Position numbers and translations under genes: made by a program | Shown: one piece after another, positions 1-32,000 of the stretch | How positions within the stretch are numbered: the stretch's first letter is position 1 | Layout of the letters: every line of letters begins with the position of its first letter | Notes under the pieces: generated by a model | What the model was told of the DNA's origin: nothing | Database searches by the model: none | What the model saw: only the letters and a program-made list of their open reading frames with translations | DNA from: Candidatus Saccharimonadota bacterium | Lineage (GTDB): Bacteria; Bacillota_I; Bacilli_A; Mycoplasmatales; Hepatoplasmataceae | DNA: 32,000 nt | Direction of reading: 5' to 3' | Assembly: GCF_000582535.1 (NCBI RefSeq) | Contig: NZ_CP006932.1 | Location: 180,001-212,000, forward strand

Positions 1-2
1 GT

Positions 3-884
3 GATCTTGTTCGTGATGCAAAACCTAAAACATTTTCAGAATTAGTGATGATTTCTGGATTATCACATGGTACAGATGTTTGATTATCAAATGCCAAAAA
101 TTTAATTTCTGAAAAAAAAGCAACCTTACAAGAAGTAATTTCTGTTCGTGATGATATTATGAGATATTTAATTTCAAAAAATGTTCCTTCATTAGAATCT
201 TTCAAAATAATGGAATCTGTACGTAAGGGATTAGGATTAACAGAAAATTGAGAAAAATTGATGCTTAGTCATAATGTACCTAATTGATATATTGAATCAT
301 GTAAAAAAATAAAATATATCTTTCCCAAAGCTCATGCTGTTGCTTATGTAATGATGGCTTATAGAATAGCTTGATATAAAATAAATTATCCACTTGAGTA
401 TTACGCTACTTTTTTTACAAAAAGAGATACAGAATGAGACATTTTAAGTTTAAATAAAGGATTAGATGGAATTTATAATTGAAAAACTAATTATCGTAAT
501 AAAATTGAAAAAGATCGAACAGAACGAGATAAAGCAATAAATGAAACATATACAATTGTTCTTGAAATGTATTCTCGAGGATATAAAATAGCTCCAATTA
601 GTCTTGAAAAATCAAAAGCAGAAACATGAGTTATTGATAAAAAGGATAATTTATTAATTCCTCCATTTATTATTATTGAAGGACTGGGGAATGCTGCTGC
701 TAAAAAATTAGTAGAAGAGAACATAAAACAACGATTCATTTCATTAGAAGATTTTAGATTAAGATCAGGACTCAATAAGACACTAATTAAAAAATTTTCA
801 GAATTGGAAATTTCTGATAATTTAGTAATTAAATCAGAACAAAAAAAACAAATTTTAATTGATGATTTATTTCATTTTAATTAA
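3..884 (+). CDS. polC: DNA polymerase III alpha subunit, PolC type, C-terminal part (5' end lies outside the window)
   Basis: Frame is open from nt 3 to TAA 882-884 once several in-frame TGA are read as Trp. Translation includes ...MISGLSHGTDVW..., ...[33 protein letters not shown]... and ...PPFIIIEGLGNAAAKKL..., typical of the PolC C-terminus. Absent from the standard-code track. Confidence 0.9.
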
Positions 885-946
885 TATAGATAATAAATAA
901 AAATTAGTTTTGTCCTACTTTATAATATAATTTATTTATATTAAAT

Positions 947-965
947 AAAGGAGCTACGCTCTTTT
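947..965 (+). terminator. Possible intrinsic terminator after polC
   Basis: AAAGGAGC-tac-GCTCTTTT forms an 8-bp stem (one G-U pair) with a 3-nt loop. The T-tract is partly inside the 3' arm, followed by ATTTC. Confidence 0.35.
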
Positions 966-1051
966 ATTTCTTAATTCTTTCTATTTATTTTGTTTAAAAA
1001 ATATAATAATTAATCAAAATTAAATCGTAAAAAAAGAAAGGTACGATAAAT

Positions 1052-2323
1052 ATGAAAATAAAAAATCAACAAAAAAAGATTGTTGAAGCACTTAAGTCTT
1101 TTGCTGAATTAAAAGGTATTACAAAAGAAGAAATTAAGAAATTATTAGAAGAATCTTTTCAAAAAGCTTTAAATAAAGAATATGAAAATGATTTAGAAAA
1201 TAAAGAAGTAATGCTTCCTTTATTTGATATTTCAATAAATTTGGATGAAGGAAAAATTAGCATTAAAAGAAAGTGAATTTTAACAGATAAAATTATAAGC
1301 GAAGAAGAAATTAATATCAAAAAAAATATAAATGATCTTAATTTAGAAAATTTAAATGTTTTAGAAAATTTAAAAATAGATGACTATTATTTTGAAGATA
1401 TTGATTTGAATGCAATTGAACATGATGGTTTCTTTCTTTATGTAAAACAATTATTTACACAAAAAGTTTCTGAAGCAGAAAAAGTTAAAATTTATGAAAA
1501 ATTTATTGATTATAAAGATCAAATTGTGAAGGCTAAAGTTGAAAAAGTAGCATTAACTCATTATCTTTTAAGTTATCAAGATAATGTTATTTTTTTATCT
1601 AAAAGAGAAACTTCAAAATTAGACCAATTTAAATTTGGTGATTTTGTTTATGTATATATTACAAAAATTGAAAAATCATCAAGAGATGCACAAATTATTG
1701 CTTCAAGAAAAAATAAAGAATTTATTGTTAAGCTACTTGAAAAAGAAATTGAAGATGTTGCTGACAATGTTATAAGAGTTGAAAAAATAGCAAGACAACC
1801 AGGATTTAAAACAAAGATAATTGTTTCAAGTTCTTTAGAAGAAGTTGATCCTGTTGGATCAATAATTGGTGTAAAAGGACAAAAAATAAGACCAATAATT
1901 GATGAATTAAGAGGAGAGAGAATCGATATAATTGAATATAGTAAAGACATTGATATTCAAATTGCCCGTGCTGTTATTCCTGGAAAAATTATTGGGACAA
2001 AAAAAGTTAGTGATGAAAAATATATTCTTGTCACAGAAGAAAAAGATTTCTTATCTGTTTTAGGTAAAAGTGGTTTAAATATTAAATTAGTTGCTAATTT
2101 AGTTGATAAAAAACTTGATGTTAAAACAAAAAAAATGGCAGATGAAGAGAAAGTTAGTTATCATCGTATAGTTATTCCAACAGCATATCAAAATAGAAGT
2201 AATCGTAAAAATTTTTCAAAAATAGTTGATGAAAATTATGATGAAAATTATGATTTATTGGAAGATTTAGCTTCAATTGAAGAATATGATGATTATGATC
2301 AAGAGTTAGACAAACGTTACTAA
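1052..2323 (+). CDS. nusA: Transcription termination/antitermination factor NusA
   Basis: ORFs 1052-1276 and 1406-2323 share a frame and join through TGA 1277-1279. S1 and KH-like regions are present (GDFVYVYITKIEKSSRDAQIIASR; VDPVGSIIGVKGQKIRPIIDELRGERIDIIEYS), with an acidic C-terminal tail. Position after polC and before ylxR-infB fits. Confidence 0.93.
2228..2254 (+). repeat. Tandem 12-nt duplication GATGAAAATTAT x2 (+GAT) inside the nusA tail
   Basis: Direct reading: gatgaaaattat gatgaaaattat gat, encoding DENYDENYD. Confidence 0.85.
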
Positions 2324-2348
2324 TTATTTATTACATAAAAAAACTTTA

Positions 2349-2627
2349 ATGAAAAATATTATTCGTACAGATATTCTTACAGGAAAAAAATATCAAAAAA
2401 AAGAACTTATTAGAATTGCAATTTTAAAAAATAAAGAGACAATATTAGATAATAATTCTTCTGGTCGAGGTCTTTATTTTAATCCAAAAAATTTAAATGA
2501 TAATAAAAGATGAAATATTTTAAAATTTAAAGTTGAAAAAATGGGAGGTGATTTTTTACAAATATCAGATAAATTATCATCTTTTTATTATCAGGGAGGT
2601 AATTTTAATGATAAACAACAAAAATAA
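2349..2627 (+). CDS. ylxR: YlxR/DUF448-family small RNA-binding protein
   Basis: ATG 2349 to TAA 2625-2627 with one in-frame TGA. Translation MKNIIRTDILTGKKYQKKELIRIA...SGRGLYFNPKN... carries the R.C...(K)..L.R and GRG.Y signature of YlxR. Conserved position between nusA and infB. Not in the ORF track. Confidence 0.8.
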
Positions 2628-4455
2628 AAAAGAAAAAAATAATATTTACAAGTACAATCTAAGTGATTTTTTTGTTGAAAGATTAAGTTTTAAAAATAAT
2701 AGACTTAAATTTGGCACTAATACTTATTTAAAGGAAATCTCAGAGATTTTAAAATTAAATCCAATTAAAATAAAAAGAAAATTAGGAATTGATTTAAAAG
2801 CAAAAGATCATATTCTAGATGATGATCAAATAGCAGAAATTGCCCTATCAAATAATATTGATTTTGAGAAAGTGGATGATGTATCTCCAGAAAATATAAT
2901 TTTAAAAATAAATGATCTTGTTGAAAATTATAAGAAATGACCAGAAGAAGTAATTGTAAAAAAAAGAACACCAATTGTAACAATTATGGGTCATGTAGAT
3001 CATGGAAAAACAACACTTTTAGATGCAATAAGGAATACTAATTTTACAGCAAAAGAAGCAGGCGGAATTACGCAAAAAATTGGAGCATATCAAATAATTT
3101 GAAAAAATAATAAAATCACTTTTATTGATACTCCAGGACATGAAGCTTTTACTGAAATGCGTGCTAATGGTTCAAAAGTAACAGATCTTTGTGTTATCGT
3201 TGTATCTGTAGATGATTCACTTATGAAGCAAACAAAAGAGTCTATAGATCATGCAAAGGCAGCAAATGTTCCTATAATTATTGCAATAAACAAGATTGAT
3301 TTACCAGGACATAGTAAGAAAAAAATATTAGATGATCTTGCGAATTATGGTATTGTTTCTGAAGAATTAGGGGGAGATGTTCCCGTAGTTGAAATTTCTG
3401 CTCTTAAAAATAAAAACATTGATCATTTATTAGATATGATTATTTTAATTACAGATATGTTGAATTTAAAAACTGCTTTTAATATTTTAGCAACAGGAAC
3501 AGTAATTGAAAGTAATATTCATAAAAGTAGAGGTAATTTAGTTACAGTAATTGTAAAAAATGGAACTTTAAATATTAGTGATAATATTATTCTTGATGAT
3601 CGTTTAATTACGATAAAAGGTTTAAAAGATGAAAATCAAAATCCAATTTTAAAAGCAGAACCAGGACAACCTGTTGAAATTTATGGAGCAGGGTTTTCAC
3701 CATTAGCTGGAACAAATTTTGTTGCAATAAGTGATTTAAAATTAGCAACAAAAATAATAAATAGTTTTCATAGTTCAAAATTAAATGCTTTAAGAAATGC
3801 AAATGCTAATAAATTTACAAGAGAAAATTTATTTCAAAAATTATCTGAACAAAATAAAAAAATTTTTAATATTATTTTAAAAGTAGATTCAGTTAATTCA
3901 TTAAGTGCGATCGAAAATCAAATTAATTCCTTAAATAATGATAATTTAATAATAAAAATAATTCATAAAGATGTTGGTGAAGTTACAAATAGCGATATTA
4001 TATTAGCAGATGCTTCACAAGCGGTTATTTATCAATTTAATTTAAAAGTTCCTACTAAATTATTGCCATTAATAAAATCAAGATCTGTTTTAATTTTAAA
4101 TTTTGATGTAATTTATAAATTGTTTGATGATATTAAAGAAAAAACAATTGAAAATAAAGAAAAAGAAATTGTAAAGCAAATCATTGGAAAAGGTAAAATT
4201 CTTAAAAAATTTCTTTTTTCTAAAATTGGAGCAATTTCAGGAACAAAAATTACTGATGGAATTGTAAAAAGAAATTCAAAAGTTAATATTTATCGGAATG
4301 ATAAATTAATTCAAGAAACAGAAGTTAAAAGTTTAATGATTGAAAAAAATAATGTATCAGAAGTTAAAAAAGGACAAGAATGCGGAATTACTTTTAAAAA
4401 TTTTAATGATTTTTTAGAAAATGATAATTTAGAATTTTTTGAGTTTAAAAATTAA
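2608..4455 (+). CDS. infB: Translation initiation factor IF-2 (short-N-terminus form)
   Basis: ATG 2608 lies 8 nt after a strong SD, GGGAGG 2594-2599. ORFs 2533-2940 and 3157-4455 share a frame and join through TGAs. G-domain motifs are present: [26 protein letters not shown]. The start overlaps the ylxR end by 20 nt. Confidence 0.93.
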
Positions 4456-4457
4456 AT

Positions 4458-4802
4458 ATGGATCAAAATAAAAAAATAAAAAATCTACAGAATCAAATTA
4501 AGATAAATCTTTCAGATATTTTATTTATGAAAGTAAATAATCCTAAAGTTAAGTATTTTTCAATAAATGATGTTGAACTTACAAAAGATCTTTTAAATGC
4601 AAAAATATATGTAAGTTATTTTAATAAAGAAAAAGAAAAAATATATTTTAAAGAATTTGCAAAAGTAAAGGGTTTTTTAAGATCTGAATTAGCAAAAAGA
4701 TTAGAAGTAAGAAAAGTTCCAAATCTTGAATTTGTAATTGATAATCTTATTGATAAAATAGAAGAAATAGATAAATTGATTGAAAAAAGCAATGATAAAT
4801 AA
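4458..4802 (+). CDS. rbfA: Ribosome-binding factor A
   Basis: 114-aa intact ORF. ...LRSELAKRLEVRKVPNLEFVID... is typical RbfA. Conserved position after infB. Confidence 0.88.
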   Translation: MDQNKKIKNLQNQIKINLSDILFMKVNNPKVKYFSINDVELTKDLLNAKIYVSYFNKEKEKIYFKEFAKVKGFLRSELAKRLEVRKVPNLEFVIDNLIDKIEEIDKLIEKSNDK

Positions 4803-5638
4803 TGGATGCAATTTTTCTTGCTTTTAAGGAAAGTGGTATTTCTTCTAATAAATTTATTCAAAAAATCAAAAAAAATTTAAATTTAAAAAAAATAGGACAT
4901 TCTGGAACATTAGATCCTTTTGCAAGTGGAATTTTATTAATTGGAACAGGAAATTATACAAAACTTTTACATAATTTTAATAATTTAGATAAAACATATC
5001 AAGGAACTATTTTATTTGGAAAAGAAACAGATACTTTGGATATTACTGGAAAAATATTAAAAGAAGAAATTATAAATTTAGATATTAAAAAGATTAAAAA
5101 AGAAATTAAAGATAATTTCATTGGTGATATATTACAAGTTCCACCAATTTTTTCAGCAATTAAAATAAAAGGAAAACCAGCTTATAAATATGCTATAAAA
5201 GGGAAAAATATCGATTTAGAAGCAAAAAAAAGATTTATTTATTATTTTAATATATATGAAACAGATAAAAATAATGAATTTAATTTTGAAACAAAAGTTT
5301 CTTCTGGGACTTATATAAGATCAATTGCAAGAGATTTGGCTTTTAAATTAAATAGCATTGCAATAATTAAAGATTTAAAAAGAATTAAAATAGGTAATTT
5401 AAAAATTGAAGATCCATATAATAAAATTGAAAAAATTGAAGATCCATATGAAATTTTAAAAATTAAAAAAATAGAATTAAATATAGAAAAAACAAAAGAT
5501 ATTTTAGATGGTAAAAAAATTGAAATTTTAGATTATGATGATCTAATTTTATTAGCTTATAATAAAAAAAATAATAATGAAATTTTTATACAAAAAATAA
5601 ATAAAAATATTTATAAAATAAAAAAGAGAATAAAATAA
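4802..5638 (+). CDS. truB: tRNA pseudouridine(55) synthase TruB
   Basis: Contains the KIGHSGTLDPFASGILLIG catalytic Asp motif. The ATG overlaps the rbfA stop (TAATG). Confidence 0.92.
   Translation: MDAIFLAFKESGISSNKFIQKIKKNLNLKKIGHSGTLDPFASGILLIGTGNYTKLLHNFNNLDKTYQGTILFGKETDTLDITGKILKEEIINLDIKKIKKEIKDNFIGDILQVPPIFSAIKIKGKPAYKYAIKGKNIDLEAKKRFIYYFNIYETDKNNEFNFETKVSSGTYIRSIARDLAFKLNSIAIIKDLKRIKIGNLKIEDPYNKIEKIEDPYEILKIKKIELNIEKTKDILDGKKIEILDYDDLILLAYNKKNNNEIFIQKINKNIYKIKKRIK
5401..5460 (+). repeat. Imperfect 30-bp tandem duplication inside truB
   Basis: AAAAATTGAAGATCCATAT occurs at 5401-5419 and again at 5431-5449 (19/19 identical), encoding KIEDPY twice. Confidence 0.85.
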
Positions 5639-5639
5639 A

Positions 5640-6551
5640 ATGCAAATAATTGATTTTAATATTAAAGATAATAAATTAGAAAAAAATAATGAAAGAATAA
5701 TTATATTAGGAAAATTTAATACTCTTCATTTAGGTCATCAAAAATTATTAAATAAAGCTATTGAACTTAAAAATAAAACAAATAAAGAATTAATAATTAT
5801 GGTTTATCCTGATTTTAATGGATTTAATAAAAAGCAAATAAAAAATATTTTACCCTTAGAAGAAAGAATTAAAATTTTTAAAAAATATAATGTTGATTAT
5901 CTTTTGCTTTTTGAGAAAAATGCAAAAAATTATCAAATTACAAGAGAAAAATTTATCAAATATTTAAAGGAAAAATTAAATGTTACGGATGTTTTCGTAG
6001 GAGAAAATTTTTCATTTGGTAAAAATAAATTAGATGATTTAATCTTGCTTAATAATAATTTTAATTTACATTTGATAAAACTTGTATATTATAATAATCA
6101 AATTATTTCAACAAGCTTAATTAAAATGCTTCTTGATGAAGGGGCAATTGAAGATGTTAAAAAATTGCTTGGATTTAATTATTTTTATAGTGGAAAAGTT
6201 GTACATGGAATGGGGATTGGCAAAAAATATAAAACTCCAACAGCAAATGTAAATGTTAATAAAAATTTATATCCCCCAATGCAAGGAATTTATTTAAGTA
6301 AAGTTTTGATCGATAATAAATATTATTATGGAATTACTTCAATATCTAATAATCCAACATTTAAAGAAAGACCTATTACTTTTGAAACCCATATTTTTAA
6401 CTTTGATCAAGATATATATGATCAATTAATTTATGTAGAATTAATAAAATTTATGAGAGAACCAATAAAATTTACATCTATTAAAAAATTATTTGAACAA
6501 ATAGAAATTGATAAAAAAGATGCCATAATGTTTATCAATAAGAAAAAATAA
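5640..6551 (+). CDS. ribF: Bifunctional riboflavin kinase / FAD synthetase
   Basis: 303-aa intact ORF. The N-terminal nucleotidyltransferase motif GKFNTLHLGHQKLL and a C-terminal riboflavin kinase-like region (GKKYKTPTANV...) are present. Conserved position after truB. Confidence 0.9.
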   Translation: MQIIDFNIKDNKLEKNNERIIILGKFNTLHLGHQKLLNKAIELKNKTNKELIIMVYPDFNGFNKKQIKNILPLEERIKIFKKYNVDYLLLFEKNAKNYQITREKFIKYLKEKLNVTDVFVGENFSFGKNKLDDLILLNNNFNLHLIKLVYYNNQIISTSLIKMLLDEGAIEDVKKLLGFNYFYSGKVVHGMGIGKKYKTPTANVNVNKNLYPPMQGIYLSKVLIDNKYYYGITSISNNPTFKERPITFETHIFNFDQDIYDQLIYVELIKFMREPIKFTSIKKLFEQIEIDKKDAIMFINKKK

Positions 6552-6620
6552 CCCCCTTTTATTATAGAAGGGGGCTAAGAATACTTGGCATTTACCTTCT
6601 AAAAATAGAAGGCAAATCAA
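6552..6620 (+). terminator. Two tandem hairpins after ribF; the second is a probable intrinsic terminator
   Basis: Hairpin 1: CCCCCTT 6552-6558 pairs with AAGGGGG 6568-6574. Hairpin 2: CCTTCT 6595-6600 pairs with AGAAGG 6607-6612, extended by 4 further pairs across one mismatch, then a T-rich run (tattctttattttta). Confidence 0.55.
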
Positions 6621-6673
6621 TATTCTTTATTTTTATTTAATTTTCTCAATTTAAATATATTCAATTAATAATT

Positions 6674-6679
6674 TATAAT
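6674..6679 (+). promoter_or_regulatory. Candidate -10 box (TATAAT) 6 nt upstream of the rsgA ATG
   Basis: TATAAT at 6674-6679, then ttttat, then ATG 6686. No SD in between. AT-rich background makes chance matches common. Confidence 0.35.
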
Positions 6680-6685
6680 TTTTAT

Positions 6686-7552
6686 ATGTTAGGAAGAATT
6701 ATTTATTCAAGCGGTGGAAATTATCGTGTCAAAACTAAGGAAGGAATTTTTAATTGTAAACCAATAGGTTTATTTCGTAAAGATAATACAGAATTAATTG
6801 TTGGAGATAAAGTTGAATTAAAATTAAATTATAAAATAGGACAAGAAAATTTAAATATAATTACAAAATTATATGATCGTAAAAATCAATTTATTAGACC
6901 AAAAATTTCAAATATTGATTTTATAATTATAGTTACATCTCTTGTTGAACCAAAATTTAATCATTTCTATTTAAATAAAATGATCACTTTTTTTCAAATT
7001 AAAAAAATAGAACCAATTTTAATTTTTACTAAAATTGATTTAAATAAAAATCAAAGAAATTTAGATTTAATTAAAAAATACGAAGATTTAAATTATAAAA
7101 TATTTAATTTTAATAATTCTTTTCAAAAAAAAGAAAAAGAAAAAATTTTATTTATTTTAAAAAATAAATTTTCTATTTTAACAGGACAAAGTGGAGTAGG
7201 AAAAAGCACAGTTTTAAATTTTTTAAATAGAAATTTAAAATTAAAAACCGGAGAAATATCTTTTGCTCTTAATAGAGGAAAACATACTACTAGGCATTAT
7301 GAAGCATTTGAAATTTATGAAAATTCTTTAATTGTAGATAGTCCTGGGTTTTCAAGTTTTAAATTAGATTTGAGCTTAAATGAAATTTCCAAGAATTTTA
7401 TAAATTTTGCAAAATACTATAAAAATTGTCAATTTAAAAATTGTCTTCATATTAATGAAAAAGAATGTTTTGTTAAAAAAACAGCTGATTCTTTTTTCTA
7501 TAATGATTATTTAAAATTAATAAAAGAAGTAAAAGAAAATAGAAAATTTTAA
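6686..7552 (+). CDS. rsgA: Ribosome small-subunit-dependent GTPase A (RsgA/YjeQ/YloQ)
   Basis: 288-aa intact ORF with N-terminal OB-like GRIIYSSGGNYRV, circularly permuted GTPase motifs (TKIDL ... GQSGVGKST ... DSPGF) and a C-terminal Cys/His cluster (C.F.NC.H..E..C). Confidence 0.9.
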   Translation: MLGRIIYSSGGNYRVKTKEGIFNCKPIGLFRKDNTELIVGDKVELKLNYKIGQENLNIITKLYDRKNQFIRPKISNIDFIIIVTSLVEPKFNHFYLNKMITFFQIKKIEPILIFTKIDLNKNQRNLDLIKKYEDLNYKIFNFNNSFQKKEKEKILFILKNKFSILTGQSGVGKSTVLNFLNRNLKLKTGEISFALNRGKHTTRHYEAFEIYENSLIVDSPGFSSFKLDLSLNEISKNFINFAKYYKNCQFKNCLHINEKECFVKKTADSFFYNDYLKLIKEVKENRKF

Positions 7553-7554
7553 TA

Positions 7555-7560
7555 TATAAT
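7555..7560 (+). promoter_or_regulatory. Candidate -10 box (TATAAT) 8 nt upstream of the rpsO ATG
   Basis: TATAAT at 7555-7560, then attgttat, then ATG 7569. No SD. Confidence 0.35.
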
Positions 7561-7568
7561 ATTGTTAT

Positions 7569-7838
7569 ATGAAAATTACATCATCTAGAAAAAAAGAATT
7601 GACTAAAGAATTCGGTGATAATGATAAAGATACGGGTAAAATAGAAGTGCAAATCGCTATTTTAACTGACGAAATTAAGAATCTAACAGAACATTTAAAA
7701 CTTTATAAAAAAGATTTCCATTCAAAATTAGGTCTTAATAAAAAAGTATCTCAGCGAACATCTCTGTTAAAATATTTACAGAAAAAAGATATAGATCGTT
7801 ATAATAAAATTATCAAAGAACTAAAAATACGTAAATAA
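7569..7838 (+). CDS. rpsO: 30S ribosomal protein S15
   Basis: 89-aa ORF. GDNDKDTGKIEVQIAILTDEIKNLTEHLKLYKKDFHSKLGL is a clear S15 sequence. Confidence 0.95.
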   Translation: MKITSSRKKELTKEFGDNDKDTGKIEVQIAILTDEIKNLTEHLKLYKKDFHSKLGLNKKVSQRTSLLKYLQKKDIDRYNKIIKELKIRK

Positions 7839-7866
7839 AAGCCACTAATTAATCGCTACAAATTTT

Positions 7867-7887
7867 GACCCATAAGGGTCTTTTTTT
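7867..7887 (+). terminator. Intrinsic terminator of rpsO
   Basis: GACCC-ataa-GGGTC followed by T7 (7881-7887). Confidence 0.75.
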
Positions 7888-7890
7888 ATA

Positions 7891-8018
7891 AAAAAAAAGA
7901 GAGTAAGAATAAATCTTACTCTCAAAATTAGTGTAAAGAATAAATAAAAGTAATTATGTAAAAGGGGATTAAATTAAATTGAGTTAATCAAAGTTTGGTT
8001 ATTAGAGTTCTAATAACC
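7891..8018 (-). ncRNA. Candidate ~125-nt small RNA (unknown family) on the minus strand
   Basis: Minus-strand features: TATAAT at plus coordinates 8025-8030; a 5' hairpin GGTTATTAGA/TCTAATAACC (7996-8017); a perfect 10-bp hairpin GAGAGTAAGA-tttat-TCTTACTCTC (7899-7923) followed by T8 (7891-7898). No ATG and no meaningful ORF in between. Confidence 0.3.
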
Positions 8019-8146
8019 ACAACTATTATACCCTAAATTTTTAAAAAAATAAAATTTTTATTTATGGTTTTTTCATTTTTTTTTAAATTTTATTTTTTTA
8101 TTAATTTGATTATTTAAAATTAATTATAATTTTATGGAAAGAACAA

Positions 8147-8485
8147 ATGGAAATATTAAATATTGGAACTGATATTGTTGAAAATAAAAGATTAGACAAT
8201 TTAAATTTAATTAAAAGATTTTTATCTATAGAAGAATTTTCTTTATTTGAAAATATTAAAGATAAAAATGAAGCTTTAAATTTTGCTGCAGGAAGATTTG
8301 CTGCAAAGGAAGCAATTATAAAAACTTTTAATAAAAAAATAAATTTTTCTAATATTAAAATTTTAAATGATAATAATGGAAAACCAATAATATTTTTTAA
8401 TGATAAATTAACAAAAAATTTATTATTATCTATTTCCCATGAAAAAAAATATACAATTGCTTTTACTATTTTATTAAAAAATTAA
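8147..8485 (+). CDS. acpS: Holo-[acyl-carrier-protein] synthase (4'-phosphopantetheinyl transferase)
   Basis: 112-aa ORF. GTDIVENKR, FAAKEAIIK and LSISHEKKYTIAF match AcpS motifs. Confidence 0.88.
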   Translation: MEILNIGTDIVENKRLDNLNLIKRFLSIEEFSLFENIKDKNEALNFAAGRFAAKEAIIKTFNKKINFSNIKILNDNNGKPIIFFNDKLTKNLLLSISHEKKYTIAFTILLKN

Positions 8486-8505
8486 CTGAAAGGTATGTAA
8501 TTAAA

Positions 8506-9399
8506 ATGCTTGAATATATAAAAAATTTTTTTAGAGTTATTTGATTTTCTTTTATAGAACTTTATTCACTTAGAAGAGGTTCAAGAAAATTAAAAAAATG
8601 AATTAAAAAAAATAAGCGAGAACAGGATCCAAATCTACACCCATTTTCTAAGAGATGGAAATATATTTATAAAAAGATGCGTCAATTTAATCGAAGAGCA
8701 GGAATAAAAATTAAAGTTGTAGGAGAAGAAAATATTCCAAATGGATCAGCATGAGTTGTTCCTAATCATACTTCAAATTTAGATGGATTTTATCTTATTG
8801 AAGCTCTAGGTGCAAAATTGGAATTAACTTCTGTAGCTAGATCAGGAGTAAAACAATCAAAATTAACACAAGGCTATTTTCTTGGTTCTGATTCTTTTTA
8901 TTTAAATAGAGCAAATATTAGAGAATCACTTACTGTTTTAACACAAACAGCACAATATGTTAAAAAAAATAATCGAGGAGTTATTATATTTCCTGAAGGT
9001 ACAAGATCTTTTACAACGGATCTTTTAGAATTTAAATGTGGAGGATTTAAATTTCCTCAAAAATATGCAATTCCAATTCTTCCAATTACTGTTCTTGGAA
9101 CTTTACAAGCAAAGCGTTTTTTTAGATTAAAATATCGTGAAGTAAAAGTTATTGTTCATAAACCAATTAAACCTATTCAACATATTAAATTACCTACAGA
9201 TATATTATGTAAAAATATAGGGAATACAATTAAAAAAGAATTAGATAAATATGAAAAAAATCTTTCTCCCAAAGAATTGAAATATTTCTTGAAATTAAAA
9301 AGAAAAGCATCAATAAAGCAACAAAAAAAAGATGCTAAATTAAATAAAGAAATAGAAAAATCATTAGAAGGAGCAATAGAAAATAAAAATGATAAATAA
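8506..9399 (+). CDS. plsC: 1-acyl-sn-glycerol-3-phosphate acyltransferase
   Basis: ATG 8506 is in frame with ORF 8818-9399 through in-frame TGAs. Acyltransferase motifs NHTSNLD and IFPEGTR are present, with an N-terminal hydrophobic segment. Confidence 0.85.
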
Positions 9400-10684
9400 T
9401 ATTAGCGAAATTATCAATAAAAAAGCAAATAAAAAAGAATTAACAGATCAAGAAATTTATTATTTTGTTAATAATTTAAAAAAGGATGTAAAAAAATATC
9501 AAGTATCTTCAATGCTTATGGCAATTAAAATTAATGGTTTAAATGATCGCGAACTTATATCATATCATAATGCAATTGTTAATTCTGGAAATATAATTAA
9601 TTTGGATGATAATAGATTTGATAAACATTCAACAGGAGGATTAGGTGATAAAGTTTCAATTATACTTGCTCCAATTCTTGAAGCAATGGGAATTAAATTT
9701 TGAAAACTTAGTGGAAGAGGACTTGGATTTACAGGAGGAACAGTTGATAAATTAGAATCAATTAAAAAATTTAAAATAAATTATAATTTAGAAACAATTT
9801 TAAAAAAAGATTTTTCAAAACATAATTTTATAATTGGACAATCAAAAAATATTGTTCCTGCTGATAAGTATATTTATTCTATCAGAGATACTTCTGGATC
9901 GGTTGATTCAACAGAATTAATTGCCGCATCTGTAATGAGCAAAAAAATTGCAATGGGAGCAAAAAATATTTTAATTGATTTAAAAGTTGGAAGCGGAGCT
10001 TTTTTCAAAAATTTAAGAGATGCTGAAAAATTAGGTGAAAAATTAAAATTAATTGGGAAAAATAATAATCGAAATATTTATGTATTATATACAAATATGA
10101 ACGAACCTTTAGGAAAATCAATTGGTAATTCAATTGAAATAAAAGAAGCTATAAATTTTTTAAAAAATGAATATAAAGATCCTAAGTTGGAAGAATTATT
10201 AAGAAAAATAGCAAGTGAATTTTATGCAAAAAAATATCAAACTTCGATTACAGAAGGAATTGAAAAATTTAATGAAATTTTAAAAGAACATAAAGGATAT
10301 AAGACTTTTTTAAAAATCTTAGAAAATCAAAATGTTAAAATTAAAGATTTTAAAGATAGCAAAATTTTTACACCAAAACATAACAAAAGAATTACAGCTC
10401 ATCAAAATGGATATTTTAAATTTAAAAATCTTGAAGATTTAGGATATTTTTTAATAGATATAAAAGCAGGAAGAAAAATAGATAAAGATCATATTTATAA
10501 TCATTCTGGTGTTGATTTTTTTGTAAAAAATGGTGATTTTATAAATAAAGGTGATTTACTTGCAAAAATTTATTCAAAAGAAAAATTAACAGATCAGCAA
10601 ATTGAATGATTTAATGAAACTTTTACAATTGTAAAAGAAAAAGTAGAAGATGAAAAAATAATTTTAAAGGAACAAAGATGATAA
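9389..10684 (+). CDS. deoA: Pyrimidine-nucleoside (thymidine) phosphorylase
   Basis: ORFs 9389-9703 and 9935-10609 share a frame and join through TGAs; the end is ...KEQRW then TAA 10682-10684. Motifs: DKHSTGGLGDKVS, SGRGLGFTGGTVDKLE, SIRDTSG, SVMSKK. Confidence 0.9.
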
Positions 10685-11421
10685 AAAAAAGAGAATTCAA
10701 AATTGATAATTATGAAGGACCTTTAGATTTATTATTAGAACTTATTAAAAGCAAAAAGATGCATATTACTGAAATCTCATTAGTGGAGATTGCAGATCAA
10801 TTTGTTCAGATTGTTAATAATTTAGAAATTATTAATTTAGATCTTGTTTCTGAATATTTTTTACTTGCATCTCAACTTTTAGATTATAAAGCAAAATATT
10901 TACTTGCAATTGAAGAAGGAAAAGATTTTGCAAAAAAAATTGAATTATCAGAAGAAGATCTTTTACAAAGGTTAATAATTTATGAAAGTTATAAAAAAGC
11001 AAGCAAGCGAATTTATAATCTTTATAAAAATAATTTTTTCTTTTCAAAAAAAGATGATCAATTAGAAGAATTTTTATTTTCTAATACTGATAAAAGATAT
11101 CAATTAGTAAGCAAAGGTGTAATTGACATCGAAAAAGCAATTGATCGAATTTATAAAATATTAGAAAAAAATAAACAAATTAATACAACATTAACAGTAA
11201 AAAGAATTTCAATTGAAGAGCGTAAAAAAGAATTATTAGAAATTTTAGATTCTAATAAAAAAACTTATAAATTTACACAATTTATAAACAATAATAATTT
11301 TTCAAGATATATAATTGCAGTTACTTTAATTTGTTTTCTTGAGATGGCTGCAAACGATCAATTAATTTTAAAACAAATTAATGATTTTTCAGAAATTTTA
11401 ATTGAAAGAAAAAATCTATAA
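10678..11421 (+). CDS. scpA: Segregation and condensation protein A
   Basis: 247-aa ORF. The N-terminus FKIDNYEGPLDLLLELIKSKKMHITEISL matches ScpA. Confidence 0.9.
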   Translation: MIKKREFKIDNYEGPLDLLLELIKSKKMHITEISLVEIADQFVQIVNNLEIINLDLVSEYFLLASQLLDYKAKYLLAIEEGKDFAKKIELSEEDLLQRLIIYESYKKASKRIYNLYKNNFFFSKKDDQLEEFLFSNTDKRYQLVSKGVIDIEKAIDRIYKILEKNKQINTTLTVKRISIEERKKELLEILDSNKKTYKFTQFINNNNFSRYIIAVTLICFLEMAANDQLILKQINDFSEILIERKNL

Positions 11422-11448
11422 ATTATAAAATAAAACAAGAGGAATAAA

Positions 11449-12129
11449 ATGGATATAAAAATTTTACAAGCATTACTTTTTTTAAAAGGAGAAGAAGGAA
11501 TTAAAATTTCAGAATTAGCAAAAATTTTAAAAAAAAGTAAAAAAGAAATATTAAAAAAATTATCTGAATTAGAAACATTTTTAATAAAAATAGATTCCCC
11601 ATTTATTTTAAAGCAATTTGAAGATTTTTATTGATTATCGGTTAGTCAAGAAATTGGTTTAAAATTAACAAGAATTCTAAAAAAAGATGTTTCAATCAGA
11701 CTTTCAAAAAGTTTAATTGAAACTCTTACAATTATTGCTTATAATCAACCAACAACTAAATCTGATGTTGAAAAAATTCGTGGGTTTGCTTCTGATTATG
11801 CTTTTGCAAAATTAGTTGATTATAATTTGATTGAAGATTTAGGAATAGACGATAAAAGAAAAGGTAATCCTCATATATATAAAACAACAATCTATTTTCT
11901 TAAATTGTTTAATTTAAAATCATTAAATGATCTTCCAATTTTACGAAAAGATTTTATTGAAAAAACTGAAGAATTAAATCTTTTAGATTATCAAAATGAA
12001 AATGATTTAAAATTAAATTATCATAAAAATTTAAATATCAAGCAAAATTTGAAAGAAGATAAAAAAGCAATTGATAATTTTTTAGCAAAAAATGAAAATA
12101 ATCTTGAAAATACAATAGAGTTAAATTAA
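11449..12129 (+). CDS. scpB: Segregation and condensation protein B
   Basis: ORFs 11449-11634 and 11827-12129 share a frame and join through TGA. ALLFLKGEEGI and LSKSLIETLTIIAYNQPTTKSDVEKIRG match ScpB winged-helix motifs. A low-complexity C-terminal extension follows. Confidence 0.88.
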
Positions 12130-12130
12130 A

Positions 12131-12862
12131 ATGAATTTAAAAAAAGAAGAAAGAATCCAAAAATTAGTTGCAAATTATGGAAATTATTCTCGTAGAGAAA
12201 TTGAAAGATTAATAAAAGCAAAAAAAGTATTTAAGAATGATAAGTTAGTAGAACTTGGAACAAAATCAACAATTGATGACAAGATAGTAGTAGATGGAAA
12301 AAGAGTGATCTTTAATCTTAAATATGATTATTTTTTATTAAATAAACCAAAAGGCTATATTTGTAAAAGAAATGATTTAAAAAATAAATCAGTAATTTCT
12401 CTTATAAATAATTATAAAAATCGTAATTTATTTACAATTGGTCGATTAGATGTTCAAACTACAGGACTTATAATTCTAACAAATGATGGAAAATTAAAGA
12501 ATATTGTTGAGAGTCCCAAAAGTAAAATCAAAAAAGTTTATCTTGTTTGATTAGAAAAAAAAATTACTAAAAAAGATCTCGAAAATTTAAGAAAGGGAAT
12601 AATATTAGATGATAACTATCTTACAAAACCAATAGAAAAAATTAAGATTATAAATAATAAAGATAAAATTTTAATAAAATTAAGTATTATAGAAGGTAAA
12701 AAAAATCAAATTAAGAGAATGTTTATTGCTCTTGATAATAAAGTTATTAATCTAAAAAGAATTGAAATTGGTGACTTAAAATTAGGAACAATAAAATTGG
12801 GTGAATATCAAACAATTATACAAAGTCAAATTTATCAAAAATTAGGTTTAAAAGTAAATTAG
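12131..12862 (+). CDS. rluB: Pseudouridine synthase, RsuA/RluB family, with N-terminal S4 domain
   Basis: ORF 12131-12550 continues through TGA to TAG 12860-12862. RIQKLVANYGNYSRREIERLI (S4) and the catalytic GRLDVQTTGLIILTNDG are present. Confidence 0.85.
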
Positions 12863-12875
12863 GAAAGAGGGAAAA

Positions 12876-14570
12876 ATGGAAAATGATGAAAATAATTCAA
12901 AGAAATTAGAATCATTTTATAATGATTCTAATTTATGAAAAACTTATTTTCGTATCAGTGTTCCTGTAATTATTTTGATGTTATCAACGGCTAGTTATTC
13001 GTTGATAGATTCTATTATTTCAACAATTTATGTTGATGGAGCGACTTTTTTTAATAATCCTAATTTAAATGCTGCGGATGTTTTAAGTATTGTAACTCCT
13101 TTTATTATTTTTATGTTTACAATCTCTTATCTTTTTGTTGTTGGTGTAGGATTATTCTTACCAAATGCCTTAGGAAAAAAAGATTTTAAAATTGCTCATA
13201 AAATAATTGGAGAAGGAATTTCATTATCATTAATTTTTGGAATATTTACAATTTTGCTTTTTTACTTTTTAGCAGAACCTTGAATGAATTTTTTTGCAAA
13301 TAAAAATGATGCAATTACAGATGAAGCAATTCATCAAGGAATAATTTATATGCAAATTACAACAATTGCTGTTGCTTTTAATGGAATAAGAGATGTAATA
13401 GTGCGAGCTTTAAGAGTAGAAGGAAAAAATATTTCTTCTGCTCTTATTCCAATTATTGCTCTTCCTGTTAATTTGGGATTTGATATTATTTTTATGAATC
13501 CAAATATTGGTGGAATGGGACTTGAAGGGGCTGCTTGAGCAACTGTAATTGGAGCTTTTGTTGGAGCTTTTGCAGGAGTTGCTTATAGTATTTATCTTAA
13601 TTTTAAAAGTGATACTTATATTAGTTTTAATTTAAAATATTGGGTTCCTACTTGAGCAATATCAATTGTAATTATGCAATATGGATTTAGTTCATTTTAT
13701 TATCGGGCAACAATAATGTTTTTTATTCTTTGATATGTATATTTTTTAAATTTATTAGATGGACAATTACAAGAAGAAGATGTTGTTTCTTCTTTTAATA
13801 AATATTCGACAGCATCAATTCAAATTATTATATTTGGAAATGCAGTAGCCTCCGGAATTGGACAAGGAGGTTCTGTAATATTGGCTTATCATTATGGTAA
13901 GAAAAATTATGATGTAGTTGATAGAGGATTAAAAATATCATTTATCTATAATATTGTAGCAGAGGGAATTGTAGTTATAATTATGCTTGCTTTATCATCT
14001 CTTATTATGGAAATTTATGATGTTAATATTTTTGGTCCAATAAATGATCCTGGATCTGATCAATTGAGTTTATATTCAAATTATTTTAAATTAACAATTA
14101 TTGGTTTACCATTAATTTTATTACAAACACCAGAAACGATGTTTTATGGGCTTCGGAAAAAACCAAAAATTCTCGCTTGTCATGCAACATTATCAAATGT
14201 TGTAGTCGGACCACTTTTATTTTGAGCAATGTATCAAACAATAGATATAAGTGCGGCCGCCTCTAATCCAAATTTAATTTTTCCATATTTTTCTTCAATG
14301 ATTATAATTGGTTTTGTTCAAATTATAGTAACTGCTCCATTTATGAGTTATGCTTATCAAACAATTGGTGATGAAAAAACAACATTACTAAAATATTGAA
14401 AAGCAAAATTTATCAAGAAAAATTATTTTAATGTAAATTTTCCAAGTTATGATTATAAATTTTGATCACTTGCTTTTTTCAAAAAAAAAGAAAAAGAAAA
14501 TGATAATTCAGAAGAAACAAAAAATAATATAAATACAAAAGAGAATAAAAATGAAAAAAGAAAAAAATAA
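12876..14570 (+). CDS. MATE-family (MOP superfamily) efflux transporter
   Basis: ATG 12876 follows the SD GGAAAGAGGG. Three track ORFs (12975, 13284, 13881) and the gaps between them share one frame and join through at least 8 TGA codons. The product is about 564 aa and polytopic, with a MATE-like N-terminus (YFRISVPVIILMLSTASYSLIDSIIS). Confidence 0.7.
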
Positions 14571-15402
14571 TAAATTTAAACTAGAAAAAGGTAAAAAATA
14601 TCTTTTTGCTACTGATTTAGATGGGACTTTTTTAACTTCATATCGAGATTCCATGCATATTGATAATTATGAAGCTGTAAAAATGATAAAAAAGCATAAT
14701 TTTCCTTTTGTAATTGCAACAGGAAGAAGTTGATGATGAGCTAAAAAGATTTATGATCAATTAGGACTCGTAGATGCTTCTATTCACTTTTCAGGGGCAC
14801 AAATTCATAATGTTAATAATAATGCTTTTAAAATTAATTTTAAAAAGAAATTTGAAGAAATTTATACATATATTAAAAAAGAAGAAATTATTGAACTTGT
14901 AAAAGAAAATAATTTAATTACAAAAGTGGATTTTTTTAGTGTTGTTGGAAAAGAACATCAAGCAGAATTTTCAAAAATGGAAGATATTGATAAATTATTT
15001 TTTGATGCTTTTGAGTTTGCTGTTGTTGTAAAAAATAATCCAAGTTATGCACAAAAATTATTATTAGAGCTTAAGAAAAAATATAAAAGTCGTTTTGTAA
15101 TTAAATATTGAAGACATCAAAAAATGCGCGAGATTATTTTTTCACCTCCTGAAACAGATAAATCAATTGCTTTAAAACATGTTTTAAAGCAATATAATTT
15201 AAATGAAAAAAATTTAATTTATTTTGGAGATAATATAAATGATATCGATGCCTTAAAATTAGCTAAAATTAGTTATGTTCCCAAAAATGCAAATGAAAAA
15301 GCAAAAAAAGTAGCAACAGAGATTTTAGAATATACAAATGATGAAGGCGCTGTTGCAAAAAAAATTATTGAATTAATTACAGAACTTGAAAATGGAAAAT
15401 AA
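14551..15402 (+). CDS. Cof-type HAD-IIB family phosphatase
   Basis: ORFs 14551, 14926 and 15124 share a frame. Motif I is FATDLDGT, motif II is ATGRS, and motifs III/IV are FGDNINDIDAL. Three consecutive TGA (WWW) codons lie at 14731-14739. Confidence 0.8.
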
Positions 15403-16159
15403 TTTTAAAAAGATAAATTCAATTACAAATGATAAAATAACTTATTTTTATAAATTAAAAAACAAAAAATATATATTAAAAAATAAATTATTTTTAATTG
15501 AAGGAAAAAATATTATTTCTGAAGCAATCAAAAAAGATTTAGTATCAACAATTTTAATTATTAATCAAAATGACTATTCAGATTTTAAAGGAGAAAAAAT
15601 AATTGTAAATCAAAAAATAATTGATAAATTATCTTTTAATAAAAATAGCAATAATGTGATTGCAATTTGTAAATTGGAAGATAATCTTTTTTTGGATAAT
15701 GATCTTTTGTTTAATAAGATTATTATTTTAGATAAAATTCAAGATCCAAAAAATTTAGGATCAATTGTAAGAACAGCATATGGTCTTGGATTTGAAGCAA
15801 TTTATCTTACAGATCAAACTGTTTTTCCTTATAATCATTATGTAATTTCTAGTTCGCAAGGAGCAATATTTTCACTTCCTATTTTTTATTTAAAGAATTT
15901 TAATTTTCTTAAAAATTATCAAAAATATTTATTTGTAATAGATAAAAAGGCAACGAAATTATCAGAAATAAAAAAATCTGATGAAAAAATAGCTTTAATT
16001 TTTGGAAATGAAGGTAAAGGGATAAGTTCTGATTTTTTTAATATAGATCAAAAAACAATAAAAACTTATATTCCGCTTGTTAATAATTTTGATTCTTTTA
16101 ATGTTTCTATTGCTGCAGCAATCGCTTTATATTATTTTCAAATAATTATTAAAAAATAA
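15392..16159 (+). CDS. TrmH/SpoU-family RNA 2'-O-methyltransferase (RlmB-like)
   Basis: ILDKIQDPKNLGSIVRTAYGLG, FGNEGKGIS and NVSIAAAIALY are SpoU motifs. ATG 15392 is preferred over the TTG 15386 used by the track. Confidence 0.85.
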   Translation: MENNFKKINSITNDKITYFYKLKNKKYILKNKLFLIEGKNIISEAIKKDLVSTILIINQNDYSDFKGEKIIVNQKIIDKLSFNKNSNNVIAICKLEDNLFLDNDLLFNKIIILDKIQDPKNLGSIVRTAYGLGFEAIYLTDQTVFPYNHYVISSSQGAIFSLPIFYLKNFNFLKNYQKYLFVIDKKATKLSEIKKSDEKIALIFGNEGKGISSDFFNIDQKTIKTYIPLVNNFDSFNVSIAAAIALYYFQIIIKK

Positions 16160-16229
16160 TTTATAATTATTCTATAAATTTAAAGAATTTTATATAAAAT
16201 ATATAAAATCTTATTAAAAAGGAGTATTT

Positions 16230-16547
16230 ATGGTTAATGAATTTGATGAAAATAAATTAAAAAAAATAATTGGAGAGAAAAAAATAATTATAATTGATTT
16301 TTTTGCTACTTGATGTGGGCCTTGTCAAATGTTTGGTCCTGTTTTTGAAAAATTTTCAACAGAATATGAAAAAAAAGAAATAATCTTTGCAAAGGTTGAT
16401 GTTGATAAATATACAGATTTTTCAGCTGATCAAGGGGTTACATCAATTCCAACAATTGTTGCTTATAAAGATGGTAAAGAATTTTTAAGATTTACAGGTT
16501 TTAGATCATTAGAGAATCTTAAAAAAGATTTTAAAACTCTACTTTAG
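16230..16547 (+). CDS. trxA: Thioredoxin
   Basis: ATG 16230 follows the SD AAGGAG. The active site W-C-G-P-C lies at 16311-16325, with its Trp encoded by TGA. The track only shows the part after that TGA. Confidence 0.93.
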
Positions 16548-16562
16548 TATTTATAAATTAAA

Positions 16563-17615
16563 ATGAATAATGAGATTGAAAAAATCTTCCTTTTATTGAA
16601 AAAGGAGTTAAAAGAGATAGAAAATTTAGAATCTTGAAAACAGATAAAGGCAAAATATCTTACAAAATCGCTTTTTTTTAATAATTTAAAAAATAATTTA
16701 AAAAATAGTAAAGATTCTGAAGAAAAAATTAAAATAGGGAAACTTATTCAGTTTTATCTTTTAAATATAAATCAAATTTTAAATAATAAACGTAAAGATT
16801 TAGAAAATAGTTTTTTTTCTTCTTATCAAAAAAATCCTCTGCTTGAAAAAGAAATTTCTGATATTATAATTACAAAAAAAATTAGAGGTAATATTCATCC
16901 ATTAACAAAAATTACTTTGATGATAAACAAATATTTTGATAATTTAAATTTTAATTATGTTTATGGAAATGAAATTGAAATTGATAAATTTAATTTTGAT
17001 TATCTAAATATTCCAAAAGATCACCCCGCTAGAGAAATGCAAGATACGTTTTATCTTGAAAATGAAAATAAACTTTTACGAACTCATACAACAAATATTA
17101 CAGCAAGAAAATTATTACTAGATAAAAGCAATTTACTTAAATACTATACAACTGGAATTGTTTATCGTAATGATGATAATGATGCAACACATTCTATTCA
17201 ATTTAATCAATTAGATTTTTTTATGCTTTCAAAATCAATTTCTCTTGCCAATTTTAAATATATTTTAATTAATTTACTTGAAACAATTTTTGATAAAAAT
17301 ATTCCTATTCGTTTTAGACCATCTTATTTTCCTTTTACAGAGCCTTCTTTTGAAGTTGATGTTGGATGCTTTAAATGTAAGCAAAATGGTTGTGAAATTT
17401 GTAAAAATAGTGGATGAATTGAAATTTTGGGTTCAGGAATGATAAGTCATCACGTTTTAAAACTTGTTGGAAAAGATGATTCTAATATGCAAGGTTTTGC
17501 TGCAGGAATTGGAATTGAAAGACTTGCGATGTTGCGTTTTAATATTAAAGATATTCGTAATTTTTATTTAAATAATCTTAGTTTTTTAAGAAATTACGAT
17601 AAAGGAGATAAATAG
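16563..17615 (+). CDS. pheS: Phenylalanine--tRNA ligase alpha subunit
   Basis: ATG 16563 is in frame with ORFs 16917 and 17427 through TGAs. Class II motifs are present: [38 protein letters not shown]...[11 protein letters not shown]. Confidence 0.93.
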
Positions 17616-19648
17616 TGAAAATTTTATTAAATGAATTAAAAAAATTTATAGATTTAGATAAAATAACAATCGATAAGTTAATTGAGAGTTTAAATTCATT
17701 ATCTTATGAAGTTGAATATTATCAAAGAATCCATAATCTTAAAAGCAAATCATTTATAAAATTAGCAAAAGTTATTAGTTGTAAAAAACACCCTAATGCT
17801 GATAAATTATCTCTTTGTAAACTTGAGACAAATAATAAAGAATATCAAGTGGTTTGTGGGGCAAAAAATATTAGAGAAGGACAAACAGTCATTCATGCTC
17901 TTCCGGGATCAATTATTAATGATCATAAATTAGAGGTTAAAAAAATTCGTAATGTTTTATCATATGGAATGGTTCTTTCAATTGAAGAACTTTTAAATTT
18001 AGATAAAAATATTATTGATGATCAAGAAAAAAATAATATTCTAGTTTTAGATAATCGAATTTCACTTAAAAATAATGTTTTTGATCTTTTAAAAATTGAT
18101 GATTATTTAATTGAAATATCTATTTTACCTGATCGAATTTATGCTAATTCTTATCAATTTCTTGCAAAGGAATTAGCTGCTTTTTTAGATTTAAAATTAT
18201 TAGATCAAGAAGAAAAAAATATTAAATTTAATCCAGAAATTAATTTAGATTTAAAGGAAAAAGATTTAATTTTAACAAATAAAGCAGTTTCGTTAGCAAC
18301 AGCAAATGCTATATTAAACTCAAATAATAAAGTTAAAACTCCTTTTGAAATTAAGTTATTGCTTTATTTAAATAATATAAAACCTAAAAATAATATATTA
18401 GATTTAATATATTATTTTCGCTTAATTTATGGATTATCAATTTATGAAGTAGAGAAAAATCAAAAATATCAATTTGATGGGCAGATTATTAATAATAAAA
18501 TAGATATTTTTAATAAATATTTTAAAGAAAATAAAATAGATGAAACAAAAAATATCTCTTTTGTTGCGATTTCTAGTACAAAAAAAGAAAATGTTCTTGG
18601 GATTGATGATGATAAATTGGATTTTATGGCAAGACAAAATATAAAAGGAACAGAATTTAGTCAAGTTAATTTACTTAAAAATTTTTTGTATTATGGAAAA
18701 AAATTTGATTATTTAAAATCATATACAGATATTATTATTAAAAATAAAATAATAAATGATTTTACAAATGAAATAAAAACGATTAAATTAGAAGAGGAAT
18801 TTTTAGAAAATTATATTGGTGAAAAAATTAATCTTTATGATGTTTTAGAAAAATTAAAAATTATTGGTTTTAATTATATAAAAGAAAAGGAATTATGAAA
18901 AATTCCTAATTATCGTTTTAATCTTGATCATAAACAAGATATGATTGAAGAGATAATACGATATTATAAAATTGAAAATATCCAATCAAAAAAATATCCA
19001 ATTACAAAAGAATTTATAAAAATTGAAAATAATAAATATTTCATTGAAAAGGTTTCAGAATTATTAATTTCTTATGGATTTAACGAGGCAAAAAATTATT
19101 CTTTTGTAAATAATAATGAATTTAATGAATATAATTTATGAGATATTAAAAAACCAATATTTTTAAATCAAAAATATAATTTGAAAAATAATATTTTGCG
19201 TAATTCTTTACTTAAAGGATTACTTAATAGTCATAATTTAAACTATAAAAATAACTTTGAAGATATTCGGTTATTCGAATTTGCAAATATTTATTTTTCT
19301 GATCAAGAAGATGATTTTAAACTGACTTTAGGATTGATTTTTGATGATAAAATTACCTATAAATTAGATCAGAATATTGAGAATCAAGAATATTCTCCAT
19401 TATTAGTGGGAAATAAAATAATAAAAGATATTCTAAATATTCTCGGATTAAAAACTGAAAAATATCTTACTTATAAAGAAATAAAAACAAAGGAAGATAT
19501 TTTTAACAAAGCACAAGCTGTTGAAGTTTATTATAATAATAAGTTAATTGCCTATTTTGGGGAACTAAGTCCAAAAATTCTTAGAGCTAAAAAATATATA
19601 AGAATAGATAAAATTAAAGCTCATTTATATTATTTAGAGATGATTTAG
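17615..19648 (+). CDS. pheT: Phenylalanine--tRNA ligase beta subunit
   Basis: GTG 17615 overlaps the pheS TAG by 1 nt. ORFs 17615, 18941 and 19181 share a frame through TGAs. An N-terminal tRNA-binding domain is present (HPNADKLSLCKLE...VCGAKNIREGQ). Confidence 0.9.
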
Positions 19649-19681
19649 TAAAGATAATTTAGGAATTTATATAAGTTTTTT

Positions 19682-19715
19682 CTCTTACCTTTTAATTTTT
19701 TTTGTAAGAGTTTTT
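19682..19715 (+). terminator. Possible intrinsic terminator after pheT
   Basis: CTCTTAC 19682-19688 pairs with GTAAGAG 19704-19710 (7 bp, long 15-nt loop), followed by T5. Confidence 0.4.
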
Positions 19716-19736
19716 AACTTTTTTAGGATGGTAAAA

Positions 19737-21281
19737 ATGAAAATTAAAATAAAAAAATTCTTTGATGATGTAGAATGAACATTTTTTTTAATAATTCTTT
19801 TTTCGTTATTAATTCCGTTTGTTTATAAATTTGTTCGTTATTTTTGATTATCAAAACAATCTATCGATGATTTTTCTAATCTTTTAGGAATACTTTCAAC
19901 TATTAATTTAGTTTTTGAAACAGCTACAATCTTTTTAATTGTTCCTGTTTACGCTTTTGTAAATAAAAATATTAAAAATAGTTTTCAACAAAAAGAAAAA
20001 TTTTTAATCTCTTTTATAATTGTCATAATTGGACTTATTTTTATTAATTTAATTATGGCCGTCTGTTCATATCCTTATGTAATTTATGTATTAGATTCAA
20101 ATGGAAATACAAATTTACTTGCATTTACATTTATGATGAGTTCAATTGGTTTTTCTTTTTTGCTGATTGATCATTTATTTATTGCTTTTTTAGTTTTAAA
20201 ACGAGATAAAGTAAGTTCTTTTTTCCTTACAATAATTGGAATATTTTTTCTTTTTTTATGTGATTTTTTCTTAATTTCAGGAATTTTTATTGAAAATCCT
20301 AGTTATATTATATTTTCAATTTCTTTCTTATTAGGACCTTTACTTTACTTTATTTTAATTTTTGTTTGAATTTTTTTCAGAGAGTATCAAGAGTGAAAAA
20401 AAGCAATCAAAAATTTTAGTTTTAAAAGATGAAAAAAAGACTTAAAAATATATAAAAAAACAAGTTTTTTTATTGGAATTGAAGCTTTAATTTGAAATCT
20501 TCTTTGATTTCTTGGTGTTTCGATGCCTCTCTATATGAGTGTAGATCAGCCTTATATTGAAACGGCTTTTATATTAAGCGATGCAATGTTTTGAACAATT
20601 CTTATTGTTCCACTTACTGCTTTTACATATTTGCAAGCAGAAAGACATTCTCGGGCTCTCAATTCAGAAGAACATAATTTTGTTCTTTTCAATGGATTTA
20701 TTTTTGTTTTTATGATTGGAGTTAGCTGATTAATACTTGCCCCAATTGTAATATTTTTAATTTATCCTCATTATATTAATTTTGATACAACTTATGTGTT
20801 TTTAAATATTGGTGATTTTGCAAGTAGATCTGATTTGATTAATGTTAATTCTAGGGGTGATTTATCCACAATATTACAAACAAATTATTATGATATTTCT
20901 TATCATTATATAAAATCATTTTGTTTAATTATGCTTCCTTTTTTCTTTTTAATGCTAATTATTAGAGTTATTTATACTTATTGAGTTTCTGTTGGTAATA
21001 GTTTTAAGGCTCTTTTAGGAACAATAATTGGTGCTGGAGTGATTTGAATTCCTTCTACAATTATTTTTAATACATTTGCACTTATGAATATAAATTTTTC
21101 TCCTTATTTTATTATGATTACTTATGGATTAGGTATTTTAATGATGGCGATTACTTATTCTTATCAACTTAATTTAGAAAATAAAGAAAATACTGTTTAT
21201 TGAAGATGGTATTTAAGATTATTAACAATTGATTATATCAACAGTGAAATTGAGAATGAATTGTTAATTAATAACATATAA
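19737..21281 (+). CDS. Polytopic integral membrane protein, possibly a second MATE/MOP-like transporter
   Basis: ATG 19737 has AGGA 8 nt upstream; an alternative in-frame ATG lies at 19728. ORFs 20055 and 20796 and all gaps share one frame and join through many TGA codons, ending at TAA 21279-21281. The product is about 514 aa, with 12 or more hydrophobic segments in two halves separated by a basic loop. Confidence 0.45.
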
Positions 21282-21317
21282 AAAAAAGTATAATGAGAAT
21301 GAGTTTTTAAAATTATC

Positions 21318-22625
21318 ATGATAAAAAGATATAGCACAGAAGAGATGAATTTTATATGAAGTGAAAAGCATAAATTTGAAACATATTTAGAAATTGAAAT
21401 TAATGTTTTAAAGGTTTTTTCTGATTTAAAAATTATTCCAAAAAAAGATTATATTAAAATAAAAAATGAAGCAAATTTTGATGTTGAAAAAATCGAGGAA
21501 ATAGAAAAAATTGTAAAGCATGATGTAATTGCTTTTATTAAAAATATTTCTGAAAATCTTGGAGAAGAAAAAAAATGAATTCATTATAAATTAACTTCTA
21601 CTGATATTGTCGATACGGCAAATGGACTTAGATTTAAAGAAGCTAATATTTTAATAAAAAAAGCTTTAAACAATTTTTTGAAAGTTTTAAAAGAAAATTC
21701 TCTTATATATAAAAATACTTTAATAATTGGTAGAACACATGGAATTCATGCGGAACCGACTTCATTTGGTTTAAAATGACTCTTATGATACGATGAAATG
21801 CAAAGAAATAAGAAACGTTTTGAATCAGCAGCAAAAGAAGTTGAAGTAGGAAAGATTTCGGGAGCAGTTGGTAATTTTGCCAATATTTCAAGTAAGATTC
21901 AAGATCTTGTTTGCAAAGAATTAAAATTACATTCAGCAAAAATATCAACACAAATTTTACAAAGAGATATTTATGCTAATTATTTACATACAATTGCTCT
22001 AATTGGAACTTTACTTGAAAAAATAGCAGTAGAAGTAAGAACATTACAGCGAACAGAAATAGCTGAAGTAGAAGAGAAATTTTTTGAAACACAAAAAGGA
22101 TCATCTGCAATGCCTCATAAAAGAAATCCAATTTCTTCAGAAAATATTACAGGAATTGCTAGAGTTTTGAGAAGTTATGTTTATCCTGCTTATGAAAATA
22201 TAATTTTATGAAATGAAAGAGATATTTCACATTCTTCTGTAGAAAGAATCATTTTTCCTGATGCAACAACATTAATTGAATATGCTCTTAAAAAATATGC
22301 TTTAATATTAAAAAATTTAGTTGTAAATAAAGAAAAAATGAAAGAAAATCTTGATAAAACAAAAGGATTGATTTTTTCACAAAAAATTCTTAATTTATTA
22401 ATTAAAAAAGGAATTGAAAGAAACTTAAGTTATGATTTAGTACAAAAAGTTGCAATTAAATCATTTCTTTCTAAAAAAAGTTTTAAAGATTTATTATTAA
22501 AAGAAAAAGAGATCCGAAAAATTCTTACGGAAGAAGAAATAAAGGATATTTTTGAATATAAATCATTTTTAAAAGAAGAGGATATTATTTATAAAAGAGT
22601 TTTAAATAATAAAGGAGATTTTTAA
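21318..22625 (+). CDS. purB: Adenylosuccinate lyase
   Basis: ATG 21318 is in frame with ORFs 21798 and 22338 through TGAs. [23 protein letters not shown] and the fumarate-lyase signature [11 protein letters not shown] are present. Confidence 0.93.
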
Positions 22626-22626
22626 A

Positions 22627-23919
<1,293 letters not shown>

Positions 23920-23951
23920 TTAAATTTAAGATTTTAAATTTGTAAAATAGT

Positions 23952-23957
23952 TATAAT
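23952..23957 (+). promoter_or_regulatory. Candidate -10 box (TATAAT) 6 nt upstream of the nfo ATG
   Basis: TATAAT at 23952-23957, then attttt, then ATG 23964. No SD. The spacing is the same as at rsgA. Confidence 0.35.
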
Positions 23958-23963
23958 ATTTTT

Positions 23964-24827
23964 ATGAAAGTAGAAAAGAAACCACTTATTGGTGCTCATA
24001 TCTCCTTTAAAAAAGAAGATCAATTATTAGGTTCAATTCGTGATTTATTAAGAATAAATGCAACTTCAGGGGCTTTTTATATTTCAAATTCTCGTGCATA
24101 TAAGAAAACATTATTATTAGATCAAGAAAAACTAAAAGAAGCAAAAAAATTAGCAAAAGCAAATAATTTTAATATTGAAAATATTATTGTTCATTCCCCT
24201 TTGGTTGGTAATATTGCAAATATTGAAAAAGATCAGATAACATTTAATCTTACAAAGCAGTCTTATTTAAGTGATTTAAAATTAATGGAGAAAATGGGCT
24301 TGAAATTATTTAATTTTCATCCAGGTTCAGCAAAGGATAAAAAACTAGGAATCTTAAAATGTGCTGAAGGAATTAATTATTTAATTGAAAATACAAAAGA
24401 TGATCATACAATTATTTGCATTGAAACAATGATGAAAAAAGGAAATTACATCGGTGCTAATTTTTCAGAAATAAGCGAAATAATTACAAATATAAAAGAT
24501 AAAGAAAGAATCGGTGTAGTAATTGACACTTGTCATATATGAGATGGAGGTTATGATTTAAATAATTTTAATAAAGTTCTTGATGAATTTGATCAAAAAA
24601 TAGGTCTTAAATATTTAAAAGGATTACATATCAATGATTCCAAAAATCCCCTAGGTTCAAATAAAGATCGTCATCAAAACATCGGAAAAGGATATATAGG
24701 ATTAAGCAATCTAAAAAAAATTATTTTTCATCCAAAAATAATTAATCTTCCAAAAGCACTAGAAACTCCTTATGGAAAAGATGATTTCAAAAGATGAAAA
24801 GAAGAAATTGATCTTTTATTAAATTAA
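23964..24827 (+). CDS. nfo: Endonuclease IV (AP endonuclease)
   Basis: ORF 23964-24542 continues through TGAs to TAA 24825-24827. [39 protein letters not shown] and DRHQNIG are Nfo metal-site motifs. Confidence 0.92.
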
Positions 24828-24863
24828 AAATTTATAAAAGATTTTAAGAAGGAAGTGAATATT

Positions 24864-25886
24864 ATGAATGCAGAAAACAATAATTTAGAATTAAATAAGA
24901 ATGAAGATATTTATAACGAAGAGCTGCTTTTTCAAACAGTAGAAAAATACTTTGGTGTAGACAAACTTTATTCTTATAATTTAAGTTTTTTAATTGGAAA
25001 TGATTTTTTTAAATTAGTAGAAGGATATGATTATGAAGATTTTTATCAAAAATTAAAAAAAACAAAAGCTTATAAAAGAAAAAAAACAACAATTAAAAAT
25101 TTAGATAAATTATCAAAAAAAATTGGAGCAGAGTTTGATATTAATCTTACAGAAGGATTATTGCAATTAAATAAAAAAAAGAAATATTTTGATTTTGATA
25201 ATAAAAGAGCAAATATAAGAGAACTTTATAATCCCTTTTTAAAAATTATCAATAATTATTTAGAAAATAGTTTTCAAAATGAAGTTAATATTTTAACAAT
25301 AGATTTTAGTAATTTTTTTGAAAATTTATTTACTCCAAGTCGGTTTTTATTAAAAAAATATAATTTTAATAAAAAAGAGCAAGATGAGCTTATTAAAAAA
25401 ATTAATCTTTATAAAATATTTGGTGATATTGAAGATCCAAAAGAAATCAAATTACCGAAGGAATTTAAGAAAAATTATTTGCCTTTTTTTGCTTTTGATC
25501 AATTAAGAATATTTACAAATAAAATAAATGAAAAAAATTCTGTCCTTGTTGTATTTGGTTATGATTTTTCGGATCAATATTTAAATAATTTACTTCTAGA
25601 TTTAAAGGATAATAAATCAATAAAAATATTATTACTTGTTGATCAAAAAAATAAAGAACAAGAGATAATATATCAATTTTTACAATTTCAAAATACTTTT
25701 TTATTTAAATTTATTGATTATACAAAAAGTGATTATTTGAATAATTTAGAAGAAATCTTATATTCAAAAATTTCTTTTTTAAGAAGCAAAAAAGATATCA
25801 GTAATTTAGTAGAAAAAGAGCAAAAAAAGACAAAAACAAATAGAAAAAATTCAACAAAAAAAGGGAAAAACAAGAAAAATGAATAA
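24864..25886 (+). CDS. Hypothetical protein with SIR2_2-like (defence-type SIR2) motif layout, predicted catalytically degenerate
   Basis: Intact ORF. ATG 24864 lies 8 nt after AAGGAAG; the track uses GTG 24855. The motif order recalls SIR2-like proteins: FLIGNDF (24987-25007), NILTIDFSNFFENLF (from 25287), LYKIFGDIEDP (from 25407) and VLVVFGYDFSDQYLNNLL (from 25545). The C-terminus is a basic tail. The protein has no His, Cys or Trp. Confidence 0.5.
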   Translation: MNAENNNLELNKNEDIYNEELLFQTVEKYFGVDKLYSYNLSFLIGNDFFKLVEGYDYEDFYQKLKKTKAYKRKKTTIKNLDKLSKKIGAEFDINLTEGLLQLNKKKKYFDFDNKRANIRELYNPFLKIINNYLENSFQNEVNILTIDFSNFFENLFTPSRFLLKKYNFNKKEQDELIKKINLYKIFGDIEDPKEIKLPKEFKKNYLPFFAFDQLRIFTNKINEKNSVLVVFGYDFSDQYLNNLLLDLKDNKSIKILLLVDQKNKEQEIIYQFLQFQNTFLFKFIDYTKSDYLNNLEEILYSKISFLRSKKDISNLVEKEQKKTKTNRKNSTKKGKNKKNE

Positions 25887-27780
25887 TTTAGATAATTACT
25901 TTTTTGGTGTAATTAGTTTTACAAAAGGAAATGAAGTTATTGTTAAAAGCAAAAAAGAGAAAATTTTGGAAAGAGATTATATAATTGGATCTGATCAACT
26001 TTTTTTTGCACCAAAAATAGATCGTTTTATTAAATTATTATTTAATAATCAAATATTTATTTATAAGATTTTTCAAAGATCGGAAGAGCAAAATAATTAT
26101 TTATATCATGGATATTATATTGGAAGAATTTTAAATAATCAACTTATTAAAAATGAAACTTTTATTCCTTCTTTAAATCAAAAAGTTTCATTAATTTCAA
26201 TAAAAGAATTAAAAATATTTGATCAAGATTTCTCTGATAATAATTTAAAAATAAAAAATATTGCAAAGACTTTAGATACAAAAAACCAAATTGATTTAAA
26301 TTTAAATTTCTTTTCCTTTAATAATTTATTAATAGGTAAAAAAGATTCTGGTAAAAGTAACACAATAAAAAATTTTTACTTAAGTTTATTTAATCAATAC
26401 TTAAAAAATTTTAATCAAACTTTCCATAAATTTGTTTTTTTTGATCTTAAAAATCAATATTTTAATTTTTTCAAAAATAACTTAAATTCTTTTTTATTAG
26501 GACAATTAAAAGAAATTAATTTAAAAGAAAAATTATTAGAAAAAGACAGTCCATTTTTTAATTTTAAAAAATTAGGAAGAAAAGAAAAAGCTTTTCTTTT
26601 TGATATTACAAATAAAGAAGAGAGATATTTGCTTGATAATTTCTTTCTATGAATTGAAGATGTAAAACAAATCTCTTTTATAAACATTATAAATAAAGCA
26701 ATATTAAAGCAAGATGGTTTTGTAATTATTAAAAATTTTCTTTTAAACTTAGTAAAAATTTCTATCAAAGATCAAAATCTTAAATTTAATCATTATTTAA
26801 TTATTTTGAAAGAAATTTTGGATAAATTAAGTTTAATTAATGATAATTTTTATTTAAATGATATTTACAATCAATATTATGATTTAATTGAAAAAGAAAA
26901 TCAACAAAAAATTATTTTTGAAAAAAAAGGAAATAATTTAATTTTTGAAAAAGAATATTTTTCAACTTTTTTAGATTTAATAAGAGAAAAATATTTAAAT
27001 GGTGATAGCAATATTATTGAAAAATTTAATAATTTTATTGCTTCAGACTGAAATTCATTACTTAATTTATTTCAATTACAAAATATAATTGATAATAATT
27101 ACCAAAAAATTATTTTTGAAAATTTTATAAATAAATTAAATTTGAAAAAGGATAATGAAAATTATTTAATTGTAAAACAATTTGCTTTATCTTTAAAAAA
27201 TGGTGAAAAAAGAAATAGTATTTTAGATTTATTAGAAAAAAATAATTTAATTATTTTTACTTTTGATAATCTTTCTTCTAAAATTGAGCAAAGATTAATT
27301 TATCTTTTTATTAAGCTTTTAACTTTTGATAATTGCTTAGATTTACCAGAAGAAAAAAAATATTTAAATATTGTATTAGATGATTTTGATAAATGATTTA
27401 AATTATCACTTATTGATAAAAGTTTAGATTTAGATTTACTTGAGAAATTAATTTCTCAACAAGAGCAATATAAAACTTTTTTTACAATTTCTGTTGAAAA
27501 TGTAAATCTTTTACGAGAAAAAATGTTCATTGATTTTGATAATTTTTTAATTCATAATCTTTTAGATCAAGAAGAATTTGAATTAACTACCCATTATCTA
27601 AAAAAAATAAATGAACATCAAATTTATCAAACTTTTAATTTTGAAGATACAGAATTATTACTTTATGGAAAATCATTTAAAAGAGTCTATCCTGTAAAAT
27701 TAATTAATTATAATGATAAAAAAATAATTACAAATCAATCAGAAAAAGTTATATTTAATATCTTGAATCAAAAAAGTTAA
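25879..27780 (+). CDS. HerA/DUF87-like P-loop ATPase (633 aa)
   Basis: Four track ORFs (25879, 26806, 27142, 27523) share one frame and join through three TGA codons. The start overlaps the upstream stop by 8 nt (ATGAATAA). The N-terminus is barrel-like (GVISFTKGNEVIV...). Walker A is GKKDSGKS at 26335-26358, preceded by NLLI. A Walker-B-like NIVLDDFD lies at 27367-27390. Confidence 0.55.
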
Positions 27781-27819
27781 TCAATAAATAATAAATTTTG
27801 TATAATTATCATTAGATTT

Positions 27820-27854
27820 AGAAAATGAAACATAAAGTATCATTTTCTTTTTTT
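27820..27854 (+). terminator. Intrinsic terminator after the nfo / SIR2-like / HerA-like unit
   Basis: AGAAAATGA (27820-27828), an 11-nt loop, TCATTTTCT (27840-27848), then T6 (27849-27854). Confidence 0.7.
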
Positions 27855-27879
27855 ATTAAAAGTAAGGGATTAATTTATA

Positions 27880-29634
27880 GTGAAAAAAAAATTTAGAAAT
27901 ATATTTTTATCATCATTATTTTTATTTTCGGGACAAGCAATAATTTATCTCCAAATATCAAATAATCAAAAAAATCAACAATATAATTTAGAAGATAGTA
28001 ATAAAACAAATGTTATTACTGATCAAAATATTAAAAAAGGATATCAATTTGATGAAGGAGAAGCTGCAGCAGTTACAACAGATCAGAACGGATATGATCA
28101 TTTGTATATGTGAGGAGATAATAGTAATTACCAATTAGGACTTCCTTATATAAATTCATATTCAAAATCTGATAATATTCAAAATGAAAATATAAATAAG
28201 AGAAATTATTATTATATCCCTACAGAAGTAAATTATATTAAAGAGCAAAAAGGAAGAATAGAAGACTTAAAATCAACAAAATACAATACAATTTTAACTT
28301 TTGTTGATCAAGAACAAAATTACCATCTTTATATTTATGGCTCAAATATTAATGGTTTACTTACTAAGCAAGATTTATCTTTAAATAGTAAAAATAGTCC
28401 AATTATTATTGATATTCCAAGTAATTTAAAAATTGCAGATATTGAACTTACAGATGATAATGCTTATCTTTTACTTGATGAAAAAACAGGTGATAAACAA
28501 TATTTATATAGTTGAGGTAAAAATGATTATGGACAATTGGGATTAGGATATAGTGACAATAAAATTCATAAAAATCCCACTGTTTCTAAATATATAAATG
28601 GTAAAACAAATGAGAATCTTTATGTAAATTCAATTTATGCAGAAAATGATGCTTTATATTTATTAGTACAAAATAGTAATGAAAATGAATATCAAACAAT
28701 TTATAGTTTGGGTTCAAATAAAAATGGACAATTAGGTTTAAATTCTTCAAATTATGATGGTAAAAATCCTGTTCCAACTGAAATACCTTTTTTTGCAAGG
28801 GAAAAAGCACAGGAAATAATTTTTATTGATGGTAATAATCATCAAGGAATGTATACAGAATTTATAGAAAATGATCAAACTTATCTTGTCGGATGAGGAA
28901 ATAATAATAGAAAACAATTAATAAATATTGATGATAAAAATATAGATCAACCAACAGCAATATTTGATCAAGAACAAAATTTTATAATAGGAGATAAAGG
29001 CGATCCGCTTTTTGATTCAAATACAAATCAATTGCTTTTATCTGATTTTGGATATGAACAATCTTATTTAATTCTAGAAGAAGGAACATTAATAGATGAA
29101 AAATTTAATGTTGAAAGAATTGTAATTGAAGGATGAGGTTTAAATGCTCATAATAGTTTGGGTGGAAATAATGTCGGTCAAATTAATGAACCAATAGAAA
29201 TAAACAGTTTTTTAATTGAAAATTATAATGGATATCAAATTAAAAATATTTCTACAGGAAGTCATAGTACTGATATTTTAATTGAAAACAATCAACAAAA
29301 TCAAAATTTATATACTTGAGGATATAATCAAACTGGACAATTAGGAAATGGAGAAGAAGCAACTTTTGCATCACCTACTACTTCAAATCTTTTCTTATCT
29401 ATGCAAACTTCAAAAGAAGTAATTAGTAATAATATTGCATATCAATTATCTCTTGCAATTTTTATTGTAATTATAATTATTTTAATATTGGTACTTATTA
29501 GCTTATATTTAAGTATTAGAAGATATCGTAAAGTATCTTGATCAGTGCAAACTCAAAAAAACGAAGATGAATTAAAAGAACAAGAATTAGTAAAAGAATT
29601 AACAACACAAAATTTAGATTTAAACTTAGATTAA
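27880..29634 (+). CDS. Membrane-anchored RCC1-repeat (seven-bladed beta-propeller) protein
   Basis: GTG 27880. ORFs 27880 and 28537 and the gaps share a frame and join through TGAs, ending at TAA 29632-29634 (584 aa). Seven RCC1-type signatures: WGDNSNYQLG (28111), YGSNINGLL (28336), WGKNDYGQLG (28513), LGSNKNGQLG (28708), WGNNNRKQL (28894), WGLNAHNSLG (29134), WGYNQTGQLG (29317). The N-terminus is hydrophobic (no Cys). A C-terminal TM segment at 29434-29516 is followed by RRYRK. Confidence 0.75.
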
Positions 29635-30729
29635 ATTTTTAAATGTTAAATTTTTATTTTTATTTTTAATTATTTTTATTTTTTCTTGATCATTTTGATT
29701 ATATAAAAGATAAATTTTTCCTTTTAAATCTTCGGATCGATTAGTTCTTCCGATTCTATGTTTAAAATAATTTAAATCAACTGGAAGATCATAATTTATA
29801 ATGTGACTAACATTATTAAAATCTAATCCTCTTGCATACAAATCAGTTGTTACTAAGTAAATTATTTTCTGATTTCTTACTTCTGTAAAAATTTGCTTTC
29901 TTTTTCTAATGTTTAGATCAGCAGAAAAATATCTTATATCTTTAAAATTATTTGAAATTAAATAATCATAAATCTTTTTTACTTCTTTGCTTTTATTTGC
30001 AAAGATAATTACAAAAAAAGGATTAAATTGATTGCTTTTTAATAAATTAATTAAAGTTTCTAGTCGATCATTATTTAAGATTTTTATTAAATTAATATTA
30101 ATCTTTTTTTCTAATTTACTATTTAAATTAATTACTTTTGCTTTAATTTTAAAAAGTTTTTCAATTTTATTCTGCAAATTTTTTTCTAATGTTGCAGAGA
30201 AAAAAGAAAAAGAAACATTATTTTTAATTTTTAAAATATCAACAAATTTTTTAATTTGTTCTAATTGTTTAAAATTATCAATCATATCTACTTCATCAAC
30301 AACAATATATTTTAGTTTTTTATAGCTAATTGGTGATTTTTTTTGTAAACTAGAAATTTTATCAATTGTTGAAATTATTATTTTTGCTTCTTTATTATAT
30401 TTATTTTTTTCTATATCATAATCAAGATTTTTTGTAATTGCAAAATAAGAAAAATTAAGATATTTATTAATTTTTAATAATTGATTTTTCAATTGATGAA
30501 TTAATTCATTAGTTGGAACAAGAATAATTGCCTCTACTCCCTTTTTATCCATTTCTATTTGATTTAGAATTGGTAAAAGATAAGCAAGCGTTTTTCCTGT
30601 CCCAGTAGGAGATTGACAAAAAAGATTATTTTTAACTTCAAGAATTGAAAATACATCTTTTTGTACTTCCAATAAATTATTAAATTTTTCTGATTCTAAA
30701 TATTTGTTTAGATTTATTTTTATCTTCAT
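29626..30729 (-). CDS. DEAD-box family ATP-dependent RNA helicase (motif II is DEVD)
   Basis: 367-aa intact ORF with no TGA. Motifs: Q motif (LLEVQ), I SPTGTGKT, Ia LVPTNEL, II VDEVD, III SAT, V ARGLD, VI HRIGRTNR. Confidence 0.88.
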   Translation of the reverse strand: MKIKINLNKYLESEKFNNLLEVQKDVFSILEVKNNLFCQSPTGTGKTLAYLLPILNQIEMDKKGVEAIILVPTNELIHQLKNQLLKINKYLNFSYFAITKNLDYDIEKNKYNKEAKIIISTIDKISSLQKKSPISYKKLKYIVVDEVDMIDNFKQLEQIKKFVDILKIKNNVSFSFFSATLEKNLQNKIEKLFKIKAKVINLNSKLEKKININLIKILNNDRLETLINLLKSNQFNPFFVIIFANKSKEVKKIYDYLISNNFKDIRYFSADLNIRKRKQIFTEVRNQKIIYLVTTDLYARGLDFNNVSHIINYDLPVDLNYFKHRIGRTNRSEDLKGKIYLLYNQNDQEKIKIIKNKNKNLTFKNLI

Positions 30730-30765
30730 TTGTAATTTCTACCTTTTAATTTATTATATATTTAT

Positions 30766-31308
30766 ATGAAAATTAATTTTGGAAAATATCGTAGTAAAAA
30801 TTTAATAGTAGGAAAAAATCAAAAAATGCGGCCAACACAAGCGATTGCAAAAAAGATTATTTTTAATTTAATAAAAATTAAAAATGAAGATTTAGTTTTG
30901 GATCTTTTTGCTGGAACAGGTGCATTAGGATTTGAATCATTATCATTAGGTGCTAAAAAAGTGATTTGAATTGATAATAATTTAAAATCTTATCAAGCAA
31001 TTAAAAATAACATTTTTAATTTAAAATTAGATCAAAAAAATTATCAAGTTTTTCATACAGATTTTCGTAGGGCTCTTAAAAAAATTCCTTATAAACCAAC
31101 AATTATTTTTTTGGATCCTCCATTTATTTCTGAAAAATATTATGATATTAGTTTAAAGTTAATTTTTGAAAATGATTTATTATCTAAGGATGGGATTATA
31201 ATTTTAGAAAAACCTATTGATTACAAAATTGATAATCTTAAATTGTATAATATATTTATTAATAAAAAATTAGGAGTTAATAAAGAAATTATTTTTATAA
31301 AAAAATAA
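30766..31308 (+). CDS. rsmD: 16S rRNA (guanine966-N2)-methyltransferase
   Basis: ORFs 30766 and 31111 share a frame and join through TGA. RPTQAIAKKIIFN, LDLFAGTGALGFESLSLGA and the FLDPPF motif are present. Conserved position before coaD. Confidence 0.88.
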
Positions 31309-31317
31309 ATTAATTAT

Positions 31318-31842
31318 ATGAAAAAAGAAAATACTGATATTCAAAATCAAGAAATCGCAATTTTTCCTGCATCTTTTAATCCAATTCATAATGGTCATAT
31401 TGAACTTATTGAAATTTCAGCAGAAATTTATAAAACATTATATGTGTTTGTTGCAAATAATGAAAGTAAAAATTATTCTGTTGATCTTGAAGAAAGATAT
31501 AAAATTGTAAAAAAAGCAATTTCATCATTGAATAAGGATAATATTATAGTTGTGAAACAAAGTAATTTACAAACAACGGGATTATTTACAAAATTAAATA
31601 AAATTAATGTTGTAATAAGAGGAAGCAGAGAAGTAAAATTATCATCTTATGAATCAATTCTAGCTGATAAATATTTGGAAGATAATAGTCAATTAAAATT
31701 TCATTTTTTTAGTTTTGAAGATGAAAAAACTTCTTCTACTAAAATAAGAGAATTAATTTCAAATAATCAATCAATTAGTGAATTTGTCCCTAAAATTGTT
31801 GAAAAAGATATAATAAAACTATGAAAAAACGCGGAAAAATAA
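31318..31842 (+). CDS. coaD: Phosphopantetheine adenylyltransferase
   Basis: ORF 31318-31824 continues through TGA to TAA 31840-31842. [12 protein letters not shown] (the T/HxGH motif) is present, [14 protein letters not shown] corresponds to the RGLR region, and SSTKIRE...ISEFVP matches the CoaD C-terminus. Confidence 0.88.
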
Positions 31843-32000
31843 TTGTTTTTACTGGACCTAGTGGTGTTGGAAAAGAAACTGTTAAAAAATTATTTATTAA
31901 TGATAAAAGGTTTAATCTTCGTTATTCAATTTCAGCAACATCTCGCCCAAAAAGAAAAGGTGAATTAAATGGTAAAAATTATCATTTTTTAACAAAAGAG
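31821..32000 (+). CDS. gmk: Guanylate kinase, N-terminal 60 codons (3' end lies outside the window)
   Basis: ATG 31821 overlaps the coaD end. Translation [16 protein letters not shown]...[22 protein letters not shown] includes the Gmk P-loop and GMP-binding motifs. Confidence 0.88.

What the first reader, a model, noticed from the sequence alone, without database searches (positions are those of the whole stretch)
24864..27780. Translationally coupled SIR2-like / HerA-like gene pair behind nfo: a Nezha-type (SIR2-HerA) antiphage module in a genome-reduced Mollicute?
Seen in sequence: two intact ORFs of about 340 aa and 633 aa (the second only after reading three TGA as Trp). They overlap by 8 nt (ATGAATAA). 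They follow nfo after 36 nt with no hairpin in between, and are closed by a clean terminator at 27820-27854. ORF1 shows the motif order I associate with SIR2_2/ThsA-type defence SIR2 domains. ORF2 has a HerA-like layout: an N-terminal barrel-like segment, a hydrophobic strand plus Walker A (NLLIGKKDSGKSNT), and a distal hhhhDD Walker-B-like strand. Established knowledge: SIR2 + HerA two-gene operons of roughly these sizes are a described antiphage system that forms a supramolecular NADase/ATPase complex. Inference: this is a highly diverged member of that architecture. Defence systems are rare in minimal, very AT-rich Mollicute genomes, and this one appears co-transcribed with a DNA-repair gene. 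That raises a second possibility, that the pair has been domesticated for a DNA-maintenance role. Archaeal HerA works with nucleases in end resection.
Basis: partly seen in the sequence, partly recalled or inferred. Interest (0 to 1): 0.85.

Follow-up and report, generated by a model that had tools for sequence, protein, structure and literature searches.

The report
Catalytically degenerate SIR2–HerA gene pair
Two overlapping genes behind nfo in the isopod-gut symbiont Candidatus Hepatoplasma crinochetorum descend from a SIR2–HerA antiphage system, but they have lost the residues needed to destroy NAD+ and to hydrolyse ATP while still being kept by selection, so they probably no longer work as that system does.

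Summary
With genetic code 4, the window (Ca. Hepatoplasma crinochetorum Av) has intact ORFs of 340 aa (24864-25886) and 633 aa (25879-27780, three TGA=Trp). They overlap by ATGAATAA, start 36 nt after nfo and end at a hairpin plus T-run.

The homology call is also right. ORF1 passes Pfam SIR2_2 (32.2 bits, cutoff 24.5). ORF2 has no direct family hit, but profile searches link it over its full length to HerA proteins that sit directly behind SIR2 genes (hhalign 99.9%, E 1.8e-33).

The functional reading is not supported.
- **ORF1:** every NAD+-site signature is replaced (GAGFS→GNDFF, TTNYD→TIDFS, KLHGS→KIFGD), and no ortholog contains a single histidine.
- **ORF2:** the P-loop is kept, but Walker-B DE→DD, SQRP→VENV and EGRK→QQEQ.

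The pair is nevertheless intact, syntenic and under purifying selection like its neighbours: dN/dS is 0.13-0.29, against 0.14-0.19 for nfo. This holds in H. crinochetorum and H. scabrum. H. vulgare lacks the pair at nfo and carries only a solitary, equally degenerate HerA-like gene elsewhere.

Best reading: a retained, NADase-dead derivative of SIR2–HerA with an unknown role that does not depend on NAD+ and probably involves DNA. I class it as a new variant of a known kind, of moderate interest. Both structure models failed, so there is no fold evidence.

The parts
23964..24827 (+). nfo (endonuclease IV, AP_endonuc_2). It is the gene directly upstream and may be co-transcribed with the pair.
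   Evidence: ORF. The ortholog in L002 carries PF01261. It is 81% identical to the H. scabrum protein.
24810..24843 (+). AT-only palindrome or weak hairpin straddling the nfo stop codon.
   Evidence: -7.4 kcal/mol, z 0.02. Analogous palindromes occur at the same place in L002 and L010. Its function is unknown.
24864..25886 (+). ORF1: SIR2-like protein of 340 aa, with no histidine and a Lys-rich C-terminal tail.
   Evidence: Pfam SIR2_2 32.2 bits against a cutoff of 24.5. PADLOC SIR2 PDLC04080 E 1.9e-7. Alignment to canonical HerA-partner SIR2 proteins. dN/dS 0.13-0.24.
24996..25010 (+). Degenerate NAD+-binding loop: G45-N-D-F-F49 in place of GAGFS.
   Evidence: MAFFT alignment. Invariant in all 4 orthologs.
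25296..25310 (+). Degenerate catalytic motif: T145-I-D-F-S149 in place of TTNYD, so the catalytic Asn and Asp are lost.
   Evidence: Invariant in orthologs. Catalytic roles come from PMC11472057 and PMC11514289.
25413..25427 (+). Degenerate catalytic motif: K184-I-F-G-D188 in place of KLHGS, so the catalytic His is Phe186.
   Evidence: There are zero His residues in all four orthologs.
25764..25883 (+). Lys/Arg-rich C-terminal tail of ORF1 (15 K+R in the last 40 residues). It is absent from canonical SIR2 partners.
25879..25886 (+). ATGAATAA overlap of the ORF1 stop and the ORF2 start (translational coupling).
   Evidence: Conserved in L002 and L010.
25879..27780 (+). ORF2: HerA-like P-loop protein of 633 aa, with three TGA=Trp codons.
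   Evidence: Profile search reaches canonical HerA at E 1e-6 to 3e-4. Those proteins hit PADLOC HerA PDLC04097 at up to 7e-189. hhalign 99.9%, E 1.8e-33, 546 columns. dN/dS 0.16-0.29.
26335..26358 (+). Walker A P-loop, G153-K-K-D-S-G-K-S160, intact.
   Evidence: G153, G158 and K159 are invariant even in the distant Mollicute relatives.
26443..26445 (+). Asp189 (Walker-A Lys +30, in FFDLKNQY). It aligns to the invariant Asp of the canonical IDFNGEY motif.
   Evidence: By spacing it corresponds to HerA D218 (with K188 as Walker-A Lys), the nickase determinant of type III Sir2-HerA (PMC13434337). This mapping is an inference from spacing, not a direct alignment to the E. coli protein.
27370..27384 (+). 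Walker B strand I498-V-L-D-D502. The Asp is kept and the catalytic Glu is replaced by Asp.
   Evidence: Invariant in orthologs.
27496..27501 (+). E540-N541 in place of the Gln-Arg of the canonical SQRP motif (sensor Gln and putative Arg finger).
   Evidence: The roles of these residues come from general knowledge of FtsK-HerA ATPases.
27820..27855 (+). Terminator-like hairpin (27820-27848) plus T-run that closes the pair.
   Evidence: Conserved in position, with compensating stem changes, in L002 and L010.

Best explanation
ORF1 and ORF2 are real, translationally coupled genes. They descend from a SIR2-HerA (Nezha-type) two-gene module that became fixed on the chromosome of the H. crinochetorum/H. 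scabrum lineage.

Shown:
- Both are homologous to the two subunits of that system.
- The SIR2-like subunit has lost every signature residue of the NAD+ site.
- The HerA-like subunit keeps its P-loop but has lost the Walker-B Glu and the Gln/Arg of the SQRP motif.
- Both genes are nevertheless under purifying selection.

Inferred:
- The pair no longer kills by NAD+ depletion.
- The SIR2-like protein now acts as a non-catalytic structural or regulatory cap on a HerA-like ring.
- That ring binds nucleotide but hydrolyses it poorly or not at all.
- The complex engages DNA through three features: the HerA channel, the retained Asp189 (the position of the nickase determinant in type III systems), and the Lys-rich segments gained by the SIR2-like subunit.

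Whether this serves a stripped-down, NAD+-independent immunity or a DNA-maintenance job alongside Nfo cannot be decided here. I rate the two roles about equally likely.
For: Homology:
- Pfam SIR2_2 above its gathering score.
- ORF1 and the canonical HerA-partner SIR2 proteins share the same best PADLOC SIR2 model.
- The exhaustive profile search links ORF2 to canonical HerA.
- hhalign gives 99.9%, E 1.8e-33, over the full length.
- Canonical relatives P0013 and P0016 sit directly behind SIR2_2 genes.

Loss of catalytic residues:
- The SIR2 and HerA substitutions are seen in alignments.
- ORF1 orthologs have 0 His.
- The substituted positions are invariant among orthologs.
- Their roles are documented in PMC11472057 and PMC11514289.
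- AT bias alone does not explain the losses. Neighbouring nfo keeps its many His and Gly residues, and the ORF2 P-loop keeps G, G, K and S.

Retention:
- Intact ORFs, the same 8-nt overlap and the same neighbours occur in H. scabrum and strain Ps.
- dN/dS is 0.13-0.24 for ORF1 and 0.16-0.29 for ORF2. Neighbours give nfo 0.14-0.19, purB 0.10-0.18 and the DEAD helicase 0.20-0.28.

SIR2-independent persistence of the HerA-like gene:
- Solitary copies with the same Walker-B loss occur in H. vulgare and two other low-GC, TGA-reading (Mollicute-type) contigs.
Against: - There is no structural evidence. Both AlphaFold models were unusable (pLDDT 35.5), so complex formation and the fold are inferred from sequence only.
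- Asp can sometimes partly replace the Walker-B Glu. An invariant Arg546 and Lys548 lie a few residues after the lost SQRP motif and might supply a finger, so some ATPase activity cannot be excluded.
- dS is near saturation (0.6-1.0), so dN/dS values are useful only relative to neighbours.
- The grouping of Mollicute HerA-like proteins could be inflated by shared AT-driven amino-acid composition.
- No expression data were available.
- The proposed DNA-directed activity has no direct support beyond retained and gained residues.
Confidence: 0.6

Rival explanations
1. It is a functional Nezha-type abortive-infection system. On phage infection, the SIR2 subunit in a supramolecular complex with the HerA ATPase depletes NAD+.
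For: The gene order, sizes and overlap match canonical SIR2-HerA loci. Both proteins are homologous to the system's subunits. Walker A is intact. Hepatoplasmataceae keep other defences, CRISPR-Cas9 and restriction-modification (PMC10928387).
Against: All the named catalytic and NAD+-contact residues of SIR2 are replaced, and the protein has no histidine. In published systems, mutating the catalytic His abolishes NADase (PMC11514289). Catalytically dead mutants of either protein lose defence (PMC11472057 introduction). The HerA Walker-B Glu and SQRP Gln/Arg are lost. ORF2 hits no PADLOC HerA model, and ORF1 matches only through its C-terminal part.
Confidence: 0.05
2. It is a defence system that has changed effector. 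The dead SIR2-like protein survives only as the lock that holds a HerA-borne DNA nickase in check until a phage cue arrives. This would resemble the nickase arm of type III Sir2-HerA without the NADase arm.
For: In type III systems, Sir2 assembly represses an intrinsic HerA nickase, and HerA D218 is required for it (PMC13434337). The equivalent Asp189 (Walker-A Lys +30) is invariant in ORF2 orthologs. The P-loop is retained. Over long distances ORF2 diverges much faster than its neighbours: about 23% identity to the H. vulgare HerA-like protein, against 64-70% for purB and nfo. That pattern is typical of conflict genes.
Against: In type III systems both arms are needed for protection. The D218 mapping rests on spacing and on an invariant column, not on a direct alignment. 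The H. vulgare copy has Asn at that position. The locus is fixed and syntenic rather than island-like.
Confidence: 0.25
3. It is a domesticated DNA-maintenance factor. The pair is co-expressed with endonuclease IV and helps process or protect damaged DNA, by analogy with archaeal HerA working with nucleases.
For: The nfo-ORF1-ORF2 order, with a 35-44 nt gap and one shared downstream terminator, is conserved in three genomes. Constraint is at housekeeping level. The self-killing NADase chemistry is lost. ORF1 has gained Lys-rich segments. The genome is only 0.65 Mb and has lost many genes (PMC10928387).
Against: Co-transcription is untested, and a weak palindrome lies between nfo and ORF1. In H. 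vulgare, nfo has no such partners, and its HerA-like gene sits between a peptidase gene and ppa. ATP hydrolysis, which HerA motors need for translocation, looks impaired. No nuclease partner such as NurA is present.
Confidence: 0.25
4. It is a decaying relic: an inactivated defence operon drifting towards pseudogenes, with no remaining function.
For: Catalytic residues are lost in both proteins. This stretch has the lowest GC in the window, 0.155-0.183. No direct family hit exists for ORF2. The solitary HerA-like gene in the H. vulgare lineage evolves faster than its neighbours, with dN/dS 0.57 against 0.25-0.34.
Against: Full-length intact ORFs occur in at least five Hepatoplasma assemblies. 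dN/dS of 0.13-0.29 equals that of housekeeping neighbours at dS 0.6-1.0. The start/stop overlap and the terminator are conserved. The substituted motif positions are themselves invariant.
Confidence: 0.05

Closest known systems
SIR2-HerA / Nezha antiphage system (Paenibacillus sp. 453MF, E. coli, S. aureus; PMC11472057, PMC11514289)
   Same: Both have a two-gene operon with SIR2 upstream of HerA, with overlapping or abutting ORFs. ORF1 falls in the SIR2_2 family, with the same best PADLOC SIR2 model as canonical partners. ORF2 is homologous to HerA over its full length, covering the N-terminal barrel, the P-loop domain and the C-terminal region. Sizes are similar: 340 and 633 aa here, against about 390 and about 615 aa.
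   Different: ORF1 lacks the GAG loop and the catalytic Asn, Asp and His. It also lacks about 100 residues of the cap and insertion regions, and it has gained Lys-rich segments. ORF2 lacks the Walker-B Glu, the SQRP Gln/Arg and the EGRK motif. The locus is fixed and syntenic in a reduced symbiont genome rather than sitting in a variable island. Neither complex formation nor defence has been tested.
Type III Sir2-HerA with a HerA nickase (E. coli; PMC13434337)
   Same: The HerA Asp at Walker-A Lys +30 (D218 there, D189 here) is retained. In that system Sir2 acts as a repressor of a HerA activity, which gives a non-catalytic role that a dead SIR2 could still fill.
   Different: Type III still needs an active NADase and ATPase. 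Here both look disabled. The residue mapping rests on spacing and on an invariant column only.
Archaeal and bacterial HerA-NurA DNA end-resection machinery
   Same: Both use a HerA-family P-loop ring protein encoded next to a partner that caps the ring. Here the pair also sits next to a DNA-repair gene (nfo).
   Different: The partner here is SIR2-like, not a NurA nuclease. ORF2 is closest to defence-type HerA (PADLOC PDLC04097 relatives), not to repair HerA. Its ATPase motifs are degenerate.
Solitary HerA-like genes of other Hepatoplasmataceae (H. vulgare AP027131.1, L004 8001-9914; L003; L001)
   Same: These are the closest non-orthologous relatives, at 20-25% identity. They keep the P-loop and have lost the Walker-B Glu in the same way (DA, DS or DD). 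They also come from low-GC genomes that read TGA as Trp.
   Different: They have no SIR2-like neighbour and no detectable remnant of one. They lie in different genomic contexts (peptidase M42 / ppa; proS). They are under weaker constraint (dN/dS 0.57).

Membership tests
SIR2-HerA (Nezha) antiphage system | Two adjacent, co-oriented genes with SIR2 upstream of HerA | tested here: met
   ORF1 is 24864-25886 and ORF2 is 25879-27780, with an 8-nt overlap. Canonical loci L005, L006 and L009 have the same arrangement.
SIR2-HerA (Nezha) antiphage system | Subunit 1 carries a SIR2_2-type domain | tested here: met
   PF13289 scores 32.2 bits against a cutoff of 24.5, E 1.3e-7. PADLOC PDLC04080 gives E 1.9e-7 over the C-terminal part only. 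hhalign to canonical partners gives 93%, E 3.4e-7.
SIR2-HerA (Nezha) antiphage system | SIR2 NAD+-binding GAG loop and catalytic Asn/Asp/His (N163, D165, H212; N226, H287) | tested here: not met
   GAGFS→GNDFF, TTNYD→TIDFS and KLHGS→KIFGD. There is no His in any ortholog.
SIR2-HerA (Nezha) antiphage system | Subunit 2 is a HerA/FtsK-type ATPase (barrel plus RecA-like core) | tested here: met
   There is no direct Pfam, NCBIfam or PADLOC HerA hit. However, the profile search reaches DUF87/PDLC04097 HerA proteins, and hhalign gives 99.9%, E 1.8e-33, over residues 7-613.
SIR2-HerA (Nezha) antiphage system | HerA Walker A GxxxxGK[ST] | tested here: met
   G153-KKDS-G158-K159-S160, aligned to the canonical GNTGSGKS.
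SIR2-HerA (Nezha) antiphage system | HerA Walker-B Asp-Glu and the sensor Gln / Arg finger (hhhhDE; SQRP) | tested here: not met
   IVLDD (D501-D502) replaces IIxDE, and VENV replaces SQRP. Arg546 nearby is a possible but unproven substitute.
SIR2-HerA (Nezha) antiphage system | Recognised by defence-system HMMs (PADLOC SIR2 and HerA models) | tested here: not met
   ORF2 has no HerA model hit, only mad8 at E 0.0029. ORF1 has partial hits of at most 28.5 bits. Canonical proteins score 190-630 bits.
SIR2-HerA (Nezha) antiphage system | SIR2 ring stacked on a HerA hexamer (supramolecular complex) | not testable with these tools
   Monomer AlphaFold models were unusable (pLDDT 35.5), and no multimer prediction was available.
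SIR2-HerA (Nezha) antiphage system | Phage protection with NAD+ depletion | not testable with these tools
   This needs an experiment.
SIR2-HerA (Nezha) antiphage system | Patchy, island-like distribution typical of defence systems | tested here: inconclusive
   The pair is fixed and syntenic in H. crinochetorum Av and Ps and in H. scabrum. By protein identity it is also present in Tokyo2021. It is absent behind nfo in H. vulgare. No viral or metagenome relatives were found. Too few genomes are available.
HerA-NurA end-resection pair | NurA nuclease partner next to HerA | tested here: not met
   The partner is SIR2-like. None of the neighbouring ORFs in the window looks like NurA.

The most novel reading that the evidence does not exclude
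A SIR2-HerA immune module has been enzymatically silenced and exapted into the stable core of a minimal symbiont genome. It would be expressed with endonuclease IV as an NAD+-independent complex that binds ATP and handles DNA. That would make it a clear case of a bacterial defence system turned into a housekeeping factor, with a pseudo-sirtuin as a structural subunit.
Probability: 0.2. Interest if true: 0.7.

Novelty: new variant of a known kind. Interest (0 to 1): 0.5.

Why it matters
All characterised SIR2-HerA systems need an active NADase, and most models place NAD+ depletion at the centre of their action. This pair has lost that chemistry in both subunits, yet selection has kept it for a long time in a 0.65-Mb genome.

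- **A natural separation-of-function variant.** It could show what the SIR2-HerA scaffold does besides destroying NAD+, for example gating a HerA nickase, binding DNA or sensing.
- **The fate of suicidal immune modules.** It bears on what happens to such modules in small, host-restricted bacterial populations.
- **A warning for annotation.** Domain-level calls ("SIR2 family protein", "Helicase HerA") or hits from defence-finding tools would overstate the function here.
- **Not previously described.** The Hepatoplasmataceae genome paper lists only restriction-modification and CRISPR-Cas9 as defences and does not mention this pair (PMC10928387).

Tried and rejected
- **Structure prediction.** Both ORFs were modelled with their ortholog alignments (4-5 sequences). 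Both gave pLDDT 35.5 and pTM about 0.26. I therefore ran no fold search, because the matches would be meaningless.
- **PDB sequence search.** ORF2 gave only a chance-level MCM8 fragment (E 0.12). ORF1 gave a weak, partial match to a "SIR2-like domain-containing protein" (8w9l) at E 0.61.
- **Direct family scans of ORF2.** Pfam and NCBIfam gave nothing meaningful (NCBIfam only a chance-level transaminase match, E 0.05), and PADLOC gave only mad8 at E 0.0029.
- **Word-indexed homolog search.** Run with the widened alignment A3, it did not return the distant Mollicute relatives. Their contexts came from the look-up of encoding contigs instead.
- **Metagenome and viral scans.** The metagenome scan with the SIR2-like alignment and the viral scan with the HerA-like alignment both found no relatives.
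- **Promoter scan.** It is uninformative at 20% GC: 36 sites found against 44 expected.
- **Terminator scan.** Its consensus rule misses AT-rich hairpins.
- **SIR2 remnants.** A search next to the solitary HerA-like genes and at the H. vulgare nfo locus found none. This used tblastn and hmmsearch --max on six-frame translations.
- **tRNA and Rfam scans of the window.** Nothing found.
- **AT bias as the cause of the motif losses.** I considered and rejected this. nfo next door keeps its His and Gly residues, the ORF2 P-loop is intact, and the substituted residues are invariant among orthologs.
Full report
**What is in the sequence**

The window has 15-27% GC and reads TGA as Trp. Its 633-aa protein is 100% identical to X271_00204 of Candidatus Hepatoplasma crinochetorum Av, an extracellular gut-gland symbiont of the woodlouse Armadillidium vulgare with a 657-kb genome (PMC10928387).

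Translation with code 4 confirms the ORFs.
- nfo lies at 23964-24827.
- ORF1 lies at 24864-25886 (340 aa), 36 nt after nfo.
- ORF2 lies at 25879-27780 (633 aa), with three in-frame TGA codons that align to Trp or Phe in orthologs.
- The two ORFs overlap by ATGAATAA.

After ORF2, positions 27820-27848 fold into a hairpin followed by seven U. This is not significant on its own (z -0.83) and is missed by the G-C-demanding scan. But H. scabrum and strain Ps have a hairpin plus T-run at the same place, with different and compensating stems. I accept it as a terminator.

An AT-only palindrome (24810-24843) straddles the nfo stop codon, and the other two genomes have equivalents. It is weak and has no clear T-run, so co-transcription with nfo stays plausible but unproven.

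**ORF1 is SIR2-like but has lost the active site**

ORF1 passes the Pfam SIR2_2 gathering score (32.2 against 24.5 bits, E 1.3e-7). It gives partial hits to PADLOC SIR2 models, the best being PDLC04080. PDLC04080 is also the best model (E about 1e-57) for two canonical SIR2 proteins that I recovered next to canonical HerA genes.

A MAFFT alignment to those proteins keeps the framework but replaces the functional residues.

| Canonical motif | ORF1 | Change |
|---|---|---|
| NFLIGAGFS | SFLIGNDFF | GAG loop becomes GND |
| NIFTTNYDPxLE | NILTIDFSNFFE | TTNYD becomes TIDFS |
| NLYKLHGS | NLYKIFGD | His becomes Phe |
| GFSFxDEH | GYDFSDQY | DEH becomes DQY |

The published catalytic residues are N163, D165 and H212 in Paenibacillus SIR2 (PMC11472057) and N226 and H287 in S. 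aureus Sir2. There the H287 mutation abolishes NADase, and the Thr before the Asn and a Ser of the glycine-rich loop region contact the ligand (PMC11514289). In ORF1 these positions are Asp147, Ser149, Phe186, Ile146 and Phe.

Independently of any alignment, none of the four ORF1 orthologs contains a histidine. The substituted residues are invariant among orthologs.

ORF1 also lacks about 100 residues of the cap and insertion regions. It has gained a Lys-rich internal stretch and a Lys-rich C-terminal tail.

**ORF2 is HerA-like with only the P-loop left**

ORF2 has no meaningful direct Pfam, NCBIfam or PADLOC match. An exhaustive profile search of 1.84 billion representatives with the ortholog alignment found only 11 proteins.
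- Six are canonical HerA proteins. They match Pfam DUF87 at up to 2e-22 and PADLOC HerA PDLC04097 at up to 7e-189. Two of them sit immediately behind SIR2_2 genes.
- Three are very diverged proteins from low-GC, TGA-reading contigs.

Profile-profile comparison of the Mollicute set with the canonical set gives 99.9% probability, E 1.8e-33, over 546 columns. It spans residues 7-613, so it covers the N-terminal barrel region as well as the ATPase core.

| Feature | Canonical HerA | ORF2 |
|---|---|---|
| Walker A | GNTGSGKS | GKKDSGKS (intact) |
| Walker B | IIxDEAHN | IVLDDFDK (catalytic Glu lost) |
| EGRK motif | EGRK | QQEQ |
| SQRP motif | SQRP | VENV |
| HNFFIHR motif | HNFFIHR | DNFLIHN |

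The three distant Mollicute relatives have lost the Glu as well, reading DD, DA or DS. An invariant Arg546 a few residues downstream could in principle act as a finger. I therefore call ATP hydrolysis "probably impaired", not "excluded".

Asp189, 30 residues after the Walker-A Lys, aligns to an invariant Asp of canonical HerA. By spacing it matches D218 (with K188 as the Walker-A Lys), the nickase determinant of type III Sir2-HerA (PMC13434337). That mapping is an inference.

**Evolutionary context**

H. scabrum Ps-JP and H. crinochetorum Ps have the same order: purB-purA-nfo-SIR2-like-HerA-like-RCC1-like-DEAD(-)-rsmD-coaD. They also share the 8-nt overlap.

Nei-Gojobori estimates among the three genomes (dS is 0.6-1.0, near saturation, so only relative values are meaningful):

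| Gene | dN/dS |
|---|---|
| ORF1 | 0.13-0.24 |
| ORF2 | 0.16-0.29 |
| nfo | 0.14-0.19 |
| purB | 0.10-0.18 |
| DEAD helicase | 0.20-0.28 |
| pheT | 0.24-0.33 |
| RCC1-like | 0.34-0.52 |

So the pair is constrained like its housekeeping neighbours and is not decaying.

The pair is not universal, however. In H. vulgare Av-JP, nfo sits between a large 895-aa ORF and genes for membrane or secreted proteins, with no such pair. That genome instead carries a solitary HerA-like gene, about 23% identical, between a peptidase M42 gene and ppa. The same arrangement occurs in a related contig, and a third solitary copy lies upstream of a gene whose product looks like prolyl-tRNA synthetase (my reading).

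No SIR2 remnant is detectable at any of these loci. The solitary copies evolve faster than their neighbours (dN/dS 0.57 against 0.25-0.34).

The Mollicute HerA-like proteins group together in a simple distance tree, but shared composition could contribute to that. No relatives were found in viral or JGI metagenome contigs.

**How it most likely works**

Shown:
- The pair descends from a SIR2-HerA module.
- The NAD+ site and the ATP-hydrolysis residues are lost.
- The P-loop and Asp189 are retained.
- The pair is under purifying selection at a fixed locus.

Inferred:
- The pair no longer acts by NAD+ depletion.
- The SIR2-like protein serves as a non-catalytic cap or regulator of a nucleotide-binding HerA-like ring that engages DNA.

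Two roles remain open, and I rate them about equally likely. The first is a stripped-down immunity in which a dead SIR2 gates a HerA activity, as Sir2 represses the HerA nickase in type III systems. The second is a DNA-maintenance role coupled to Nfo.

I rate an active Nezha-type NADase system at about 0.05. Published work shows that the lost His is essential and that dead mutants of either subunit lose defence. I also rate a functionless relic at about 0.05, because of the constraint data.

**Comparison with what is known, and novelty**

The pair works like, and descends from, SIR2-HerA. It fails two defining tests for membership as a functional system: the SIR2 catalytic residues and the HerA Walker-B and finger residues. 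It also fails the defence-HMM thresholds.

Database annotations already call the proteins "SIR2 family protein" and "Helicase HerA", so the bare homology is not new. I found no paper mentioning SIR2 or HerA in Mollicutes. The Hepatoplasmataceae genome paper lists only restriction-modification and CRISPR-Cas9 as defences.

The new points are the double catalytic degeneration combined with strong retention, and the family of solitary degenerate HerA-like genes in related symbionts. I class this as a new variant of a known kind.

**Limits**

- There is no usable structure model, so no fold search was run.
- Few genomes are available.
- dS is saturated.
- There are no expression or biochemical data.
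- The functional proposals are therefore inferences from retained and lost residues and from context.

Noticed in passing
window 22636-23918: purA (adenylosuccinate synthetase) is intact but contains no ATG codon at all, so the whole roughly 427-aa protein has no Met. At the position where strain Ps has its ATG start (MNSLAIIG...), strain Av has TTA (…T-L-NSLAIIG). An ATT lies 9 nt upstream. The gene must therefore use a non-ATG start codon.
   Followed up: partly
window 27880-29634: The RCC1/RLD-repeat gene after the terminator most likely starts at GTG 27880, not at the first ATG at 28108. That start gives an N-terminal signal-like segment matching the 563-580-aa orthologs, and there is a hydrophobic C-terminal anchor. 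It is the fastest-evolving gene in the neighbourhood (dN/dS 0.34-0.52). A paralog lies a few kb downstream in H. scabrum (L002, from 17530).
   Followed up: partly
L012 14892-15807 (H. vulgare AP027131.1): Besides an intact nfo (9998-10852) and purB (19564-20847), H. vulgare carries fragments of the purB N-terminus joined to a copy of nfo residues 85-287 (69% identity). Together they form an open 219-aa ORF (15151-15810). This is a rearrangement scar, or a fusion gene, from the purB-purA-nfo region.
   Followed up: partly
window 24810-24843; L002 about 6936-6970; L010 about 10848-10880: An AT-only palindrome uses the last codons of nfo (…LLLN*) as its 5' arm. It is present in all three genomes, although the 3' arm sequence differs between them. 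It could be a weak attenuator or a binding site, or it could be a coincidence of AT-rich sequence.
   Followed up: partly
L004 8001-9914 (H. vulgare); L003 8001-10016; L001 342-2216: These are solitary, highly diverged HerA-like genes (20-25% identical to ORF2). They have an intact P-loop but have lost the Walker-B Glu, and they have no SIR2 neighbour. The L003 and L004 loci are syntenic with each other (peptidase M42 upstream, ppa downstream on the opposite strand).
   Followed up: yes
window 29626-29634: The RCC1-like gene (+) and the DEAD-box helicase gene (-, 29626-30729) converge and overlap by 9 nt at their 3' ends. A 4-nt convergent overlap occurs in H. scabrum and in strain Ps.
   Followed up: no
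window 26376-26687 (- strand): A 103-aa antisense ORF lies inside ORF2. It is probably a by-product of low-GC sequence with few stop codons, and I did not examine it further.
   Followed up: no

What the first reader, a model, noticed from the sequence alone, without database searches (positions are those of the whole stretch)
24987..25574. The SIR2-like partner contains no histidine, and every recalled NAD-site motif is substituted
Seen in sequence: the 343-aa translation has no His, Cys or Trp. Positions that resemble the SIR2-like consensus motifs (recalled from memory) are changed. The Gly-rich F-L-x-G-A-G-x-S motif reads FLIGNDF (GND at 24996-25004). The I-I-T-T-N-Y-D-x-L-L-E motif reads ILTIDFSNFFE (Asp at 25302-25304 where the catalytic Asn is expected). 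The K-L-H-G-S motif reads KIFGD (Phe at 25419-25421 where the catalytic His is expected). The structural G-Y-S-x-x-D motif survives as GYDFSD. Established knowledge: characterised SIR2-family deacylases and NADases use a conserved catalytic His. Inference: if the fold assignment holds, this is a pseudo-enzyme (scaffold or sensor) or uses a different chemistry. That would make it a distinct, undescribed variant of the SIR2-HerA architecture rather than a standard NAD-depleting system.
Basis: partly seen in the sequence, partly recalled or inferred. Interest (0 to 1): 0.7.

Follow-up and report, generated by a model that had tools for sequence, protein, structure and literature searches.

The report
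Catalytically dead SIR2-HerA pair, conserved
A tiny-genome isopod gut symbiont (Hepatoplasma) keeps a two-gene relative of the SIR2-HerA anti-phage system in which both proteins have lost their invariant catalytic residues, yet both genes are as well conserved as housekeeping genes, which suggests the pair now does a different, non-NAD-destroying job.

Summary
The window is Candidatus Hepatoplasma crinochetorum (Mollicutes, TGA=Trp). The gene at 24864-25886 encodes a 340-aa SIR2_2-family protein with no His, Cys or Trp. Pfam scores it above threshold, and its best structural matches are the SIR2 subunits of solved SIR2-HerA complexes. In 62 sequence-selected and 66 HerA-selected homologues the catalytic Asn and His and the NAD-loop Gly are invariant. 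Hepatoplasma has D147, F186 and D47 at those positions, and also replaces S49, D149, S188, W191 and H239.

The nearest relatives keep every canonical residue. These are Ca. Tyloplasma litorale and an unnamed AT-rich contig, 31-35% identical.

The downstream partner (25879-27780) is a full-length HerA homologue that is one 633-aa gene only under code 4. It has also lost invariant ATPase residues (DEAH to DDFD, EGRKF to QxxxY, SQRP to VENV) but keeps the P-loop.

Both genes are intact, overlap by 8 nt and sit in the same core-genome position in four Hepatoplasma lineages. Both are under purifying selection (omega 0.13-0.29).

The best reading is a selectively maintained pseudo-enzyme pair descended from SIR2-HerA. 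Its present function is unknown.

The parts
24864..25886 (+). SIR2-like gene (340 aa from ATG; an alternative GTG lies at 24855). It belongs to the SIR2_2 family and has no His, Cys or Trp.
   Evidence: Omega is 0.13-0.24 against orthologues.
24996..25004 (+). Remnant of the NAD pyrophosphate-binding Gly-rich loop. It reads G45-N46-D47 where the family has G-[SAC]-G, and is followed by F49 where the sequence-selected set has Ser.
   Evidence: G47 and S49 are each 62/62 in homologues. G47 63/63. In that MAFFT run the column aligned to F49 reads L/A, so the Ser is not recovered at that column. SaSir2 S55 binds the ADPR pyrophosphate.
25296..25310 (+). T145-I146-D147-F148-S149, replacing the family motif T-T-N-Y-D. 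The catalytic Asn is now Asp and the conserved Asp is now Ser.
   Evidence: N 62/62 and 64/64; D 62/62 and 65/65. The literature residues are N226 in SaSir2 and N163/D165 in PsSIR2.
25413..25436 (+). K184-I-F186-G-D188-I-E-D191, replacing K-[IL]-H-G-S-x-x-W. The catalytic His is now Phe.
   Evidence: H 62/62 and 66/66; S188 62/62; W191 62/62. H287A in SaSir2 abolishes NADase.
25557..25580 (+). G232-Y-D234-F-S-D237-Q-Y239, replacing G-[FY]-S-F-x-D-E-H. G232 and D237 are kept; S234 became D and H239 became Y.
25879..25886 (+). 8-nt overlap between the SIR2-like stop (TAA) and the partner's ATG, suggesting translational coupling. It is conserved in the orthologous loci.
   Evidence: and the gene coordinates.
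25879..27780 (+). HerA-like partner gene. It encodes 633 aa under code 4, with three in-frame TGA=Trp codons at 26650-26652, 27049-27051 and 27394-27396. Under code 11 it appears as four ORFs.
   Evidence: hhalign against canonical HerA gives prob 97.6%, E=3.1e-12 over 549 columns. Omega is 0.26-0.29.
26335..26364 (+). Partner Walker A / P-loop, G153-K-K-D-S-G-K159-S-N-T. The GxxxxGK[ST] pattern is retained.
26443..26445 (+). Partner D189. This Asp is invariant in HerA (70/70) and lies 30 residues after the Walker A Lys, the same spacing as K188/D218 in E. coli type III HerA, where D218 is the nickase determinant.
   Evidence: The equivalence is inferred, not shown.
27370..27393 (+). Partner degenerate Walker B, I-V-L-D501-D502-F-D-K, replacing h-h-h-D-E-A-H-N. 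The catalytic Glu is now Asp.
   Evidence: D, E, A and H are each 70/70 in canonical HerA..
27457..27507 (+). Partner Q527-Q-E-Q-Y...T536-I-S-V-E-N-V-N543, replacing E-G-R-K-F...T-I-S-S-Q-R-P-N. Both invariant Arg residues and the Gln are lost.
   Evidence: each residue is 70/70 in canonical HerA..

Best explanation
This is a vertically inherited, selectively maintained derivative of a SIR2-HerA two-gene system in which the enzymatic cores of both proteins have been dismantled.

Shown:
- The 340-aa protein is a SIR2_2 Rossmann-fold protein of the SIR2-HerA type, and its partner is a full-length HerA homologue.
- The SIR2-like protein has lost the NAD pyrophosphate loop (GxGxS to GNDFF), the catalytic Asn/Asp/His (now D147/S149/F186) and further invariant pocket residues.
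- The partner keeps its P-loop but has lost the Walker-B Glu, the following Ala-His, and both invariant Arg residues.
- Both genes are intact and overlap by 8 nt. They sit in the same core-genome position and are under purifying selection in four Hepatoplasma lineages.
- The sister-type relatives (Tyloplasma, L007) keep every catalytic residue.

Inferred:
- The SIR2-like protein can no longer bind or hydrolyse NAD+. It acts as a non-catalytic structural or regulatory subunit (a pseudo-enzyme) assembled on a HerA-derived ring.
- That ring can probably still bind nucleotide but hydrolyses it poorly or not at all.
- Any output of the complex therefore does not go through NAD+ depletion.
- My preferred candidate is a DNA-directed activity of the HerA-like subunit, held in check by the SIR2-like subunit. 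The precedent is E. coli type III, where Sir2 represses an intrinsic HerA nickase that depends on an Asp 30 residues after the P-loop Lys. Hepatoplasma retains such an Asp (D189).

The confidence given (0.7) is for the core claim: a conserved, non-NADase pseudo-enzyme pair derived from SIR2-HerA. For the specific nickase-control output my confidence is only about 0.25.
For: Family and fold:
- Pfam SIR2_2 scores 32.2 bits against GA 24.5.
- AF2 with a 66-sequence alignment gives pTM 0.65. The Foldseek top 30 hits are all SIR2 chains of SIR2-HerA complexes, best E=1.4e-7.
- Strand ends in the model (39-44, 140-145, 179-184, 226-231) lie directly before the replaced residues, which is the Rossmann nucleotide crevice.

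Residue loss:
- Searches cover 62 homologues; one search covers 66 SIR2 partners of HerA-selected loci. No other sequence lacks the Asn or the His.

Partner:
- hhalign gives prob 97.6%, E=3e-12, full length.
- Motif tables against 70 HerA proteins are.
- The canonical relatives have the same SIR2+DUF87 architecture and sizes.

Selection and retention:
- Omega is 0.13/0.24 for the SIR2-like gene and 0.29/0.26 for the partner, against 0.13-0.33 for purB, nfo, pheS and pheT.
- Synteny is identical in L001, L002 and L088.
- The substitutions are identical in 5 orthologues.

Polarity:
- The SIR2-like protein forms an NJ clade with Tyloplasma and L007.
- The Hepatoplasma HerA branch is accelerated: distance to the canonical set is 0.91, against 0.77.

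Nickase precedent and ATP-binding-only gating: PMC13434337.
Against: - No activity has been measured. Loss of NADase and ATPase is inferred from residue identity.
- Asp in place of the Walker-B Glu could retain some hydrolysis.
- The AF2 model is only moderately confident (mean pLDDT 60.5). It was guided by canonical homologues, and I had no coordinates, so the pocket geometry could not be inspected.
- The D189=D218 equivalence rests on spacing and invariance only.
- The replaced positions are not demonstrably more constrained than the rest of the core (11/12 invariant against a 79% background, P=0.25). A newly selected site is therefore not shown.
- The actual cellular role is unknown. A housekeeping or host-interaction role is as compatible with the core-genome location as a defence role.
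Confidence: 0.7

Rival explanations
1. Neo-enzyme. The former NAD pocket has been rebuilt into an acidic site that does different chemistry, for example a metal-dependent phosphodiesterase or nuclease, or binding of a basic ligand. On this reading the SIR2-like protein is an active effector of a new kind.
For: - Five of the replacements introduce Asp at pocket positions (G47D, N147D, S188D, W191D/N, S234D), next to the retained E153 and D237. All are fixed in four lineages.
- The gene has one of the lowest omega values in the region.
- SIR2 of canonical SIR2-HerA complexes has been reported to show nuclease activity when bound to HerA (PMC11472057).
Against: - No extra constraint on these positions is demonstrable.
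- No known metal-site motif was recognised, and no family or PDB hit other than SIR2 was found.
Confidence: 0.15
2. Decaying relic. A defence system inactivated by drift in a small, bottlenecked symbiont genome, not yet deleted and without function.
For: - Reduced genomes accumulate inactivating substitutions.
- Both enzymes are hit at once.
- The Hepatoplasma HerA branch is accelerated.
Against: - The ORFs are intact in five genomes from four lineages that have diverged to dS about 0.6-1.0.
- Omega is 0.13-0.29, similar to purB, nfo and pheST.
- The 8-nt overlap and the synteny are preserved.
- Genomes of about 0.6 Mb delete useless DNA quickly (established knowledge).
Confidence: 0.05
3. Still an NAD+-depleting SIR2-HerA system that uses non-canonical residues.
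For: - The fold, gene order and sizes match SIR2-HerA.
- Asp can sometimes substitute for Asn in ribose contacts.
Against: - Every invariant NAD-contacting or catalytic position is changed at once, including the Gly of the pyrophosphate loop (now Asp) and the His whose single mutation abolishes activity.
- There is no His anywhere in the protein to compensate.
Confidence: 0.03
4. Not a SIR2-fold protein at all: a compositionally biased protein with chance motif resemblance.
For: - The protein is very Lys/Asn/Leu-rich.
- The first AF2 model failed (pLDDT 35).
- PDB sequence searches were not significant.
Against: - The Pfam hit is above the gathering score.
- It is 31-35% identical to canonical SIR2 proteins, with collinear motifs.
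- Foldseek hits have probability 1.00.
- The partner is a HerA homologue.
Confidence: 0.01

Closest known systems
SIR2-HerA (Nezha) anti-phage systems of E. coli, Paenibacillus sp. 453MF and S. aureus (PDB 8SUB/8SU9/8UAE/8J4U, 8W9L/8WLD, 8YHX)
   Same: - A two-gene operon with a SIR2_2 protein of about 340-400 aa followed by a HerA of about 560-700 aa.
- These give the best structural matches for the SIR2-like protein.
- The HerA family matches by profile.
- The P-loop is retained.
   Different: - These systems need the SIR2 Asn/His and the HerA Walker A Lys, and they act by NAD+ depletion.
- Hepatoplasma lacks the Asn, the His, the Gly-rich loop, the Walker-B Glu and the Arg residues.
- It sits in a core syntenic position rather than a defence island.
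- Pfam DUF87 and the PADLOC HerA models do not recognise its partner.
SIR2 + HerA pair of Candidatus Tyloplasma litorale (BDU67727.1 and neighbour; L006), and the unnamed AT-rich contig L007
   Same: - These are the nearest relatives: 31-35% identity, one NJ clade, code 4 and about 20-24% GC.
- Both come from AT-rich, code-4 sources. Tyloplasma is an isopod-associated member of the Hepatoplasmataceae.
- Gene order and sizes are the same.
   Different: - They keep all canonical residues in both proteins (GSG, TPNYD, KPHGD; GNTGSGKSNT, LDEAHN, EGRKF, SQRP).
- The Tyloplasma pair lies beside restriction-modification genes, a typical defence neighbourhood.
E. coli type III Sir2-HerA (PMC13434337)
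   Same: It is a precedent for the mechanism I propose. Sir2 represses an intrinsic HerA nickase, ATP binding without hydrolysis gates the complex, and the nickase needs an Asp 30 residues after the P-loop Lys. Hepatoplasma has K159 and D189 at the same spacing.
   Different: - Type III still uses the Sir2 NADase as its final effector and the HerA ATPase to relieve the ATP checkpoint. Both are apparently unavailable here.
- The residue equivalence is not verified by alignment to the type III sequence.
Other SIR2_2 NADases: ThsA (Thoeris), DSR2 and human FAM118A/B
   Same: They share the SIR2_2 Rossmann fold without a zinc module, and appear as lower-ranked structural hits.
   Different: All retain the Asn/His dyad, and mutating it abolishes activity (for FAM118; DSR2 H171A entries appear). 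Their partner domains also differ.
Immune NADase domains reused as non-catalytic scaffolds (many eukaryotic TIR domains), and catalytically inactive long-B pAgo systems
   Same: The concept is the same: an immune enzyme fold kept for assembly or sensing after loss of catalysis (noted in PMC12700824, and PMC10620215).
   Different: The folds and lineages differ. For SIR2-HerA no such natural case turned up in my literature search.

Membership tests
SIR2_2 (PF13289) SIR2-like domain family | Sequence match to the family profile above the curated threshold | tested here: met
   32.2 bits against GA 24.5, residues 143-263. NCBIfam SIR2_antiphage scores only 20.6 against 500, so the protein is not an equivalog.
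SIR2_2 (PF13289) SIR2-like domain family | Rossmann-type SIR2 fold | tested here: met
   AF2 gives pTM 0.65. Foldseek returns 48 PDB hits with E<=1e-3, and those listed (top 50) are SIR2 chains of SIR2-HerA complexes plus DSR2, FAM118B and ThsA.
SIR2_2 NADases | Catalytic Asn and His (the TTN-Y-D and K-x-H-G motifs) | tested here: not met
   D147 and F186 occupy columns where 62/62 and 64-66/66 homologues have N and H.
SIR2_2 NADases | Gly-rich NAD pyrophosphate loop G-x-G-x-S | tested here: not met
   The loop reads G45-N-D47-F-F49. G47 and S49 are invariant in the homologues, and G47 is 63/63.
SIR2_2 NADases | NAD+ hydrolysis | not testable with these tools
   This needs an epsilon-NAD or HPLC assay on purified protein, with and without the partner.
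SIR2-HerA (Nezha) defence system | A SIR2 gene directly followed by a co-oriented HerA-family ATPase gene | tested here: met
   The genes overlap by 8 nt. The partner is homologous to HerA over its full length (hhalign 97.6%, E=3e-12). The architecture matches L003-L007.
SIR2-HerA (Nezha) defence system | HerA Walker A (P-loop Lys) | tested here: met
   GKKDSGK159SNT, conserved in 5 orthologues.
SIR2-HerA (Nezha) defence system | HerA Walker B D-E with the catalytic Glu, and conserved Arg residues (EGRKF, SQRP) | tested here: not met
   The motifs read D-D-F-D, Q-x-x-x-Y and V/I-E-N-V at columns that are 70/70 invariant in canonical HerA.
SIR2-HerA (Nezha) defence system | Recognition by the HerA/DUF87 profile or defence-system models | tested here: not met
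   The partner has no Pfam hit. PADLOC gives only a weak mad8 hit, E=0.003. The canonical-motif Tyloplasma partner also lacks a Pfam hit, so AT bias contributes to this failure.
SIR2-HerA (Nezha) defence system | Location among defence or mobile genes, with patchy distribution | tested here: not met
   The position is fixed between nfo and an RCC1-like gene in four Hepatoplasma lineages. Compare the Yersinia pair beside CBASS and integrases and the Tyloplasma pair beside R-M genes.
SIR2-HerA (Nezha) defence system | Protection against phage through NAD+ depletion | not testable with these tools
   This needs phage challenge and NAD+ measurement in a suitable host.

The most novel reading that the evidence does not exclude
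A complete abortive-infection machine (SIR2-HerA) has been exapted in a minimal-genome animal symbiont into a core-genome complex that needs neither NAD+ hydrolysis nor ATP hydrolysis. The former NAD pocket has been rebuilt into a conserved acidic site with a new ligand or chemistry. The complex might, for example, act as a nucleotide-gated DNA nickase or DNA-binding machine, or as a host-interaction scaffold. This would be the first natural 'double pseudo-enzyme' descendant of a bacterial NADase immune system.
Probability: 0.3. Interest if true: 0.75.

Novelty: new variant of a known kind. Interest (0 to 1): 0.58.

Why it matters
SIR2-HerA is understood as an NAD+-depleting abortive-infection system in which both enzymatic activities are required. 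Here is a natural lineage in which both catalytic centres are gone, yet the pair is kept under housekeeping-level constraint in a 0.6-Mb genome.

That gives a natural separation-of-function experiment. It asks what the SIR2-HerA assembly can do without NADase and ATPase, whether that is scaffolding, nucleotide sensing or DNA nicking.

The canonical Tyloplasma pair offers a close active-versus-dead comparison for reversion mutagenesis and structural work.

The locus also shows a practical blind spot. Standard HerA and defence models, and code-11 ORF calling, miss these AT-rich Mollicutes systems altogether.

Tried and rejected
- AF2 with only the four Hepatoplasma sequences gave pLDDT 35 and was unusable. 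It was redone with 66 sequences.
- PDB sequence searches with the SIR2-like protein or its profile gave only a sub-threshold hit to PsSIR2 8w9l. The partner profile gave nothing.
- Direct phmmer of the partner against the Tyloplasma/L007 HerA was not significant, because composition-bias correction removed the signal. Profile-profile hhalign was needed.
- The exhaustive representative search found only four distant relatives. No intermediate, half-degenerate form exists in the searched collections.
- I tested whether the replaced positions are more conserved than the background. They are not (P=0.25), so I make no claim of a positively selected new site.
- The promoter and terminator scan is uninformative at about 20% GC: 34 sites against 43 expected, and no terminators.
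- Placement of the Hepatoplasma partner in the HerA NJ tree was unresolved because distances are saturated at about 0.9.
- Rfam, tRNA and repeat scans of the locus found nothing relevant.
- The hypothesis that 'no Trp' was an artefact of reading TGA as stop was checked and rejected. The gene has no in-frame TGA.
Full report
**Context and genetic code.** The window has about 20% GC. Under table 11 many genes look fragmented. Under table 4 (TGA=Trp) they become long continuous ORFs: purB, purA, nfo, the gene of interest, and a 633-aa downstream gene. Exact or near-exact protein matches identify the source as Candidatus Hepatoplasma crinochetorum, a Mollicutes symbiont of the isopod hepatopancreas with a genome of about 0.6 Mb.

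**Checking the observation.**
- The ORF runs 24855(GTG)/24864(ATG)-25886(TAA).
- It contains no His, Cys or Trp and no in-frame TGA, so code 4 does not change this.
- From the local proteome composition, the chance of zero His in 343 residues is 0.018, of zero Trp 0.056 and of zero Cys 0.29.
- The AT-rich canonical relatives carry only 2-3 His. The bare count is therefore mildly unusual, and which residues were lost matters more than how many.

**Is it SIR2?** Yes.
- Pfam SIR2_2 (PF13289) scores 32.2 bits against a gathering score of 24.5 over residues 143-263. PADLOC SIR2 models hit the C-terminal half.
- An AF2 model built from four sequences failed (pLDDT 35). A second model from 66 sequences reached pTM 0.65, with the Rossmann core at pLDDT 73-89.
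[quoted passage not shown] DSR2, FAM118B and ThsA follow.

**Residue mapping.**
- The exhaustive profile search of 1.8 billion representatives found only four distant relatives. The two nearest are 31-35% identical: P0009 from Candidatus Tyloplasma litorale (another isopod-associated member of the Hepatoplasmataceae) and P0010 from an unnamed contig with 20% GC and code 4.
- They align collinearly with the Hepatoplasma protein and keep the canonical motifs: FIIGSG against FLIGND, ILTPNYDNFIE against ILTIDFSNFFE, KPHGDIE against KIFGDIE, and GYGYND against GYDFSD.
- In a 66-sequence alignment, the 62 non-Hepatoplasma homologues are 100% invariant at G47, S49, F144, N147, D149, H186, S188 and W191, and nearly so at T146 (60/62) and H239 (61/62). 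Hepatoplasma has D, F, L, D, S, F, D, D/N, I and Y at these positions.
- Framework residues are kept: G45, T145, E153, K184, G187, L228, G232, F235 and D237.
- To avoid selecting through SIR2 itself, I collected 80 loci through their HerA gene and read the upstream SIR2. His was present in 66/66 and Asn in 64/64; the two remaining ORFs are truncated.
- These are the residues shown experimentally to matter.
  - In SaSir2, N226/H287 are the proposed dyad and H287A abolishes NADase. T225 contacts the ribose and S55 the pyrophosphate of bound ADPR (PMC11514289).
  - In PsSIR2 the putative catalytic residues are N163/D165/H212 (PMC11472057).
  - In human FAM118A/B, mutating the equivalent Asn or His abolishes activity (PMC12700824).
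- In the model, the replaced residues follow directly after strands 39-44, 140-145, 179-184 and 226-231. That is the nucleotide crevice of a Rossmann fold.

**The partner.**
- Under code 4, the four table-11 ORFs downstream are one 633-aa gene, 25879-27780, with three TGA Trp codons. It overlaps the SIR2-like stop by 8 nt.
- It has no Pfam hit.
- The canonical relatives of the SIR2-like protein are all followed by a DUF87/HerA protein of about 600-635 aa. The Tyloplasma gene is followed by a 629-aa protein with the canonical HerA motifs but no Pfam hit on record.
- A profile of five Hepatoplasma partners aligns with four canonical HerA sequences over 549 columns, essentially end to end, with hhalign probability 97.6% and E=3e-12.
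- Against 70 canonical HerA proteins, Hepatoplasma keeps the P-loop (GKKxSGK[ST]NT) and an invariant Asp (D189).
- It replaces positions that are 70/70 invariant:
  - Walker B D-E-A-H reads D-D-F-D;
  - E-G-R-K-F reads Q-x-x-x-Y;
  - S-Q-R-P reads V/I-E-N-V;
  - further invariant positions changed are D544, I545, Q552 and H554.
- From general knowledge of ASCE/FtsK-HerA ATPases, the Walker-B Glu is the catalytic base and one of the two lost Arg residues is the arginine finger. ATP hydrolysis is therefore probably lost or crippled, while nucleotide binding may persist. This is inference.

**Relic or functional gene?**
- The pair is present, intact and overlapping in five genomes representing four lineages: the window strain (Av) plus a 99% variant, H. 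scabrum, strain Ps, and Logan contig L088.
- It always lies between nfo and an RCC1-like gene, inside a fully syntenic housekeeping block running from pheST, through a membrane protein, purB, purA and nfo, to the DEAD-box helicase, rsmD, coaD and gmk.
- All five SIR2-like orthologues have zero H/C/W and the same substitutions.
- Nei-Gojobori estimates under code 4:

| Gene | Omega (two comparisons) | Identity |
|---|---|---|
| SIR2-like | 0.13 / 0.24 | 76-79% |
| HerA-like partner | 0.29 / 0.26 | 68% |
| purB | 0.13 / 0.18 | |
| nfo | 0.16 / 0.19 | |
| pheS | 0.23 / 0.30 | |
| pheT | 0.32 / 0.33 | |
| thioredoxin | 0.45-0.46 | |

- dS is about 0.6-1.0, high but not fully saturated. Both genes are thus under purifying selection comparable to housekeeping genes, which excludes a decaying relic.
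- The replaced positions are fixed but not demonstrably more constrained than the rest of the core (11/12 against a 79% background, P=0.25). I do not claim a newly selected active site.

**Evolutionary polarity.**
- In an NJ tree the SIR2-like protein forms a clade with Tyloplasma and L007.
- Those relatives keep all catalytic residues in both proteins. The Tyloplasma pair lies beside an MjaI-type restriction-modification system, a typical defence setting.
- The Yersinia pair lies beside CBASS genes and integrases.
- The Hepatoplasma HerA branch is accelerated: mean distance to canonical HerA is 0.91, against 0.77 for Tyloplasma and L007.
- The simplest history is that an ancestral canonical SIR2-HerA was fixed in the Hepatoplasma core genome, lost both catalytic centres on the stem lineage, and has been conserved in its new state since.

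**How it most likely works.**
- Shown: homology, loss of the catalytic and NAD-binding residues, loss of the ATPase catalytic residues, retention of the P-loop, operon coupling, and purifying selection.
- Inferred: the SIR2-like protein no longer binds or hydrolyses NAD+ and serves as a non-catalytic assembly or regulatory subunit on a HerA-derived ring. That ring still binds nucleotide.
- The E. coli type III system offers a concrete precedent (PMC13434337):
  - Sir2 binding represses an intrinsic HerA nickase;
  - ATP binding without hydrolysis is enough to gate the complex;
  - the nickase needs D218, 30 residues after the P-loop K188.
- Hepatoplasma has K159 and the invariant D189 at the same spacing.
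- I therefore favour a nucleotide-gated, DNA-directed activity of the HerA-like subunit, controlled by the dead SIR2-like subunit. I hold the specific output with low confidence.
- The main rival is a neo-enzyme. Five replacements put Asp into the old pocket (G47D, N147D, S188D, W191D/N, S234D) beside the retained E153 and D237, which could form a metal or cation site. I could not examine coordinates to test this.

**Comparison with what is known, and novelty.**
- By descent and architecture this is a SIR2-HerA pair.
- By the family's functional definition it fails the tested features: the Asn/His dyad, the NAD loop, the Walker-B Glu and Arg residues, and a defence-island context.
- It should not be filed as a standard NAD-depleting SIR2-HerA system.
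- My literature searches found no description of a naturally inactive SIR2 within SIR2-HerA.
- The Hepatoplasmataceae genome paper lists only R-M and CRISPR-Cas as defence systems, and the terms SIR2 and HerA do not occur in its text (PMC10928387).
- The general concept, an immune NADase fold reused without catalysis, has precedents such as many eukaryotic TIR domains (noted in PMC12700824).
- I rate it a new variant of a known kind, of moderate-to-good interest. The canonical Tyloplasma pair gives a ready active-versus-dead comparison.

Noticed in passing
window 25879-27780 (TGA codons at 26650-26652, 27049-27051 and 27394-27396): The genome uses translation table 4. Under table 11 the HerA-like partner, and also purB and nfo upstream, break into several ORFs, so code-11 annotation or motif reading would misjudge these genes.
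   Followed up: yes
window 27370-27507 and 26335-26364: The HerA-like partner has itself lost the invariant ATPase residues (DEAH to DDFD, EGRKF to QxxxY, SQRP to VENV) while keeping the P-loop and D189. Both members of the pair are therefore degenerate.
   Followed up: yes
window 27880-29634 (+): The gene immediately downstream encodes an RCC1/WD40_RLD-repeat protein with a hydrophobic N-terminal signal-like segment. It is the fastest-evolving gene in the region (omega 0.45-0.51, 56% identity). A paralogue occurs about 8 kb further on in H. scabrum (L001 20542 onward). It may be a surface or host-interaction protein. Whether it is functionally linked to the pair is unknown.
   Followed up: partly
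window 24825-24864: The nfo stop codon lies only about 36 nt upstream of the SIR2-like ATG, and no terminator-like site was found across 23800-28200. The pair may be co-transcribed with purB-purA-nfo. An AGGAAG Shine-Dalgarno-like sequence precedes the ATG.
   Followed up: partly
L006 10944-12833 (Ca. Tyloplasma litorale HerA): The Tyloplasma HerA carries a tandem (NSKLKE)x6 peptide repeat inside the helical insertion region. Despite canonical motifs it has no Pfam DUF87 hit on record, so standard defence finders probably miss this system. The Hepatoplasmataceae genome paper does not list it.
   Followed up: partly
L006 4230-14603: In Tyloplasma the canonical SIR2-HerA pair is flanked by a DpnII-type methyltransferase, a PnuC-type NMN transporter (5860-6885) and an N6/N4 methyltransferase plus MjaI endonuclease. 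An NAD-precursor importer therefore sits about 3 kb (4 genes) upstream of an NADase defence system.
   Followed up: no
L003 4708-5901 (-): In the metagenomic canonical locus, a divergently oriented AbiH/DUF4917 protein with a faint SIR2_2 hit lies directly upstream of the SIR2-HerA pair. It may be a second defence gene.
   Followed up: no
window 25800-25883 (C-terminus of the SIR2-like protein, aa 313-340): There is a Lys-rich, low-complexity C-terminal tail (KKTKTNRKNSTKKGKNKKNE). It is conserved in character but not in sequence among Hepatoplasma orthologues and is absent from the canonical relatives. It could be a nucleic-acid-binding or disordered tail, and it overlaps the partner's ribosome-binding region.
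   Followed up: no
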